Source: an uncultured delta proteobacterium
Lineage (GTDB): Bacteria > Desulfobacterota > Binatia > Bin18
Length of the DNA stretch: 64,000 nucleotides
Assembly: GCA_963733195.1 (NCBI GenBank)
Contig: CAVTCR010000050.1
Coordinates: 32,001-96,000, forward strand
Direction of reading: 5' to 3'
Both the position numbers and the translations under genes were made by a program. Of the stretch, positions 1 to 64,000 are shown one piece after another. The notes under the pieces were generated by a model. It saw nothing but the letters and a program-made list of their open reading frames with translations. It did no database searches and was not told the DNA's origin. Position 1 is the stretch's first letter. Each line of letters opens with the position of its first letter.

Positions 1-194
1 CGACAGAAAAAAGTCCTCTCCAATTTCAACTGACAGGAGTATCCCAGCGCACAGAAGCGGTAGAAAGGCAGCGTAAAGCCCAAGGTATCCGAAGTTAAAT
101 GCGACTATTCCAGTTGCAGCCAGCACTCCTGCTAGGCCTATGACAAACAAGATCCAGGAAGCGGCCACCACCGGTCGTCGTTCCCGCATCATGA

Positions 195-1655
195 TTAGTC
201 TCTGCCTGTAAGGAACCGATCAAGCTGAGGAGCCTGTCGAAACAACAAAAAACCGTACGCGGCATTCCCTGGATCAAAGTCAAGATCATTCATGGAATTG
301 TTGATTCGCACGCGCGAGAAGCTATGTCGCTCAACTAGGCAGTTATCTCCGCACTCAATATCGTCAAAGCTTTCGTACTTAACTGGGATCCGCTCTTCCA
401 CATCCCAATAAGTCATAATACGAACAGCCGGGTATTCTCGCAGTTGGCCCCGCAAAAAACTAAATTCGAGGCCATAGCAAGGTCGCTGCTCACACTCATG
501 AACCCCCAAGAACCGTACTTTCAACTCCCCCCGTAACCATCCGCGAAATAGTTGCTCCTGCAACCGTTCTACTAATCGGTTGAACCCAAATTCCGTTACC
601 TGAGGTCGTCCCCCCCACCGCGCCAGATAGCCATCTGGCGCGACATCCCCTATGAGAGGGATCCCTTTCCAGGAGGTCCGAATTCTCACTCTGTCGCCGT
701 TTCGGCCCCGCCGGAACAATGCTTCTTGGGTGTTTCCAGGATCCCTCCCCCAATGCAAGTACAGATCAAATGGTTTCCGAAATTTGAATGAAATCTCACT
801 GTGATTGACCTCGCCATTTCCTTTTGGCGTTTCATAGCCCCAGACCCCAGAATAATCTAAGATCTCACCATAGCGCCGTTGCCAGCTCTGACTAAATCCT
901 CGCAAATCGATATTCGTCTCGCTGTTGACAGGAGAGTCGGTGTCATCGTTCTCTTCATCGCGGAACACTTGGGCATGGACTCCCGTGTTGACGCGCAGAC
1001 TCGTGTATACCATGCGCTGGCGGACCTCTCCTCCAGCCCCACGCAACGCAAGCTCCACAGGGATACCTGTTCCTCGTTCAATAACGAATTCGTAGGTCGC
1101 TACTGAGTTGTCCCGAAACGGGATCAGGAAGGCTGGTACACTAAGAACAAAGCGCCCTTCTCGATCTTGAGGCGAAGGGCGACGAACTTCAACTAATCGT
1201 AAACTACGATCAGTGATTGGCCGCTGCGCGAGCAGAACCAACGCCGTAAGCCATTCGTTAAGATCCTTAAATCCGGGTACAAACGGTTCTCCTACCTCCG
1301 TCGCTGGTACATTCACCGTCACATAGTCGAATCCTTCACCAAGACGAATCAACACATTACCAGGATTCACATCTGGTCGTATCAATAGCGTCGTTCCTTT
1401 ATAGAGCCCGGATTGCCATCGAACCGAGAGAAATCCCGGTTTTCGAAACACAACATCAAGCGTTTCTTGTCGGGGATTAGCTCTCCTTTCCTCAACCTCG
1501 TGCCGTAGAGTCCCTTGATAGTCTTCAAGTCGATAGTAGGCAGTCTGACATTGCAACAAGATGTCCAGGACATCCTGGAGCGTGTCCGACTGAGCCGTCG
1601 ATGACACAAGGAGGATGCGCAGGTGCAGCAGAGGACCCCCACGCTGACCACACAT
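195..1655 (-). CDS. Exported protein with two DUF1571/LolA-like domains
   Basis: 486-aa ORF with a hydrophobic N-terminus and two repeated modules (DYQGTL...FRKPGFLSVRW; DYSGVW...FKFRKPFDLYLHW). Start uncertain. Confidence 0.6.
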   Translation of the reverse strand: MCGQRGGPLLHLRILLVSSTAQSDTLQDVLDILLQCQTAYYRLEDYQGTLRHEVEERRANPRQETLDVVFRKPGFLSVRWQSGLYKGTTLLIRPDVNPGNVLIRLGEGFDYVTVNVPATEVGEPFVPGFKDLNEWLTALVLLAQRPITDRSLRLVEVRRPSPQDREGRFVLSVPAFLIPFRDNSVATYEFVIERGTGIPVELALRGAGGEVRQRMVYTSLRVNTGVHAQVFRDEENDDTDSPVNSETNIDLRGFSQSWQRRYGEILDYSGVWGYETPKGNGEVNHSEISFKFRKPFDLYLHWGRDPGNTQEALFRRGRNGDRVRIRTSWKGIPLIGDVAPDGYLARWGGRPQVTEFGFNRLVERLQEQLFRGWLRGELKVRFLGVHECEQRPCYGLEFSFLRGQLREYPAVRIMTYWDVEERIPVKYESFDDIECGDNCLVERHSFSRVRINNSMNDLDFDPGNAAYGFLLFRQAPQLDRFLTGRD

Positions 1656-1665
1656 CGAGAGCGCA

Positions 1666-2319
1666 TCACTCCGCCCCTAGTCCAGCTTTAAGCGCGAGAA
1701 TCGCCGCTTTTGTTCGATCATTCACTTGCAGCTTACGAAAGATACTAGCAAGGTGCATCTTAACAGTGAGTTCACTGATAAACAGCTTTTGGCTAATCTC
1801 TCGATTATTGGCGCCAGTAGATACGAGGCGCAAGACTTCTTCTTCTCGTGGAGTTAATGTGTTCACCAACCGCCGCAGCTCTTCAACTTCTTGATCTTTC
1901 TGAAACTCCCGCAGAAACTTCCCGGCGAGTTCAGGATTCAAAACAAGCTCCCCTGCGGCAACTTTCCGTAGCGTCTCAAGGATATCTTTCGCTCGCGTAT
2001 TCTTGAGCAAGTAGCCGACAGCTCCAGCCTTCAAAGCGCGGAAAATTAAATCTGGATTATCGTATCCTGTAAAAATCACAACCTTCGCCTGTGGCCTATA
2101 TTTGCGCACCAAAGCCGTAGCGGTAATCCCATCTCCCTGCGGCAACTCAATATCCATAAGGACAAGCGCCGGGTCAGCTTCTTTAAGCACCCCTTCAAGC
2201 TGTACTACATCTTCCGCCACCCCCACCACCTCAAAATCGACTTGCTTCTTGAAAAGCTGCTGAATCCCAGTCAGCATCACTGGATGGTCTTCTACTATCA
2301 CGAGAGAAATTTTTCCCAT
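1666..2319 (-). CDS. NarL/LuxR-family two-component response regulator
   Basis: REC domain (VEDH, LMDI phospho-acceptor, GYLLK) plus LuxR HTH (LTPREEEVL...NREIS...TVKMHL). Confidence 0.95.
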   Translation of the reverse strand: MGKISLVIVEDHPVMLTGIQQLFKKQVDFEVVGVAEDVVQLEGVLKEADPALVLMDIELPQGDGITATALVRKYRPQAKVVIFTGYDNPDLIFRALKAGAVGYLLKNTRAKDILETLRKVAAGELVLNPELAGKFLREFQKDQEVEELRRLVNTLTPREEEVLRLVSTGANNREISQKLFISELTVKMHLASIFRKLQVNDRTKAAILALKAGLGAE

Positions 2320-2461
2320 TTTAGACTCTTTCCATCCCGCCTAATGCCCATCTCCCCCATTTCAAACCCCGTACCCTTCAGGACATTTTGCGTAATTTCG
2401 CCAACATAAAAGTCCCCCTCCTACTGGTCAAGAATTTCTTCCTTTTATTGCCTGAAATCGA

Positions 2462-2512
2462 ATGGGGGTACTCGCGTGCGCCGCCGCGCGGCGCAAAGCG
2501 AAGTGCCCCCAT
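2462..2512. repeat. GC-rich imperfect palindrome (REP-like hairpin)
   Basis: atgggggtac...gtgcccccat outer arms and tgcgccgc-cgc-gcggcgca inner arms. Confidence 0.6.
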
Positions 2513-2559
2513 GAGAGCCTTCCTGAACGACAAATTCACAGAAAGTCGCCATATCAAAT

Positions 2560-2880
2560 GAATTACTCGAAGACATTTTAGACATTATGAAATAGAATTA
2601 TTCTTTATAATTTTTAGTCAAATTAAACACGACTTGAATGCTTTTCAAAATCGCCAATTATTAGTCGCTAAAACAGAAACTTCGAATTTTCCCTATTTAA
2701 TCCAAATATTAAGTTATTTTTCCGCTTAATTTCCATTGATTAGAATATTTTTAGTCATTTTTTCAAATTAATAACTTTTTTGTCGTTTTAATTTTTGTCT
2801 GTTATTTAGTCAAATAAAATGGCTTATTCTTGCTCTATTCACAGGCTGAAAAATATGTGAATAACTATTTTATAAGGGGA
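2560..2880. promoter_or_regulatory. AT-rich intergenic region with repeated TTTAGTC motifs and two DnaA-box-like 9-mers
   Basis: TTTAGTCAAAT at 2613 and 2805, TTTAGTCA at 2750, TTAGTC at 2661; CTATTCACA at 2835-2843 and TGTGAATAA at 2856-2864. Confidence 0.4.
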
Positions 2881-2887
2881 CTTTTCC

Positions 2888-3637
2888 ATGGATATCGACA
2901 CAGATAAGCGCAAAGGGGTGCGCCAAAAAAGCCCAAACGCCCCAGCCTATAGCGTACAAGAAGTATTAGAAGATGCTCGCAGAATCTTTCGCATAGAGAA
3001 CCAAGTGCCAATTAGTCGAGAATCAATAGCGGAGCACCTCGGTTTGGCTGCGCAATCTGGTCCTTTTAATCGAAAGCTGAGCAGCCTCCGTCAATATGGC
3101 TTCCTAGAACCTGTCGGTAAAGACCTCCGTGTCAGCGATCTATTTCTTCGTATCGATCACGCTACAGATGAAACAGACCGCCAGCATGCCTTACGTGAGG
3201 CCCTCGGTCGCCCTGCCATTTTTCAAGGCTTATTAAGCCAATACGAAACTACTGGTGGTGGGCTTCCCTCTGACATTAACCTCACTAATCAACTCGTACT
3301 CAAGTTCCGTTTTACCAAGACCAATGCCGAAACCGTTGCCAAGTCCTTCCTCGAATCTGCCCGTTTTGCAGGATTGACCCAATCCCGACTCTACACTCCT
3401 CCTCTGCCTCACTTGCTTCCTGCATCTCCCTCCCCTCTGTCCCAACTAATCTCAAGAACCCCAGAACCCACCTCGGAGGTTCATCGCTCTCGCAATGAAC
3501 CGGTTACTCAGTGCCGCCAAGAAATTCCACTCGGTTCAGGTCGCCGTGCAATCGTGTCCGTTCCTGAGGATGTCTCTCCTGAAGAAATCGCCAAAGTCAT
3601 CCGTGTTCTTCATGCACTTGCCGGTGTCGATCTCTAA
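2888..3637 (+). CDS. Hypothetical protein, probable winged-helix DNA-binding (DUF5343-like)
   Basis: RBS AAGGGGA; ISRESIAEHLG...KLSSLRQYGFLE has a wHTH-like pattern; Pro/Ser-rich linker and small C-terminal domain. Confidence 0.55.
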   Translation: MDIDTDKRKGVRQKSPNAPAYSVQEVLEDARRIFRIENQVPISRESIAEHLGLAAQSGPFNRKLSSLRQYGFLEPVGKDLRVSDLFLRIDHATDETDRQHALREALGRPAIFQGLLSQYETTGGGLPSDINLTNQLVLKFRFTKTNAETVAKSFLESARFAGLTQSRLYTPPLPHLLPASPSPLSQLISRTPEPTSEVHRSRNEPVTQCRQEIPLGSGRRAIVSVPEDVSPEEIAKVIRVLHALAGVDL

Positions 3638-3722
3638 CCGGGTCTTTGCCTCACTGAACCTACTTGACCCTCTATCCTGTTTTCTGCATCCTTCCTTACA
3701 CACAATCGCTAAGAGTGGAGCA

Positions 3723-4553
3723 ATGTACTATTTAACTCGTCTCGTAGAGTTCGAAGCCTCTCATCGTTATTGGAATCCCGAATTCTCTCTCGAAGAGAAT
3801 CATCATACGTTTGGTAAATGTGTGAGCCCTCACGGACACGGCCACAATTACGTTCTGCGAGTAACCCTTGCCGGCCACAGCGATCCACGAACCGGTATGG
3901 TTCTTAATGTCAAAGAACTCGATCGAATTTTAAAAGAAGTCAGCAGTGAGTTTGATCACAAATTTATCAACGCAGATCACCCTTCGTTTCACGATCGTAT
4001 CCCCACAACTGAGAACCTTGCCTCATACATGCGCGATCGCATTGAAGAGAAGCTCCAAGCGGAACGAGGTAGTTATTACCTCGCCCAAGTCCGTCTGTAT
4101 GAAGAGCCAACCCTCTGGTCAGACGTGTTTGCCGGAGAAGGACGCACTATGGCATGCCTAACAAAAACGTTCGGTTTCAGCGCTGCACATCGGCTTCACA
4201 GCTCCCTGCTTTCCGATGAAGAGAATCAGACTGTTTTCGGCAAGTGCAATAACCCCAATGGCCATGGTCATAATTATGAACTCGAAGTGACTGTCCAAGG
4301 GGAGATTGACCCCCGTACTGGTATGATTATGGATTTGGGCGCCCTAATGCAGATCGTGCAAGAAGAGGTGATCAATCGCTTTGATCACAAGCATCTAAAT
4401 AGCGATACCGTCGAATTCAGCACCTTGAACCCAACTGGCGAGAATATCACTAAAGTCATCTGGGACCTGTTGAATCCTAAGCTAGGTAAGAACCTCACGA
4501 AGATCGGCCTCTGGGAAACTCCCAAAAACTTTTTCGAGTATACCGGCGAGTAA
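3723..4553 (+). CDS. Tandem two-domain 6-pyruvoyl-tetrahydropterin synthase (PTPS/QueD fold)
   Basis: Two T-fold domains, each with HR...GKC-x5-HGHNY, D.KF/HLN, PTxEN and E-T/P motifs. ATG at 3723 follows GGAG. Confidence 0.9.
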   Translation: MYYLTRLVEFEASHRYWNPEFSLEENHHTFGKCVSPHGHGHNYVLRVTLAGHSDPRTGMVLNVKELDRILKEVSSEFDHKFINADHPSFHDRIPTTENLASYMRDRIEEKLQAERGSYYLAQVRLYEEPTLWSDVFAGEGRTMACLTKTFGFSAAHRLHSSLLSDEENQTVFGKCNNPNGHGHNYELEVTVQGEIDPRTGMIMDLGALMQIVQEEVINRFDHKHLNSDTVEFSTLNPTGENITKVIWDLLNPKLGKNLTKIGLWETPKNFFEYTGE

Positions 4554-4557
4554 GACT

Positions 4558-5283
4558 ATGTCTTCGTACGATCTTCATGGTCAGGTCGCTATTGTCACTG
4601 GAGCGGGTTCTGGTATCGGGCGGGCAGTCGCTCTCGTCCTTGCCCGAACTGGAGCTAAAGTCGCTCTCGCCGCCCGCACGAAACAAAAACTCGATGATCT
4701 CGTCACTGACATCACTAAAAGTGGTGGATCCGCCTTAGCGGTCCCCACTGATGTTGGGAACGAACTCCAAGTCGAAGCGTTAGTGGCTAAGACGAAATCG
4801 GCCTACGGCCATATCGATATCCTCGTCACCAGTGCTGGCGGCGCTGTTTTCGGTCCGCTGACCGAATCCCGCACAGAAGACTGGGATTCCATGATCAACA
4901 TCAACTTGCGTGGAACCTACCTCTGCTGCAAACATACTATCCGAGAGATGATCCCTCGTGGGCGTGGCCATATCCTCAATGTTCTCTCCATCGCCAGCAC
5001 CCACATCCTTCCAGGATCAACGGCCTATACAGCCTCCAAATTTGGCGCTCTTGGTTTAACTAAAGTCATCGCCGCAGAGGTTCGCTCCTTAGGTATCAAA
5101 GTTACTGCTGTTATCCCAGGAGCAGTAGATACCCCACTGTGGGACACCAGTGGCAGCACTCTTGATCGCGGAAAGATGCTCTCTTCAACTGACGTTGCCA
5201 ATGCCATGCTCAGCGTCATTTCCCAACCTTCTAGTATCTACACCGACGAAATCGTACTCATGCCACCGTTAGGAATCTTGTGA
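4558..5283 (+). CDS. SDR oxidoreductase, sepiapterin-reductase-like (Chlorobium type)
   Basis: TGAGSGIG, YTASKFG, PGAVDTPLW; 4 nt downstream of PTPS. Confidence 0.75.
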   Translation: MSSYDLHGQVAIVTGAGSGIGRAVALVLARTGAKVALAARTKQKLDDLVTDITKSGGSALAVPTDVGNELQVEALVAKTKSAYGHIDILVTSAGGAVFGPLTESRTEDWDSMININLRGTYLCCKHTIREMIPRGRGHILNVLSIASTHILPGSTAYTASKFGALGLTKVIAAEVRSLGIKVTAVIPGAVDTPLWDTSGSTLDRGKMLSSTDVANAMLSVISQPSSIYTDEIVLMPPLGIL

Positions 5284-5310
5284 CATATTGTCCGTTCCTT
5301 CGCTCTTCTC

Positions 5311-6294
5311 TTGCTCTTCAGTCTCTTCACTGGAATCGCCTGCAACAGCAAACCTGTTCAGGAAGTGCCAAATTCCTTTCATGTTGCTTTGCTAACTCCA
5401 GGCCCGGTCAGCGATGCTGGTTGGAATGCTCTCGCGTACGAAGGCTTAATGAAGATCAAAGAAGTACTTCACGCCGAAGTCAGTCAGGTCGAAACCAAGA
5501 CCCCCGCTGATTTCGAGGAAGCTTTTCGTGACTACGCCAGTCGCAATTTCAACCTCATCTTTGGTCACGGCTTCGAATTTCAGGATGCCGCCGCAAAAGT
5601 TGGCGCCGACTTTCCTAGCTCTGTATTCATCACTACCTCCGGTAGCACCGTTCGCAAGAACGTTGCCCCCATGCGCTTTCTTCTCGAAGAAGCCACCTAT
5701 CTCATGGGCATGATGAGCGCGCTCGTCTCCACGACTGGCAAAGCTGGTGCTATTGGTGGGGTTGAGATCCCACCTCTGAAAAGTACCTTCATGGCTTTTG
5801 AAGCAGGAGCCAAAAGCATCAATCCAAATTTTCAGGTGATCGTCTCCTACATTGGCAATTGGGAAGACGTCGGCGCCGCCAAGCAAGCAGCCATTGCTCT
5901 CATTGAGCAAGGATGCGATGTCATTATCCCTAATGCTGACGCCGCGAGTCTTGGTGCGTTTCAGGCGGCTCAAGAAAAAGGGATCCTCGCCTTCGGTACC
6001 AATAAAAATCAAAATGACCTGGCTCCCAATGCCGTACTTGCCAGTGGTGTCATCGATATCCCCACAGCATTCCTGCAAATGGCTCAATCCGTACAAAACC
6101 ATTCTTTTCAAGGACGCATCATCCGCCTAGGCATGAAAGATAATGTCATTTCTCTCGTGTACAACCCGATACTCAAAAGTCGTCTTTCATCCGCAGCGCA
6201 AATTCGTATAGACACCGCGCAGCAGCAAATCATCAACGGCACCTTGACCGTACCGAGCGTCGAATTCTCCCCAGTCCAAACCGGTGCGTCGTAA
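5311..6294 (+). CDS. BMP-family ABC transporter substrate-binding lipoprotein
   Basis: Lipobox GIAC; GPVSDAGWNALAYEG, IFGHGFEF, GNWED motifs. Start uncertain. Confidence 0.9.
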   Translation: MLFSLFTGIACNSKPVQEVPNSFHVALLTPGPVSDAGWNALAYEGLMKIKEVLHAEVSQVETKTPADFEEAFRDYASRNFNLIFGHGFEFQDAAAKVGADFPSSVFITTSGSTVRKNVAPMRFLLEEATYLMGMMSALVSTTGKAGAIGGVEIPPLKSTFMAFEAGAKSINPNFQVIVSYIGNWEDVGAAKQAAIALIEQGCDVIIPNADAASLGAFQAAQEKGILAFGTNKNQNDLAPNAVLASGVIDIPTAFLQMAQSVQNHSFQGRIIRLGMKDNVISLVYNPILKSRLSSAAQIRIDTAQQQIINGTLTVPSVEFSPVQTGAS

Positions 6295-6302
6295 TCCTTT
6301 CC

Positions 6303-7837
6303 ATGCCCGACATCTCTGTACGGGAAATCACCAAAGCTTTCTCAAGCGTCCTCGCTGTCGATCACGTCAGTATTGACTTCCACGCTGGTGAGATTCACGC
6401 CATTCTCGGAGAGAATGGTGCGGGTAAATCCACTCTCATGCATCTCCTCTCTGGCTTGTATCGTCCAGATTCCGGCACCATTCTCCTCAACGGTCAACCG
6501 CATATCTTCTCATCGCCTCGCGCCGCCCTTGCTGCTGGGATCGCTATGGTCCACCAGCACTTCATGCTGATTCCGTCGTTTACTATTGCTGAAAACATTC
6601 TTCTCGCACTTCCAGGCTCCAGCAAAAGTCGAATCGATCGCCCAGCCCTTGCTCAGCAAGTAAGAAACCTCGCCACCCAATTCGGTATAAACATCGAAAG
6701 TCCCGACACTCCTGTCGCCGCACTCTCTGTCGGTTCTCAACAACGAGTGGAGATCCTCAAAACGCTCGCCGCCTCAGCCCGCGTATTGATTCTCGATGAA
6801 CCCACCGCAGTGCTTACACCAACGGAAGTAGATAATCTTTTCACTGTACTGCGGCGCTTGAAACAGGAAGGATACTTGATCCTCTTGATCACCCATAAGA
6901 TTCCCGAGGTCTTAGCCATCGCCGACCGGCTCTCCGTCCTCCGTCGCGGTCGCCTCGTCACAACCAAGGAAACTGCCGCTAGTACTCCACAGGAACTTGC
7001 TCAGCTGATGATCGGTGATCTTTCCCTTCCCACTTCACTACCGAAAACTCATCTTTCGCCCCATAGTGAATCAGACTCGAGTTCCCCCCTCTTTTACTCC
7101 TCGATAACATGTCAGTCTCCGCAGCTTCCGGTGGTATGTCATTACGGAATCTGTCGCTGACGTTACGACCAGGCGAAATCGTTGGCATTGCCGGTGTTGA
7201 TGGCAACGGGCAAACTGAACTGATTGAAATCCTGCTCGGATTCCGTAAACCAACAGAAGGAACCATCAGAATAAACGGCTCTCAGTTGAGCCAATCAACA
7301 CCAGCCCAGGTACGCGCGCTAGGTGTTTCACTCATCCCTCAAGACCGTCGCCGTGAAGGACTCGCACTTTCCTTATCTGTTGAGGAGAATCTTCTTCTCA
7401 ATACTCAGCGCCTCTCGACCATCTCTCCTGGACTTTACCTTAATCCCGATCACACACGTCAATTCGCTTACTCGCAAATCGAGAACTTTGGTATCCGCAC
7501 CTCTTCTCCGATCGAACCCGTCTCTTCTCTCTCTGGTGGTAACCAGCAACGCGTTGTCATTGCTCGCGAATTAGCAACTCACCCGCAGATTATTATTGCC
7601 GCGAACCCCACACGAGGCCTCGACATCGGAGCAACCGACTACGTTCACCGTACCCTCATTGAGCACTGCCAGCGCGGCGCAGGGGTCATTCTCATCTCCA
7701 CCGACCTTGACGAAACTCTCGCGCTCAGTCATCGCATCTATGCACTCTACCAAGGCCGCTTGTTAGGACCCGTAGATCCTATAACTGGGCATACTGCTCT
7801 CGGCCTAATGATGACTGGAGTAACTACAACATCGTGA
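6303..7837 (+). CDS. Nucleoside/sugar-type ABC transporter ATP-binding protein (two NBDs), split by a frameshift near 7100
   Basis: GENGAGKST, LSVGSQQRVEILK, ILDEPT in 6303-7160; GVDGNGQ, LSGGNQQR, NPTRGLDIG in 7109-7837. Confidence 0.9.
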
Positions 7838-7966
7838 CAGCTCGATTCCTTCCACGACAACAATGCCTTGTACACTGGACAAGGCATAACACCGCTTGTC
7901 CTGCTGCGCCAGTGCGAGGTGAGCGTAGCCGTGTTCGCGGCGAAGTCGAAGGATGACGAGCTCTCC

Positions 7967-9055
7967 ATGTACGCGAAAACGACTCTCCTTTCACCACTCC
8001 TTGCCCTTGTGTCGTCTATTATCGTCATCACGATAGGGCTATGGCTCACTGGCATCAGTGCCTCAAGCGTCTTTGTTAACTTATGGCTTGGTGCTGCTGG
8101 CGACTCGTATCGTCTCTCTGAAACTGCCGTCAAAGCCTGCCCGTTACTATTCACTGGCCTTGCGGTTATGCTCGCCCTCCGCGCTGGACTCTGGAACATT
8201 GGCGCAGAGGGGCAATTACTCCTCGGTGCACTTTCGGCTGCCTGGGTTGGTCAATACACTGCAGCACTCCCCTCTCCTCTCGCGATCCTCATTGTAGTGG
8301 TGGTCTCTCTGAGTGCAGGATTCCTCTGGGCTGGCTGTGCCGCTTATCTCAAACAGAAACACAGCGTCAATGAGGTCATCAGCACCATCATGCTCAATTT
8401 TGTCGCTGTCTATCTTGTCAGTTACGGTGTCCATGGACCGCTCATGGAAGCATCTGGACAATATCCTCAAACAGATCCCCTTCCCATCGCCGCCACGCTC
8501 CCGCGGCTCTTCCCTCCAGCACGTTTTCATCTCGGCATCGCTCTCGCTCTCGTCACCGCAATCATCATCTGGATTTTTCTCTTCCGTACCAAAGCTGGTT
8601 TCCGCCTCCGTGCAACCGGTGCCAACCCAACCGCTGCACACTTCGCTGGGATTGCGGTAGAGCGCGAAGTCACTATCGCCTTCTTGTTCAGTGGAGCCCT
8701 TGCTGGTCTGGCCGGTGGCATCGAAGTGAGTGGAGTCACCCAACGAGTGTACGAAAAATTCTCTCCTGGCTATGGCTATACTGCGATTGCCGTTGCTCTC
8801 GTCGGGCAACGTGATCCTGCTGGGGTAGTGTTTGCAGCTCTTTTCTTTGGAGCATTGGATGCTGGAGCAAGTGCCGTACAAAGAAACGTCGGAGTCTCTT
8901 CAGTGTTGACGTCCGTCATCCAAGCAACTGTCGTACTCTTTCTCGCCGCCTATAGTACCGAAACTGTACAACGCCTTGTCCATCGAATTTCAACACGCTC
9001 CGCGCTTCCGTTGCTTATCTGTCTGGTTTCTCTCTGTTCACACTATCAAGCGTAA
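7967..9055 (+). CDS. ABC transporter permease (nucleoside type)
   Basis: GLWNIGAEGQ, NEVISTIMLN, GYGYTAIAVA motifs; multiple TM segments. Confidence 0.9.
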   Translation: MYAKTTLLSPLLALVSSIIVITIGLWLTGISASSVFVNLWLGAAGDSYRLSETAVKACPLLFTGLAVMLALRAGLWNIGAEGQLLLGALSAAWVGQYTAALPSPLAILIVVVVSLSAGFLWAGCAAYLKQKHSVNEVISTIMLNFVAVYLVSYGVHGPLMEASGQYPQTDPLPIAATLPRLFPPARFHLGIALALVTAIIIWIFLFRTKAGFRLRATGANPTAAHFAGIAVEREVTIAFLFSGALAGLAGGIEVSGVTQRVYEKFSPGYGYTAIAVALVGQRDPAGVVFAALFFGALDAGASAVQRNVGVSSVLTSVIQATVVLFLAAYSTETVQRLVHRISTRSALPLLICLVSLCSHYQA

Positions 9056-9994
9056 ATGGATATTTTCATCACTCTTCTAACCAACAGCGACGCACTCCTT
9101 CACTCCACTCTCGTGGCTGCAACTCCGCTGCTGCTGGCCGCCTTAGGAGAGACCGTAGTCCAGCGCGCCGGTGTCATCAACATCGGACTCGAAGGTATTC
9201 TTCTCATCGGCGCCTTTGCTGGGATGACTGCTTGTTATGCTTCTGGTTCACCGGTGCTAGGCGTCTTCGCTGGTGCGCTCAGTGGACTCTTCCTCGCCCT
9301 TCTCTTTGCAGGGCTAACCGTGGGGCTTAGTGCAGATCAGATTGTTGTTGGAGTAAGTCTCAACCTGTTAGCTGCCGGTATTACCGGTCTCCTCTACCGC
9401 GGAATCTTCGGTGTTACGGGTCAGGCCTTACAAGTCACAACCTTTACCCCTGTATCGATTCCCCTTCTGAGCACGATCCCCGTTCTTGGTCCCGCCCTCT
9501 TCCAACATACAGGGCTTGTTTATCTAGCTATCCTCCTCGTCCCCTTGTTCACATTTTTTTTGTTCCAGCTACGTGCAGGGCTACAACTACAAGCCGTCGG
9601 TGAGCATCCCCATGCCGCCGAAACCTTGGGAGTTTCTGTCAGAAAAGTTCGTACTCTTGCCCTCGCAGTAGAAGGCTTCATAGGCGGAATAGCAGGAAGC
9701 TATCTCTCGCTCGCTTATTCCAACACATTTATTGAAGGCATGTCCGCCGGGCGTGGCTTCATCGCCCTCGCTATTGTCATCTTCGGTCGATGGAATCCCA
9801 ACGGGACATTATGGGGGGCGTTATTTTTCGGTGCAGCAACTGCCTTACAGTTTCATCTACAGGCGTTGGGGTCAGCTATACCCTACCAATTTATACTGAT
9901 GCTGCCCTATTTGTTGACGCTCTTGGCCCTCGTGCTCCTGGGAACCCGCACTTCCGCACCCGCAGCACTCGGCCAGCTGTACACACGGGAGTAG
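9056..9994 (+). CDS. ABC transporter permease (nucleoside type)
   Basis: GVINIGLEG, AVGEHP, GRGFIALAIVIFGRW motifs. Confidence 0.92.
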   Translation: MDIFITLLTNSDALLHSTLVAATPLLLAALGETVVQRAGVINIGLEGILLIGAFAGMTACYASGSPVLGVFAGALSGLFLALLFAGLTVGLSADQIVVGVSLNLLAAGITGLLYRGIFGVTGQALQVTTFTPVSIPLLSTIPVLGPALFQHTGLVYLAILLVPLFTFFLFQLRAGLQLQAVGEHPHAAETLGVSVRKVRTLALAVEGFIGGIAGSYLSLAYSNTFIEGMSAGRGFIALAIVIFGRWNPNGTLWGALFFGAATALQFHLQALGSAIPYQFILMLPYLLTLLALVLLGTRTSAPAALGQLYTRE

Positions 9995-10012
9995 AAAATT
10001 CGTCACTCAGAA

Positions 10013-10043
10013 AATCCACAATCTACAATTTGCAATCTACAAT
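10013..10043. repeat. Heptamer tandem repeat (AATCTAC-like x4)
   Basis: aatccac aatctac aatttgc aatctac aat. Confidence 0.7.
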
Positions 10044-10050
10044 AGGAAAG

Positions 10051-10137
10051 CGGAGGGAGTGGGATTCGAACCCACGAGAGCCTTGCGACCCTACCGATTT
10101 TCAAGACCGGCGCTTTCGACCACTCAGCCATCCCTCC
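10051..10137 (-). tRNA. tRNA-Ser (anticodon TGA), long variable arm, CCA not encoded
   Basis: Reverse complement GGAGGGATGGCTGAGTGGTCGAAAGCGCCGGTCTTGAAAATCGGTAGGGTCGCAAGGCTCTCGTGGGTTCGAATCCCACTCCCTCCG folds as a cloverleaf with anticodon loop CT-TGA-AA. Confidence 0.97.
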
Positions 10138-10571
10138 CCGTCGTCGGAAGTTATCGTCACTTTCTCATTTGGAAAGGGGGGACGCAAAACCAAGGAGGAG
10201 GTGTTTTCTCTGTAAAATGTCCGATAATTTTTCTTTGGTAAGAATTCTCTCCTCTTCAATTCATCTGCCGCTCCTCTGGATGGTGAGTGTTAAACACCTT
10301 CCCCCTCTCGGCTCTTCCAACTCCTTATAGATAACCTCAGCCCCCATATCCGCTAATTCCCTTCCAGCTACAGGGCCTGCGTAAGTCGTGCATGTTTATC
10401 ACCACACCTTCTGGACCAACTGATGAACTGCTGAATGCGTCTCTCGATAGAATTCTTCATTAGTCATAGACCTTCTCTCCTGCTCACCTCTCATTGCATC
10501 GTGAGAGTTGATTTGCTACCTCTTCTTGCCGGGTGGATCAAGTATTTAGAGTATTTAGCGAGGAGGCTGTT

Positions 10572-11918
10572 ATGTCTCAGTATCGTGTGTGGGCGAAGAA
10601 TGTAGCGTGTCTGATGTTTGTGACCTGCATAATGCTTGCTGGCAGTGCAGACGTGCAAGCTGACGAAACCTGCCAATCTCCATATCTTCCCAAAATTACC
10701 GGAGCGGAAGATTACGTGTATATCTGGACTCTCGGAGATAAAGGGTTGGGAGACGGTTCGGATAAGCTTGTGACTATCGGTGCAAATCCGAAACGACCCG
10801 ATCAGTATGGCAAAGTGATCTCCAGCGTCTCTGTTGGTGGTCAACACGAAGCCCATCATGGCGGGTTTACCGACGACCGTCGCCACTTATGGCTCGGTGG
10901 TCTCGACGATAGCAAAATCTTCGTCTTCGACATTGCTGCCAATCCCGCCAAGCCCAGTATGACAAAAACTATCGACACCTTCGTACAGGACTCTGGTGGG
11001 GTCGTTGGACCGCACACCTTCTATCCGTTGCCAGGCCGGATGCTCATTACCGGTCTCTCCAATGATAAAGATCACGGCGGTAAGACTGGCATGGTCGAAT
11101 ACAGCAATGAAGGCAAGTATATTCAAACCTATTGGATGCCTGCTGGTGCGGAATACGGCTACGATGTTCGCGTTCAGCCTCATCTCAATCGCATGCTGAC
11201 GTCATCCTTCACCGGATGGAACAACTACATGATGGACTTCGGCAAGATGCTTGCCGACCAAGAAGCCATGAAACGTTTTGGCAGCACGATGGTGATCTGG
11301 GACTTCCACGCGCGCAAGCCCATCCAAAACTTCGAAGTCCCGGGCGCACCGCTTGAGGTCCGTTGGGCACTCCAACCACGACATCACTACGCGTTTACTG
11401 CCACTGCGCTTACCTCAAAAATCTGGCTTGTTAATCAGAAAGAGGATGGCACCTTCGAGGCAAAACCAGTGGCTGACATAGGCGATCCCAAGAAAGTTCC
11501 GTTGCCAGTCGACATTAGTCTTTCCGCAGACGATCAGTTTCTCTTCGTGAATACGTTCATGGATGGTTCATGCCGAGTGTACAACGTGGCCGATCCAACC
11601 AAACCGAAGATGATTCACGAACAAAAGATCGGTGCGCAAGTGAACATGGTCTCGCAGTCGTGGGACGGTCAACGCGTGTACTTCACAACCTCACTGCTTG
11701 CGAACTGGGACAAAAAAGGTGAAGCCAACGAACAGTTCCTCAAGGCATACACCTGGGATGGAAAAGCGCTAAAACACACCTTCACCGTTGACTTCAATAA
11801 GGAAAAACTTGGTCGCCCACACATCATGCACTTTGGTCAGGACCAGTTTTACAAGAATCAGATTTACACCGAAAACGAAGTGCGCGACTCACAACGAGTC
11901 GTGGCAACAACTAAGTGA
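10572..11918 (+). CDS. mtoX: Methanethiol oxidase / SBP56 selenium-binding-protein family, exported
   Basis: GGAGG RBS, signal peptide, DETCQSPY, HEAHHGGFTDDR, GPHT, SSFTGWNNY and SLLANWDK (candidate TTQ tryptophans); adjacent SCO and MauG genes. Confidence 0.88.
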   Translation: MSQYRVWAKNVACLMFVTCIMLAGSADVQADETCQSPYLPKITGAEDYVYIWTLGDKGLGDGSDKLVTIGANPKRPDQYGKVISSVSVGGQHEAHHGGFTDDRRHLWLGGLDDSKIFVFDIAANPAKPSMTKTIDTFVQDSGGVVGPHTFYPLPGRMLITGLSNDKDHGGKTGMVEYSNEGKYIQTYWMPAGAEYGYDVRVQPHLNRMLTSSFTGWNNYMMDFGKMLADQEAMKRFGSTMVIWDFHARKPIQNFEVPGAPLEVRWALQPRHHYAFTATALTSKIWLVNQKEDGTFEAKPVADIGDPKKVPLPVDISLSADDQFLFVNTFMDGSCRVYNVADPTKPKMIHEQKIGAQVNMVSQSWDGQRVYFTTSLLANWDKKGEANEQFLKAYTWDGKALKHTFTVDFNKEKLGRPHIMHFGQDQFYKNQIYTENEVRDSQRVVATTK

Positions 11919-11925
11919 CAGCTCG

Positions 11926-11948
11926 TAGGGTGGGCAGTGCCCACCCTA
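11926..11948. repeat. GTAG-type REP-like palindrome
   Basis: (g)tagggtgggca-g-tgcccacccta, perfect 11-bp inverted repeat. Confidence 0.65.
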
Positions 11949-11968
11949 TTCTTTCCTGCGAAATCGCT

Positions 11969-12673
11969 ATGACTGCCCTTCCTCGTTTTGTTCTTAGTAT
12001 TGTTCTGCTCTTAGTTTCCTTGTCTTCTTCATCTCCCGCCCAAAACAGCGCCTCTGCTCTCCAGGATGCTTTACAACCGCAATTCACCCCCCCACCTCCA
12101 GGCACCTACGCCTTGCCAACTATCGACACTGTCACCGACCATTCCTTACTCAACACAAAGGGCGAGCGGACCAATCTCTTCGCACTAACACACGACAAAG
12201 TTGCCGTAGTCTCCTTCATGTATACATCGTGTGCAGATGTCGGCGGTTGCCCACTAGCAGCCGCCGTGTTGCATCAACTCGATCATCTACTGAGTCAACG
12301 TCCTGAAACGGCTCGGCATGTGACCCTACTCTCTGTCAGTTTCGATCCAGAACGAGATACCCCTTCGCGTATGGCGGAAACTCGTGCGACTCTACAGCCT
12401 CATAGTGACTGGCATTTTTTGACCAGTGCTACAAAGGCTGACCTCCAACCGGTTTTGACTGACTTCAACCAGCCTATTGCCAAGTTGACAATGGACAACG
12501 GCGAGTGGAGCGGCCTGTTTCGTCATGTGCTGAAGGTGTACTTGCTAGATCAGCATCACAACGTGCGTAACATCTACAGCACCGGGCTCTTCAGCGCCCA
12601 GCTTGTACTGAATGACATTGAAACTATTCTTTTCGAAACCAACAAACGTACCGTCACTAACGAATCACCATGA
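11969..12673 (+). CDS. SCO1/SenC-family copper chaperone
   Basis: YTSCADVGGCP, SVSFDPERDTP, WHFLT and a distal His; signal peptide. Confidence 0.9.
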   Translation: MTALPRFVLSIVLLLVSLSSSSPAQNSASALQDALQPQFTPPPPGTYALPTIDTVTDHSLLNTKGERTNLFALTHDKVAVVSFMYTSCADVGGCPLAAAVLHQLDHLLSQRPETARHVTLLSVSFDPERDTPSRMAETRATLQPHSDWHFLTSATKADLQPVLTDFNQPIAKLTMDNGEWSGLFRHVLKVYLLDQHHNVRNIYSTGLFSAQLVLNDIETILFETNKRTVTNESP

Positions 12674-13839
12674 GCGTCAATGGCTTCGGACGAAAGTTTA
12701 CTCTAATCCTTCTTTTTAACTTTTGCCTCTTGCCCTCTGGTTTCTGCCTTCCCCCAGCCCCTAACCCCCAGCCCCTAACCCCCAGCCCGGTCCCGCTCGG
12801 CCTGCCTGTTTCATTACCAATTCCAGTAGACAACTCGCTCACTCCAGAAAAGATCGCACTCGGTCGTCAACTCTTCTTCGACCGCCGCCTTTCACCCAAC
12901 GACACGATGTCCTGCGCCATGTGTCATGTCCCAACCCAAGGCTTCACCGTCAACGAAACCCGCTTAGCTGTGGGTATGAACGGACAGTCCACCAAGCGGA
13001 ATCCACCAGCACTGTATAACGTGGCGTACTTGCGAGTGCTGTTTCACGACGGACGAGAATTTACACTCGAAGACCAGGTTATCTCCCCTCTGACGAATCC
13101 GGTCGAAATGGCGAACCCGTCGATGGGCTACGTTGTTAACAAAGTACGAAAGCTACCTGGTTACGAGGAACAATTCCAGAAAACATTTGGTGAGGGCATC
13201 AGCGTTGCGACCATAGGAAAAGCCATTGCCAGCTACGAACGTACACTGCTCTCCGGCAACTCGCCTTTTGACCGCTGGTATTTCGGCAAAGATCAAAACG
13301 CCGTGAGTCAAGAAGTAAAAGCGGGGTTCAAGATCTTCTCAGGAAAAGGGCAATGCATCACTTGTCACACGATAGCCAGAGACGCCGCCCTGTTTACCAA
13401 TCAAAGTTTTCACAATACCGGGGTCGCTCAATTACAACTCATTCCGGAAAAGACTATTGATGTGGATTTGGGTGGCGGCCTCACCGTCAAAATGCCACGC
13501 ACGCAAGTCAACGAAGTACTCACTCCGCCTGAACAAGACCGTGGGCGGTATGAAGTCACGCTCGATCCGACTGATCTCTGGCGCTACAAAACCCCCTCGT
13601 TACGGAATGTCGCACTCACTGCCCCATACATGCACAACGGCGCGTTGCTGACGCTTGAGGAAGTTGTTGATTACTACGACCGTGGTGGCACTGGCAGTGA
13701 AGGGCAAGATCCAAAGATTTCCTCCTTGACCCTCACCCCAGAAGAAAAGCATGCCCTTGTGGCTTTCTTACGCAGTCTCACAGGCGATAATGTCCAAGTA
13801 CTCGCGACAGAAACGTCCCCGCTTGTGCTCTCTCCGTAA
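12670..13839 (+). CDS. mauG: MauG-like di-heme cytochrome c peroxidase
   Basis: Two CXXCH motifs (CAMCH, CITCH), LGRQLFFD, KTPSLRNV, APYMHNG; start overlaps the SCO stop (ATGA). Confidence 0.8.
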   Translation: MSVNGFGRKFTLILLFNFCLLPSGFCLPPAPNPQPLTPSPVPLGLPVSLPIPVDNSLTPEKIALGRQLFFDRRLSPNDTMSCAMCHVPTQGFTVNETRLAVGMNGQSTKRNPPALYNVAYLRVLFHDGREFTLEDQVISPLTNPVEMANPSMGYVVNKVRKLPGYEEQFQKTFGEGISVATIGKAIASYERTLLSGNSPFDRWYFGKDQNAVSQEVKAGFKIFSGKGQCITCHTIARDAALFTNQSFHNTGVAQLQLIPEKTIDVDLGGGLTVKMPRTQVNEVLTPPEQDRGRYEVTLDPTDLWRYKTPSLRNVALTAPYMHNGALLTLEEVVDYYDRGGTGSEGQDPKISSLTLTPEEKHALVAFLRSLTGDNVQVLATETSPLVLSP

Positions 13840-13922
13840 CCAGGAGCAGACTGTATGGTTGACAGCATTAGGTAGACCGCTACCCTACTGTCTGACTTTT
13901 TTCTTGAGGAGCAAGCGAACTA

Positions 13923-15218
<1,296 letters not shown>

Positions 15219-15227
15219 GCTTGAGAG

Positions 15228-15277
15228 CGCGGGCGTCTCGTCGCGCAACAGGCGCTACGTTTTCGCGGGCGTCTCGT
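15228..15277. repeat. Direct repeat CGCGGGCGTCTCGT x2 (REP remnant)
   Basis: 14-mer at 15228 and 15264, between convergent genes. Confidence 0.55.
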
Positions 15278-15321
15278 AGGTGCTACAGGCCCTCTCCTAC
15301 TCGTTTTGCCTATCGTGTAAC

Positions 15322-16679
15322 CTAAACGGCTGCACCGCCCCTGACCAATACGGCCTCGCTTGCAGGTTGATGCCGTACCCCATGGAGTCTGACACGATCA
15401 GTCAGATTCAGTAGGATCGGCATCATATCGGTTCCATACACACGGCCCAATCCACCAGTGATCACTGCTCGTTCGTGAAATTCCTTCACGTGATCAGAAA
15501 GACACATTGGCTCCTCCAGCAATGAGCAATGGCACAGCTTCTCCTGAATGAATCAGCGGGCCACTACTCGGTGTTGCATGATCACCTGTCACAACCACAA
15601 GCAGATCATCTTTCACTCTCGATTCGTTTAACGATGTCACCAAGGGTGCGATCAATCGCTTCGATCGCATGTTGCTTTCCTAATGGATCTTTCCGATGAG
15701 CTGATACGTCTGGACCTTTTGAATGTAGATGTACGAATTCATATCCTTGTTGGAACAATTCATCAGCAGCATGGAGTTTCGCACTGAAGTCAGCAGCAAT
15801 GTCGGAATGCTGAGGTACAGTCACAGAAGTTATGCCGCAAACACGCGCGATACCAATATAAAGTGGATAATTCTCCACGCTTGCTGCCCGTAGGCCGTTC
15901 TGCTCAAAGAATGGTGTAACATTTGGGCGCACTGATGCCCATTTAGTCAACAAAAAATTTATAGATGCTAGGTTAACTCTTTGTCTTTGCTGGTTAATTG
16001 GATGAGAACGCAGCCGTTCATACACCCACTTCAAGTAATTGTTTAAGGCTGTAGCTGTGCGAGTAGCGTTGGGTTGATCAGGATCTTCTGCTAATGGCAG
16101 TGCCTCCGCGACAAACGCTCCATTATAAAATGGATCAACATCAGATACATAGCGACTTGGATGGCCAGAAAGGGTGAGGATTGCTTCACAATGTCCACAG
16201 GATTGCAATGAAAAATTGATTCCGTGCTCCTCGTATCCGGCAATCACTATGCTCAATTCTTCACAGTCAGCCTCATCACGAGGCTTTTTCTCTTCCCAGA
16301 GAATCGAATCTCGTCGTACCTGTCCATCAACGATCGTCGTCGAGGCAAAACTTGCCAGCATAACGACAGTTTCCGGAGAAACATCGAAACCACGTCCGAT
16401 TGCTTCAAAGGCAGAGCGTCCAGGAAATTTCTCTGGCGAATAACCAAAGAGCAAGAAGTGAGAGAACTCACTTTCCAGCGGAATACCTGGAGACCACGGA
16501 ACAAGTAAACCAGTCGTACCAAGCTCAGCAAGCCGATCTAGATTCGGAGTGTAGGCGGCTTCAAGCGGTGTCTTACCGCCGAGTGCTTTCTGAGGACGGT
16601 CAGCAAGGCCGTCGAGAATCACGAAGAGAATGCGGATTGCAGAATGCGGATTGTGGATTCGTGTCTCTGTATTCGCCAT
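15322..16679 (-). CDS. Archaeal-type 2,3-bisphosphoglycerate-independent phosphoglycerate mutase family (ApgM), frameshifted near the C-terminus
   Basis: ILDGLADRP, TPLEAAYTPNLD, HLHSKGPDVSAH; VTGDHATP...HSG continues in another frame. Confidence 0.8.
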
Positions 16680-16701
16680 GAATATGTCTACCGACCGCTG
16701 G

Positions 16702-17260
16702 CTACTGAATACTGACTACTTTCCTCAGCCGTTCCACTGCTCTAATCTCTTGCAGCACTCGGACCACGGCACGTGGCACCAGAATGTCCCATTCCCTTCC
16801 CTCACGTAACCGTTGTCGCACCTCGCTGCCACTCACCTCTTTCGCTACTCCTTCATCAAGCACTTCAACATGCCAGTTGTGTTCTGTAAAAGCGCTGCAA
16901 TTTTTCTTGCCCCCAGGAAGAAAAAATACGCACAAACTGCATAGTCTCCCTTGGACAGTAATACGACCAGCGCTCTGGATGATGAATCGGAAACGGCACG
17001 ATGGCAACGCGAGATAACGGTACTTCAGCTTCGATCAACGTCGATTGAATCATCTGGTGCCGCTCGAAGAACGTAAAGATGTTCGCCTCTGGCAAATGCC
17101 GTACACTATCAGCGACCTCATGCACAATGAGTGATGGGTCGGGGTTGGTAATGCCAATGAAGAGGAAATCGCACCGGGCCAATGCTGTACGAGCATATTC
17201 CCAGTGACCATTATGAAACGGCTGGAACCGCCCGTGAATCATGCCATAGCGATGCAGCAT
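16702..17260 (-). CDS. Nicotinamide-nucleotide adenylyltransferase-like (NadM) nucleotidyltransferase, one frameshift near 16890
   Basis: HGRFQPFHNGH, IGITNPD, TFFERHQMI, VSGSEVRQRL...WDILVP. Confidence 0.8.
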
Positions 17261-17334
17261 GCGCGCTTTATAGCAGGATTCCCCCGACTCTTCACACGAC
17301 CACAAACTCGCGTGTTAGGAAAACGATTATCTCA

Positions 17335-18815
17335 CTATTGTTGCGACTGGTCGTTCTGGGTCTGGGCATATGCGTCGGAGGTTTTCACTGCTGCAGGAGC
17401 GGCAGTGTTGGTTGGTGTACCTACCGTCGCTGGAGTTGGTGTCGTTACGGTTGTCACCGGAAGTTCTTTCTCGTTCACCTCAAATACCAACCGTCCAGCA
17501 GCGTCTTGGGCCGTTATGCTTGCCGCAACCTCTGCCGGCAATTGCACCGGGCGCAACTGAGGAAACTTTCCTTCCTCGAGCGAAGGACGCAAGTAGAACA
17601 AATCTGGATGTGGGATCTCCATCTGGCTCTTCACTGACGTATCCAGATACCAATTCCTTCGCATAAAGTCAGGATTGAAAAATACCTCTTTCTCTTCGGC
17701 ACTCCAGTTTCGCAGTCGGTGATTATCCCGCACATTGTAGGTGAGAACGTCAGAAGCGATATGCCAGTAGGTAATCAACATCGGTCCGTATCCGCGTTCA
17801 CCCATACTCGGGTTGAACATTTCGGTCATGCGCACTTCAATAAATGCTAACTTTCCATCCGGCCCATACTGCTCGATCCGCAGCGGATAAAAGGAGTGCT
17901 TTTCTAACCAATAGAGAATGCGCGGTGCGTAGTAGTTCGGCAGCCAATCTTCGCGCGCACGGGCCTCCACGACATAACATTCAACGCCACCATCATTGCG
18001 ATAATGGGAATAGTTTTTGCCCATGATCTTGAGATCACGCGGTAGACGACTTCGCGTAGTGTTCCGTCACCCGTGTTACCAATCACAATCGTTGGGCGTG
18101 TTACCGGAAAACGCACCGTCTGAAAAAGAACGTCCGTACCGATCAACCGCCAAGAATACTCCCAGGCATCACGGCCATTCCCATCATCCGAGGTTTGCGC
18201 TTGATTTGGATAGCGATCTTGGCGACGGTTGGGCGCTTGATGCCGCACTCGCCGGATCGCCGGAGTGTACATGAACGCCTCCTCTTTCTTAGGGAAGGTC
18301 AGGTCAGTGCGATAGCGAATGGTCATGCGCTGCGAGCCTTCAGCGTCTGGCGGGAAGGTATTCTGATTTATATAGCGATAGAGTTCCTCACCCGGCTTGC
18401 GGAGAAATTCCGCCTTCACACCATCCGGTCCAAGATAATTCATGAAGGTAATCGATTTTCCTGGATTCAACAAAACCCCTTGAGGTGTAATTGACCCCCA
18501 CAAGTTGGCAAAGGCACACGACCAACGAGGGCGTTGGGTAAATTCCATTAACCGGTATCCCATCTCTTCAGCTGTATATGGTGCAGTGAAAGGATACGGC
18601 TCAGCTGGAAGGTAGGACACCTGGGAATCGCGTGGAGTCTCAGAGCGCAGATCTACGTTGCGCAGTTCCTCAGGCGATAATTCCTCAACCGTTTTCCAGC
18701 TTCGCTCAGCACCCTGAACGTGTCCATTTGAAACTGGACCCTGTGTCCGTCCAACGTTGGGAACGAACAAGGCCAGGGCAAGCAAAGGAGCAATAACAGT
18801 GATTGGTGCCTTCAT
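17335..18815 (-). CDS. DUF1329 / LolA-like exported protein, one frameshift near 18040
   Basis: Signal peptide; YTPAIRRVR, WEYSWRLIG, CYVVEA, YPLRIEQYG motifs. Confidence 0.7.
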
Positions 18816-18934
18816 GGTTTTGGTGCAATCTGCCCCAAACAAGCCCTAGGTGACTTGCCGGTCTCAGTATTGCCCTCATCAGTACTTATAAAGGATGAAC
18901 GCTCATTCAGCAAGAGAGAAAGAGGATCGTTCCC

Positions 18935-19894
18935 TTACGGTGCTAGCAAGCTCAAAGCTTTATGCGTCGCAGCCAAGCGTTCCTCATTTACGGGGCTTAC
19001 GGCAAGAACCGGCATCGCGGCTCCAGCATCATGAAACGCAGCAAGTTGTTCGCGACACATGCTCGGCGGACCAAACACACAGACTTCTTCAACCATTTGA
19101 TCGGAAACCAAAGCGGCTGCCGCGCGTCGATCGCCTTTTTTCCACGCTTCCTGCATAGCGTTGACCTCGTTAACAAACCCACAGCGACGCCATTGCTTAC
19201 GATAAAAAGGCAGTTGCGCAAAAAACGCAAGATTGTATCGCGCCGCAGAACGTGCCTGGTCAATATCTTCAGAGATGAAGGTGGGAATACTGACAATACA
19301 ATCGACAGTCTGCGGATCCTTTCCTACCCTCTGTGCTGCCTCTTTTGCCGCTTTGACTAGGCTAGGTAGATAGGAACGTGCAGGTAAGAACGGCATGATC
19401 CCGTCCGCTACTTCTCCACCAACTTCTGCGGACTCTACCGTCACTGCCCCAACATACACCGGAACAGGATGTATGGATGGCCGTGGGCGAAAGAACGAGC
19501 CAATCTGTTTTCCACTCAGCACATTTTTTACTGTTTGTGCATATGAGCGCATGTATTGGCGCGGTTGGTCCATCGTGATCCCGAGGGACTCAAGCAATGG
19601 TCGATGGCTGATCCCGAATCCCAACAGCAGACGTCCATCGGAAAGCTCATCAATTGTTACGGCCGTCATGGCCGCAAGGAACGGATGGCGGAAGTAAATG
19701 TTGGCGATGTTCGTACCAACCTGGATACGTGACGTCCCAAGAGCGATAGCTTCTGTACAGGCAAGCGCGTCTCCTCTTCCTTCATTAACGAGGATCGCAG
19801 CATAGCCTTTATCTTCAGCGAGTTTCCCCAACTCTACAAATTCCTTCGGTGGCGCTTCAGTGGCGGTCGAAAGTACGACTCCCAAACGCTTCAT
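18935..19894 (-). CDS. LLM-class (luciferase-like) flavin/F420-dependent oxidoreductase
   Basis: GTNIANIYFRHP, ELSDGRLLLGFGISH, GEVADG motifs. Confidence 0.9.
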   Translation of the reverse strand: MKRLGVVLSTATEAPPKEFVELGKLAEDKGYAAILVNEGRGDALACTEAIALGTSRIQVGTNIANIYFRHPFLAAMTAVTIDELSDGRLLLGFGISHRPLLESLGITMDQPRQYMRSYAQTVKNVLSGKQIGSFFRPRPSIHPVPVYVGAVTVESAEVGGEVADGIMPFLPARSYLPSLVKAAKEAAQRVGKDPQTVDCIVSIPTFISEDIDQARSAARYNLAFFAQLPFYRKQWRRCGFVNEVNAMQEAWKKGDRRAAAALVSDQMVEEVCVFGPPSMCREQLAAFHDAGAAMPVLAVSPVNEERLAATHKALSLLAP

Positions 19895-19939
19895 AGTCCC
19901 TCCCTGTCGTTCGGCCCTCAGCCGTTTCCTCTTGATCGA

Positions 19940-20269
19940 TTACTTGGTCTCAGTGCTCTCGCTGGTCGTGGGCGCCGAGCTAGTCGCTGGCGTGGTAGAC
20001 TGCGGTGTTTCTCCCGGCTTCAATACTTGTTTCTGTAGCTTCACCAAGTGTGCTCGTCCGTACGCGGTGTCGAACACTCCAGCATCCTCTCCAGCAATGG
20101 TAAACTGGTAACGTCCTGGTTGCGGACGAAGCGCAAGATACAACAAAAGGGCTAATAAGAAAAACATCTGCCACGTTAGCAGTCGGAGAAATCGTTCGAC
20201 TTGCTTTATGTGCGGGACCAGATCAACACCCGCTACCGGAAGCTCGGGACGGCCCTCTTTTGTTGGCAT
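19940..20269 (-). CDS. Small single-TM hypothetical protein
   Basis: GAGG RBS, TM segment followed by PGRYQ...FDTAYG. Confidence 0.6.
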   Translation of the reverse strand: MPTKEGRPELPVAGVDLVPHIKQVERFLRLLTWQMFFLLALLLYLALRPQPGRYQFTIAGEDAGVFDTAYGRAHLVKLQKQVLKPGETPQSTTPATSSAPTTSESTETK

Positions 20270-20551
20270 ATTTACCTCTTTGTAATCGTCTCGGCATTCG
20301 GCGTAGCTCCACGAACAATATGAAAATTTGCACTGCGCCGTTCATCTGGACTACAATCTCTTTAGAGCGTACTGCGTCAAATCGAGAAAAGATCTTTAAC
20401 AGAGCGCGGCTTATTGCCCAAGCCTGGGTATAGGTTTTCTTGCAAGAATTCTCAACTCAAGCAGAAGCCCGTTAGTAGCATCGTATTGTTTTTTTGTTCG
20501 TTCTGTGGTCTGTATGGAAACATCAATTACTAATTGCCTAGCGTGATACAT

Positions 20552-21325
20552 ATGGCGGTACGCGAGCGTTACCCTAACAATATCCAAGCTGCAACGCTAA
20601 AAGCTGAGATTCGCAAGGCAATTTGGAATTTACTGACACAGCAAGGGATCATCCGCTTCCCCGGTCCGACTGGAAGGATTCCCAATTTTATCGGCGCGGA
20701 ACGCGCCGCCATGCTCCTCCGCGAGTTGACCGTCTGGCGCAAAGCGCAAGTCATCAAAGTTGGGTCCGATGCCCCGCAGCTTCCGGTACGGCGTGCCGCC
20801 TTAGCAGATGGGAAGATTCTCTATCTCGCGGTCCCACGGCTACGCGCGGAAAAATGTTTTGTTGAACTCGACCCGCAACGGCTCGGTGCTCGCATTGCTG
20901 TAGCTGCCAGCATTCGTGGAGCCCTCAAGTATGGTCGCCTTGTCACTCCACGTGAAATGCGACATACCGATTTGATCGTCAGCGGTTCCGTTGCGGCTAG
21001 TCGCGACGGCGCGCGGCTCGGCAAAGGTGGTGGATTTTCTGATCTGGAGTATGGCTTGCTTCGTGAAGAAGGAAAAGTCCGCGAACTCACTCCCATTGTT
21101 ACTACCATTCACCCCCTCCAATTGATCCTCCACAAGATTCCGATGTTTCCGCACGATCTTCCGGTGGACTTCGTCATTACCCCCACAGAAGTCATCGCCA
21201 CGCGTGCAGTTTATCCACGTCCACGCGGAATCTATTGGGACTTACTACGTGAAATAAAAATCAATGCCATTCCCATCTTGCGCAAGCGCTTGCGTCAAGG
21301 GGGAACAGGTACTCGACAAGGGTAG
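20552..21325 (+). CDS. 5-formyltetrahydrofolate cyclo-ligase family (MTHFSD-like paralog)
   Basis: GRIPNFIGA, DAPQ, GSVA, RLGKGGGFSDLE, HDLPVD motifs. Confidence 0.88.
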   Translation: MAVRERYPNNIQAATLKAEIRKAIWNLLTQQGIIRFPGPTGRIPNFIGAERAAMLLRELTVWRKAQVIKVGSDAPQLPVRRAALADGKILYLAVPRLRAEKCFVELDPQRLGARIAVAASIRGALKYGRLVTPREMRHTDLIVSGSVAASRDGARLGKGGGFSDLEYGLLREEGKVRELTPIVTTIHPLQLILHKIPMFPHDLPVDFVITPTEVIATRAVYPRPRGIYWDLLREIKINAIPILRKRLRQGGTGTRQG

Positions 21326-21346
21326 TTTCAAGAAGAAAACGACGAC

Positions 21347-21817
21347 TTAGCTGCTCAAGCGATGCGCTGCAGTAATGGCTAGAGTCACTGCTTCGGTCGG
21401 TGTCTTTGCAGCCTGAACACCTTTCACATCTCCCCACGCATTGACCCCAATGACGGCTTTGCCTAGCTTCAAGGCAAGTGCGACTTCCGATAACGTTCCA
21501 TACGATCCAGGTAACGCAATCACTGCATCTCCAGCAGCAACCACCATCACATTCCGTGCGTGTCCTACACCTGAAGGGATCACGATAGACAAGGACGAAT
21601 TCCCAGTTGAAGCATCGTAGGTCGGTAGAATTCCGACTGTCGTTCCTCCCTGCGCCACTGCGCCATGTGCAGCCGCGGCCATCACGCCACCAAGTCCGCC
21701 ACATACAACCACAGCCCCGCTCCTTGCGAGCAACTGCCCAACCTCTTCGGCCCACTGTGTTACTTCAGGGGAGGGATTATTATCACCAACGACAGCAACC
21801 TGTAGTTTTCGTGCCAT
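21347..21817 (-). CDS. TIGR00725 / LOG-like Rossmann-fold protein
   Basis: CGGLGGVM, VGILP, ARNV, GSYGTLSE motifs. Confidence 0.88.
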   Translation of the reverse strand: MARKLQVAVVGDNNPSPEVTQWAEEVGQLLARSGAVVVCGGLGGVMAAAAHGAVAQGGTTVGILPTYDASTGNSSLSIVIPSGVGHARNVMVVAAGDAVIALPGSYGTLSEVALALKLGKAVIGVNAWGDVKGVQAAKTPTEAVTLAITAAHRLSS

Positions 21818-21840
21818 AGCTGGCTTCTCCCAAATGTAAT

Positions 21841-22590
21841 TCAAAGAGAGAGCACATGACGCAGTTCCGGAATGGCGCGCACAACGTACTGCGGTGACGG
21901 AAACTCTTCGGGTAACGGAGCATCCTGCGCGTTAACCCACGCAACGTCCATTCCGACCCCAGAGGCCCCACGAATATCATCTTGGGGCGAATCACCCACA
22001 AACAAGGCATCTCGGGGCTCAACTCCGAGGTCCGTCAGGGTATCAATAAAAATGCGAGGGTGAGGCTTCCGCCAACCGTGCTCGTCAGAAATCACAATAT
22101 GTTCGAAGTATTCTGTAGCTCCGTCACGTTCGAGAATATGACGAGCAGTCGCCGCATGATCGAAGTTCGACACTAGGGCAACACGATAGCATTGTTGCGT
22201 GTCAGCAAGCAGCTCACAATGCGTCGAGGGGATATCGGTCGCATCTGCTAGCAATTGCATATGCGATGACGATAAAGCTCGTGCAATGTCTTGTGTGAGT
22301 GGGGAATCCTCTAGCCCGGCACGCGTCAGAATCAAGGAAAAACGATACGCTGAGGAGAATTCGCGCATTTCTCGAGTACGCACTTCGCCCAACTCGCGTG
22401 AGACTTCGGTGTGAGCCGCAAAGAACTGCGAGAAAGGAACTGTGGGCACGGTCTGTTCGACTACCGCACGTAGTTTCCCCATAGTCGACCGTGAAGATCT
22501 GCCTTCCCATTCAAAAATAGGCAACTTCTCTTGGCGGAACAGTGCCACCGTACCAAACAGATCAAAAAGAATGGCACGATATCTCTTCAC
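21841..22590 (-). CDS. HAD-family hydrolase
   Basis: FDLFGT, VSN, RKPHP, FVGDS.DDI.GA motifs. Confidence 0.9.
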   Translation of the reverse strand: MKRYRAILFDLFGTVALFRQEKLPIFEWEGRSSRSTMGKLRAVVEQTVPTVPFSQFFAAHTEVSRELGEVRTREMREFSSAYRFSLILTRAGLEDSPLTQDIARALSSSHMQLLADATDIPSTHCELLADTQQCYRVALVSNFDHAATARHILERDGATEYFEHIVISDEHGWRKPHPRIFIDTLTDLGVEPRDALFVGDSPQDDIRGASGVGMDVAWVNAQDAPLPEEFPSPQYVVRAIPELRHVLSL

Positions 22591-22599
22591 TACACGAAC

Positions 22600-23034
22600 C
22601 TATTGATAGAGAGGCTGTTTCTGTTGTGGATCCAATGGGCGCCTTCCGGCAAACCCTTCCTCTCGACCGTGATAGTAGCGGACTTCTTTTTCCCCGTATT
22701 GCCAACAAAGTTCGACAATTTCACCATCGATTCTCGCGGGGAAATCAACGAGTCCTAATTCGAGCCCTTTAAACAGACAGCCATGCCCCTCAATCTCCTC
22801 AACACTTTGCGAAAGCTGTTCAAACAACGGATGGAGGGCGGGCTTCCGTTGCAGAAGTTGGTGAATCGACAACTGGGCAAGGCTCTCTTCACTCTGCTCT
22901 TCCGTGATAGCGGACATTTCCTCACGAATCATGAGGCTCACCCGCTGCATGCGCTCAAGAATCAGCTCGAATCGTGGCACTAAGGCGTTGGCTTCTGCTA
23001 ACGTAAAAAGTTGCTCATGTGAATCGTCGTGCAT
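22600..23034 (-). CDS. DUF2203-family protein
   Basis: FTLAEANALVP, GLVDFP, LCWQYGE, GFAGRRP motifs. Confidence 0.88.
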   Translation of the reverse strand: MHDDSHEQLFTLAEANALVPRFELILERMQRVSLMIREEMSAITEEQSEESLAQLSIHQLLQRKPALHPLFEQLSQSVEEIEGHGCLFKGLELGLVDFPARIDGEIVELCWQYGEKEVRYYHGREEGFAGRRPLDPQQKQPLYQ

Positions 23035-23154
23035 ATATTGTACTCGGGATAAGAGCGCCACGGTTGTAACCGCTCTTTACCCCTTGTGCAAGCGCAGACC
23101 ATGTATTATCTTTTTTACAGAGATTGTAACCGTATTGTAATGGAGGACGCCTCA

Positions 23155-25605
23155 ATGGCAGACTCGAAATTTAGTGCAAGTGAAGAAGAACAAAGCCAAG
23201 AGAATCGACCGGTTGGCTTTGAAGATGACCTGAGTGGGGTAGTCATTCCCCCAGAGCTTTCTATTTTACCATTACGCGGAGTCGTGATTTTTCCGTCCGC
23301 AATTGTTCCACTGCTGATTTCACGAGGTTCATCACTCAAGCTGGTTGATGATTGTCGCAAAGGAGACAATCTCCTTGGCCTTGCTACGCAAAAGAACCCG
23401 GATGACGAAAACCCAGGGGCACAGGCGCTATACGCACGGGGCTGTGCTGGACGCATCTTAAAGATGCTGAAGTATCCTGATGGCAGTGTCCGAATTCTAG
23501 TCCAAGGCGTCAAACGCATCGAGATACGGGATTACGTGCAATACGACCCCTATTTCCGTGCCCGAGTTGCCCACTTGCAAGATACCTTCGTTCCGTCAAA
23601 AGACCTTGATGCCCTGCAAGCTCACATGGTGAGCCAGTTCGCCAAGTTCGTTTCTATGGTTCCCTATCTTCCTGACGAACTGCAAGGCGTAGTAATGAAC
23701 ATCAAAGACCCAGGACGAGTCTCCGACCTGATCACCTCGAACCTTAATATCTCGGTCGACGAGAAGCAGGATCTGTTGAACACTTTGGAAGTACGTAACC
23801 GGTTGGAGAAGTTATCGTCGATCCTCAACCGTGAGATTGAGCTTGTCGAATTGGGCAACAAGATTCAATCGCAGGTGCAGAGCGAACTTAACAAGAACCA
23901 GAAAGAGTTCTATCTGCGTCAACAGATGCGCGCGATCCAGAAGGAACTCGGAGAAAACGACTCTCGGTCCAATGAGATCGAAGATCTGCGCAAAAAGATT
24001 GACGATGCCAAGATGCCGGAAGAAGCGCGTAAGGCCGCGGACAACGAACTCGAGCGGCTGCGTATGATTCCGCCCGAGTCGGCTGAGCATTCGATGGTCC
24101 GCACCTACCTTGAGTGGTTGGTGAACTTACCGTGGTCGGTCTCGACCGAAGATAATTTAGACATCCACCATGCCCGCCAAGTGTTGGACGAAGATCACTA
24201 TGGCCTTGAGAAAATCAAAGACCGCATTCTTGAATACCTAGCCGTGCGCAAACTGAAGAACGACTCTAAAGGCCCCATCTTGTGTTTTGTCGGCCCGCCG
24301 GGCGTTGGCAAAACCTCCTTGGGACGTTCCATCGCCCGTGCGATGGGGAGGAAATTCGCTCGCCTCTCTCTTGGTGGTGTGCGCGACGAAGCAGAAATTC
24401 GTGGCCATCGACGTACCTACATCGGCTCGCTCCCCGGACGCATCATTCAGTCGCTACGGACAGTGGGCTCACATAATCCGCTGTTCATGCTCGACGAGAT
24501 CGACAAGCTTGGCATGGATTTTCGTGGCGATCCGGCTTCGGCGTTGCTCGAGGTTCTCGATCCCGAACAAAACTTCTCGTTTTCTGACCACTACCTCGAT
24601 GTTCCTTTCGATCTCTCGAGGGTGATGTTTATCACCACAGCAAACTACCTGGAGCCCGTACCGCCAGCGTTGAGGGATCGTATGGAGGTGATCGAACTCG
24701 GAGGATACACTGAAGAAGATAAGCTTGAGATCGCCAAACGCCACCTGCTTCCCAAACAGATCAAAGAGAATGGCCTGACGGATAGCCAGATCTCCTTTGT
24801 TGACGACGCCATTCTTAGCATCGCACGGAGTTACACGCATGAGGCTGGCGTACGAAATCTCGAGCGCGAGATGGGCAGCGTCTGTCGCAAGGTCGCCCGT
24901 GCCGTCACCGAAGGGAAGACCGAGCAGACAGTCGTCACGACCGCCAAACTGCGCGAGTTACTCGGTCCAGAGAAATTTTTCTCCGAAGTCGCGGAACGTA
25001 CCCAGGAGACGGGAGTCGCCACTGGACTCGCCTGGACGCCGAACGGTGGAGAGATTCTCTTTATCGAGTCTACTCGGATGGCAGGGAAAAAAGGACTGAC
25101 GATCACCGGACACTTGGGTGATGTGATGAAAGAGTCGGCACAGGCCGCACTCTCATACGTACGGTCTCGTGCTGACCGGTTAGGCCTCTCTTCGGACTTC
25201 TTTGAAAATTGTGATCTACATATTCACGTCCCAGCGGGAGCCATTCCCAAAGATGGTCCATCCGCGGGTATCACGATCGCTACGTCCTTGTCCTCGTTGC
25301 TCACTAGCCGTCCAGTGCACTCTCACATTGCCATGACCGGAGAAATCACCTTACGCGGCAAAGTTATGCCAATCGGTGGTGTCAAAGAAAAGGTGTTAGC
25401 GGCACGACGTGCTGGGATTACTACGGTGATCCTGCCCAAGCGCAATGAAAAAGATATGGAAGACGTTCCTGCCAACGTCCGACAAGAGATTCAATTTCGC
25501 TTTGTTGAAACGATGGACGATGTCCTCGATATCGCACTAGAGCCTGCAGCTATCCCGATCGATGCCAAACCGTCGAGTTTCCAACGTGTAGTCGCATCTT
25601 CGTAA
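23155..25605 (+). CDS. lon: ATP-dependent Lon protease
   Basis: LPLRG N-domain, GPPGVGKTS, DEIDK, PKDGPSAG catalytic Ser; GGAGG RBS. Confidence 0.97.
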   Translation: MADSKFSASEEEQSQENRPVGFEDDLSGVVIPPELSILPLRGVVIFPSAIVPLLISRGSSLKLVDDCRKGDNLLGLATQKNPDDENPGAQALYARGCAGRILKMLKYPDGSVRILVQGVKRIEIRDYVQYDPYFRARVAHLQDTFVPSKDLDALQAHMVSQFAKFVSMVPYLPDELQGVVMNIKDPGRVSDLITSNLNISVDEKQDLLNTLEVRNRLEKLSSILNREIELVELGNKIQSQVQSELNKNQKEFYLRQQMRAIQKELGENDSRSNEIEDLRKKIDDAKMPEEARKAADNELERLRMIPPESAEHSMVRTYLEWLVNLPWSVSTEDNLDIHHARQVLDEDHYGLEKIKDRILEYLAVRKLKNDSKGPILCFVGPPGVGKTSLGRSIARAMGRKFARLSLGGVRDEAEIRGHRRTYIGSLPGRIIQSLRTVGSHNPLFMLDEIDKLGMDFRGDPASALLEVLDPEQNFSFSDHYLDVPFDLSRVMFITTANYLEPVPPALRDRMEVIELGGYTEEDKLEIAKRHLLPKQIKENGLTDSQISFVDDAILSIARSYTHEAGVRNLEREMGSVCRKVARAVTEGKTEQTVVTTAKLRELLGPEKFFSEVAERTQETGVATGLAWTPNGGEILFIESTRMAGKKGLTITGHLGDVMKESAQAALSYVRSRADRLGLSSDFFENCDLHIHVPAGAIPKDGPSAGITIATSLSSLLTSRPVHSHIAMTGEITLRGKVMPIGGVKEKVLAARRAGITTVILPKRNEKDMEDVPANVRQEIQFRFVETMDDVLDIALEPAAIPIDAKPSSFQRVVASS

Positions 25606-25654
25606 ACATGCAGTAGGGACATACTCGACGGACCTTCGTGGTTCTGAAACGACC

Positions 25655-25687
25655 AACGGGAGGCGTACCTGCCTCCCGTTTTCTTTA
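25655..25687 (+). terminator. Rho-independent terminator after lon
   Basis: aacgggaggc-gtacct-gcctcccgtt followed by ttcttt. Confidence 0.7.
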
Positions 25688-25698
25688 AGGAAATAGGA

Positions 25699-26580
25699 AT
25701 GACACCAAAAGTGAGAAAAGCGGTGATCCCTGCCGCTGGTCTTGGTACTCGCCTTCTGCCTGTCACTAAAACCGTACCGAAAGAACTCCTGCTCGTTGTG
25801 GACCGTCCAGCCACACAATATGCGATAGAAGAAGCCGTTGCCGCCGGCATCGAAGAGATCGTGTTCATCATTAGCGAGAACAAAGAGAACATTGGCCATT
25901 ATTTCTCACCGGCTCCAGCGCTCGATACTTGGCTTGCCGACCAAGGTAAAGCCTCACTTTTAGATAATCTGAACACGTTGTTAGCGCATGTTCGGACGCG
26001 TTGCGTCTATCAGGATCAACCCCGTGGACTTGGACACGCCGTCCTCTGTGCTCGTGAGGCCGTAGGCGATGAACCATGTATCGTGATCTTGCCAGACGAT
26101 CTTGGCGAAGCCGACCCTCCACTCGCCGCCCAGCTCTTACGAGTGTACGAACGTAAGGGCACAGGCGTCGTAGCACTAGAACGCATTCCACGTGACGATA
26201 TCCATCGTTACGGTGTCATCGCTGGCACAGAGCGCGAACCACGGACCTATGAAATCTCCGACATGGTAGAAAAACCACCGCGTGGGACTGAACCTTCAGA
26301 TCTCGCTATTATTGGCCGCTACGTTCTTCCTGCCGAGATTTTCCCCATCCTAGAGCGCGTTCAACCTGGGGCCGGTGGAGAAATCCAATTGACCGATGGC
26401 CTTAAGGTACTCCGGCAACGGCGTGGGCTTTTTGGTTACGAGTTCACCGGACGGCGTCACGATGTCGGTACTGTTCCGGGTTTCCTTGAAACAACGGTAC
26501 GTCTTGCACTCAATAATCCTGCCACACAAGAGAAAATGCACACCCTCATTCGCGAATTGTACGCTGAGATCTCTAAGTAA
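25699..26580 (+). CDS. galU: UTP--glucose-1-phosphate uridylyltransferase
   Basis: KAVIPAAGLGTR, PKELL, QPRGLGHAV, VEKP, GEIQLTD motifs. Confidence 0.93.
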   Translation: MTPKVRKAVIPAAGLGTRLLPVTKTVPKELLLVVDRPATQYAIEEAVAAGIEEIVFIISENKENIGHYFSPAPALDTWLADQGKASLLDNLNTLLAHVRTRCVYQDQPRGLGHAVLCAREAVGDEPCIVILPDDLGEADPPLAAQLLRVYERKGTGVVALERIPRDDIHRYGVIAGTEREPRTYEISDMVEKPPRGTEPSDLAIIGRYVLPAEIFPILERVQPGAGGEIQLTDGLKVLRQRRGLFGYEFTGRRHDVGTVPGFLETTVRLALNNPATQEKMHTLIRELYAEISK

Positions 26581-26620
26581 ACGTTCGCATTTCCTACCCC
26601 ATCTCTCAGTTGGAGCCATT

Positions 26621-27805
26621 ATGGAGCTAACCACCATCGAACAGTTGCCATTGCAGGGTAAACGCGTTTTCATTCGCGTTGATTTTAACGTGCCACTCAA
26701 CAAGGCGGGAGAAGTTACTGACGACACGCGTATTCGCGAAGCGCTCCCAACTATTCGTTACGCGCGTCAACAAGGAGCCAAAGTATTGCTCGCCTCTCAC
26801 CTTGGTCGTCCAAAGGGAAAAGTCGACCCAGCGTTTAGTCTCAGACCGGCAGCAGAACGATTGGCAGTATTATTAAGCACAACAGTTCCTCTTGCTGCAG
26901 ATTGTGTAGGCCCAACGGTACTAGCGACTATCGATCAGCTTGCAACTGGTGATGTTCTCGTCCTGGAGAACTTGCGGTTTCATCCTGAGGAAGAAAAAAA
27001 TGAAGCGGGATTTGCTCGCGATCTTGCCAATCTCGCTGACGTCTATGTCAATGATGCGTTTGGCTCCTCGCACCGTGCGCATGCATCAGTCGTCGGCATG
27101 GTCTCACATTACGTTCATAAAGGTGTCGGGTTCTTGATGCGGAAAGAAGTCGCGGCACTCTCTCGCTTGCTACAATCCCCAGATCGTCCGTTCGTGGCCA
27201 TTCTTGGTGGAGCAAAAGTCTCTGACAAAATCGGCCTGATCGGGAGTTTGCTCACACGAGCAGATACCATCATCATCGGCGGGGCAATGGCCTATACATT
27301 GCTCCAGGCACAAGGAGTGCACATTGGCAAGTCATTAGTTGAACCTGACAAGATTCACGAAGTGCAAGACATACTCGCCAAGGCAAAGGAGCAAGGGGTG
27401 ACAATCCTTGTTCCGCAAGATCACGTCGTTGTCGCAGAATTGCAACCCGGAGCTTCCGCATCCATTACTTCCGGGCCTGAGATTCAAAGCGACCAGCTTG
27501 GTGTTGATATTGGCCCACGCAGTATTGAGACCTTTCGTAGCGCGCTGCGCTCAGCACGGACGATTTTGTGGAATGGTCCAATGGGGGTGTTCGAGATGGC
27601 ACCCTTCGACCGTGGCACGCGAGCGCTCGCAGAAACCGTCGCGACAACAACATGCTTCAGCGTCGTGGGTGGAGGTGACACTGTAGCCGCACTCACTCAG
27701 GCTGGACTTGCAGAGAAAGTCAGTCACCTCTCGACTGGGGGAGGCGCCTCGCTCGAGTTCTTGGAAGCGGGAGACTTACCTGGGCTTGCAGCACTCCGTG
27801 TATAA
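26621..27805 (+). CDS. pgk: Phosphoglycerate kinase
   Basis: RVDFNVP, SHLGRP, LENLRF, GGAKVSDK, STGGGASLE motifs. Confidence 0.97.
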   Translation: MELTTIEQLPLQGKRVFIRVDFNVPLNKAGEVTDDTRIREALPTIRYARQQGAKVLLASHLGRPKGKVDPAFSLRPAAERLAVLLSTTVPLAADCVGPTVLATIDQLATGDVLVLENLRFHPEEEKNEAGFARDLANLADVYVNDAFGSSHRAHASVVGMVSHYVHKGVGFLMRKEVAALSRLLQSPDRPFVAILGGAKVSDKIGLIGSLLTRADTIIIGGAMAYTLLQAQGVHIGKSLVEPDKIHEVQDILAKAKEQGVTILVPQDHVVVAELQPGASASITSGPEIQSDQLGVDIGPRSIETFRSALRSARTILWNGPMGVFEMAPFDRGTRALAETVATTTCFSVVGGGDTVAALTQAGLAEKVSHLSTGGGASLEFLEAGDLPGLAALRV

Positions 27806-27923
27806 GTGGGTGAAGGAACCTCACTCACAGCCAGTGGCCCCCTTTTCTGGGTATTACTTTTTTGCTACACAAGGTGCACCTCTCCATATTAGGATGAGGC
27901 GGCAAGGAAAGGAGCCATTAAAG

Positions 27924-28595
<672 letters not shown>

Positions 28596-28631
28596 ACACG
28601 AATGGCGTAGACCCTTACTCAACTGGACGGG

Positions 28632-28666
28632 ACGCCAAGGTAGAATTCCACCTTGGCGTTTCTTTT
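28632..28666 (+). terminator. Rho-independent terminator after the OmpA-family gene
   Basis: acgccaaggt-agaattcc-accttggcgt followed by ttctttt. Confidence 0.75.
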
Positions 28667-28701
28667 ATCAACGCGGCTGATAGATTATAGAGAGGGAACG
28701 T

Positions 28702-29226
28702 ATGCAAACGATCATGAGCGGCTCAAGGGAACGATTCCACTCTCTTATTTGTATTATTATTGCCGGGCTTCTCATGTTCCCTGCCCTTACAGGTGCCGCC
28801 GAAAAAACTGTCAAGAAGGCAGCGACCAAGCAGAGTAAAACCAAGAAAGCTGCCTCCCCCCAGGCAAAAACAAGCCCAAAAGTCGATGAGAACACAGCCC
28901 GAACAGCTTTTGAGACCTTTACTCAGGAGTGGATGACGAAACTCGCCGAAGCCGAAGAGTTTCAACGAGCGCAAAAGATCAAAGTGACACAACTCTCTGA
29001 CGGTTACTCTGCAGAATATGTGGGATATCTGCCCCAACGCGTCATTGAGGTGAAGAAAACAGAATACGAGGAGACGCCTTTTGTTGGCACTCTCACTTAC
29101 TACGAACGCACCCTTCGCTGTACAGCGAAAACCAAAGAGCAAGCATTGCAAGGTCCGTTTGAACAAGTACAAACCTCTCCTGTACGAGAAATTTTTCGTT
29201 TTACCAAAGGGAAATGGGTCTATTAG
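28702..29226 (+). CDS. Exported hypothetical protein
   Basis: Signal peptide, Lys-rich linker, C-terminal EIFRFTKGKWVY. Confidence 0.7.
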   Translation: MQTIMSGSRERFHSLICIIIAGLLMFPALTGAAEKTVKKAATKQSKTKKAASPQAKTSPKVDENTARTAFETFTQEWMTKLAEAEEFQRAQKIKVTQLSDGYSAEYVGYLPQRVIEVKKTEYEETPFVGTLTYYERTLRCTAKTKEQALQGPFEQVQTSPVREIFRFTKGKWVY

Positions 29227-29344
29227 GGTTCCAGGGCGACACCTCTTGCTGAAAAAATCCCTCCTACGCTTGTCACGATCTTGTCCCCACCTTAGATCCG
29301 TGACACACAGAGAATCTACGCAACACCATTCCTGGTGAGGCACG

Positions 29345-30736
29345 TTGATGACAAACTGTATAAATAGGTGGCATTTTTTTCAGACTATTCTCTCTCTCAC
29401 GTTTCTTTCTCTTTCTCCTCACCTGCTCCTAGCCGAAGAGAAAAACTGGCAAGTAACGCAGGAAACGCTCCCTAACGGTTTACAAGTCGTCATGCTTGAA
29501 GACCATCGTGCTCCGGTCGTTACTTTACAGGTGTGGTACAAAGTCGGGTCCCGCAATGAACGTACTGGCATTACCGGTATCTCTCACTTGCTCGAACACA
29601 TCATGTTTCGTGGTACGCCCAAGTACGGCCAGGGCGAATTTTCCCGCCTCGTACAAGATAAGGGAGGCTCGCACAATGCCTTCACCTCAGATGACCAAAC
29701 CGTCTACTTCGAGAATATAGCGTCTTCCCATCTCGACCTATTGCTTGAACTTGAAGCTGACCGGATGGCCAACCTTACCCTTGATGAAGCGAGTTTTTCT
29801 GCCGAACGCAAGATCGTTATGGAAGAGCGCCGCTTGCGTACCGCGGACGAGCCTGCCGCAGATTTGTATGAGCAAGTAAGTGCAGCGGCCTATACCGCTC
29901 ACCCGTACGGCTGGCCAGTCGTCGGCTGGATGAGTGATCTCGAAAACATGACGCTTGTTGACGTGAAAGCCTATAGACAGCTCTTCTATGCGCCAAGCAA
30001 CGCTATTCTTGTTGTTGCTGGGGATATTTCTCCAGAGACACTACTGCCAAAAATTAAAGCCACCTTTGGCGCAATTCCTGCCGGGAAGCCAACACCAAAA
30101 GTGACATCCGAAGAACCTCCACAGCGAGGAGAGCGTCGCGTAACGCTCAAGCGACCCGCTTCATTGCCGCTCTATGTTGCTGCCTATCATGTACCCAACC
30201 TCAAAAGCGAAGACAGTTTCCCCTTAGCACTGCTATCTGTAGTGCTTGCTGGGGGTCGGAGCTCACGCCTCCAATCCTCACTTGTAGAACGGAAAGCGCT
30301 CGCCCTTGGGGCCGATGCTAGTTATGACCAGTCGTCGCAAGACCCATCTCTCTTCACACTGTCAATGCGCCTCGCTCCTGGAAAACGCGTGCAAGATGCT
30401 GAACGTGCGCTCTATCAAGAAGTAGAACTATTGAAGAGGAAACGCGTCAGTCCAAAAGAACTGAATCGCGCCAAGAATTTAGTGGAATCATCGTTCGTCT
30501 ACGGCCAAGATTCGCTCTTCTATCGCGCCATGCAGCTGGGTGAGTACGCCTCGTTAGGCAACTGGGCACTCATTCACAAGTTCATCCCAGGAATCCGTGC
30601 GGTCTCTGCTGCCGACCTCCAGCGTGTGGCAAAGACTTATCTCGGTGAAGATAACCGTACTGTTGGGATACTGATTCCAGAAGGGAAACCAATTCGCGAA
30701 CGGCCGTCCAGTGCAGCGAGAGGACCTTTACATTAA
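29345..30736 (+). CDS. M16 (pitrilysin) zinc peptidase, catalytic subunit
   Basis: HLLEH inverted zincin motif, NAFT, ERRLR; signal peptide. Confidence 0.92.
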   Translation: MMTNCINRWHFFQTILSLTFLSLSPHLLLAEEKNWQVTQETLPNGLQVVMLEDHRAPVVTLQVWYKVGSRNERTGITGISHLLEHIMFRGTPKYGQGEFSRLVQDKGGSHNAFTSDDQTVYFENIASSHLDLLLELEADRMANLTLDEASFSAERKIVMEERRLRTADEPAADLYEQVSAAAYTAHPYGWPVVGWMSDLENMTLVDVKAYRQLFYAPSNAILVVAGDISPETLLPKIKATFGAIPAGKPTPKVTSEEPPQRGERRVTLKRPASLPLYVAAYHVPNLKSEDSFPLALLSVVLAGGRSSRLQSSLVERKALALGADASYDQSSQDPSLFTLSMRLAPGKRVQDAERALYQEVELLKRKRVSPKELNRAKNLVESSFVYGQDSLFYRAMQLGEYASLGNWALIHKFIPGIRAVSAADLQRVAKTYLGEDNRTVGILIPEGKPIRERPSSAARGPLH

Positions 30737-30787
30737 AGGCACTCACCAGCCCTTCCTCTCCATCCTGGAGACACGAAAGAATTAACG

Positions 30788-32110
30788 ATGAAACTCCGGC
30801 CATTTTATCTCGTGCTATTACTGCTCCTCTGTGCAGGGTCAATCCACGCGGCTCCTCTTGGCACCCGTACCATGCTCGATAACGGCGCTATTCTTTTGGT
30901 TGCCGAGCGTCCTAGTATTCCCATGGTTGTCATTAACATCTTGCTCAAGAGTGGAGCAGCAGCAGATCCAACTGGTAAAGAGGGCGTCGCCAACCTCACG
31001 GCAGAACTCTTAACACGTGGCACCAAGCAACACTCGGCTCAAGCTCTTGCGGAAGAGCTTGACTTTCTCGGTGCATCACTTGGAGTCGATGCCGACCTCG
31101 AAACCACCTCGATAACCTTGACAACCCTGACGAAGAATCTTTCAGCGTCGCTGACTTTGCTAGCTGAGGTTCTCACCTCTCCCACCTTCCCAGTTGCCGA
31201 GTTAGAAAAGAAACGTACAGAAATTACCGGAGGCTTGCAAAGCCGCGAGGAAGATCCCGGATGGGTCGCACAGCGAGCTTTTCTTGAAAAACTCTATCCA
31301 CAACATCCCTATGGGCGATTAGTCGAAGGGCAGACAGCAACACTCGCAGCATTAAAACGCGAAGATGTCGTCGCCTTCCATCAAACACATTATCGTCCCA
31401 ATAACGCAATTATTGCCATTGCTGGTGATATTACCCAAGAGCAATTCGAGAAGCTTCTTCGCACCCATTTTGTTGAATGGCAGCGTGGCGATATCCCGAA
31501 CCTCACCTGGCCAGAAGAGCAACAACCAGCGGCAATGCAACTAACCCTCGACAAGAAGGTTGCGCAAGCAAATGTCATCCTGGGTCATATTGGTGTTACA
31601 CGAGCCAATCCTGATTATTACACCGTACAGGTCATGAACTACATTCTCGGTGGCGGCGGTTTCGGGTCTCGTTTGATGGACAAGATTCGCGAAGAGCTCG
31701 CGCTTGTGTATTCTATCGGCAGCAGCTTTAGCGCTCGCAAACATGCCGGACCGTTTACCGTTGTCCTGCAGACCAAGAATGCCAGCACAACCCAAGCCGT
31801 AGAAGAATCACTAAAAGTGATCTCTCGCTTTATCGAAGAAGGACCGACAGAGAAAGAAGTCACCGAAGCAAAAGCATATTTGGTCAATAGCTTTCCGCTC
31901 CGTTTGGTCTCCAACCGTGACGTTGCTTCTCTGCTTCCAGTTCTCGAGTTTCACAACCTTGGACTCGATTATCCAGACCGCTATCCAACACTCATCGGAC
32001 AGATCACCCGCGAGCAGGTCCATACGGCAGCAAAAACTTACCTCCACTCAGATCACATACTGCAGGTGATCGTTGCAGACTTGACACAGGCTGGATTGGT
32101 AAAACAGTGA
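30788..32110 (+). CDS. M16 peptidase partner subunit (no HxxEH)
   Basis: ILGGGGFGSRL..IREE..LVY R/Y motif; follows the catalytic subunit. Confidence 0.9.
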   Translation: MKLRPFYLVLLLLLCAGSIHAAPLGTRTMLDNGAILLVAERPSIPMVVINILLKSGAAADPTGKEGVANLTAELLTRGTKQHSAQALAEELDFLGASLGVDADLETTSITLTTLTKNLSASLTLLAEVLTSPTFPVAELEKKRTEITGGLQSREEDPGWVAQRAFLEKLYPQHPYGRLVEGQTATLAALKREDVVAFHQTHYRPNNAIIAIAGDITQEQFEKLLRTHFVEWQRGDIPNLTWPEEQQPAAMQLTLDKKVAQANVILGHIGVTRANPDYYTVQVMNYILGGGGFGSRLMDKIREELALVYSIGSSFSARKHAGPFTVVLQTKNASTTQAVEESLKVISRFIEEGPTEKEVTEAKAYLVNSFPLRLVSNRDVASLLPVLEFHNLGLDYPDRYPTLIGQITREQVHTAAKTYLHSDHILQVIVADLTQAGLVKQ

Positions 32111-32113
32111 CAC

Positions 32114-32185
32114 AGGACTGAGCGCTGAGGACTGAGTGTAGAGCATTGGTTCGTTCCGCTCAGTCCTCGTTGCTCAATCCTCTCA
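32114..32185. repeat. Inverted heptamer-repeat hairpin (GGACTGA / TCAGTCC)
   Basis: ggactga gcgctga ggactga...ctcagtcctc...tcaatcctcagc between convergent genes. Confidence 0.7.
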
Positions 32186-32187
32186 GC

Positions 32188-33432
32188 TTACGGATAAATC
32201 CCGCGCAACTGCACTGCCTCAGCGACTCGATCGATGGCCAACACCTGGGCAGCAGTGCGCATATCAATGTTCTTTTCGTGTGATACGCGCAATATCTGGT
32301 TGAAACTCCGGACCATAATTTGCCGCAGCCGCTCGTTGATCTCGTCCTCTCCCCAAAAAAACGACTGCAGATCCTGAACCCACTCAAAATAAGAAACAGT
32401 CACACCGCCGGCATTGCAGAGGATATCCGGAATGACGAACACCCCGTTTTCTTGCAAAATCTGATCTGCCTCAGGAGTCAACGGGCCGTTAGCGCCTTCC
32501 GCAACGATTTTCGCCTTGACACGATGGGCATTGGCCGCGGTAATTTGATTCTCCATAGCGCAGGGCATGAGGACCTCACAATCGAGTTCGAGCAAATCGG
32601 GATTGCTGATCGCGTCTCCTTGCGGAAAGCCCCCAACCGATCCCCGTGTTGTCGTGTACGTACGCAAGGCTGTCAGATCGAGGCCGTGCGGATTATACAC
32701 ACCACCACTGACATCACTGACAGCGATCACCTTCGCTCCGCGCTCTTGAGCAAGATACGCAGCTGGTCCACCCACTTTGCCAAAGCCTTGCACTGCCACC
32801 CGTGTGTTCTCCAGCAAAAGATTTTTGCGCTTGAGTGCTTCAATCATCGTTATCACTACACCACGACCAGTGGCTTCCGCTCGCCCCAGAGAGCCACCAA
32901 TCGCCACAGGTTTTCCGGTGACAACAGCCGGAACTGAATACCCATGATGCATGGAATAGGTATCCATAATCCACGCCATTTCACGCTCACCTGTCCCAAT
33001 ATCAGGGGCAGGAATGTCACCCTGGGGGCTCATCAGCACACTGATCTCCGTAGCATAACGTCGTGTGAGTTTCTCTAATTCATGCACGGAAAGTTTCTTT
33101 GGCTCACATATTACCCCACCTTTTGCCCCACCGTAGGGAATGCCAACAACAGCACATTTCCATGTCATCCACATCGCCAAGGCACGGACTTCGTCCAGCG
33201 TCGTTGCCGGGTGATAGCGAATCCCGCCTTTGGTCGGGCCAAGTGCTGTATTGTGATGCACCCGGTAGCCAGTAAAAACACGGACGGACTTATCTTCCAT
33301 TTCGACCGGAAAATTCACGGTGATCTCACGCTTTGGCACCCGTAAATAGTCCGCAATCCCTGGTGGTAAGTTCAAATGTTGCAATGCGTTGTCAAACTGC
33401 CATAACGCCGTCTTATAAGCCGATTCCACCAT
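32188..33432 (-). CDS. gdhA: Glu/Leu/Phe/Val dehydrogenase (glutamate dehydrogenase)
   Basis: GPTKGGIRY, MTWKC, GGAKGG, DIPAPD, QGFGKVG, NAGGVTVSYFEWVQ motifs. Confidence 0.92.
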   Translation of the reverse strand: MVESAYKTALWQFDNALQHLNLPPGIADYLRVPKREITVNFPVEMEDKSVRVFTGYRVHHNTALGPTKGGIRYHPATTLDEVRALAMWMTWKCAVVGIPYGGAKGGVICEPKKLSVHELEKLTRRYATEISVLMSPQGDIPAPDIGTGEREMAWIMDTYSMHHGYSVPAVVTGKPVAIGGSLGRAEATGRGVVITMIEALKRKNLLLENTRVAVQGFGKVGGPAAYLAQERGAKVIAVSDVSGGVYNPHGLDLTALRTYTTTRGSVGGFPQGDAISNPDLLELDCEVLMPCAMENQITAANAHRVKAKIVAEGANGPLTPEADQILQENGVFVIPDILCNAGGVTVSYFEWVQDLQSFFWGEDEINERLRQIMVRSFNQILRVSHEKNIDMRTAAQVLAIDRVAEAVQLRGIYP

Positions 33433-33601
33433 TGCGTCCTCCTTCTTCCCCACAAATGCATTCAGCATGCTAGCATATTTTCCTCTGTAGGTCGCGCGTA
33501 GACGAGGGTGACTCCGGTACACCCCTCCTCCATTCGTTACCCTTTCGTCACCCTTGCTCATTCACGCATAGTGATATAGAGGTGGGGACCGTTCTATCGT
33601 C

Positions 33602-34081
33602 ATGAGGAGATGGACGATGAAGATGCGTCACGCAGCAAAAGCGAAAACCGCCGCGACTCCACCTGTCGATCAGTCCGTGCCAACGATGCAGGTTGCCGCC
33701 GTCGTCAAAGATGGACGCGTACAAGCTGAAGCTTTCGCTAGGCAGCCACGTAAACTTAGAATCCTACTCGATAATGCGATAGAAAAGGCCAAACAAGCTG
33801 ACAAAGGGGCATTTAAAGGTCTCTGGCCGTATCTCTTGGCCATGCTGCGTTTGGTTCGAGTCTTCTGTAGTGGAAAATATAAGAAGATCCCCTGGGAAAG
33901 CCTGATCTCGATCATCATCGCCATTGCCTACTTTGCGTCACCGTTAGATTTGATCCCGGACTTTCTTCCCGGGATCGGCTATCTTGATGATGCGATGATC
34001 GTGCGCTTTGTCTACCGTTCAGTGAGGACCGAACTTAATCGCTTCATGGAATGGGAAAGCGGCATTGAGCACTCCCTCTAG
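33602..34081 (+). CDS. YkvA / DUF1232-family membrane protein
   Basis: YFASPLDLIPDFLPGIGYLDD motif. Confidence 0.9.
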   Translation: MRRWTMKMRHAAKAKTAATPPVDQSVPTMQVAAVVKDGRVQAEAFARQPRKLRILLDNAIEKAKQADKGAFKGLWPYLLAMLRLVRVFCSGKYKKIPWESLISIIIAIAYFASPLDLIPDFLPGIGYLDDAMIVRFVYRSVRTELNRFMEWESGIEHSL

Positions 34082-34220
34082 CTGAAGAATATCTCTGTAG
34101 GCAATAAGGAACATACGACGGAAGAGCAGGCGTTCAGCATCCGTCTTATATCAGTAACAGACTCGGTAGAGCGACACGGCAGCGTTTCTATAGCTGTAGG
34201 CGGGCATAGCGCTGAAGGGA

Positions 34221-34438
34221 ATCTGACCGTGTGTTTGCCGAAAAAAGAGAGCAGGTCGATGATTTTACTTTTGACCGAGAGACGGCTAGAAGGTAGAACA
34301 TTGAGAGAAGCTAAGATATAGGAGCATAGGCGGAAGATTAGCCGAAGCGAGGAGAGGAGCAGTATGGGATCTGACCGCTTGTTTGCTGAAAAAAGAGAGC
34401 AGGTCGATGATTTTACTTTTGACCGAGAGACGGCCAGA
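34221..34438 (+). repeat. 70-bp direct repeat: intergenic copy (34221-34290) of the cmoA 5' coding sequence (34369-34438)
   Basis: 66/70 identical with a 47-nt exact core (gaaaaaagagagcaggtcgatgattttacttttgaccgagagacggc). Confidence 0.92.
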
Positions 34439-35086
34439 GTGTTCGACGATATGTTGAGCCGCTCGGTACCTTTCTACGCCGAGATCCAGCGAATGATCGC
34501 CGAAATCGCCTCTGATTTTGCTGTGGATAGCACGAATATCTATGATCTGGGGTGTTCACTGTGCACAACCTTCCTTAACCTCCAACAACTGGACAAGCAG
34601 GTGACCTTCATCGGCCTCGATGCCTCTCCAGATATGCTTGCACAGGCCGAGCAAAACCTCGCTGAACGCAATTTTTCACGCCCTTACCAACTTCTCTGTC
34701 AAAATCTTGAGCTGCCTTTCTCGCTGAATAACGCTTCAGTGGTGATTGTAAGCCTGATATTACAGTTTCTGCGTCCGTTGCGTCGTGAGCCCTTTATCCG
34801 CACGATCATCGACGGACTCAATGACAATGGCTGCTTGATCTTAATTGAAAAAGTCATCAACCCCGATAATCTGTTAAATCGTCTGTTTATCAAGTACTAC
34901 TATGAGTACAAAAAACGCAACGGCTATTCGGAGCTCGAAATTGCGCAAAAACGCGAAGCCTTAGAAAACGTCTTGATTCCCTACCGCCTTGAGGAAAACA
35001 TCGAACTCCTGCGACGGACGGGGTTCCGCAGCGTCGAAACTTTCTTTCGCTGGTACAACTTCTGCGGGATCGTGGCGATCAAATAA
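34364..35086 (+). CDS. cmoA: Carboxy-S-adenosyl-L-methionine synthase CmoA
   Basis: DFTFD...VFDDMLSRSVPFY, YDLGCS, LQFL, NGYSELEIAQKREALENV and WYNF are CmoA signatures. Confidence 0.88.
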   Translation: MGSDRLFAEKREQVDDFTFDRETARVFDDMLSRSVPFYAEIQRMIAEIASDFAVDSTNIYDLGCSLCTTFLNLQQLDKQVTFIGLDASPDMLAQAEQNLAERNFSRPYQLLCQNLELPFSLNNASVVIVSLILQFLRPLRREPFIRTIIDGLNDNGCLILIEKVINPDNLLNRLFIKYYYEYKKRNGYSELEIAQKREALENVLIPYRLEENIELLRRTGFRSVETFFRWYNFCGIVAIK

Positions 35087-35886
35087 TGAACACTGCCCCT
35101 TGGTCTTCTACTGATTCCTCAGCCTCACGACCGCCACAAACGACCATGCGTCGTTCACCGTGGCTCACGCGGCCTGGACATTTCTTCTTCGGCTATCGCG
35201 ATTATCTCATTCCGTTCACTTTTCTGGTCCTTAGCGTTACCACTGTTCCAGAGTTTCCTTTCGGGAGCGAGCGACTTGATCGTTGGCTCGACATAGGGGG
35301 GCTTCTGATTGCCGGCATTGGACAAGTGCTCAGGATCTGTGTCATCGGTTTTGCCTATATCAAACGCGGTGGACGCAATAAGCAGATCGCTGCGGATACG
35401 TTAGTACGCGAGGGGTTTTTCGCCCATTCACGGAATCCACTCTATCTGGGCAATTTCCTGATCATTTTGGGGTTGATCCTCATCGCCAACAATCGCTGGT
35501 GGTATTTCCTGGCGTTGCCTGGCTTCATCCTCATTTACACTGCGATCATTGCAGCAGAAGAAGATTTTCTGGCGAAGAGATTCGGCCAGGACTATGAAGA
35601 GTACTGCCGACAAGTGAACCGTCTTATCCCTAGTTTTACTGGCCTGCGGCAATCACTTGCACCATTTACATTTGCGTGGAAGCGAGTCATTCAAAAAGAG
35701 TACGGTAGTACGTTTACTTGGACATCGACGGCCCTCTTTCTGCTTATTTGGGAACGCTGGCAGCGGTTCGGCTATGCGGCGCAGAGCGCGCAGATCCACA
35801 CGTTGTTGTGGGGGTTCCCAATTTTAGGCGCTTTATACATTGTTGCACGGTGGATGAAAAAAACCGGACGGCTGGGTGGGTTGTAA
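35086..35886 (+). CDS. ICMT/PEMT-family membrane methyltransferase (LmtA-like)
   Basis: GFFAHSRNPLYLGN, EEDFLAKRFGQDYEEYC..VNR.IP; start overlaps the cmoA stop (TAATG). Confidence 0.85.
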   Translation: MNTAPWSSTDSSASRPPQTTMRRSPWLTRPGHFFFGYRDYLIPFTFLVLSVTTVPEFPFGSERLDRWLDIGGLLIAGIGQVLRICVIGFAYIKRGGRNKQIAADTLVREGFFAHSRNPLYLGNFLIILGLILIANNRWWYFLALPGFILIYTAIIAAEEDFLAKRFGQDYEEYCRQVNRLIPSFTGLRQSLAPFTFAWKRVIQKEYGSTFTWTSTALFLLIWERWQRFGYAAQSAQIHTLLWGFPILGALYIVARWMKKTGRLGGL

Positions 35887-37658
35887 ACCGCTCAGCCGCC
35901 CTACTCATACACTCCCGTCCCTTTCTGGTTGGGGTTGGTCTCGCGGCTCTTTGTGTGATCCTCTACGTTTGGGGACTCGGGGATGCCCCGTTCTACTCCA
36001 AAGGCGAACCGCGCGAAGCCACGGTGGTATGGGAAATCTATACGTCAGGAGAATGGATTCTCCCATTGCGCAATGGTCATATCACTCCCTCCAAGCCACC
36101 GTTGTTTCATTGGCTGGGTGCCCTGTTTTCTCTCGCCGGCGGAGGCATTTCAGAACTGACGGTTCGTCTGCCTTCAGCGCTATTAGCAACGACGGGAGTC
36201 CTCCTCACTTACGCAGTCGGCACCGCGTTATGGGGAGCTGAAGCGGGACTTGTCGCCGGGATAATTCTTGCAACGAGTTTCGAGTGGGCGCGGGCGGCCG
36301 TGTCGGCGCGGGTTGATATGACCCTCACAGTTTGTATGGTAGCCGCATTCTTGCTCTTCTTTGCTGTTTATCAACGCTTCCAGGTCTCTCGTTGGCAAGC
36401 GCTATTATTGTTCGCTTTGCTCGGATTGGCCACTCTTGCGAAAGGACCCGTCGGCGCGCTTCTCCCTGCCCTTACCGTTGGTATTTTTCTTATGCTCCAG
36501 GGGGATCTCGGATTCTTGCGGCAATTTCACCTCGTTCAAGGAAGTTTGGTTTTCGTGCTGATCGCCGGGTCCTGGTATGGTCTGGCGTTGTGGCAGGGTG
36601 GATATGACTTCTTCGCGAAGCAGGTCCTGAAGGAAAATCTCCTGCGTTTCTTTACCCCTGGTACCGCCGGAGCAGGACACGCGCACGGTTTTTCCTATCT
36701 CGTCTCCACCTTCGTCCTAGGTATGGCGCCGTGGAGCTTTTTCTTACCGCCAGTCATTGTGTTTCTGTATCAGTCTCGCTCGCAATGGCGCGAGAAGAGG
36801 CTCTTGTATTTCATCGTTTGGAGTCTCACCGTGTTCGGGTTCTATGCACTTTCCAGCAGCAAGCGGCCAGTCTATTTGTTGCCGCTCTATCCTGCGGTCG
36901 CGCTGCTTCTCGCTGTGTGGTGGCAAGAACTGCAAAAAGGAACGGTGACGCTTGCACGACCGTTCTCCTGGCTGGTGCGTGGGAGTGGCTATCTCAGCGT
37001 TGTCTTTGTCAGTGCTGTGATTCTCCTGGTCCTTGCTCAGCTCCTCGGGCATGATCCCCTCGTGTTGATTCGGCCGCTACTGACCTCTAAGCAACAACGA
37101 GAGATCCCTCCCTTATCCGTCATCGTCGCGGGTCATCGTCTCGCTTTTTGGCTATGGGTTACTGCGGCTACCTTTTCCACTTTTCTCCTCGCCAAAAGTC
37201 TCAAACAACAGCGTTGGAGTCAGGTCTTCACTGCGCTCGCGCTCTTCACGTGCAGCACGTTTCTCCTGGTGAACCAGACGCTCCGACGAGATGTGGCCAA
37301 AGGTCGCTCGTTACAATCGTTCATGACCCGGATCACGACACAGATTGGTCCGGTTCCGCTGTTTTTTTACCAAACCTTTGACAGCGGGGCATTATTCTAC
37401 GCCAATCGGCATATCCCGTTTTACGAAGGTTTTTCGTCTCCCCCAGAAGGACCATGTTACCTTTTGCTGTGGGAAGAAAAGTGGACCACACTTGCAGCGA
37501 AGGCTATCTCCGGTATCCGGGTAATCGACACGAGCGAAGGAACTGGCCCTAAAGGTAAACAACGCCTCGTGCTCGTGTTCGTTCCCGCTGGAACGACGAT
37601 TGCGTCAGAGGCCCCGCCACCCGTCAAAGACGAGGCGGATGTGGAAGACGCGCCATAA
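35880..37658 (+). CDS. ArnT/PMT-family (GT-C fold) membrane glycosyltransferase
   Basis: GEPREA, WILPLRNG, SKPPLFHWL, RLPSA, LAKGPVG, KRPVYLLPLYP. Start codon not clearly identifiable. Confidence 0.85.
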   Translation, partial: VVNRSAALLIHSRPFLVGVGLAALCVILYVWGLGDAPFYSKGEPREATVVWEIYTSGEWILPLRNGHITPSKPPLFHWLGALFSLAGGGISELTVRLPSALLATTGVLLTYAVGTALWGAEAGLVAGIILATSFEWARAAVSARVDMTLTVCMVAAFLLFFAVYQRFQVSRWQALLLFALLGLATLAKGPVGALLPALTVGIFLMLQGDLGFLRQFHLVQGSLVFVLIAGSWYGLALWQGGYDFFAKQVLKENLLRFFTPGTAGAGHAHGFSYLVSTFVLGMAPWSFFLPPVIVFLYQSRSQWREKRLLYFIVWSLTVFGFYALSSSKRPVYLLPLYPAVALLLAVWWQELQKGTVTLARPFSWLVRGSGYLSVVFVSAVILLVLAQLLGHDPLVLIRPLLTSKQQREIPPLSVIVAGHRLAFWLWVTAATFSTFLLAKSLKQQRWSQVFTALALFTCSTFLLVNQTLRRDVAKGRSLQSFMTRITTQIGPVPLFFYQTFDSGALFYANRHIPFYEGFSSPPEGPCYLLLWEEKWTTLAAKAISGIRVIDTSEGTGPKGKQRLVLVFVPAGTTIASEAPPPVKDEADVEDAP

Positions 37659-38229
37659 AAGAGCTAACGCACCGTGCGGAGCAATGACTCTGAGATTACG
37701 CAGCCTGGGTAAACTCCTGCAGGGCCGAAAGATTTTAAGGTTTCCTCGCCCCATGAACTGTAGGAGTTCACAGGAAGTTATCTGGGCGATCATCCCGCCT
37801 TTTTCTTCCCGCTCTGCCTTCGTGCTGCAAATTGCGCCATGCCTCTTCCCTCCTCGTGCGCGATACCAGGGGATGCCGCCAGACCTGTTGGCTCTCTTCC
37901 TGCTCGCTGGTGCCCCGAGGGCAATAACCCTTGCCGCTGCCATGTATATCGGCTTGCCGCGCCCGGAGACTAGCTTCACCTTGGTGGTAACGTTGCTCCT
38001 GGCCTATGTGTTGCTGAGCCTGGCGCCGTTGGTGTTGCTGCCGCACCGCCTGTTCTCTTGATCGTGGTATCCAAGTAATGCTAGCGAGAAAAAGCAAATC
38101 CGTAACATATTAGATGATCAGACTTGTATACGATGTACTTCCAGCCGAACATTACCAGGACACTACTACCCGATTTTTTGCCCGAACTGACGTTATTCAA
38201 GGCGACTTGGACATTTGGTGAGAGAGAAA

Positions 38230-39024
38230 CTATTTAACTAGCCCCTCAGGCATTCCAGTCGGAAACACATTCTTCAACTCCGCCTTAATTCGCCCGGCTC
38301 GATTGCCGGGATTGGGATGGGTACTGAAGAACTCTGGTTGTCTACCGCCTCCGGCTGATTTCTCAAGAACTTCCATTACACCAAGCAACGCACGCGGATC
38401 ATAGCCTGCTGACGCCATCCAGCGTAAGCCGAGACTATCCGATTCGAGCTCATCCTGTCGTCCGTATTTCATACCGATAAGATTCGCCACCAGCTGGGCC
38501 ATGTGTGCCCCCTGCATACTCGGGTCAGCGGCCATCACCGCAGCGCCAGTCAGCCCTTGTGTGAGTTTCTGTTTCGCTATGTGCTCGGCTGAATGACGAG
38601 CGACGACATGACCAATCTCGTGCCCCAGCACTCCAGCAAGTTCGCCTGGCGTACGTAATAGCTGTAGCAACGCTTCGGTAATGAAAATCTGTCCACCGGG
38701 TAATGCAAACGCATTGATCGTTCGCGTGTCGGCAAGTAGATGGAAATCGAACTTATAGGGCGATTTACTTGCCGGTGAGCGTTCAACAATTTGCTGGCCG
38801 ATTTTCTTCACTAACGCAGATGCTTGCTGGTTCTTCGATAAACCACCGAACTGTGCGGCCATTCGTGGTGCAGAATGCAATCCCAGCGCCGTCTCTTCTT
38901 CTATCGACATACTAATGCGCTGTTTTTCTCCAGTGACAGGATTGATACTCGACGAACTGTAGTAGGAAATAAGCGAAATAATAGCGAAGACGAGCCCAAT
39001 TAACAGACGAACCTTGATACTCAT
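38230..39024 (-). CDS. M48-family zinc metallopeptidase
   Basis: NAFALPGG, HEIGH, ELESD, FSTHP motifs. Confidence 0.92.
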   Translation of the reverse strand: MSIKVRLLIGLVFAIISLISYYSSSSINPVTGEKQRISMSIEEETALGLHSAPRMAAQFGGLSKNQQASALVKKIGQQIVERSPASKSPYKFDFHLLADTRTINAFALPGGQIFITEALLQLLRTPGELAGVLGHEIGHVVARHSAEHIAKQKLTQGLTGAAVMAADPSMQGAHMAQLVANLIGMKYGRQDELESDSLGLRWMASAGYDPRALLGVMEVLEKSAGGGRQPEFFSTHPNPGNRAGRIKAELKNVFPTGMPEGLVK

Positions 39025-39070
39025 CTCTACTCCTGACAAAGAACGAAAGCGTTACCCTCCCAACCGATTG

Positions 39071-39967
39071 TTACTCCACATGTTTCCACGCGTGGTACGA
39101 ACTTCGCACTAAAGGTCCCGCCTCGACATGGCGAAAACCCAACGCTAGAGCTTCGGTTCTCAACGTCACAAACTCATCGGGATGCACATATCTTTCAACC
39201 GGCAACTGCTCTGGCGAGGGACGCAAATACTGTCCGAGCGTGAGGATATCGCAGTCGACTGCACGCAAGTCACCAAATACGTGCAACAACTCTTCGTACG
39301 TCTCGCCGAGGCCTAGCATCAATCCCGTCTTAGTCTTGATGTCAGACCGTGTTTCCTTAACCTTCTGTAGCACACGCAGAGAACGCTCATATTTGGCACC
39401 AGGACGGACGCGTTTGTACAGGCGCGGGACGGTTTCCGTGTTGTGGTTATAAATCTCTATCGGTGACTGGGTGACCGTCGCCACTGCGGCTTCATTCCCT
39501 TGAAAGTCTGGAGTCAACACTTCAATCGTGCATTGGGGATTCAGGAGTTTCAGTTCTCGTGCAGTGGCAGCAAAGTGTTCTGCGCCGCCATCAGGAAGAT
39601 CATCGCGATTCACCGAGGTCACCACGATATGAGAAAGTCCCATTTTCAAAGCCGCCTCGGCAACGCGGTGTGGCTCTTCGGGATCAAGCGTTGCCACGCG
39701 ACCATGAGACACAGCACAAAATCGGCAGTTACGCGTACAGACATCACCCATCAGCATAAAGGTTGCGGTACCATGCCCCCAACATTCACCGATGTTAGGA
39801 CACTGCGCTTCTTGACACACCGTATTGAGCTTGAACGCGGACACGATCGCTTTCGTCTTCGTGTACACCGGTCCACTCGGCATCCGCACTTTGATCCAGT
39901 CGGGGTGTCGGCGAGCAATCGGCTCACGTCGCTCGCTCAGTTCAGGAGTGACTACATGTTCTGCCAT
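39071..39967 (-). CDS. lipA: Lipoyl synthase
   Basis: CQEAQCPNIGEC, CTRNCRFC, RSSY motifs. Confidence 0.97.
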   Translation of the reverse strand: MAEHVVTPELSERREPIARRHPDWIKVRMPSGPVYTKTKAIVSAFKLNTVCQEAQCPNIGECWGHGTATFMLMGDVCTRNCRFCAVSHGRVATLDPEEPHRVAEAALKMGLSHIVVTSVNRDDLPDGGAEHFAATARELKLLNPQCTIEVLTPDFQGNEAAVATVTQSPIEIYNHNTETVPRLYKRVRPGAKYERSLRVLQKVKETRSDIKTKTGLMLGLGETYEELLHVFGDLRAVDCDILTLGQYLRPSPEQLPVERYVHPDEFVTLRTEALALGFRHVEAGPLVRSSYHAWKHVE

Positions 39968-40590
39968 ACGATCTCCTTGTACCCGAAATAACGGGCAAAA
40001 GCGTCCACCACAAGAGGCTTTATAGTCTCAACGGTAACTGGTTGGCCAAGAACTGCCGTCAGCGAAGTCATCCTTACCCCCATAAGGCCGCACGGAACAA
40101 TATTCGCGAAGTAGCTCAGATCAGTAGCCACGTTCAAGGCGAACCCGTGATACGTGACCCAGTGCCGCACTCCAATGCCAATCGAGGCAATTTTCTCTTC
40201 TCCGACCCACACTCCAGTGAGCCCTTTCTGACAATGGGCACGTACCTGGTGATGGGCTAAGACCTCAACCAACACGGCTTCGATTCCACGCAGATATGCA
40301 TGAACATTGCGCCCAAGCGCACCCAAGTGCAGAATCGGATAGCCAACGAGTTGGCCGGGACCATGGTAGGTTACGTCGCCTCCACGTCCGACACGGTGAA
40401 TCGGCACCTCATGCGGCGTAAGCAGATTATTTTCATTGCCGCCGCGTCCAAGCGTAAACACTGCCGGATGCTCAAGCAGGAGAAGCGTGTCTTGGCATTC
40501 ACCACGATAGCGTTGCATCAGTAAGTCTTCTTGGAGCTGAAGCGCATGCGAATATTCGACGAGGCCAAGGTCGCGGCAAAAGAGAATCAT
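39952..40590 (-). CDS. lipB: Lipoyl(octanoyl) transferase
   Basis: EHPAVFTLG, RGGDVTYHGPGQLVGYP, KIASIG, PCG motifs. Confidence 0.95.
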   Translation of the reverse strand: MILFCRDLGLVEYSHALQLQEDLLMQRYRGECQDTLLLLEHPAVFTLGRGGNENNLLTPHEVPIHRVGRGGDVTYHGPGQLVGYPILHLGALGRNVHAYLRGIEAVLVEVLAHHQVRAHCQKGLTGVWVGEEKIASIGIGVRHWVTYHGFALNVATDLSYFANIVPCGLMGVRMTSLTAVLGQPVTVETIKPLVVDAFARYFGYKEIVWQNM

Positions 40591-40594
40591 TGCA

Positions 40595-40710
40595 GTAAAG
40601 AGTAAAGAGTTAAAAGTTAAGAGTGAAGAATTAAGAAGGCGAGAATGAAAACGGAGAGGGCTTGAATTTTTTCATTCTTCACTATTCACTCTAATTCTTA
40701 ATTTCATTCA
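40595..40710. repeat. Inverted heptamer-repeat hairpin (AGTTAAG-like / TTCACTC-like)
   Basis: gtaaaga gtaaaga gttaaaa gttaaga gtgaaga attaaga ... ttcattc ttcacta ttcactc taattc ttaatt. Confidence 0.75.
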
Positions 40711-40730
40711 GCCTCAATCTAACCGCAACC

Positions 40731-42152
40731 CTAAAAATTGATCCCTCTCCCCTCTGCACTGAGCGCTGCTTCCAGAATGGCTTCTGATAGCGTCGGATGC
40801 GCATGTACCGTGTTGCTAAGTTCCGCGGTCGTGGCTTCCAATGTCCGAGCTAAGCCAATCTCAGCAATGAGGTCAGTCGCTCCGTGTCCGATGATATGGC
40901 AACCCAAGACCTCCCCATATTGTTTATCGACAACGAGCTTTACAAAGCCTTCGTCATGGCCTTTGGCAATCGCCTTTCCTGAAGCCATAAACGGAAACTT
41001 GCCAATCGATACTTCATAGCCTTTCGCTTTGGCTTGTTCCTCAGTGAGGCCGATCACCGCGATTTCTGGCTGACAGTATACACAAGCAGGAATCTTGAGA
41101 TGATCAATCCCTTTCTCGCGCTTGCCCGCCATATGCTCAACGGCGGCAATACCTTCTTCCGAGGCCGCATGTGCGAGCAAGGGGGGGCCATTCACATCAC
41201 CAATCGCGTACACCGTATCACAGGCAGTCTGCATAAATTCATTCACTTTTATAAAGCCACGATCCAACTCGACACCAAGCGCTTCCAATCCGAGATCTAC
41301 GCTGAGTGGAACTCGTCCGACCGCAACTAACACTTTGTTCGCCGTGCGAGTCTTAATATCACCACTATTGTTGAGTGCGACCTCCACCCGCCCAGGGAAT
41401 TTTTCGATCCCGTGGTATTTCGTCCCGGTCAAAATTTCGATCCCTTGCTTCTTGAATGCCTTTTCTAGTTCTTGTGCAACTTCAGTATCGACACCAGGCA
41501 AGAGTTGTTTCTCCATTTCCACCATCGTCACGCGACTCCCGAACGCACTGTAGATGTAGGCAAATTCACAACCGATAGCACCACCGCCGACAATGAGAAT
41601 ATCTTTCGGTAACTCAGTATCGACCAAAGCTTCATAACTCGTGAGGATCTGTTTACCGTCTATCTCTAGACCTGGTAGAGTTCGTTCTTTTGAGCCGGTC
41701 GCAATAAGGATATGAGCGGCTTCAAGCTGGTGTGCCGCTTTCCCAGGCATCTCCACCACCACACGGTTCTTATTTTCTATACGACCAGTGCCGATAATCA
41801 GTTGCACCTTATTCTTACGGAGCAAAAACTCTACACCCTTGGCGAGTCGATCTGCTACTTCACGCGAGCGTTTGATAACCTGCGGATAATCAACAGACAA
41901 GCCATGAGCCTTAATGCCGTAGCGTTCTCCCTCTTTGAGATCTTCATACAGTTCAGCTGAGGTAAGAATCGCTTTTGAGGGAATACATCCCCAATTGAGA
42001 CACACTCCACCAGCTCGGTCTTTCTCGACAACGACGGTTTTCAAGCCTAGCTGCGCGGCACGAATTGCCGCTACATAACCACCTGGCCCTGCCCCTATCA
42101 CGACTAGATCGTATCGGTCAGTTTTGTCTCCGTGTAACATCTTGCCGTTCAT
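40731..42152 (-). CDS. lpdA: Dihydrolipoyl dehydrogenase (E3)
   Basis: GAGPGGY, GGVCLNWGCIPSK, GGGAIG, HAHPTLSE motifs. Confidence 0.96.
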   Translation of the reverse strand: MNGKMLHGDKTDRYDLVVIGAGPGGYVAAIRAAQLGLKTVVVEKDRAGGVCLNWGCIPSKAILTSAELYEDLKEGERYGIKAHGLSVDYPQVIKRSREVADRLAKGVEFLLRKNKVQLIIGTGRIENKNRVVVEMPGKAAHQLEAAHILIATGSKERTLPGLEIDGKQILTSYEALVDTELPKDILIVGGGAIGCEFAYIYSAFGSRVTMVEMEKQLLPGVDTEVAQELEKAFKKQGIEILTGTKYHGIEKFPGRVEVALNNSGDIKTRTANKVLVAVGRVPLSVDLGLEALGVELDRGFIKVNEFMQTACDTVYAIGDVNGPPLLAHAASEEGIAAVEHMAGKREKGIDHLKIPACVYCQPEIAVIGLTEEQAKAKGYEVSIGKFPFMASGKAIAKGHDEGFVKLVVDKQYGEVLGCHIIGHGATDLIAEIGLARTLEATTAELSNTVHAHPTLSEAILEAALSAEGRGINF

Positions 42153-42198
42153 GCCATCTCCTCACATCTTTGCCTTCGCATCAGCTCTCAGGTCGAAC

Positions 42199-43558
42199 TT
42201 ACACCATCAAGCCCACTGGGTTTTCCAGTAATTTCTTCAATTCTGTCAAGAATTGCCCACTCGTCACGCCATCGAGAATGCGATGATCACTCGATAACGT
42301 CACCATCATCGTATGTGCAATTGCCAGTTGTCCACTACGGACGACGGGTCGTTCCTTAATCGCGCCAACCGCTAAGATTGCACCTTGTGGCTGGTTGATA
42401 ATGGCCGTGAAGTGCTCAATCGGCAGCATCCCCATATTCGAGATAGTAAACGTCCCACCGGAAAGATCTTCGCCTGTCGGCTTCCCAGCACGAGCCCGTT
42501 CCACGAGTGCATTCGCTTGAGCAGCAATGTCTAACAACGAGAGCCTGTTACAGTTATGCAGCACCGGAACGATCAGTCCATCATCGAGTGAAACCGCAAT
42601 GCCAATGTTGATCTCCGCTTTAAGCTCTCGGCTGTCTTCAGCATAAGAAGCATTGAGGCGTGGATGACGTTCAAGAGCAACAGCAACAGCCTTGATGAGA
42701 AAATGCGTGTAGGTGACATCTGCCGCCACTCGATCACTAGCCTTCAACGCCGCCCGCAATCGGACAGCTTCAGACATGTCGATCTCGCACGTCACATAAA
42801 AATGCGGAACTTCGCGCATACTATCAACCATACGCTTCGCGATAGTCGCTCGCATACGCGAGAACGGTTCCTTCCCAACTGATTGCACCGGCGTAGCAGT
42901 CGTTGTTGATACCGGTGCCACTGGAGCCGTTTGCGTGTTCGTCCGCGGCATTGTAGCTGGAGACTTGGCCAGATGGGCCTCAATATCCTGCTTGATAATT
43001 CGACCACTAGGTCCACTGCCCTCAATCTGCCGGAGGTCAATACGGTGCTCCTCAGCCATGCGCTTCACCAACGGAGAAGCGACAATGCGCTCGCCATCGC
43101 CGGCCGCCTCTTGTGAGTCGCGTCGTGGACGGGATTCACGCAATTCGCGGACTTTCCGCTCAGAAGCTGCAAGAGGGTTGCGATGCTGGAGCTTGCGGGG
43201 CTGACAACTCAACCGCGGGTTTTGCTTCGTCCTGAATTTCTTTCCGAACAGGAGGAGGCACAGTCACCACCGGTTTCTCCGTCGATTCTTTACGCGGAAT
43301 CACCGGCGCAACACCAGTGCCATCTTCACTCAGAACGGCAATAACTGCACCAACTGGAGCAGCCTCTCCTTCCTGCACCCGAAGCTCTGCCAAAACCCCA
43401 GCATCAAGAGCTTCCATTTCCATGTCAGCCTTGTCAGTTTCGACTTCAGCGATGATGTCGCCAATTTCTATTTTGTCACCAACTTTCTTGAGCCACTTGA
43501 GGATTTTCCCTTCCTCCATCGTGTCACTCAACTTTGGCATGACGATTTCAATAGCCAT
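42199..43558 (-). CDS. pdhC: Dihydrolipoamide acyltransferase (2-oxoacid dehydrogenase E2), one frameshift near 43200
   Basis: Lipoyl domain ETDKA, E3-binding ASPLVKR...GSGPSGRI, FTISN, DHRILDG. Confidence 0.85.
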
Positions 43559-43677
43559 TCCCGCGTCCTCCCACAGGTCAGTATATCGGGCTTACCGCAG
43601 CACTTGAAACCCCATCTATTGGATTTGCGAGATAGGGATTAGGATTTGAAAGAAATAGAGAAAAGAGAGAAACGGCC

Positions 43678-44313
43678 TTACAACAACCGAAACGATTGGC
43701 GATGCACGGGGCTCGGCCCTACTCGACGGATCGCTTCTCGATGCGCCAGGGTTCCATACCCCTTATGTCGAGCAAAACCGTATTCAGGATACTGCTTGTC
43801 CAGTCGCATCATGAGAGTATCGCGATAGACCTTAGCGACAATTGACGCTGCCGCAATCGAGTAGATATCACGGTCGCCTTTGATGAACGTCGTCTGTGGA
43901 CAAGAAAGCTCCTTGAGTGAACGACCGTCAATCAATACATGTTCAGGAGTCACAGAAAGTTGCGCTAACGCGAGACGCATGGCTTTCATGCCGGCTTGGT
44001 AGATATTGATACGGTCAATTTCTTCAACTTCGACGATTCCGATCCCAACTCCTACGGCGACGTTGCGAACTTCCAGATCTAATCGCTCGCGAGCTTTCAG
44101 TGTCAACGTTTTTGAATCACGGACGTCTTGCGGAAAAGTAGCTGGTAAGCCAGCTTCATCTGTGAGATCGGGAGGAAGGATCACCGCCGCTGCAACTACT
44201 GGTCCGGCCAGTGGACCCATACCGACCTCGTCAACTCCGGCCACAGCAGTCAGACCTTGCTGCCACAGAGCACGCTCTTCGTCGAGTCGTGGCTGTATTA
44301 CGCGCGACGCCAA
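43678..44313 (-). CDS. rnhB: Ribonuclease HII
   Basis: GVDEVG.GPLAGPV, DSK, IDG, KGD, SIAAASIVAKV.RD, HKGYGT motifs. Confidence 0.95.
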   Translation of the reverse strand: MASRVIQPRLDEERALWQQGLTAVAGVDEVGMGPLAGPVVAAAVILPPDLTDEAGLPATFPQDVRDSKTLTLKARERLDLEVRNVAVGVGIGIVEVEEIDRINIYQAGMKAMRLALAQLSVTPEHVLIDGRSLKELSCPQTTFIKGDRDIYSIAAASIVAKVYRDTLMMRLDKQYPEYGFARHKGYGTLAHREAIRRVGPSPVHRQSFRLL

Positions 44314-44325
44314 CAGGGGCCTCGT

Positions 44326-44958
44326 TTAGCTGGTCACGGCTTTTCGTGCCCAGACGGCAAAGAGCGGGTCGGCGATACCAGGATGCGGACTAAAATCGCG
44401 AAACTCCGGCTCATCAAACCCACCGGCATGCTGGAAATATGCGCGGATCAGGCTCGCTCGCTGTCCATCCCGGAGAGACTGCCAAATCCGTACCGCCTTG
44501 GTAGGAAACATCCGATTGGAGAACAGAACGAGGAAAGGCGCAGTCGGTTTCAGTACACGGCATACGTCAGCAAAGGTCTCCAGTGGGCGTGTCATGTACT
44601 GAATGGAGACCGTCACTACGGCACCGTCAAAGGTCTCATTGGAAAACGGCAAACGCGGATTAACGTTAAGGTCGTGGACAACGTGTTCATCAAGCTCTGG
44701 ATTATCGGCCATCTCCTCAGCATTGAGCCCAAGGCCGATGAGCTTCTGTTTGGCAAAACCCGGCGGAAAATGCGAACGCCAACTGCTCATCAGATCAAGC
44801 AACACTCCGTTAGAAGGAAGCGTTGCCGCAATCGCCTGCCCTGCGGCAGCAATCGCTCCATCATCGATATGAACGACTTTACGTGGTGATGTATAGAACA
44901 ACGCGTCAGTGCTATCATCCAACCGCTCGAACATGTCGGGGGTAAACGGATTATCCAT
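44326..44958 (-). CDS. Class I SAM-dependent methyltransferase (type 11)
   Basis: LDLMSSW.SH, GLGLNAEE, VSIQY, FSNRMFPTKA motifs. Confidence 0.88.
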   Translation of the reverse strand: MDNPFTPDMFERLDDSTDALFYTSPRKVVHIDDGAIAAAGQAIAATLPSNGVLLDLMSSWRSHFPPGFAKQKLIGLGLNAEEMADNPELDEHVVHDLNVNPRLPFSNETFDGAVVTVSIQYMTRPLETFADVCRVLKPTAPFLVLFSNRMFPTKAVRIWQSLRDGQRASLIRAYFQHAGGFDEPEFRDFSPHPGIADPLFAVWARKAVTS

Positions 44959-44974
44959 AAGACGTTCCCGCTGC

Positions 44975-45252
44975 CTTAAGATATGGCTGTGTCACGTACC
45001 TAAGCGGTCCACCACGCAGTATAATGAAAAACAGTGATACTTCAATCGTATCGATTTTTCAGTCCTTCTGATGCGTGATTCATCTCATCGCCGGACAAAT
45101 AACCGTGATAATTTAGATAACTGCTCTAAAAATGGCAGCCACGCGACTTCACCGCCAGCACTGTGCAGGTACAACAGCGGATCACCCGACCCACCCTTCA
45201 GCATCTGAATCTTCGTGCCACGAATATTCAAGAACGTTTCTTCGAAAGACAT
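44975..45252 (-). pseudogene. Degraded N-terminal fragment of an alpha/beta hydrolase
   Basis: GGAGG RBS, then MSFEETF...GSGDPLLYLHSAGG; TVICPA, SEGL, IDTIE and VFHYT remnants appear in shifting frames; no room for the C-terminal half. Confidence 0.65.
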
Positions 45253-45340
45253 GTAGTCCAGACCTCCGCCGAAGTATCCAGTAGAAAAAACAGTATCAAT
45301 CCCATGCTGAATGCTGACTACTACATACTCACTACTTTTT

Positions 45341-46099
45341 CTACGTATACATCCCACCGTTGGGGCTCACAACTTGTCCAGTAATGAAACTGGCATCTAT
45401 TGAGGTGAGATAGGCACATGCCGCAGCTATATCTTCAGGTGCGCCGACGCGACGGACAGGTGAGCGTTGCGTTGTCATATCGATGAACTTTTGCATGCGT
45501 CCGCTAATGCGCCCATCTTTCAGTAAGATCGGCGTATCGATCAATCCCGGCGCAATAGCATTGACCGTAATGCCCATGGGTCCGAGTTCTTGCGCTAGCG
45601 CTTTTGTGAAGCCAATGATTCCAGCCTTCGCTGCCGAGTAATGAGTCAATCCAGCGGCTCCACCTAAACCTGCGGTCGAGGAAATGTTGACCACCCTACC
45701 CCACTTCGCGTCGATCATGTCTTGGACGCAGGCTTTAGTGCAGTTAAAGGTGCCCTTCAGATGGATAGCGATCATCTGGTCCCACTGCGCCTCGGTCATC
45801 TCTGCCAGTGGGATAAAATTGCCGATACCAGCATCGTTGACTAACACATGAATCGGACCAAGGTCTTTTCGCGTCTGCTGCACGGCTGCATCAATTTGCG
45901 CACGGTTGGTGACATCGACACGGCACGCGAGGGCTTTCCGCCCTTGCACGCGTATCTCGTCAGCAACATTTTCGGCCCCCGCAAGGTTAAGATCAAAGAT
46001 CGCGACGTTCGCCCCTTCACGCGCCAACCGTAGTGAAATGCCTCGTCCGATGCCTGACGCGCCACCTGTCACGACAGCGTTCTTACCAGCTAAGCTCAT
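45341..46099 (-). CDS. FabG-like SDR oxidoreductase
   Basis: TGGASGIG, VNDAG, YSAAK, IAPGLIDT, ITGQ motifs. Confidence 0.92.
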   Translation of the reverse strand: MSLAGKNAVVTGGASGIGRGISLRLAREGANVAIFDLNLAGAENVADEIRVQGRKALACRVDVTNRAQIDAAVQQTRKDLGPIHVLVNDAGIGNFIPLAEMTEAQWDQMIAIHLKGTFNCTKACVQDMIDAKWGRVVNISSTAGLGGAAGLTHYSAAKAGIIGFTKALAQELGPMGITVNAIAPGLIDTPILLKDGRISGRMQKFIDMTTQRSPVRRVGAPEDIAAACAYLTSIDASFITGQVVSPNGGMYT

Positions 46100-46184
46100 G
46101 ATCGCACTCCCTCAGGTCTTCAATCGGTCGTGTATTTTTTCGGCTCTGCTCTACCACATCTCACAGACTTTTCCTATCGTCGCT

Positions 46185-47075
46185 TCAGGTAGGCAGAGCA
46201 ACTTTCAATGCCTGAGGCACAGCCCGCAATGTCATGGGCAGAGGGCCGATATGCTCGCCATCAGCAAACAGTTCACATGGTGTTTCTGCACTTATAGTGA
46301 TTTCGCGTCCACGTAACGTATCGATTCCCGTCGAATAAATGTGTCGACCGGCGAACACACGAGGGAACGTATAGAGAAGTTCTAACTTGCCCATGCCATT
46401 GACAATGCACGCATCGAGCATTCCATCATCAGGTCGGGCTGCGGGTACCAATGCCATTCCTCGTGCACTGCTCCACGTGTTCGCTACGGCAATCAACCAA
46501 CTGTAACACTGCCGCGTTTGTCCATCATATTGAATAGTGAATCGCAAAGGTCGATCGAGAAACACTGAGCCGATGGTCACTGCCGTATACAGAGCGTTAA
46601 TCCGGAATCGCTTGAACTGATTGGCGCGACGATTGACCTCAGCCGCAAGCCCCATAACCGCGATAGAAAAAAAGTAGCGGTCGTTTGCCTGCCCAACATC
46701 CACTCGTTGTTCGATACCGTCGACAATCACACCGACAGCACTTTCGGTCTCAAGCGGAATTCCCAGTCCGCGAGCAAAATCGTTTCCTGTTCCCGCCGGA
46801 ATAATCCCTAGCGTCGTGTCGGTACCAGCCAGCACATTCGCCACTTGATGCACAAGCCCATCACCACCGATCGCGACAACACGCTGGCACCGATCTTTGA
46901 CAGCCGCCAGTGCCAGTGCGGTCGGCTCATTCGGTGCAGCACTGTAATGAAGTTCGTGGGCAACACCTCGCGTGTGGAGCATGCGACTCACGTGCTCGGC
47001 GACTTTCGTACCACGCCCGTGTCCTGACGTCGGGTTTACGATCAACTGAATTGGGGGATTGAGCGATCGTGTCAT
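46185..47075 (-). CDS. Diacylglycerol-kinase-family (YegS/DAGK) lipid kinase
   Basis: NPTSG, GGDG, PAGTGNDFA, DDGMLD, ADGE motifs. Confidence 0.9.
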   Translation of the reverse strand: MTRSLNPPIQLIVNPTSGHGRGTKVAEHVSRMLHTRGVAHELHYSAAPNEPTALALAAVKDRCQRVVAIGGDGLVHQVANVLAGTDTTLGIIPAGTGNDFARGLGIPLETESAVGVIVDGIEQRVDVGQANDRYFFSIAVMGLAAEVNRRANQFKRFRINALYTAVTIGSVFLDRPLRFTIQYDGQTRQCYSWLIAVANTWSSARGMALVPAARPDDGMLDACIVNGMGKLELLYTFPRVFAGRHIYSTGIDTLRGREITISAETPCELFADGEHIGPLPMTLRAVPQALKVALPT

Positions 47076-47091
47076 TGATCCAATAATGAGG

Positions 47092-48456
47092 TTAGCGTAG
47101 CCCGCCACGCTCGAAGTGAGCTTGGAGAAAATTCTCACTACCAGTTGTTGCCATGCTCGCTGCGGCAGACAGCTCCAAACACAACGCCGTGGCAGCAATA
47201 ATTTGCGCGAAGCGATAGACTTTTCCTGCGCCAAGACAATCCATGAGTTGCAAATAGGCACGCGCATGCGGCAAGCTGGTTCCGCCGCCAACGGTCCCTA
47301 CTTCAAGACCAGAGAAACGAATGGTGAGATGAATCCCGTCCTCGACACGTGTTACCGTGGCTTGGGTCATACTACTGGTGCCAACCATTCCCAGATCTTG
47401 ACCGGTCGCCGCAAAAATCGCCGCTACTGCGGACGCTGGAGTAAAAGCAAACGATTGCATCCCACTGGCGTGCGCACCATGTAAGCCTGCGTGTTCCAGA
47501 GCAACAATCGCGTCGGCACTGACACGTAACACTCGCCGCAGCACAGAGCCGGGAAGAGTCGCTTCAGCCACAACAACCTTCCCATGGCCAGGAAACTGAA
47601 AAAACGCATGGCTGGGTTTCTTGTCCCCTCCCATGTTGGTTTCCAGAAACACATGCAGCGGAGTAATCCCAGCTTCCACGGGAAATCGTGCCAGGACAAA
47701 CTTTTGATTGAGCGCATACGCATTACGCGTCATCATATTCGGTCCACACGCATCTCCAGTCGTGAACCGATACAACAAGTGACACATCGGCCCAAGGACA
47801 TGCGTCTGCACCTCACGCAATACCGCATGCGAACTGATAACTGCCGCCGTCGTTGCTCTTTTTTTCTCTGTCTCTATCTCTGTTCCTGTCTCTGTCTCTC
47901 GTTCTTCCTCTGTTACGGGTTGCTGGTTACGGGTCGCTTTGGTAGCGCCGGTGAGCCATTCAGCCATCTCCGCTGTACGCGATTCAACCCAGTGCGCTAA
48001 CGCTAATGCTTCTTCAGTCGAACGGAACACAAAACACGAATCGCGCGTCATGCGATCAGCCAGGACGTAGGTTTTTACGCCACCAGCAAGAGCAACCGCA
48101 CTAATTCCACGTTGGATCGACGCCGACAATCCGCCTTCGGTATGGGCAAGCGGAACAAATACCCGGTCATCTTGTCGTGCTTGTTCTTGTACGTCACCTT
48201 CGCCAGTCAACGTATACTGTCCCAGATTGACGGATAGTGGCCCCACGACGCCGACCGGCAGCACCAGGTGCCCAGTGAGACATTCTTGGAAATTCGCCAA
48301 ACCCTCGGCAGGAATTGGCCAGTCAAGCACATGATGATACGTCGCCTGCCAATGGGAGAGGGACCGCAGATGATTTTGCCGTTCAACTAATTGTTCGGGT
48401 CGGTTTGCCCGCGGCCAGTGCGGCAATTGGCGAGAAGCAGAACGCTCGGACTTCAC
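47092..48456 (-). CDS. Hydroxymethylglutaryl-CoA reductase homolog (class I-like, divergent)
   Basis: PLAHTEGG, TGDACGPNM, GGDKKPS, ATGQD, VGTVGGGT and a C-terminal His. Confidence 0.85.
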   Translation of the reverse strand: MKSERSASRQLPHWPRANRPEQLVERQNHLRSLSHWQATYHHVLDWPIPAEGLANFQECLTGHLVLPVGVVGPLSVNLGQYTLTGEGDVQEQARQDDRVFVPLAHTEGGLSASIQRGISAVALAGGVKTYVLADRMTRDSCFVFRSTEEALALAHWVESRTAEMAEWLTGATKATRNQQPVTEEERETETGTEIETEKKRATTAAVISSHAVLREVQTHVLGPMCHLLYRFTTGDACGPNMMTRNAYALNQKFVLARFPVEAGITPLHVFLETNMGGDKKPSHAFFQFPGHGKVVVAEATLPGSVLRRVLRVSADAIVALEHAGLHGAHASGMQSFAFTPASAVAAIFAATGQDLGMVGTSSMTQATVTRVEDGIHLTIRFSGLEVGTVGGGTSLPHARAYLQLMDCLGAGKVYRFAQIIAATALCLELSAAASMATTGSENFLQAHFERGGLR

Positions 48457-49217
48457 TCCGCACTATCCTGTTCCGTATCAGCCATCGCAAGTCGTTGCAC
48501 TTTTTTCTCGATGTCCTCAGTCACACCGCCGAACAACAGGTTCTCATCAAGACCGATGAACATCGCTTTTTCCTTGACCCCCAGATAAATCTCGCGCACC
48601 AGCACCAGCAATTCATCGCGCATTTTCAGAAATACCGGCTTGAGTTCGGGCGAACGCGCCAACGCTGCCTTGAGGTACAGTTCGGCGAACGCTAAATGGC
48701 GCGCTTCATCAGTAAGGATGCGGCCTGCAATATGGGCAAATAACGAACCCGGGTGCGCTTTTGCGATGATGCCGTAAAAATGACGCGCGAAAATGTCGCT
48801 AACAAGAATACCCCACAGCCACTCCACTTTGTCACGCGATTTGAACAAGCGGGCTTGGTAACGAAAAATGACCTTCAAGTCGCGTACTTCTAGCGGACGC
48901 TGATTGATTTTGTGGTAGAAGCGGGTGAGGGTTTCGAAGTGGCGCGCCTCGTCGAGGAGGAACGTCGCCAGATAGAGTTGCGCTTCGGTCTGATGAGCGG
49001 AAAAAAACTGCGGGATCACCGAGCTGGCTCCGACCATGGCAGTTTGTTCTCCCAGGTAGATCGGCGTGAGTACGTGCGCCAAAGCTTTCTGCTCCTGAGG
49101 ATCCAACAGTAACGGCTGCTCCCAGTCGATTTGAGCCGCTGACCACTGTCCTTCCACACCCTTGCGAAAGAGCGCCATCAGCTTCGTATCCTCAATACGG
49201 GGAAATACCCGAATCAC
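48453..49217 (-). CDS. Ferritin-like diiron protein
   Basis: GEQ...DEARH and D...DEARH paired motifs; its stop overlaps the HMGR start (GTGA). Confidence 0.8.
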   Translation of the reverse strand: MIRVFPRIEDTKLMALFRKGVEGQWSAAQIDWEQPLLLDPQEQKALAHVLTPIYLGEQTAMVGASSVIPQFFSAHQTEAQLYLATFLLDEARHFETLTRFYHKINQRPLEVRDLKVIFRYQARLFKSRDKVEWLWGILVSDIFARHFYGIIAKAHPGSLFAHIAGRILTDEARHLAFAELYLKAALARSPELKPVFLKMRDELLVLVREIYLGVKEKAMFIGLDENLLFGGVTEDIEKKVQRLAMADTEQDSAE

Positions 49218-49332
49218 AATCCACCCCTCTTAGCTATCATGTTGCTCCTGCGGCAACCGACAAGATACCTCTCCACTAGTTAGCCTACGAACCGCACTTA
49301 CGCAAACAGGTGGAGCACGGTTGCCTTCCCTC

Positions 49333-49995
49333 TCATCCTCTTGTTGCCTCAGGTTTTCGTGCCTGGGTTGAATATCGCTGTTGGTGGTCGTGATTTCCCG
49401 TACGGAGATCGTGGTTGATGTGCAGCGGCGGCTCTTCCTCCTGCCAATGCAGCCATTGAAATGCCCGTATCAGGTACTGTATCCCCGACACAGCGGTCGC
49501 CCCACCCGCAAGCACGAGTGTCGAGTACCACAGCAGGAGCGACCGCCATTCTGGATTATGCAAAGCAACCAACGTCTGCGTCACAGTTAAGAGTTGTAAA
49601 AACGTACACGCTTTACCAATGAACGTCGGACGGATCACGATCGACCGACCAGTAATCATGAACAACACAATGAACCCGAGCAAAATAATAACGTCACGGC
49701 TAATCACCAGGATGGCTAACCAATGAGGAATAAAATCGAGAAACGTCAAGATCAAAAACGAGCTCACCAGCAGGAGCTTATCGGCCAGGGGGTCGATATA
49801 GGAACCTAACGTCGTCCGCGTATTAGTCAGTCGTGCAATTGCACCGTCAAGCGAATCAGTCAATCCAGCCAGCGCAAAGACAATAAGCGCTTCTGTATAG
49901 CGTCGGTCGGTCAAAAGAATGAGAAAAATCGGAATGGCACCGATGCGCAGCAGGGTCAAGCAGTTTGGCAGATTCAGGATAGCTGAAGGATTCAA
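49333..49995 (-). CDS. CDP-alcohol phosphatidyltransferase (PgsA/cardiolipin synthase type)
   Basis: NLPN.LT..R and D..DG.IAR.......G..IDP.ADK motifs. Confidence 0.9.
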   Translation of the reverse strand: MNPSAILNLPNCLTLLRIGAIPIFLILLTDRRYTEALIVFALAGLTDSLDGAIARLTNTRTTLGSYIDPLADKLLLVSSFLILTFLDFIPHWLAILVISRDVIILLGFIVLFMITGRSIVIRPTFIGKACTFLQLLTVTQTLVALHNPEWRSLLLWYSTLVLAGGATAVSGIQYLIRAFQWLHWQEEEPPLHINHDLRTGNHDHQQRYSTQARKPEATRG

Positions 49996-50022
49996 AGCGG
50001 CTCTTTCTACACCGACATGTCG

Positions 50023-51408
50023 TTACTCCGAGCGTGCTTCCGCCAGACGTTTCCGTAACTGCCCGGCAACCTTAGTGGAAACAAGTGCAGTCACACTAAT
50101 CGCTGTCTCAGAGTAAGCCTCTTCTACCACTTTGCCACTACGACGCAACCACGCCACCATCTGTCCAGCGCTCAACGGCAGTTCGCAGTGGATAAGTTCA
50201 CGGTTTTGCTCCAGATGACGTTCAATCGCCAACAACAACGGCGGGATACCATCACCGGTCCGCGCCGAGATACCAAAGAGCTGCCTTTCGCCGTTACCGT
50301 CGGCAGATCTTCTCAATAGTGACCAGGGAGAGGTCTCGTCTTCTTCGTTTGCAGACAGACAGTCGAGTTTATTGAACACCGTCAGCGTTGGTTTTTCTCC
50401 GGCCCCTAATTCCTCTAGTACCTGTTCAACTACTGCTTTTTGTTCTGCCCAGCGTGGATGCGTAGCATCAATGATATGGAGCAAGAAATCAGCGGTACGC
50501 ACCTCTTCCAACGTGCTTTTGAATGCATCTACCAATTGATGTGGGAGTTTGTTAATGAATCCGACTGTATCAGTCACCATCACCGGCTGGCCGCCAGGTA
50601 GATCAAGTCGTCGACTGGTCGGGTCGAGAGTAGCAAAGAGTTTGTCCTCGACCAAGACGCCAGCATGAGTCAGGGTGTTCATCAACGTGGACTTCCCGGC
50701 GTTGGTGTAGCCGACTAAGGCGACACAGGGAAACGGCACCCGCTCGCGTTCCTGACGCTGCAACGAGCGCGTTCGTTCAACATCGTGCAAGCGCCGTTTT
50801 AGCGTTGAGATCCGTTCACGGATGCGACGGCGGTCGACTTCCAGCTGCGTCTCACCAGGACCACGCGTTCCTACGCCGCCACCGCCTAACCGCGAAAGGT
50901 GCGTCCATTGTCGCGTGAGCCGCGGCTGCAAATATTCAAGCTGCGCCAACTCCACCTGGAGTTTTCCGGCGAGACTCTGCGCCCGTTGGGCAAAAATATC
51001 GAGGATCAGTTGACTCCGGTCGATAACTTTCACACCAAGTGACTTTTCCAGGTTGCGTTGCTGCGCTGGAGACAGGTCATCGTCGAAAATAACCACATTG
51101 GCCTTGGCATCGATAACCCGGTCTTTCACTTCATAGACTTTGCCTGAGCCAATGAAGGTAGCAGGGTGAATGCCATCACGCAGCGATTGACTGACCGTAC
51201 CGATCACTTCCAGTCCAGCCGTATCACTAAGGCGCGCCAGCTCGGAGAGGGAATCTTCGACGAAAAACTGAACACCTTCAAGGTTGCGCGTGTCTGCCCG
51301 TGACCGCTGGACACCAACGAGCATCACGCGCTCCGGGCCTAACTGCGCGGTGTAATAGTAGCCAGGCTTTGGATCAATCCCGTTAGTGAAGTCGCGTTGT
51401 TGCCTCAT
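50023..51408 (-). CDS. hflX: GTPase HflX
   Basis: [44 protein letters not shown] motifs. Confidence 0.96.
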
Positions 51409-51528
51409 ATATGTAGTTTACAGCGAACAGGGTACAGGGATCAGGAGGAGACTGGAAATATATCTTGCACGTTTTCTATCATCCCTTTTCTCTGTCACCT
51501 GTAACCTAAAACCTGTTCCCTTTCATTT

Positions 51529-54500
51529 CTATCGAAACGATGCCACGCCGCTACCAAAGAGTCGCTCCACCGCTATCAGCATCGCGCGGGTCGGAGAGAC
51601 GCTCAGGCCGTTCGGCAGTGCAATCACTGTCTCGGTGTAGTCCGGGCGCATCAGGTGCAAAAATGTCTGGCAGTTACCGAGATGCTGCTGCAAGACATCT
51701 TTGAGCGCGACCATATCTTCCTTGGTTGCTACATCCGACGGCACTTGGATGTGCACTTGCTTGACTTCGTTAGTAGCTACCGATTCCAGCGGAACGACGG
51801 CATCCGCAATAATCTGACAGCGATCTTCATCCACATCAAGTGCGCCGTTCAAACAGACTGGCATGTCCGCATGGATAGTCGCTTCGTGTTGACGGTAGGC
51901 TTCCGGCCACACGATTACCTCCACGACCCCTTCCTTGTCTTCCAAGGTGAAAGTCGCATAGCGGTCTCCCCTTTTATTGTTCTTGAGCTTCAGCGAGTGG
52001 ACCACACCAGCCAACCTGACCTTCTCCTGATGCTGACGTGTCTTGAGCAAATCAGTGGTCAGCGACACCACACCATGCAAACGGCCGACATATTTGTCGA
52101 GCGGATGACCAGTAATAAAAAATCCCAGCGTCTCACGTTCGTTTTTCAATTTGTCGGTGTCGTTCCATTCCTCAATCTTCGGCAGCTCAGAACGACCATT
52201 ACCGTTCTTGGTTGGCAGGATGGCGAACAGTCCCATTTGGTTCGCATTGTTCTCGCCCTTTGCCTCCTGCTCTGCCTTCTTTACCGCTTCTTCGATACCG
52301 GCAAAGAGTTGCGCGCGAGGTATCTGAAATGAGTCAAGGGCTCCACATTTTGTGAGACTCTCCAGCACCCGCTTATTCACTTGCGATCCACGTACACGCG
52401 AACAGAATTCGTACAGATCAGTAAATGGTCCTTCTTGCCGCGCCGCTTGAATTGCTTCAATCGCCTTTGATCCGATGCCTTTCACTGCCCCAAGGCCGAA
52501 ACGAATCGTTTCTCCACTGACAGTGAAATCCTCATCACTTTCATTCACGTCTGGTGGCAATACCTGAATATTCTGTAAGCGACATTCGGCGATGTTCTTG
52601 TAGGTTTTGTTGGTATCGCCCATCTCCAAACTCATAAGTGCCGCCATGAACTCTTGCGGATAATGTGTCTTCAGATAGGCGGTCTGATACGAAATCAACG
52701 CATAGGCAGCGGCGTGAGACTTATTGAAGCCATAGGCCGCGAAGGTTTCCATCTGGTCGAAGATTTCACCCGCCAGTTTGTCGGCAATTTTCTGCTTGGC
52801 AGTCCCTTTGAGGAAGCGGGCACGCTCTTCCTGCATCGCTTCTTTCTTCTTTTTGCCCATCGCACGCCGGAGGTTATCGGCATCTTCCAGGCTAAAGCCC
52901 GCTAACACCTGGGCGATCTGCATGACCTGCTCCTGGTAAATGGTCACGCCATAGGTTTCTCTCAACACCGGCTCGAGTAACGGGTGTGGGTAAGAAATCT
53001 GCTCTCTGCCGTGTTTGCGTTTGATGAACTGCTCCGCCGCGCCACTATCGAGCGGTCCAGGCCGAAACAGGGCAATCACGGCGATGATGTCCTCAAAACA
53101 ATTGGGCTTCAATTGGGTAATCAGCTTGCGAATGCCACTGCCTTCCATCTGGAAGACACCAACGGTGTCACCTCGGGTGAGGTGCTGATACGTCAGCTTG
53201 TCATCAATGCGGAGGTTGCTCAGATCGACATCTACACCACGACTCTTCTTGATCCGCTTGACGGTGTCATCAAGCAGCGTCAGGGTTTTGAGGCCAAGAA
53301 AGTCAAACTTAATCAGCCCAATGGTATCGACATCCGGCCCTGAATACTGCGTCAGTACGTTGCCTTCCTTATCGACAAACAGCGGAATATGCTCGACCAA
53401 AGGCGCTGGCGAGATCACGATTCCCGCGGCATGCTTCGAGGCGTGACGCAGGAGCCCTTCGAGCTTCAGAGCGTAATCAAAGAGTTTCTTCTCACGGTCA
53501 CCCTTCTCGCGGAGTTCGCGCAGACGCGGCTCCATCTCTAGTGCGGCTTCGAGGGGAAAATCTTTGCCTTGCTTAGGAGCCGGATAGAGTTTAGCGATGC
53601 GATCTGTATCGCTGTACGAGAATTCCAGTACCCGGCCAACGTCCTTAATTGCTTGTTTACCTTTGAGGGTTCCGAACGTAATGATCTGCGCGACTTTGTC
53701 GGCACCATATTTTTCTTTGATGTAACGGATCACTTCATCACGTCGTTCAAAGCAGAAATCAACGTCGATGTCCGGCATACTTTTGCGGCCAGGATTCAAG
53801 AACCGCTCGAAGAGCAGTTGATAACGAAGCGGATCAACATCGGTAATTTTCGTGCAGTACGCCACCAAGCATCCTGCCACCGAGCCGCGCCCAGGACCGA
53901 CAGGGATTCCTTGAGATTTGGCGTAGCCGATGAAATCAGAGACGATAAGGAAATAGCCCGAAAACCCCATCTTTTCGATTACTTGCAGTTCAAACTGCAA
54001 GCGATCGTAATATTTTTTCTCTTTCTCCGCGTTCCAATCAGGTGTATAGGCACGAATTTGCTTGAAGCGCTCTTCGAGGCCAGCCCGGGCTTTCTTTTCT
54101 AGTGCTTCCTCTAAGGTCTCTTCCTTTGGAACGTCATACAGCGGAAACAAGAAGTTACCGAACGAGAGTTCCAAGTTGCAGCGATTAGCGACTTCCACTG
54201 TGTTCGTCACCGCCTCTGGGCAGTGCGAGAACTCCGTCAGCATTTCCTCGGGTGATTTGACATACAACTGGTTGGTGCCAAAGCGCCAACGCTTCTCGTC
54301 TGACCACACTTTACCGCTTTGCACACACAGAAGAACTTCGTGAGCCTCAGCGTCGTCAGCTTTCAGGTAGTGACAATCATTCGTGGCGACTAGCGGAAGT
54401 GCCAACTGGCGGGCCAATTCAATCAACGGGGGGTTAATCTTCTCTTGTTCAGGAAGGTGGTTCGCCTGAATTTCAATATAGAATCGATCATCAAAAATCG

Positions 54501-55005
54501 CCGCATACTCTTCCGCTGCCTGTCGGGCAAGTTGCTCTTTGCCAAGCAACATCGCCCGTGACACTTCGCCACTCAAACAACCAGAGAGCGCAAGAATGCC
54601 TTTATTATATTCGCGCAACAACTCCTTATCGATGCGTGGTTTGCGGTAAAACCCTTCAGTGAAACCTGCAGTGACAAGACGGCACAGATTACGGTAGCCG
54701 TCGAGGTTCATCGCTAAAAGGATAAGGTGAAAATTCCCGCCATGCTCGTATTCATCTGCTCCAGAGCCGCCGCTGTGATCGTGTCGGCTTTTCGGTGCAA
54801 CGTACACTTCGCAGCCGACTATAGGTTTAACCCCGTACTGCGCAGCCGTACGGTAGAACTCAATCGCACCAAACATATTGCCGTGGTCGGTCATGGCCAC
54901 TGCTGGCATGCCGTACTTCTGCACCTGGGGCATGAGATTCTTGATCTTATTGGCTCCATCCAAAAGACTAAATTGTGTGTGCAGATGCAGATGAACAAAG
55001 CTCAT
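51529..55005 (-). CDS. dnaE: DNA polymerase III alpha subunit
   Basis: PHP domain HLHLHTQFSLLDG, GPGRGS, PDIDVDF, KFDFLGL, YGFNKSH, OB fold. Confidence 0.98.
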   Translation of the reverse strand: MSFVHLHLHTQFSLLDGANKIKNLMPQVQKYGMPAVAMTDHGNMFGAIEFYRTAAQYGVKPIVGCEVYVAPKSRHDHSGGSGADEYEHGGNFHLILLAMNLDGYRNLCRLVTAGFTEGFYRKPRIDKELLREYNKGILALSGCLSGEVSRAMLLGKEQLARQAAEEYAAIFDDRFYIEIQANHLPEQEKINPPLIELARQLALPLVATNDCHYLKADDAEAHEVLLCVQSGKVWSDEKRWRFGTNQLYVKSPEEMLTEFSHCPEAVTNTVEVANRCNLELSFGNFLFPLYDVPKEETLEEALEKKARAGLEERFKQIRAYTPDWNAEKEKKYYDRLQFELQVIEKMGFSGYFLIVSDFIGYAKSQGIPVGPGRGSVAGCLVAYCTKITDVDPLRYQLLFERFLNPGRKSMPDIDVDFCFERRDEVIRYIKEKYGADKVAQIITFGTLKGKQAIKDVGRVLEFSYSDTDRIAKLYPAPKQGKDFPLEAALEMEPRLRELREKGDREKKLFDYALKLEGLLRHASKHAAGIVISPAPLVEHIPLFVDKEGNVLTQYSGPDVDTIGLIKFDFLGLKTLTLLDDTVKRIKKSRGVDVDLSNLRIDDKLTYQHLTRGDTVGVFQMEGSGIRKLITQLKPNCFEDIIAVIALFRPGPLDSGAAEQFIKRKHGREQISYPHPLLEPVLRETYGVTIYQEQVMQIAQVLAGFSLEDADNLRRAMGKKKKEAMQEERARFLKGTAKQKIADKLAGEIFDQMETFAAYGFNKSHAAAYALISYQTAYLKTHYPQEFMAALMSLEMGDTNKTYKNIAECRLQNIQVLPPDVNESDEDFTVSGETIRFGLGAVKGIGSKAIEAIQAARQEGPFTDLYEFCSRVRGSQVNKRVLESLTKCGALDSFQIPRAQLFAGIEEAVKKAEQEAKGENNANQMGLFAILPTKNGNGRSELPKIEEWNDTDKLKNERETLGFFITGHPLDKYVGRLHGVVSLTTDLLKTRQHQEKVRLAGVVHSLKLKNNKRGDRYATFTLEDKEGVVEVIVWPEAYRQHEATIHADMPVCLNGALDVDEDRCQIIADAVVPLESVATNEVKQVHIQVPSDVATKEDMVALKDVLQQHLGNCQTFLHLMRPDYTETVIALPNGLSVSPTRAMLIAVERLFGSGVASFR

Positions 55006-55095
55006 GACCACCTCCACTTCAAAGCAGGGGTCAGTACTCGCACGGGTTTTCTGTCCCGTCTTTACCGTCCCCCGAACCCTGGCCCCTAGCCCCCA

Positions 55096-56626
55096 TCATT
55101 CCCATTCAATCGTCGCCGGTGGCTTCGATGAAATATCGTAGACTACCCGATTCACTCCTCTCACCTCATTCACGATTCGAGTCGAAATTCGTCCAAGGAC
55201 ATCGTACGGCAATCGCGCCCAATCGGCGGTCATTCCATCTACACTTTCGACCGCCCGCAGCGCAATTACATTTTCATAGGTCCGCTCGTCGCCCATTACC
55301 CCAACCGTTTTAACCGGCAACAACACTGCAAACGCCTGCCATACGCGATCGTAGAGACCCGCAGCACGAATCTCTTCCTCAACAATCGCATCGGCAGCCC
55401 GCAAAATCGCCAGATGTTCCGGCTCAACTGGCCCGAGAATACGGATGGCAAGCCCCGGACCAGGGAATGGATGACGACCCACACTCGCATCCGGTAAGCC
55501 AAGTAAGCGCCCGAGCACTCGGACTTCATCTTTGAACAACTCACGTAGCGGTTCGATCAACTCTAAGCGCATGCGTTCAGGAAGGCCACCAACGTTGTGA
55601 TGCGTCTTGATCGTCGCCGATGGTCCTTTGAATGAGACCGACTCGATCACATCTGGGTATAAAGTTCCTTGCGCCAGGAAGCGAACGTTGCGCAGACTGT
55701 TCGCGGCTTCTTCAAAAACTTCGATAAACGTGTGGCCGATAATACGCCGCTTCTGTTCTGGATCTTCCACGCCTGCGAGTTTACGCAGAAACGGTAGTGT
55801 TGCCTCAACATGCCGCAGGTTGAGACCGAGCTGCGAAAAGACTGACACAACCTGTTCGGCTTCGCCGTGGCGTAACAAACCGTTATCAACGAATACACAG
55901 GTCAGTTGGTCGCCAATCGCCTTGTGGATCAGCAGTGCCACAACAGCCGAATCCACGCCACCGCTTAGACCACAGACAACCTGCTGATCGCCGACGCGTT
56001 TGCGGATCTTGTCGGTTTCTCTTTCAATGAACCCTTCCATCGTCCAGTTAGGTTCACAACGACAGATACGAAAGAGAAAATTCTTGAGTACGTCACGGCC
56101 ACGCTCGCTGTGCACCACTTCAGGGTGAAACTGCAGGCCAAAGAAGCGACCCGTATGGTCACGCGCTGCCGCGATCGGAGAGTTGGCCGAGTAAGCAAGA
56201 ATTTTCCAGCCAGTAGGTAATGACTCCATCTTGTCGCCGTGACTCATCCATACGCGGGTTTCGCTACGCGGAGGGAATCCAGCAAACAGATCGTTGTTAT
56301 CCTCGACAACCAATTGCGCCGAACCAAACTCGCGCCGGTCTCCTCTGGCAACGATTCCACCAGCGAGTTGATGGAGGACGTTCATGCCATAGCAAATACC
56401 CAAAAAAGGTACTGGCACGTCTAACACCCGAGCATCCAAACATAGGTGCGTCTTCGGCATACACGCTCGCTGGTCCACCAGAGAGAATGATCCCCTCCGG
56501 CTGTAACTGCCGGATACGCTCAAGCGGGAGATTATACGGATGAATTTCGCAATACACGTTGGCCTCGCGTACGCGACGCGCAATTAGTTGCGTGTATTGG
56601 CTACCGAAGTCGAGAATGAGAATCAT
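55096..56626 (-). CDS. guaA: GMP synthase (glutamine-hydrolysing), frameshift near 56440
   Basis: [50 protein letters not shown] motifs. Confidence 0.95.
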
Positions 56627-56633
56627 ATCGTCT

Positions 56634-56740
56634 AGTGAAGAGTTAAGAATGAAGAATTAAGAATTGACAAGTGACAAAAGCATCTTTTCCATTTTTCGTT
56701 TTCCACTCTTCATTCTTCACTCTTCACTCTTAATTCTTCT
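56634..56740. repeat. Inverted heptamer-repeat hairpin between guaB and guaA
   Basis: agtgaag agttaag aatgaag aattaag aattgac ... ttccactc ttcattc ttcactc ttcactc ttaattc. Confidence 0.75.
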
Positions 56741-56741
56741 G

Positions 56742-58357
<1,616 letters not shown>

Positions 58358-58477
58358 CTACAAGATGTTGTGGATCGGTAGTGTTCCGCTCCCCTTTCTC
58401 CTGAGCTTGCGACTGGTAGTATGGTCATGGTAGGCAGCGTATGTAGCGTGTGGCCGACGGGAACTCCAGAGGAGTCT

Positions 58478-58690
58478 ATGCAGGTTGAGATCAGTTGTAA
58501 GAAGTGTGGCCAACGGCGGGAGGTCGATATTGGAACTCCGCAAAAAAACGATCTTGAGGAGCACCTTCACTTGGTACGCGAACGTTTAATGCACAAGCCG
58601 AGTTTTGAGTGTTTCGGCGGCCACTTCGAATTTGCCCCTCCGTTACCGCAATTTTGGGAGATTCATTGGGACACCTTAACGAAAGAATGA
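58478..58690 (+). CDS. Small Cys/His (Zn-ribbon-like) hypothetical protein
   Basis: GAGGAG RBS; CKKC...ECFGGH; 70 aa. Confidence 0.7.
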   Translation: MQVEISCKKCGQRREVDIGTPQKNDLEEHLHLVRERLMHKPSFECFGGHFEFAPPLPQFWEIHWDTLTKE

Positions 58691-58777
58691 GAGCTGAACG
58701 ATATTCGCTGTAGGATAATGTGTGCACTTCCGATTATTTGTGGAAGAACGATCGTGAGTTATTGCAACGGAGTGATC

Positions 58778-59269
58778 ATGCCAGAACGGTACGTTCCTGC
58801 TACAGAATTCTTTGATGAATCCACCGCACCGCAAGCCTCTCATGAGGTTGAACGTTGGCGTCGTAACCCGCTGTACAATCCTCCCTTTCGCGTCGTTCGC
58901 TGGCGTGTGGTCGATGAGGAATGGGCTGGGCGCAGCGCCATTGATGCGGTAGTTGTCGTAGAAGTCGACGGGCACGAAGATTTCGGGGCGGCGCAAGGAG
59001 TCGGTGGCGTGAACGCGCTCGATAAGGCGTTGCAACGCGTGCTGATTCAACATTTTCCCTTCATCGAAGGGGTGCGCGTAATGGAGTCTTATACACATCG
59101 CGGCGGTGAAGGAACTGCAGCAGAGGTCGTATCAGTCCAGAAGTTTAGTGATGGTAATCACCAGTGGAGCACCATGGGCAAGTCGCGCGATCTGCTCGCC
59201 TCGGCGTGGATGGCATTAGTTGACGGATATGAATGGATCATAACGAACAGTTTGCGGAAAAAACCATAA
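58778..59269 (+). CDS. Stand-alone LeuA/CimA allosteric regulatory domain protein
   Basis: AQGVGGVNALDKAL, GTAAEV, FSDG..WSTMG.S.DLL.SAW.ALVDG resemble the citramalate synthase C-terminus; no catalytic barrel. Confidence 0.75.
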   Translation: MPERYVPATEFFDESTAPQASHEVERWRRNPLYNPPFRVVRWRVVDEEWAGRSAIDAVVVVEVDGHEDFGAAQGVGGVNALDKALQRVLIQHFPFIEGVRVMESYTHRGGEGTAAEVVSVQKFSDGNHQWSTMGKSRDLLASAWMALVDGYEWIITNSLRKKP

Positions 59270-59271
59270 AC

Positions 59272-59346
59272 GTCTGTGGGTCTGGGAGTCTAGGAGTCTG
59301 AGATCTAGGAGTCTAAGAAGTTGCAAGATTCAGAGACTCATAGACT
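59272..59346. repeat. Short tandem repeat tract (GGAGTCT-like units) with an inverted partner
   Basis: gtctgtgg gtctggga gtctagga gtctgaga tctagga gtctaag...agactcatagact. Confidence 0.6.
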
Positions 59347-59361
59347 GAGGAGGAAGAACGT

Positions 59362-59712
59362 ATGGCAGGAACGGTTGACTGGTATTATCACCGGCCCGGC
59401 TGAATCACATGCGGAAAAACGCAAGAGTTCCTTGCGAAGAAAAGCCTAACCGCGAAGACACTTGTGGATGCGCGTAAAGACCGCATCGGCCCGGACGCAG
59501 CACTCAAACTCACACAGGAAGTTTCAGAAATCATCGCTGCAAAAGGAAAGAAGATTGTCCGCTTCCGTCTCGATAAAGACAAACCTAGCCGCGAAGATCT
59601 TCTTGCAGTGATGATTGGCCCTTCGGGCAATCTTCGCGCACCGACAGTGCGAAAAGGGAAAAAACTGCTGATCGGGTTTGAACCAGGGGCATACGAGGAA
59701 GTGCTCGGTTAG
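59362..59712 (+). CDS. ArsC-family selenoprotein (UxxC), in-frame TGA at 59401 read as Sec
   Basis: GAGGAGG RBS; MAGTVDWYYHRPG-U-ITCGKTQEFL is in frame with the 59464 ORF (GPSGNLRAPT...LLIGF); downstream SECIS-like hairpin. Confidence 0.88.
59420..59436 (+). promoter_or_regulatory. Candidate bacterial SECIS element
   Basis: CGCAAG-AGTTC-CTTGCG stem-loop starting 16 nt after the TGA, with G at loop position 2. Confidence 0.7.
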
Positions 59713-59811
59713 GGAAGTTCAAAGTTCAAGGATGCATTCTGAGTTTAGCTGCGCAAGAATTTCTGGGTTCGTATTTTCTCGGTCTTGTGAAAGAGGATAG
59801 AAATAAGGCAT

Positions 59812-60423
59812 ATGGCGGCAATCGCACAAACATCGATGGATCAACGCCATATCTCCTGCTGAACCTCATCCTCGCCTGTGGACCCGGGAAGAGTATTACA
59901 AGATGGCTGAGGCTGGCGTCTTTCGTCCCGGAGAGCGAGTAGAACTTATCGGGGGAAGGATTGTTACGATGGGTCCACAGAATAGTCCACATGCAAACGG
60001 ACATTCTTCTAGTGTACGAGGAACTGCGGCGGATTTTTGCTCCTGGTTATGTGGTGCGGATGCAACTTCCATTAACCTCAGTGCTTTCTCTCAACCAGAG
60101 CCTGACCTTGCCGTTGTGCGAGGAACTATTCGGGATTACACGAGCCTCCCAACAACAGCGTTACTCATTGTCGAAGTCTCAGACTCCACCCTCACTTTGA
60201 TCGCGGCGAAAAAGCAAGTCTCTATGCCAGTGCAGGTATTCCAGAATATTGGGTGCTCAACTTGGTCGATCGTCGCTTAGAAGTGTCACGCGATCCGATT
60301 GCTATGCCAGGTCAGCCATTCGGCTATGGCTACCGTACCTGTACGCAATACCTTGCGACAGATACGGTCACACCATTAGCGGCACCGCAGGGAAGCCTCT
60401 CGGTTGCGGATCTTTTGCCCTGA
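59812..60423 (+). CDS. Uma2/DUF820-family endonuclease-like protein, several frameshifts
   Basis: WTREEYYKMAEAG, RVELIGG, PEPDLAVV, LIVEVSDS, YASAGIPEYWVLNL across frames. Confidence 0.82.
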
Positions 60424-60438
60424 TAGAGGCTGAGCTAT

Positions 60439-60505
60439 GAGGACTGAGGACTGAGTGGACAAAGACATCCCTTTCCCTCGCTCAGTCCTCAGCACTCAGT
60501 TCCTC
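60439..60505. repeat. Inverted heptamer-repeat hairpin (GAGGACT / AGTCCTC)
   Basis: gaggact gaggact gag ... ctcagtc ctcagca ctcagtt between convergent genes. Confidence 0.7.
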
Positions 60506-60506
60506 G

Positions 60507-61161
60507 TTACTTCCCCGAGAACGCCTTCCCCCACTGATCGACACACGTTACTTCCTCGACCGTCATCCGTTGCACTGGTCCGAATTTCCCGCGCGGATAA
60601 CCAATTGGAATAAGTGCGTAGGTGTTGACATCAGCCGGCAATTTCAGGATGGGCTTAAGGTCCTCCTCATACAATGACGCCACCGTAGTTAACGTCGCTC
60701 CGAGTCCGTGCGCGCGGCAAGCTAACAGGATGTTTTGAACGGCAGGGTAAATACTCGACCCTGATAACCGTGACAGCTTGGCCGCAAGCGCAGGAGGCAT
60801 TGGGCGCTCCTTAAGACACGGGATCAGTAGTACCGGGGCTTCAGCCAGATGCTCGGCTAAATGCGTTGCAGCATCAAGAATGCCGCGCAGCTTCTGCTCT
60901 CCCAAATGCTCAGGAGCAGGCCGATTGCGATACATCGCCTGCGCATCACCCCAGCCTTTTAAGTACACTTTCTGTATCTGTTGTCTTAACCTCAGGATCT
61001 TTGACGACCATAAACCGCCAGTGTTGGTTATTGCCTCCACTGGGAGCGCGAATTGCTGCATCAAGAATCTTGTAAATCAGTTCATCAGGTACTGGGTCCG
61101 GTTTCAAATGCCGCATACTGCGGGTCGAAAACATAATCTCAAATAATCCAGAATCAGCCAT
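60507..61161 (-). CDS. Nitroreductase-family protein, one frameshift near 60985
   Basis: TRSMRHLKPDPVP, APSGGNNQHWRF, SIYPAVQNILLACRAHGLG, IPIGYP motifs. Confidence 0.88.
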
Positions 61162-61354
61162 ACTCATCTCCTTTCACAACTAACAACGTACTCCCGCTTT
61201 GTTCGAGGGAGATCGCAGCACTAGAGTAGCTAGCCACAATAATGTAGAAGTCGCAACAAAGCTGCATATACCAGGCTGTGTATTGTGCGGATCGTCCATG
61301 CACCTGTCAAATCGACCAGAGAGACAGGATTGTGTCCGTAACCGAGGAGGGCAG

Positions 61355-62281
61355 ATGAAACAGTGGGGAGTTTTTGCTGGTGCGATACTGATGCTGTTGG
61401 TCGGGACAGTTGGCTGCGGCCCGTCGGGGACCAGCCTTACGGCACAACAATTACAAGAGCAGAACAAAGACGCGAAGTACGTGCAGGTAGGCGGAGTGTC
61501 CTTACATTATCGGCAAGACGGTCTTGGGAAGCCATTAATATTTCTTCATGGGTTAATGACGTCGTCATTCATGTGGCGCAACATCACGCCCGGGCTTACC
61601 TATGGCAACACAATCTACAGTCTCGACTTAATGGGTGCAGGACTGTCAGAAAAGCCACAGAATCAGGTTTACAGCATTGATACCTACGTTAACCAACTCA
61701 GCACGTTCATCAACGATTTTCATCTTGAGAATCCGATTATTGCTGGCCATGATATCGGCGGCACGATTGCCGCCTTGTATACCATCCGTAACCCAGGCAA
61801 GGTCCGCAAGTTGGTGATCATGAACGCTCCTCTCTACCCTGGGTACTCCGCACCTGGTCTAGGACTCCTTAAGCTCCCACTCGTTGGTGGTATGCTCAGT
61901 GGAGATTGGTTTTTACAGCGTACGTTACGTGGCGGCGTCGAAAAGCCACAGGCAATGTCTGATTCGGTTCTTTCAGAGTACCTCAAACCTTTTCAGAGCG
62001 ATCCTGGCACTCGGGTAGCGTTATTTAAACAGGTGAAAGAATTGAACCTTGATGCAGTACTCGAAAAAGAAGTAGTACCGAACTTATCAAAGCTCCAGGT
62101 CCCAACCCTTATCATTTGGGGCGATAGAGATACTTATGTCCCGCTCGATGTTGGCAAGGAAATTAAGAAAAACGTGCCAGGTTCAGAGTTGTACGTCGTC
62201 CTAACGACTCGACATTATCCTACGGAAGAGCGACCAGAGGACGTGCGGCAGCGACTAAAAGAGTTTATTGATCAGCCGTAA
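61355..62281 (+). CDS. Alpha/beta-fold hydrolase lipoprotein
   Basis: GAGGAGG RBS, lipobox TVGC, LHG, GHDIGG (Asp nucleophile, epoxide hydrolase/dehalogenase type), WGDRD, catalytic His. Confidence 0.88.
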   Translation: MKQWGVFAGAILMLLVGTVGCGPSGTSLTAQQLQEQNKDAKYVQVGGVSLHYRQDGLGKPLIFLHGLMTSSFMWRNITPGLTYGNTIYSLDLMGAGLSEKPQNQVYSIDTYVNQLSTFINDFHLENPIIAGHDIGGTIAALYTIRNPGKVRKLVIMNAPLYPGYSAPGLGLLKLPLVGGMLSGDWFLQRTLRGGVEKPQAMSDSVLSEYLKPFQSDPGTRVALFKQVKELNLDAVLEKEVVPNLSKLQVPTLIIWGDRDTYVPLDVGKEIKKNVPGSELYVVLTTRHYPTEERPEDVRQRLKEFIDQP

Positions 62282-62293
62282 CGGCTTGAGCCA

Positions 62294-62415
62294 AGCCGGG
62301 GGTTCAAACCCCCGGCTACCCTCATACGCCCCGCTGGGGCGTGCCGCTTGCTTCTGCGGGCTGTGGATTCAGCCCCCAGGGCTGTCGATGGTAGCCGGGG
62401 AATTCATTCCCCGGC
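62294..62415. repeat. Paired inverted REP-like palindromes (REPIN/MITE-like)
   Basis: agccggggg-ttcaaa-cccccggct, gcccc-gct-ggggc, agccc-cca-gggct and gtagccggggaat-tc-attccccggc; the two halves are mutually inverted. Confidence 0.75.
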
Positions 62416-62778
62416 GCGCAGGGTGTCGTATTTCTCTCAACTCCCCGCTACCCACGAAAAAGCTTGCACTTCTAGTTCCTTTGGGCTATAAGGCGCAACA
62501 CTGGAAATAGTCTTCAATTAGGGGTTCTGCCGTTGTGTAACTCGCACCGGCATCGTTTTGGGGCAAGCGGCGAATTCGGCGGATATTAACGCAAAGTAAA
62601 GATAGGTTCCGGCTCGTAGCCAAACTATAGCGCCAGATACCGTCTTCTACTTTACCGAGAAAGGGGGAGAAAACACTCATAAATTATTGATAATACTGCG
62701 TCTTTTCGCTTAAAAGCAGGAAGTGGATTCGTCCATTTCTCAGCACCGGAAGTGACTTTTTTGGGGTAAGGAGGGCAT

Positions 62779-64000
62779 ATGCAGATAAGAACAAAACGCA
62801 GGATACATTTGATAGTTTTGAGCGCCCTGCTCAGTATCGCTACCCTGCTTGGGGGAGCGACGGCGTCGTGGGCATCAACGCGCATTGGCAACGCGGAACT
62901 GCAGATGTGGTACCGCATGCGACATACGTTCCACTCCGCTGGGGGCGATAATATTAACTGGGTGCAGTGGCGCAACGAGGTCTATTTATGGTTCATTTAC
63001 GATAAATTCGTTGATAACGGCAAGATTTTAGGGCAGGATAAGCTCGAAATTCCTTTTGTCGAGAACGCCACCCTCAATTTACGCTATCGCTTCCGGGCCG
63101 ATCCGGTGTGGACGATTCGCGATGCATACAAGAAGCGCTACGACAAAGACGAACGCCAGAGTTATCTGTTTCCTGAGAACGGCTTTCGTGACGCTTTCTT
63201 AGATCTGGACTTTGGGCAGGTGGGGCGCGGGAAGCTCTCGACCCGTATTGGTTACCAACAGATCGTGTGGGGAGAATCGGACCTGTTTCGCTCGATTGAT
63301 GTGATCAACCCGCTGCGCATTGACCAAAACCAGGGTGCAGGTGAGAAGTTCGATGAATTTCGCTCGCCAATTTTCGCATTCAAGGCCAATTACCACATCG
63401 GTAACGTCGGCTCGTGGTTCTCGAACGTGTACTTCGAACCGTTCTACACCCCAGGGTTTCGTACTCCCCTTTCCAACTTGATCAATGATGGCACTGCCCT
63501 TCGCGCTCCATTTCATATCAAGGGTTGTTTAGACGACAACAATAACTTGGTAGAGTACAGTGCATCGGCCTGTTCGTTCCGGCGCGCCGATGGGTCACGG
63601 GTGTTCGTGCCGTGGAATCCCAGTTGGAAGGGACGCGCGGCCTCTCGTCATCCGTGGGCGTTTATTAGCCGGTCGCTGAATCCCCGCGGTGGCACCCCAG
63701 ACTATGGCAATCAAAACAATCCAGCGGTGTCCCCAGATATTGCGGGCTACGCGCTCAGACCTACGTCCCTAATGCCTACAAAGGGCAGTGCAAAGGTGCG
63801 CTCAATGGCATGTGGGCAGGGTGTACCAGCGCGGCCGGGTTTCGCATCTTCGGCACCAGCATCGGCGGCTTTGACTTCTCGCTGAACTACGCCAATATTC
63901 CGCAAGGAGCTAGCGGGACATACAACATCAGCGATGTCGGCTCGCGCGCAAAGTCTATGGCGATCCGGATGTGGCGCAGCAGCTCGGACTCGCTGCTCCT
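62779..64000 (+). CDS. DUF1302-family exported/outer-membrane protein (partial, frameshift near 63760, runs off the window)
   Basis: GGAGG RBS, signal peptide, RDAFLD, RIGYQQIVWGESDLFRSIDVINP motif. Confidence 0.75.

Follow-up and report, generated by a model that had tools for sequence, protein, structure and literature searches.

A conserved gene pair of the carboxy-SAM synthase CmoA and an ICMT-fold membrane protein: a probable system for carboxymethylation of a membrane lipid

In the 64,000-nucleotide stretch of DNA analyzed here (hereafter, the window), the gene for CmoA, the synthase of carboxy-S-adenosyl-L-methionine (Cx-SAM), overlaps the gene for an integral membrane protein of the ICMT/PEMT fold. 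This pair is conserved and translationally coupled and, judging from the sequences and gene neighborhoods, probably constitutes a self-contained system of two genes whose ICMT-fold product carboxymethylates a membrane lipid with Cx-SAM; we infer both the role of this protein as the Cx-SAM consumer and the lipid nature of the acceptor.

The cmoA gene (34364..35086, forward strand) encodes a protein of 240 aa that scores 234 bits in a profile search with the CmoA equivalog model TIGR00740 (cut-off 193.3; 233.5 bits in the same search run genome-wide) and aligns over its full length with both solved CmoA/YecO structures, 1im8 (E 5e-48, residues 3-240) and 4gek (E 5e-43, residues 4-240). By sequence, it is identified as CmoA, and the claim of intact CmoA signatures made in the sequence-only reading holds. 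The alignment of 47 ICMT-linked CmoAs has 39 invariant columns, among them K196, R197, E198, A199, L200, E201 and N202, a block that aligns with “QKRTALENV” of 1im8. The conserved Arg of CmoA (Arg199 in E. coli) presumably binds the Cx-SAM carboxylate. CmoA converts SAM and prephenate into Cx-SAM, a compound that E. coli also makes. According to the genome-wide profile search, the window copy is the single intact cmoA in the genome. Repeat search, sequence inspection and translation additionally revealed a decayed partial copy of the 5'-terminal ~75 nt of cmoA (34211..34290, forward strand; 90% identity to 34359-34438), with AAG in place of ATG and the frame shut after ~25 codons, which is probably a recombination scar at the operon edge. 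At this duplicate, other assemblies break and the read depth is raised.

The partner gene (35086..35886, forward strand; 266 aa), for which we propose the function of a Cx-SAM-dependent carboxymethyltransferase, starts within the stop codon of cmoA: the TAA at 35084-35086 shares its final A with the ATG at 35086, so that the TAATG overlap reported previously comprises 1 nt. The encoded protein matches PF04191 (PEMT) with 44.4 bits (cut-off 25) and falls below the cut-offs of PF04140 (19.8 bits vs 24) and of NF040696, the model for protein-S-isoprenylcysteine O-methyltransferase (51.1 bits vs 160). Profile searches against the PDB retrieved 5vg9 (E 2.9e-12), 5v7p and 4a2n, and the top Foldseek matches of the AF2 model (pLDDT 83.6) are Ma-ICMT (4a2n) and Tribolium ICMT (5v7p/5vg9), with probabilities of 0.99-1.0 and weak E values of 0.03-0.12. 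Thus, the partner of cmoA has the ICMT/PEMT fold. The sequence-only reading described it as an LmtA-like methyltransferase of this fold; the fold stands, and the match to the LmtA model TIGR04571 spans model positions 8-246 of 252 with only 106.6 bits, far under the cut-off of 325. The family to which this protein belongs includes 465 database representatives (50% identity clusters, E up to 1e-30) and is annotated merely as “methyltransferase family protein”.

The third gene (35850..37658, forward strand; the reading frame is open from 35718 and the start is uncertain) encodes an ArnT-like (PMT_2) membrane glycosyltransferase of the GT-C fold (PF13231, 57.5 bits). Its similarity to the ArnT structure 5ezm (E 1.7e-19) lies in the N-terminal half, and it is not an ArnT orthologue because it scores 85.6 bits against PRK13279, with the cut-off at 567. 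The first four in-frame starts (35718, 35748, 35808 and 35850) all precede the stop of the ICMT-like gene at 35886; therefore, the order of the genes is as previously described, but they overlap rather than abut. With a start at GTG 35850 or at 35808, the protein would retain its first transmembrane helix, a segment that can also be aligned in the relative G013. The same gene order is found in G013 and G005.

We fetched 80 loci by alignment of the ICMT-like protein, the best 80 of 585 confirmed relatives, chosen by similarity of the ICMT-like protein; most of the compared genomes are MAGs, and related genomes are not independent observations. In 59 of these best 80 of 585 loci, a cmoA with at least 45% identity over at least 150 aa is encoded immediately upstream on the same strand; two more loci are cut by a contig end, one has a 5'-truncated cmoA, 7 have a divergent cmoA-like gene (TIGR00740 129-151 bits), and 11 lack cmoA. 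The 69 loci that carry cmoA or a cmoA-like gene include 39 in which the stop and start codons overlap (25 with a 4-nt and 14 with a 1-nt overlap) and 18 in which a gap of 0-30 nt separates the two genes. The linkage of cmoA with the ICMT-like gene, which the sequence-only reading had raised for relatives, is kept well beyond them, the best 80 of 585 loci bearing ~15 phylum labels, and because of this recurrence in other genomes, the arrangement is far beyond chance. As to the wider neighborhood with arnT, only the pair is widely kept: an ArnT-like gene lies directly downstream in 3-4 of the best 80 of 585 loci and in the two closest relatives, so this gene is lineage-specific and outside the conserved core.

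In the phylogenetic tree of the ICMT-like proteins, those linked to cmoA form one group (71 rows, SH-aLRT 80; inner group of 68 rows, 99), which, in this quick tree, the window's trio joins at an SH-aLRT of 80 only. Close ICMT-like homologues (44-53% identity) occur without cmoA, both in the 11 loci mentioned above and in 9 of the 14 class genomes with an orthologue-level match; hence, the use of Cx-SAM does not extend to the entire family. In the CmoA tree, ICMT-linked and cmoB-linked CmoAs are close relatives, and the type of partner requires 4 changes, compared to ~21 in shuffles.

The established consumer of Cx-SAM, CmoB, is largely missing where the pair is present. No match to TIGR00452 over the cut-off was detected in the entire assembly (93% complete, 87 contigs; best hit 30.6 bits vs 275), nor in any of the 41 genomes of the class, that is, this genome and 40 relatives, which extends the earlier observation from the window to the genome. 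Among 30 genomes carrying the loci, cmoB over the cut-off was found in two, 29 have a single cmoA or cmoA-like locus, and 23 of the 30 cmoA partners are above the TIGR00740 equivalog cut-off. The two exceptions, both gammaproteobacterial genomes, combine cmoB and the pair with one cmoA each, and therefore, the either-or relationship between cmoB and the ICMT-like gene is not absolute. In a sample of 121 Planctomycetota genomes, 10 have cmoA or a cmoA-like gene, and these divide into 6 with cmoB and no ICMT-like gene and 4 in which the ICMT-like gene adjoins cmoA and cmoB is missing. The respective sample of 151 Verrucomicrobiota genomes contains 11 with cmoA, of which 10 have cmoB and no ICMT-like gene and one, the seed genome, has the ICMT-like gene and no cmoB. 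Taken together, all 21 cmoA(-like) genomes in the two samples have either cmoB or the ICMT-like gene, with none having both and none having neither, a split that matches the pattern expected of alternative consumers.

Within the class, cmoA over the cut-off is present in 3 of 41 genomes (G000, G013 and G034), in each case directly upstream of the ICMT-like gene. An ICMT-like match at the orthologue level (E up to 1e-50) was found in 14 genomes of the class; 9 of these 14 show neither cmoA nor a remnant thereof, and the cmoA of G005 and G026 is reduced to a decayed stretch of 30-33 codons, with the ICMT-like gene intact. In G060, a chorismate mutase gene lies beside the ICMT-like gene, but no cmoA was found in the genome. 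Evidently, then, ICMT-like enzymes can persist without Cx-SAM. In the genome analyzed here, the operon is an accessory block at a synteny break, and the two further congeneric species included in the search lack it.

Chorismate mutase produces prephenate, the co-substrate of CmoA. According to Pfam and tblastn searches, a gene for this enzyme, with or without DAHP synthase, is located directly upstream of cmoA in 12 of the best 80 of 585 loci. Furthermore, among the 150 best database representatives of the ICMT-like family, 5 are fused to a C-terminal chorismate mutase, and one such fusion adjoins cmoA on a metagenome contig. By sequence and gene order, these two independent lines of evidence connect the ICMT-like protein with the prephenate-dependent synthesis of Cx-SAM.

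The sequence-only reading had suggested that the ICMT-fold enzyme may carboxymethylate a lipid or glycolipid with Cx-SAM, and both the absence of cmoB and the conserved linkage with cmoA speak in favor of this interpretation. In the proposed mechanism, CmoA would produce Cx-SAM in the cytoplasm from SAM and prephenate, and the membrane-embedded ICMT-fold enzyme, with an active site expected to face the cytoplasm as in ICMT and LmtA, would use Cx-SAM rather than SAM to carboxymethylate (+58 Da) a nucleophilic group of an inner-leaflet lipid of the cytoplasmic membrane. By analogy with LmtA, the closest characterized homologue, we tentatively favor a phosphate of Kdo2-lipid A among the candidate acceptors; alternatively, the enzyme may modify the amine of either a phospholipid or an aminolipid, or a sugar linked to polyprenyl phosphate. 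If lipid A is the acceptor, the ArnT-like GT-C enzyme of this lineage would decorate the same molecule after its flip to the periplasm. The hints as to the substrate are that LmtA is the best match among characterized families, that lpxC is present in this genome, and that, in Candidatus Brocadia, the pair lies inside an arn-like locus (regulator, kinase, ArnC-like GT2, LAB_N, cmoA, ICMT-like gene, two ArnT-like genes and an ArnB-like gene). Given that carboxymethylation of a phosphate would leave the net negative charge unlowered, the rationale usually offered for modifying lipid A phosphates would not apply.

The alternative that fares best, although we consider it improbable, is that the ICMT-fold enzyme is an ordinary SAM-dependent methyltransferase that acts either on a lipid, in the manner of LmtA, or on a carboxymethyl group, which it would methyl-esterify after another Cx-SAM user has installed it, the shared pathway explaining the adjacency; CmoM, which acts after CmoB, is a model for the latter reaction. 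In favor of this alternative, ICMT proper methylates carboxyl groups and LmtA is a SAM-dependent enzyme, the ICMT-like genes survive the decay of cmoA in G005 and G026, and the active-site columns are almost identical in homologues from genomes without cmoA. In CmoB, Lys91, Tyr200 and Arg315 contact the carboxymethyl group; the comparison of columns between cmoA-linked and unlinked ICMT-like proteins detected no basic residue gained specifically in the linked clade, which also fits ordinary methylation. Only two columns separate the two sets: Tyr91, present in 70 of 71 linked proteins vs Asn in 14 of 14 unlinked ones, and Val107, replaced by Ile in the unlinked proteins. Arg94 is invariant and belongs to the loop adjoining Tyr91 (residues 93-102), which is poorly modeled (pLDDT < 50 in the AF2 model). 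Against ordinary methylation, the neighbors of the pair vary, with no conserved third gene that could encode an alternative carboxymethyltransferase, cmoB is missing in 28 of the 30 carrier genomes, every cmoA in the two phylum samples is accompanied by cmoB or the ICMT-like gene, and the chorismate mutase fusions link this very protein, rather than just the pathway, to prephenate.

That the cmoA homologue is instead a conventional class I methyltransferase or makes another SAM derivative, so that the pair performs two methylations, is very unlikely. Pfam detects only generic methyltransferase domains in CmoA, and the 7 divergent cmoA-like genes are below the TIGR00740 cut-off, but the window CmoA and 23 of 30 partners exceed it, the alignment with solved CmoA is full-length, the “QKRxALEN” block is invariant or almost so in 47 sequences, ICMT-linked and cmoB-linked CmoAs are closely related in the tree, and linkage or fusion to chorismate mutase is sensible only for a prephenate-dependent reaction. 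Least likely of all is that cmoA serves the tRNA modification cmo5U, the established role of Cx-SAM, via an unrecognized non-CmoB transferase, and that its position next to the membrane gene is meaningless: the assembly reaches only 93% completeness, but the adjacency with stop-start overlap recurs under ~15 phylum labels, cmoB is over the cut-off in none of the 41 class genomes, and cmoA is absent from 38 of these, so that it has no housekeeping role for tRNA in the class.

Our preferred reading, carboxymethylation of a lipid by the ICMT-fold enzyme, can be compared with several known systems. LmtA, the Leptospira lipid A Kdo2 1-phosphate O-methyltransferase, is the nearest characterized family by profile and has the same fold; its substrate is a membrane lipid, as predicted for the ICMT-like protein, and lipid A-type modification genes lie beside the pair both here and in Brocadia. 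Unlike LmtA itself, the window protein is far below the family cut-off, and so is a Leptospirales member of the ICMT-like family (L104, only 104 bits). LmtA uses SAM, and no pairing of LmtA with cmoA is known. ICMT/Ste14 and PEMT share with the ICMT-like protein the fold and the conserved “R-x-P-x-Y...EE” cofactor region, and lack its additional “Y-I-K/R-R-G-G” loop and two further C-terminal helices. ArnT, the lipid A 4-amino-4-deoxy-L-arabinose transferase, has the GT-C fold in common with the third gene product and is similar to the N-terminal half of the latter, which is under the ArnT cut-off and linked to the pair in few lineages only.

The CmoA/CmoB system of E. coli (tRNA cmo5U34) begins with the same enzyme and likewise places the consumer cistron after that of the synthase, and cmoA and cmoB are adjacent and co-conserved, as stated in PMC4482062. 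The consumer here is an integral membrane protein of the ICMT fold, unrelated to the Rossmann-fold CmoB, which this genome lacks, and the expected target is a lipid rather than tRNA. In Synechococcus phage S-B43, according to PMC12783734, a CmoA homologue is diverted from CmoB to feed the adjacent methyltransferase-fold enzyme CmoX, which makes 5-carboxymethylcytosine in DNA and was likewise recognized by genome neighborhood; however, CmoX is a soluble C5-cytosine methyltransferase homologue with an Arg that contacts the carboxylate, for which there is no established equivalent here. TglE/TglF (3-thiaglutamate) and MccS/MccB-CTD (a microcin C variant) also combine CmoA homologues with dedicated carboxymethyltransferases (PMC10491745), but these are soluble, Rossmann-type enzymes of natural-product clusters with a narrow distribution, whereas the pair described here is membrane-bound and occurs in many phyla. 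At the genomic level, the ICMT-like protein resembles the natural carboxymethyltransferases in being encoded together with a CmoA homologue. The only four natural Cx-SAM consumers named in PMC12783734 and PMC10491745, CmoB, TglF, MccB-CTD and phage CmoX, are all soluble enzymes of the Rossmann type, with nucleic acids or peptides as substrates. Further Cx-SAM acceptors “remain to be discovered”, in the words of PMC4482062, and we found no description of a CmoA and ICMT-fold membrane system in the literature searched.

On balance, we lean toward the view that CmoA-paired ICMT-fold enzymes are a second, structurally unrelated lineage of natural Cx-SAM carboxymethyltransferases and the first that is membrane-embedded, and that they modify a bulk lipid of the envelope, with a phosphate of lipid A as the most likely target. 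If so, Cx-SAM chemistry would extend to lipids, with a new lipid head-group chemistry under ~15 phylum labels, and the new envelope modification should be obvious by mass spectrometry (+58 Da). Given a membrane consumer beside CmoB, CmoA would have two alternative destinies in bacteria, tRNA (via CmoB) or the membrane. Such a system would also point to a function for a family whose members are annotated simply as methyltransferases, and it would explain why many bacteria that lack cmoB retain cmoA.

The cmoA gene of the window (34364-35086, + strand) encodes a 240-aa protein that scores 234 bits on TIGR00740 (cut-off 193.3) and matches the solved CmoA/YecO structures end to end (1im8, E 5e-48; 4gek, E 5e-43). 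It is followed on the same strand by the gene for a 266-aa membrane protein of the ICMT/PEMT fold (35086-35886; Pfam PEMT, 44.4 bits, cut-off 25), hereafter ICMT-like, and the two meet in a TAATG junction, where the TAA stop of cmoA and the ATG of the ICMT-like gene have one base in common. The overlapping pair noticed in the sequence-only reading is thus borne out by the open reading frames, both family models and the junction sequence. Among curated families, the ICMT-like protein best matches Leptospira LmtA (TIGR04571; model positions 8-246 of 252), at 106.6 bits far under the cut-off of 325, and it also falls under the cut-off of the prokaryotic ICMT equivalog (51.1 bits, cut-off 160). 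Its AlphaFold2 model is all-helical (pLDDT 83.6), with Ma-ICMT (4a2n) and Tribolium ICMT (5v7p/5vg9) as top Foldseek matches at probabilities of 0.99-1.0 and weak E values of 0.03-0.12; a PDB profile search with the ICMT-like profile retrieved 5vg9 at E 2.9e-12.

The third gene, a GT-C/PMT_2 frame open from 35718 to 37658 (+), matches the ArnT structure 5ezm at E 1.7e-19 and scores 85.6 bits on the ArnT model (cut-off 567); judged by these scores, the protein is ArnT-like but no ArnT orthologue. The plausible starts of this gene, GTG 35808 and GTG 35850, both precede the ICMT-like stop at 35886, so that all three genes overlap head to tail. Accordingly, the GT-C gene directly follows the ICMT-like gene, as first described, but overlaps its end rather than abutting it. 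The end of the GT-C gene is itself overlapped by a 153-aa frame (37600-38061, +) that has no Pfam or NCBIfam match and is probably no real gene. Promoter and terminator scans of 33500-38400 yielded counts not above those of shuffles (5 vs 3.2 and 5 vs 5.2). Contigs from two metatranscriptome runs match cmoA in parts and the ICMT-like gene over its first ~230 nt; one 151-nt contig, ~91% alike, bridges the junction. This is a weak hint of transcription, given that the depth is low, some of the contigs derive from relatives, and DNA may be present in RNA libraries; uncovered stretches carry no information.

The cmoA-ICMT-like pair is widespread. Scanning an alignment of ICMT-like proteins (A1) against one genome per GTDB species confirmed 585 relatives, of which the best 80 loci were kept, and upstream cmoA genes were scored by tblastn with the window proteins (at least 45% identity over at least 150 residues). 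Among these best 80 loci, cmoA lies directly upstream on the same strand in 59, is cut by a contig end in two (L041, L071), is 5'-truncated in one (L056) and is replaced by a divergent cmoA-like gene of 28-35% identity in seven; in the remaining 11, tblastn with the window proteins found no cmoA. The record labels, some of which are plainly unreliable for metagenome-assembled genomes, span about 15 phyla, including Planctomycetota, Verrucomicrobiota, Acidobacteriota, Gemmatimonadota, Nitrospirota, Pseudomonadota, Bacteroidota, Armatimonadota, Eiseniibacteriota, Methylomirabilota and Binatota. Culturable carriers among the records include Planctomycetales bacterium ZRK34 (L055) and Catalimonadaceae bacterium JC749 (L108), and, with the divergent cmoA-like gene, Pseudoxanthomonas spadix DSM 18855 (L067) and Massilia spp. 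(L082, L096). Coupling is typically tight: across the 69 loci with cmoA or a cmoA-like gene, the cmoA stop overlaps the ICMT-like start by 4 nt in 25, by 1 nt in 14 and by more in seven, gaps of 0-30 nt occur in 18 and of 31-120 nt in three, one locus is frameshifted, and one has its cmoA-like gene on the other strand.

A search for longer homologues returned two matches, neither of which we accept as a CmoA-ICMT fusion. P0001 (528 aa) comes from an Eisenbacteria chromosome (L045, 4197-5792) where the ICMT-like gene continues the frame of the first part of cmoA and the last 58 cmoA codons lie in another frame, which we read as a frameshift inside cmoA; P0002 contains ICMT/PEMT domains only. 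Another genome (G182:C29:6139-12656) has two copies of the pair separated by 5 kb, each of which contains a split ICMT-like gene. The L045 frameshift and this double pair both have the look of recent decay or of artefacts of sequencing or assembly.

The established consumer of the CmoA product is CmoB, a tRNA carboxymethyltransferase. The absence of cmoB, previously noted for the window, extends to the whole assembly (TIGR00452, best 30.6 vs 275 bits; 93% complete, 87 contigs), in which no match comes near the cut-off, and cmoB exceeds the cut-off in none of the 41 genomes of the class, that of the window included. In the same 41 genomes, cmoA exceeds its cut-off in only three (G000, the genome of the window, G013 and G034), in each of which it lies directly upstream of the ICMT-like gene; therefore, in this lineage, cmoA is no housekeeping gene and travels with the membrane gene. 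In 30 of the genomes with fetched loci, cmoB exceeds the cut-off in two, both Gammaproteobacteria, and one Leptospirales genome has a match under it (224.5 bits). Exactly one cmoA or cmoA-like locus is present in 29 of the 30, and in the four genomes where coordinates were compared (G042, G046, G068, G070), it is the ICMT-adjacent copy.

Because the 80 loci were picked via the ICMT-like protein, counts were also run from the cmoA side. In 121 evenly drawn Planctomycetota genomes (cmoA or cmoA-like at E up to 1e-30, ICMT-like at E up to 1e-20), 10 have cmoA: six of these have cmoB over the cut-off, adjacent to cmoA in four, and none of the six has an ICMT-like match; the other four have the ICMT-like gene beside cmoA and lack cmoB. 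In Verrucomicrobiota, cmoA is found in 11 of 151 genomes, 10 with cmoB and without the ICMT-like gene, and the eleventh, the seed genome G064, with the ICMT-like gene and without cmoB. Thus, all 21 cmoA genomes of the two phylum samples have exactly one partner, which is how two alternative users of a single cofactor should be distributed. The rule is not absolute, however, as two gammaproteobacterial genomes combine cmoB and the pair with a single cmoA.

The consumer of carboxy-SAM (Cx-SAM) in these loci might still be an unseen third party, and it is here that the supply of prephenate becomes informative. CmoA requires prephenate, the product of chorismate mutase, as stated in the passages cited from PMC10491745. 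Directly upstream of cmoA in 12 loci is a gene with a chorismate mutase (CM_2) domain, often fused to DAHP synthase; the domain was detected by Pfam in seven (L040, L045, L050, L051, L056, L057, L060) and by tblastn in five (L046, where Pfam gave the DAHP synthase domain only, L066, L075, L091, L095). In L068 a related gene is found on the downstream side of the pair, and in L083 one is beside an ICMT-like gene without cmoA. Furthermore, a profile of 47 cmoA-linked ICMT-like proteins (A3), run against 1.84 billion cluster representatives, retrieved 465 at E up to 1e-30, and in five of the best 150 of these (P0058, P0076, P0088, P0093, P0097) the ICMT-like protein carries a chorismate mutase domain at its C terminus. 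The P0058 fusion gene is followed by cmoA on the same strand on its one metagenome contig. It is hard to see what chorismate mutase would do for a membrane methyltransferase-like protein whose function did not depend on Cx-SAM synthesis. We regard this linkage and fusion as the strongest single argument for the ICMT-like protein itself as the putative Cx-SAM consumer.

In a quick IQ-TREE analysis of ICMT-like proteins (SH-aLRT only; 91 rows, with seven rows identical between fetches dropped and L064 and L094 left out), rooted on six Binatia paralogues that lie beside GT-C genes without cmoA, all cmoA-linked proteins form one group of 71 rows (SH-aLRT 80), with an inner clade of 68 rows (SH-aLRT 99) just outside of which lie the proteins of the window, G013 and G005. 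The 14 cmoA-less Binatia-type homologues make up an unresolved basal grade. In the CmoA tree (72 rows), 14 of the 16 CmoAs from cmoB genomes fall in one clade (SH-aLRT 96), and partner type requires four changes, compared with ~21 in shuffles; this shows clustering, not independent co-evolution, as related sequences have common labels.

The divergent cmoA-like partners (L067, L073, L082, L089, L090, L096, L104) are long-branched, occur in Massilia, Pseudoxanthomonas, Acidovorax and metagenome-assembled Burkholderiales and Leptospirales, and, where tested, score 129-151 bits on TIGR00740, under the cut-off. The sole cmoA-like gene of a planctomycete with cmoB (G090) belongs to this group, which suggests that the group may also make Cx-SAM. 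The genome of the window has a second cmoA (G000:C82:32826-33772, - strand; read as L010-L012 and L115:5800-6800), broken into three frames (81, 44 and 40 bits on TIGR00740). The envelope-type cluster around it includes a polysaccharide deacetylase, a 313-aa ORF of unknown function, a class I methyltransferase that overlaps the end of the broken cmoA with its start, a GT4, an AMP-binding enzyme and an LpxL-family lipid A acyltransferase. This cluster may be a second, decayed Cx-SAM pathway with a soluble consumer, or may reflect assembly errors.

The basic residue facing the carboxymethyl group that the sequence-only reading suggested looking for did not emerge: comparison of alignment columns between linked and cmoA-less proteins found no clade-specific basic residue. 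Only two columns tell the two sets apart: Tyr91 (70 of 71 linked proteins) vs Asn (14 of 14 cmoA-less homologues), and Val107 vs Ile. Tyr91 lies in the motif A-Y-I-K/R-R-G-G, vs E/D-N-I-R-R-G-G in the cmoA-less set, where there is a one-residue insertion. In the passages cited, CmoB holds the carboxymethyl group via Lys91, Tyr200 and Arg315, and CmoX via Arg (PMC12783734, PMC10491745, PMC7496830). By analogy, Tyr91 beside the invariant Arg94 is a suggestive candidate contact; Arg94 is also present in the cmoA-less homologues, and loop 93-102 of the model has pLDDT below 50. ICMT-like genes are intact where cmoA is reduced to a remnant of 30-33 codons (G005, G026); neither cmoA nor a remnant was found in nine of the 14 class genomes with an orthologue-level ICMT-like match (E up to 1e-50), and no cmoA was found in G060, which has the ICMT-like gene. 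Evidently, SAM alone is enough for the cmoA-less relatives to function or, at the least, to survive.

Neighbours of the pair were judged by ORF clustering, Pfam on the first 134 of 358 ORFs and tblastn with seven chosen neighbour proteins, an approach that may miss rarer ones. Beyond cmoA and chorismate mutase, these searches found no general neighbour, which argues for a common cellular acceptor. Of the cmoA-ICMT-arnT neighbourhood whose conservation was in question, the pair recurs across the phylum labels, but GT-C genes are near it in only nine loci, directly downstream in L035, L076 and L101 and ~700 nt away in L053. OmpR-type regulator and kinase pairs (11 loci) and, in a minority, MsbA-like ABC transporters, RND/OEP efflux genes and an MprF-like gene (L060) also occur, and these recurrent minority neighbours point to the envelope. 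In Candidatus Brocadia carolinensis (L076, 428-10374), the pair is inside an arn-like locus, all on one strand, in the order OmpR-type regulator, kinase, ArnC-like GT2, LAB_N, cmoA, ICMT-like gene, two ArnT-like GT-C and ArnB-like aminotransferase (595.9 bits, cut-off 631).

In the lineage of the window, the pair is followed by a GT-C gene in G000 and G013, as is the ICMT-like gene with its cmoA remnant in G005. In six genomes without cmoA (G002, G004, G021, G012, G017 and G003; loci L029-L034), a paralogous ICMT-like gene (32-36% identity to that of the window) is paired with a GT-C gene (28-32%); in this lineage, the ICMT-like/GT-C association thus predates the link to cmoA. The genome of the window also has an ICMT-like paralogue (G000:C12:30930-31589, 34%). 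Among the database representatives, one ICMT-like protein of this family (P0126, 442 aa) ends in an OmpA (peptidoglycan-binding) domain, a further hint of an envelope role.

Absence from congeners, a break in flank synteny and a decayed copy of the cmoA 5' end give the operon the appearance of an accessory unit that has a patchy distribution and lies at a site prone to recombination. The block was not found in the two congeneric species searched, G002 (100% complete) and G001 (84% complete), and in G013 it is located away from both flanks. The flanks in G002, GDH and DUF1232 on the left and M48 peptidase, lipA and lipB on the right, are on separate contigs, which supports a break in synteny but no claim of a clean insertion. 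The decayed copy, an 80-nt direct repeat (34211-34290) located 148 nt upstream of the real start, has lost the start codon and is 90% identical to the stretch that comprises the 5 nt before cmoA and its first 75 nt; contigs of another sequencing run end at this repeat, with raised depth. The flanks in the window are housekeeping genes, with two M16 peptidases, an archaeal-type glutamate dehydrogenase and a DUF1232 protein at 29345-33561, and M48 peptidase, lipA, lipB and lpdA at 38230-42152 (-).

A full-text literature search, in which subscription journals are thinly covered so that an earlier mention elsewhere is possible, found no published link of Cx-SAM to an ICMT/PEMT-fold enzyme or a lipid, in line with the initial impression that such a use is undescribed. 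In the passages cited, a review of Cx-SAM users names CmoB, TglF and MccB-CTD (PMC10491745), CmoX is reported as a further user (PMC12783734), a paper on engineered users calls such pathways 'extremely rare in nature' (PMC7496830), and other acceptors 'remain to be discovered' (PMC4482062). Automatic family names are generic ('methyltransferase family protein', 'isoprenylcysteine carboxylmethyltransferase family protein').

Taken together, the gene coupling, the breadth of phyla, the either/or distribution with cmoB and the chorismate mutase linkage and fusion make it likely that the pair is a Cx-SAM-dependent membrane carboxymethyltransferase system, for which the comparative evidence seems unusually coherent. 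Lipid A phosphate would tentatively be the leading candidate acceptor, a possible rather than a probable one, given that LmtA, which shares the fold family, is the nearest characterised homologue even though the ICMT-like protein scores under its cut-off, that the neighbours are of envelope type and include the arn-like locus, and that the genome of the window has lpxC (250.7 bits, cut-off 187). Since Cx-SAM is cytoplasmic, carboxymethyl transfer would occur on the inner leaflet, ahead of export, and the GT-C enzyme would act afterwards on the periplasmic side, an order of steps that follows the established topology of ICMT/LmtA and ArnT.
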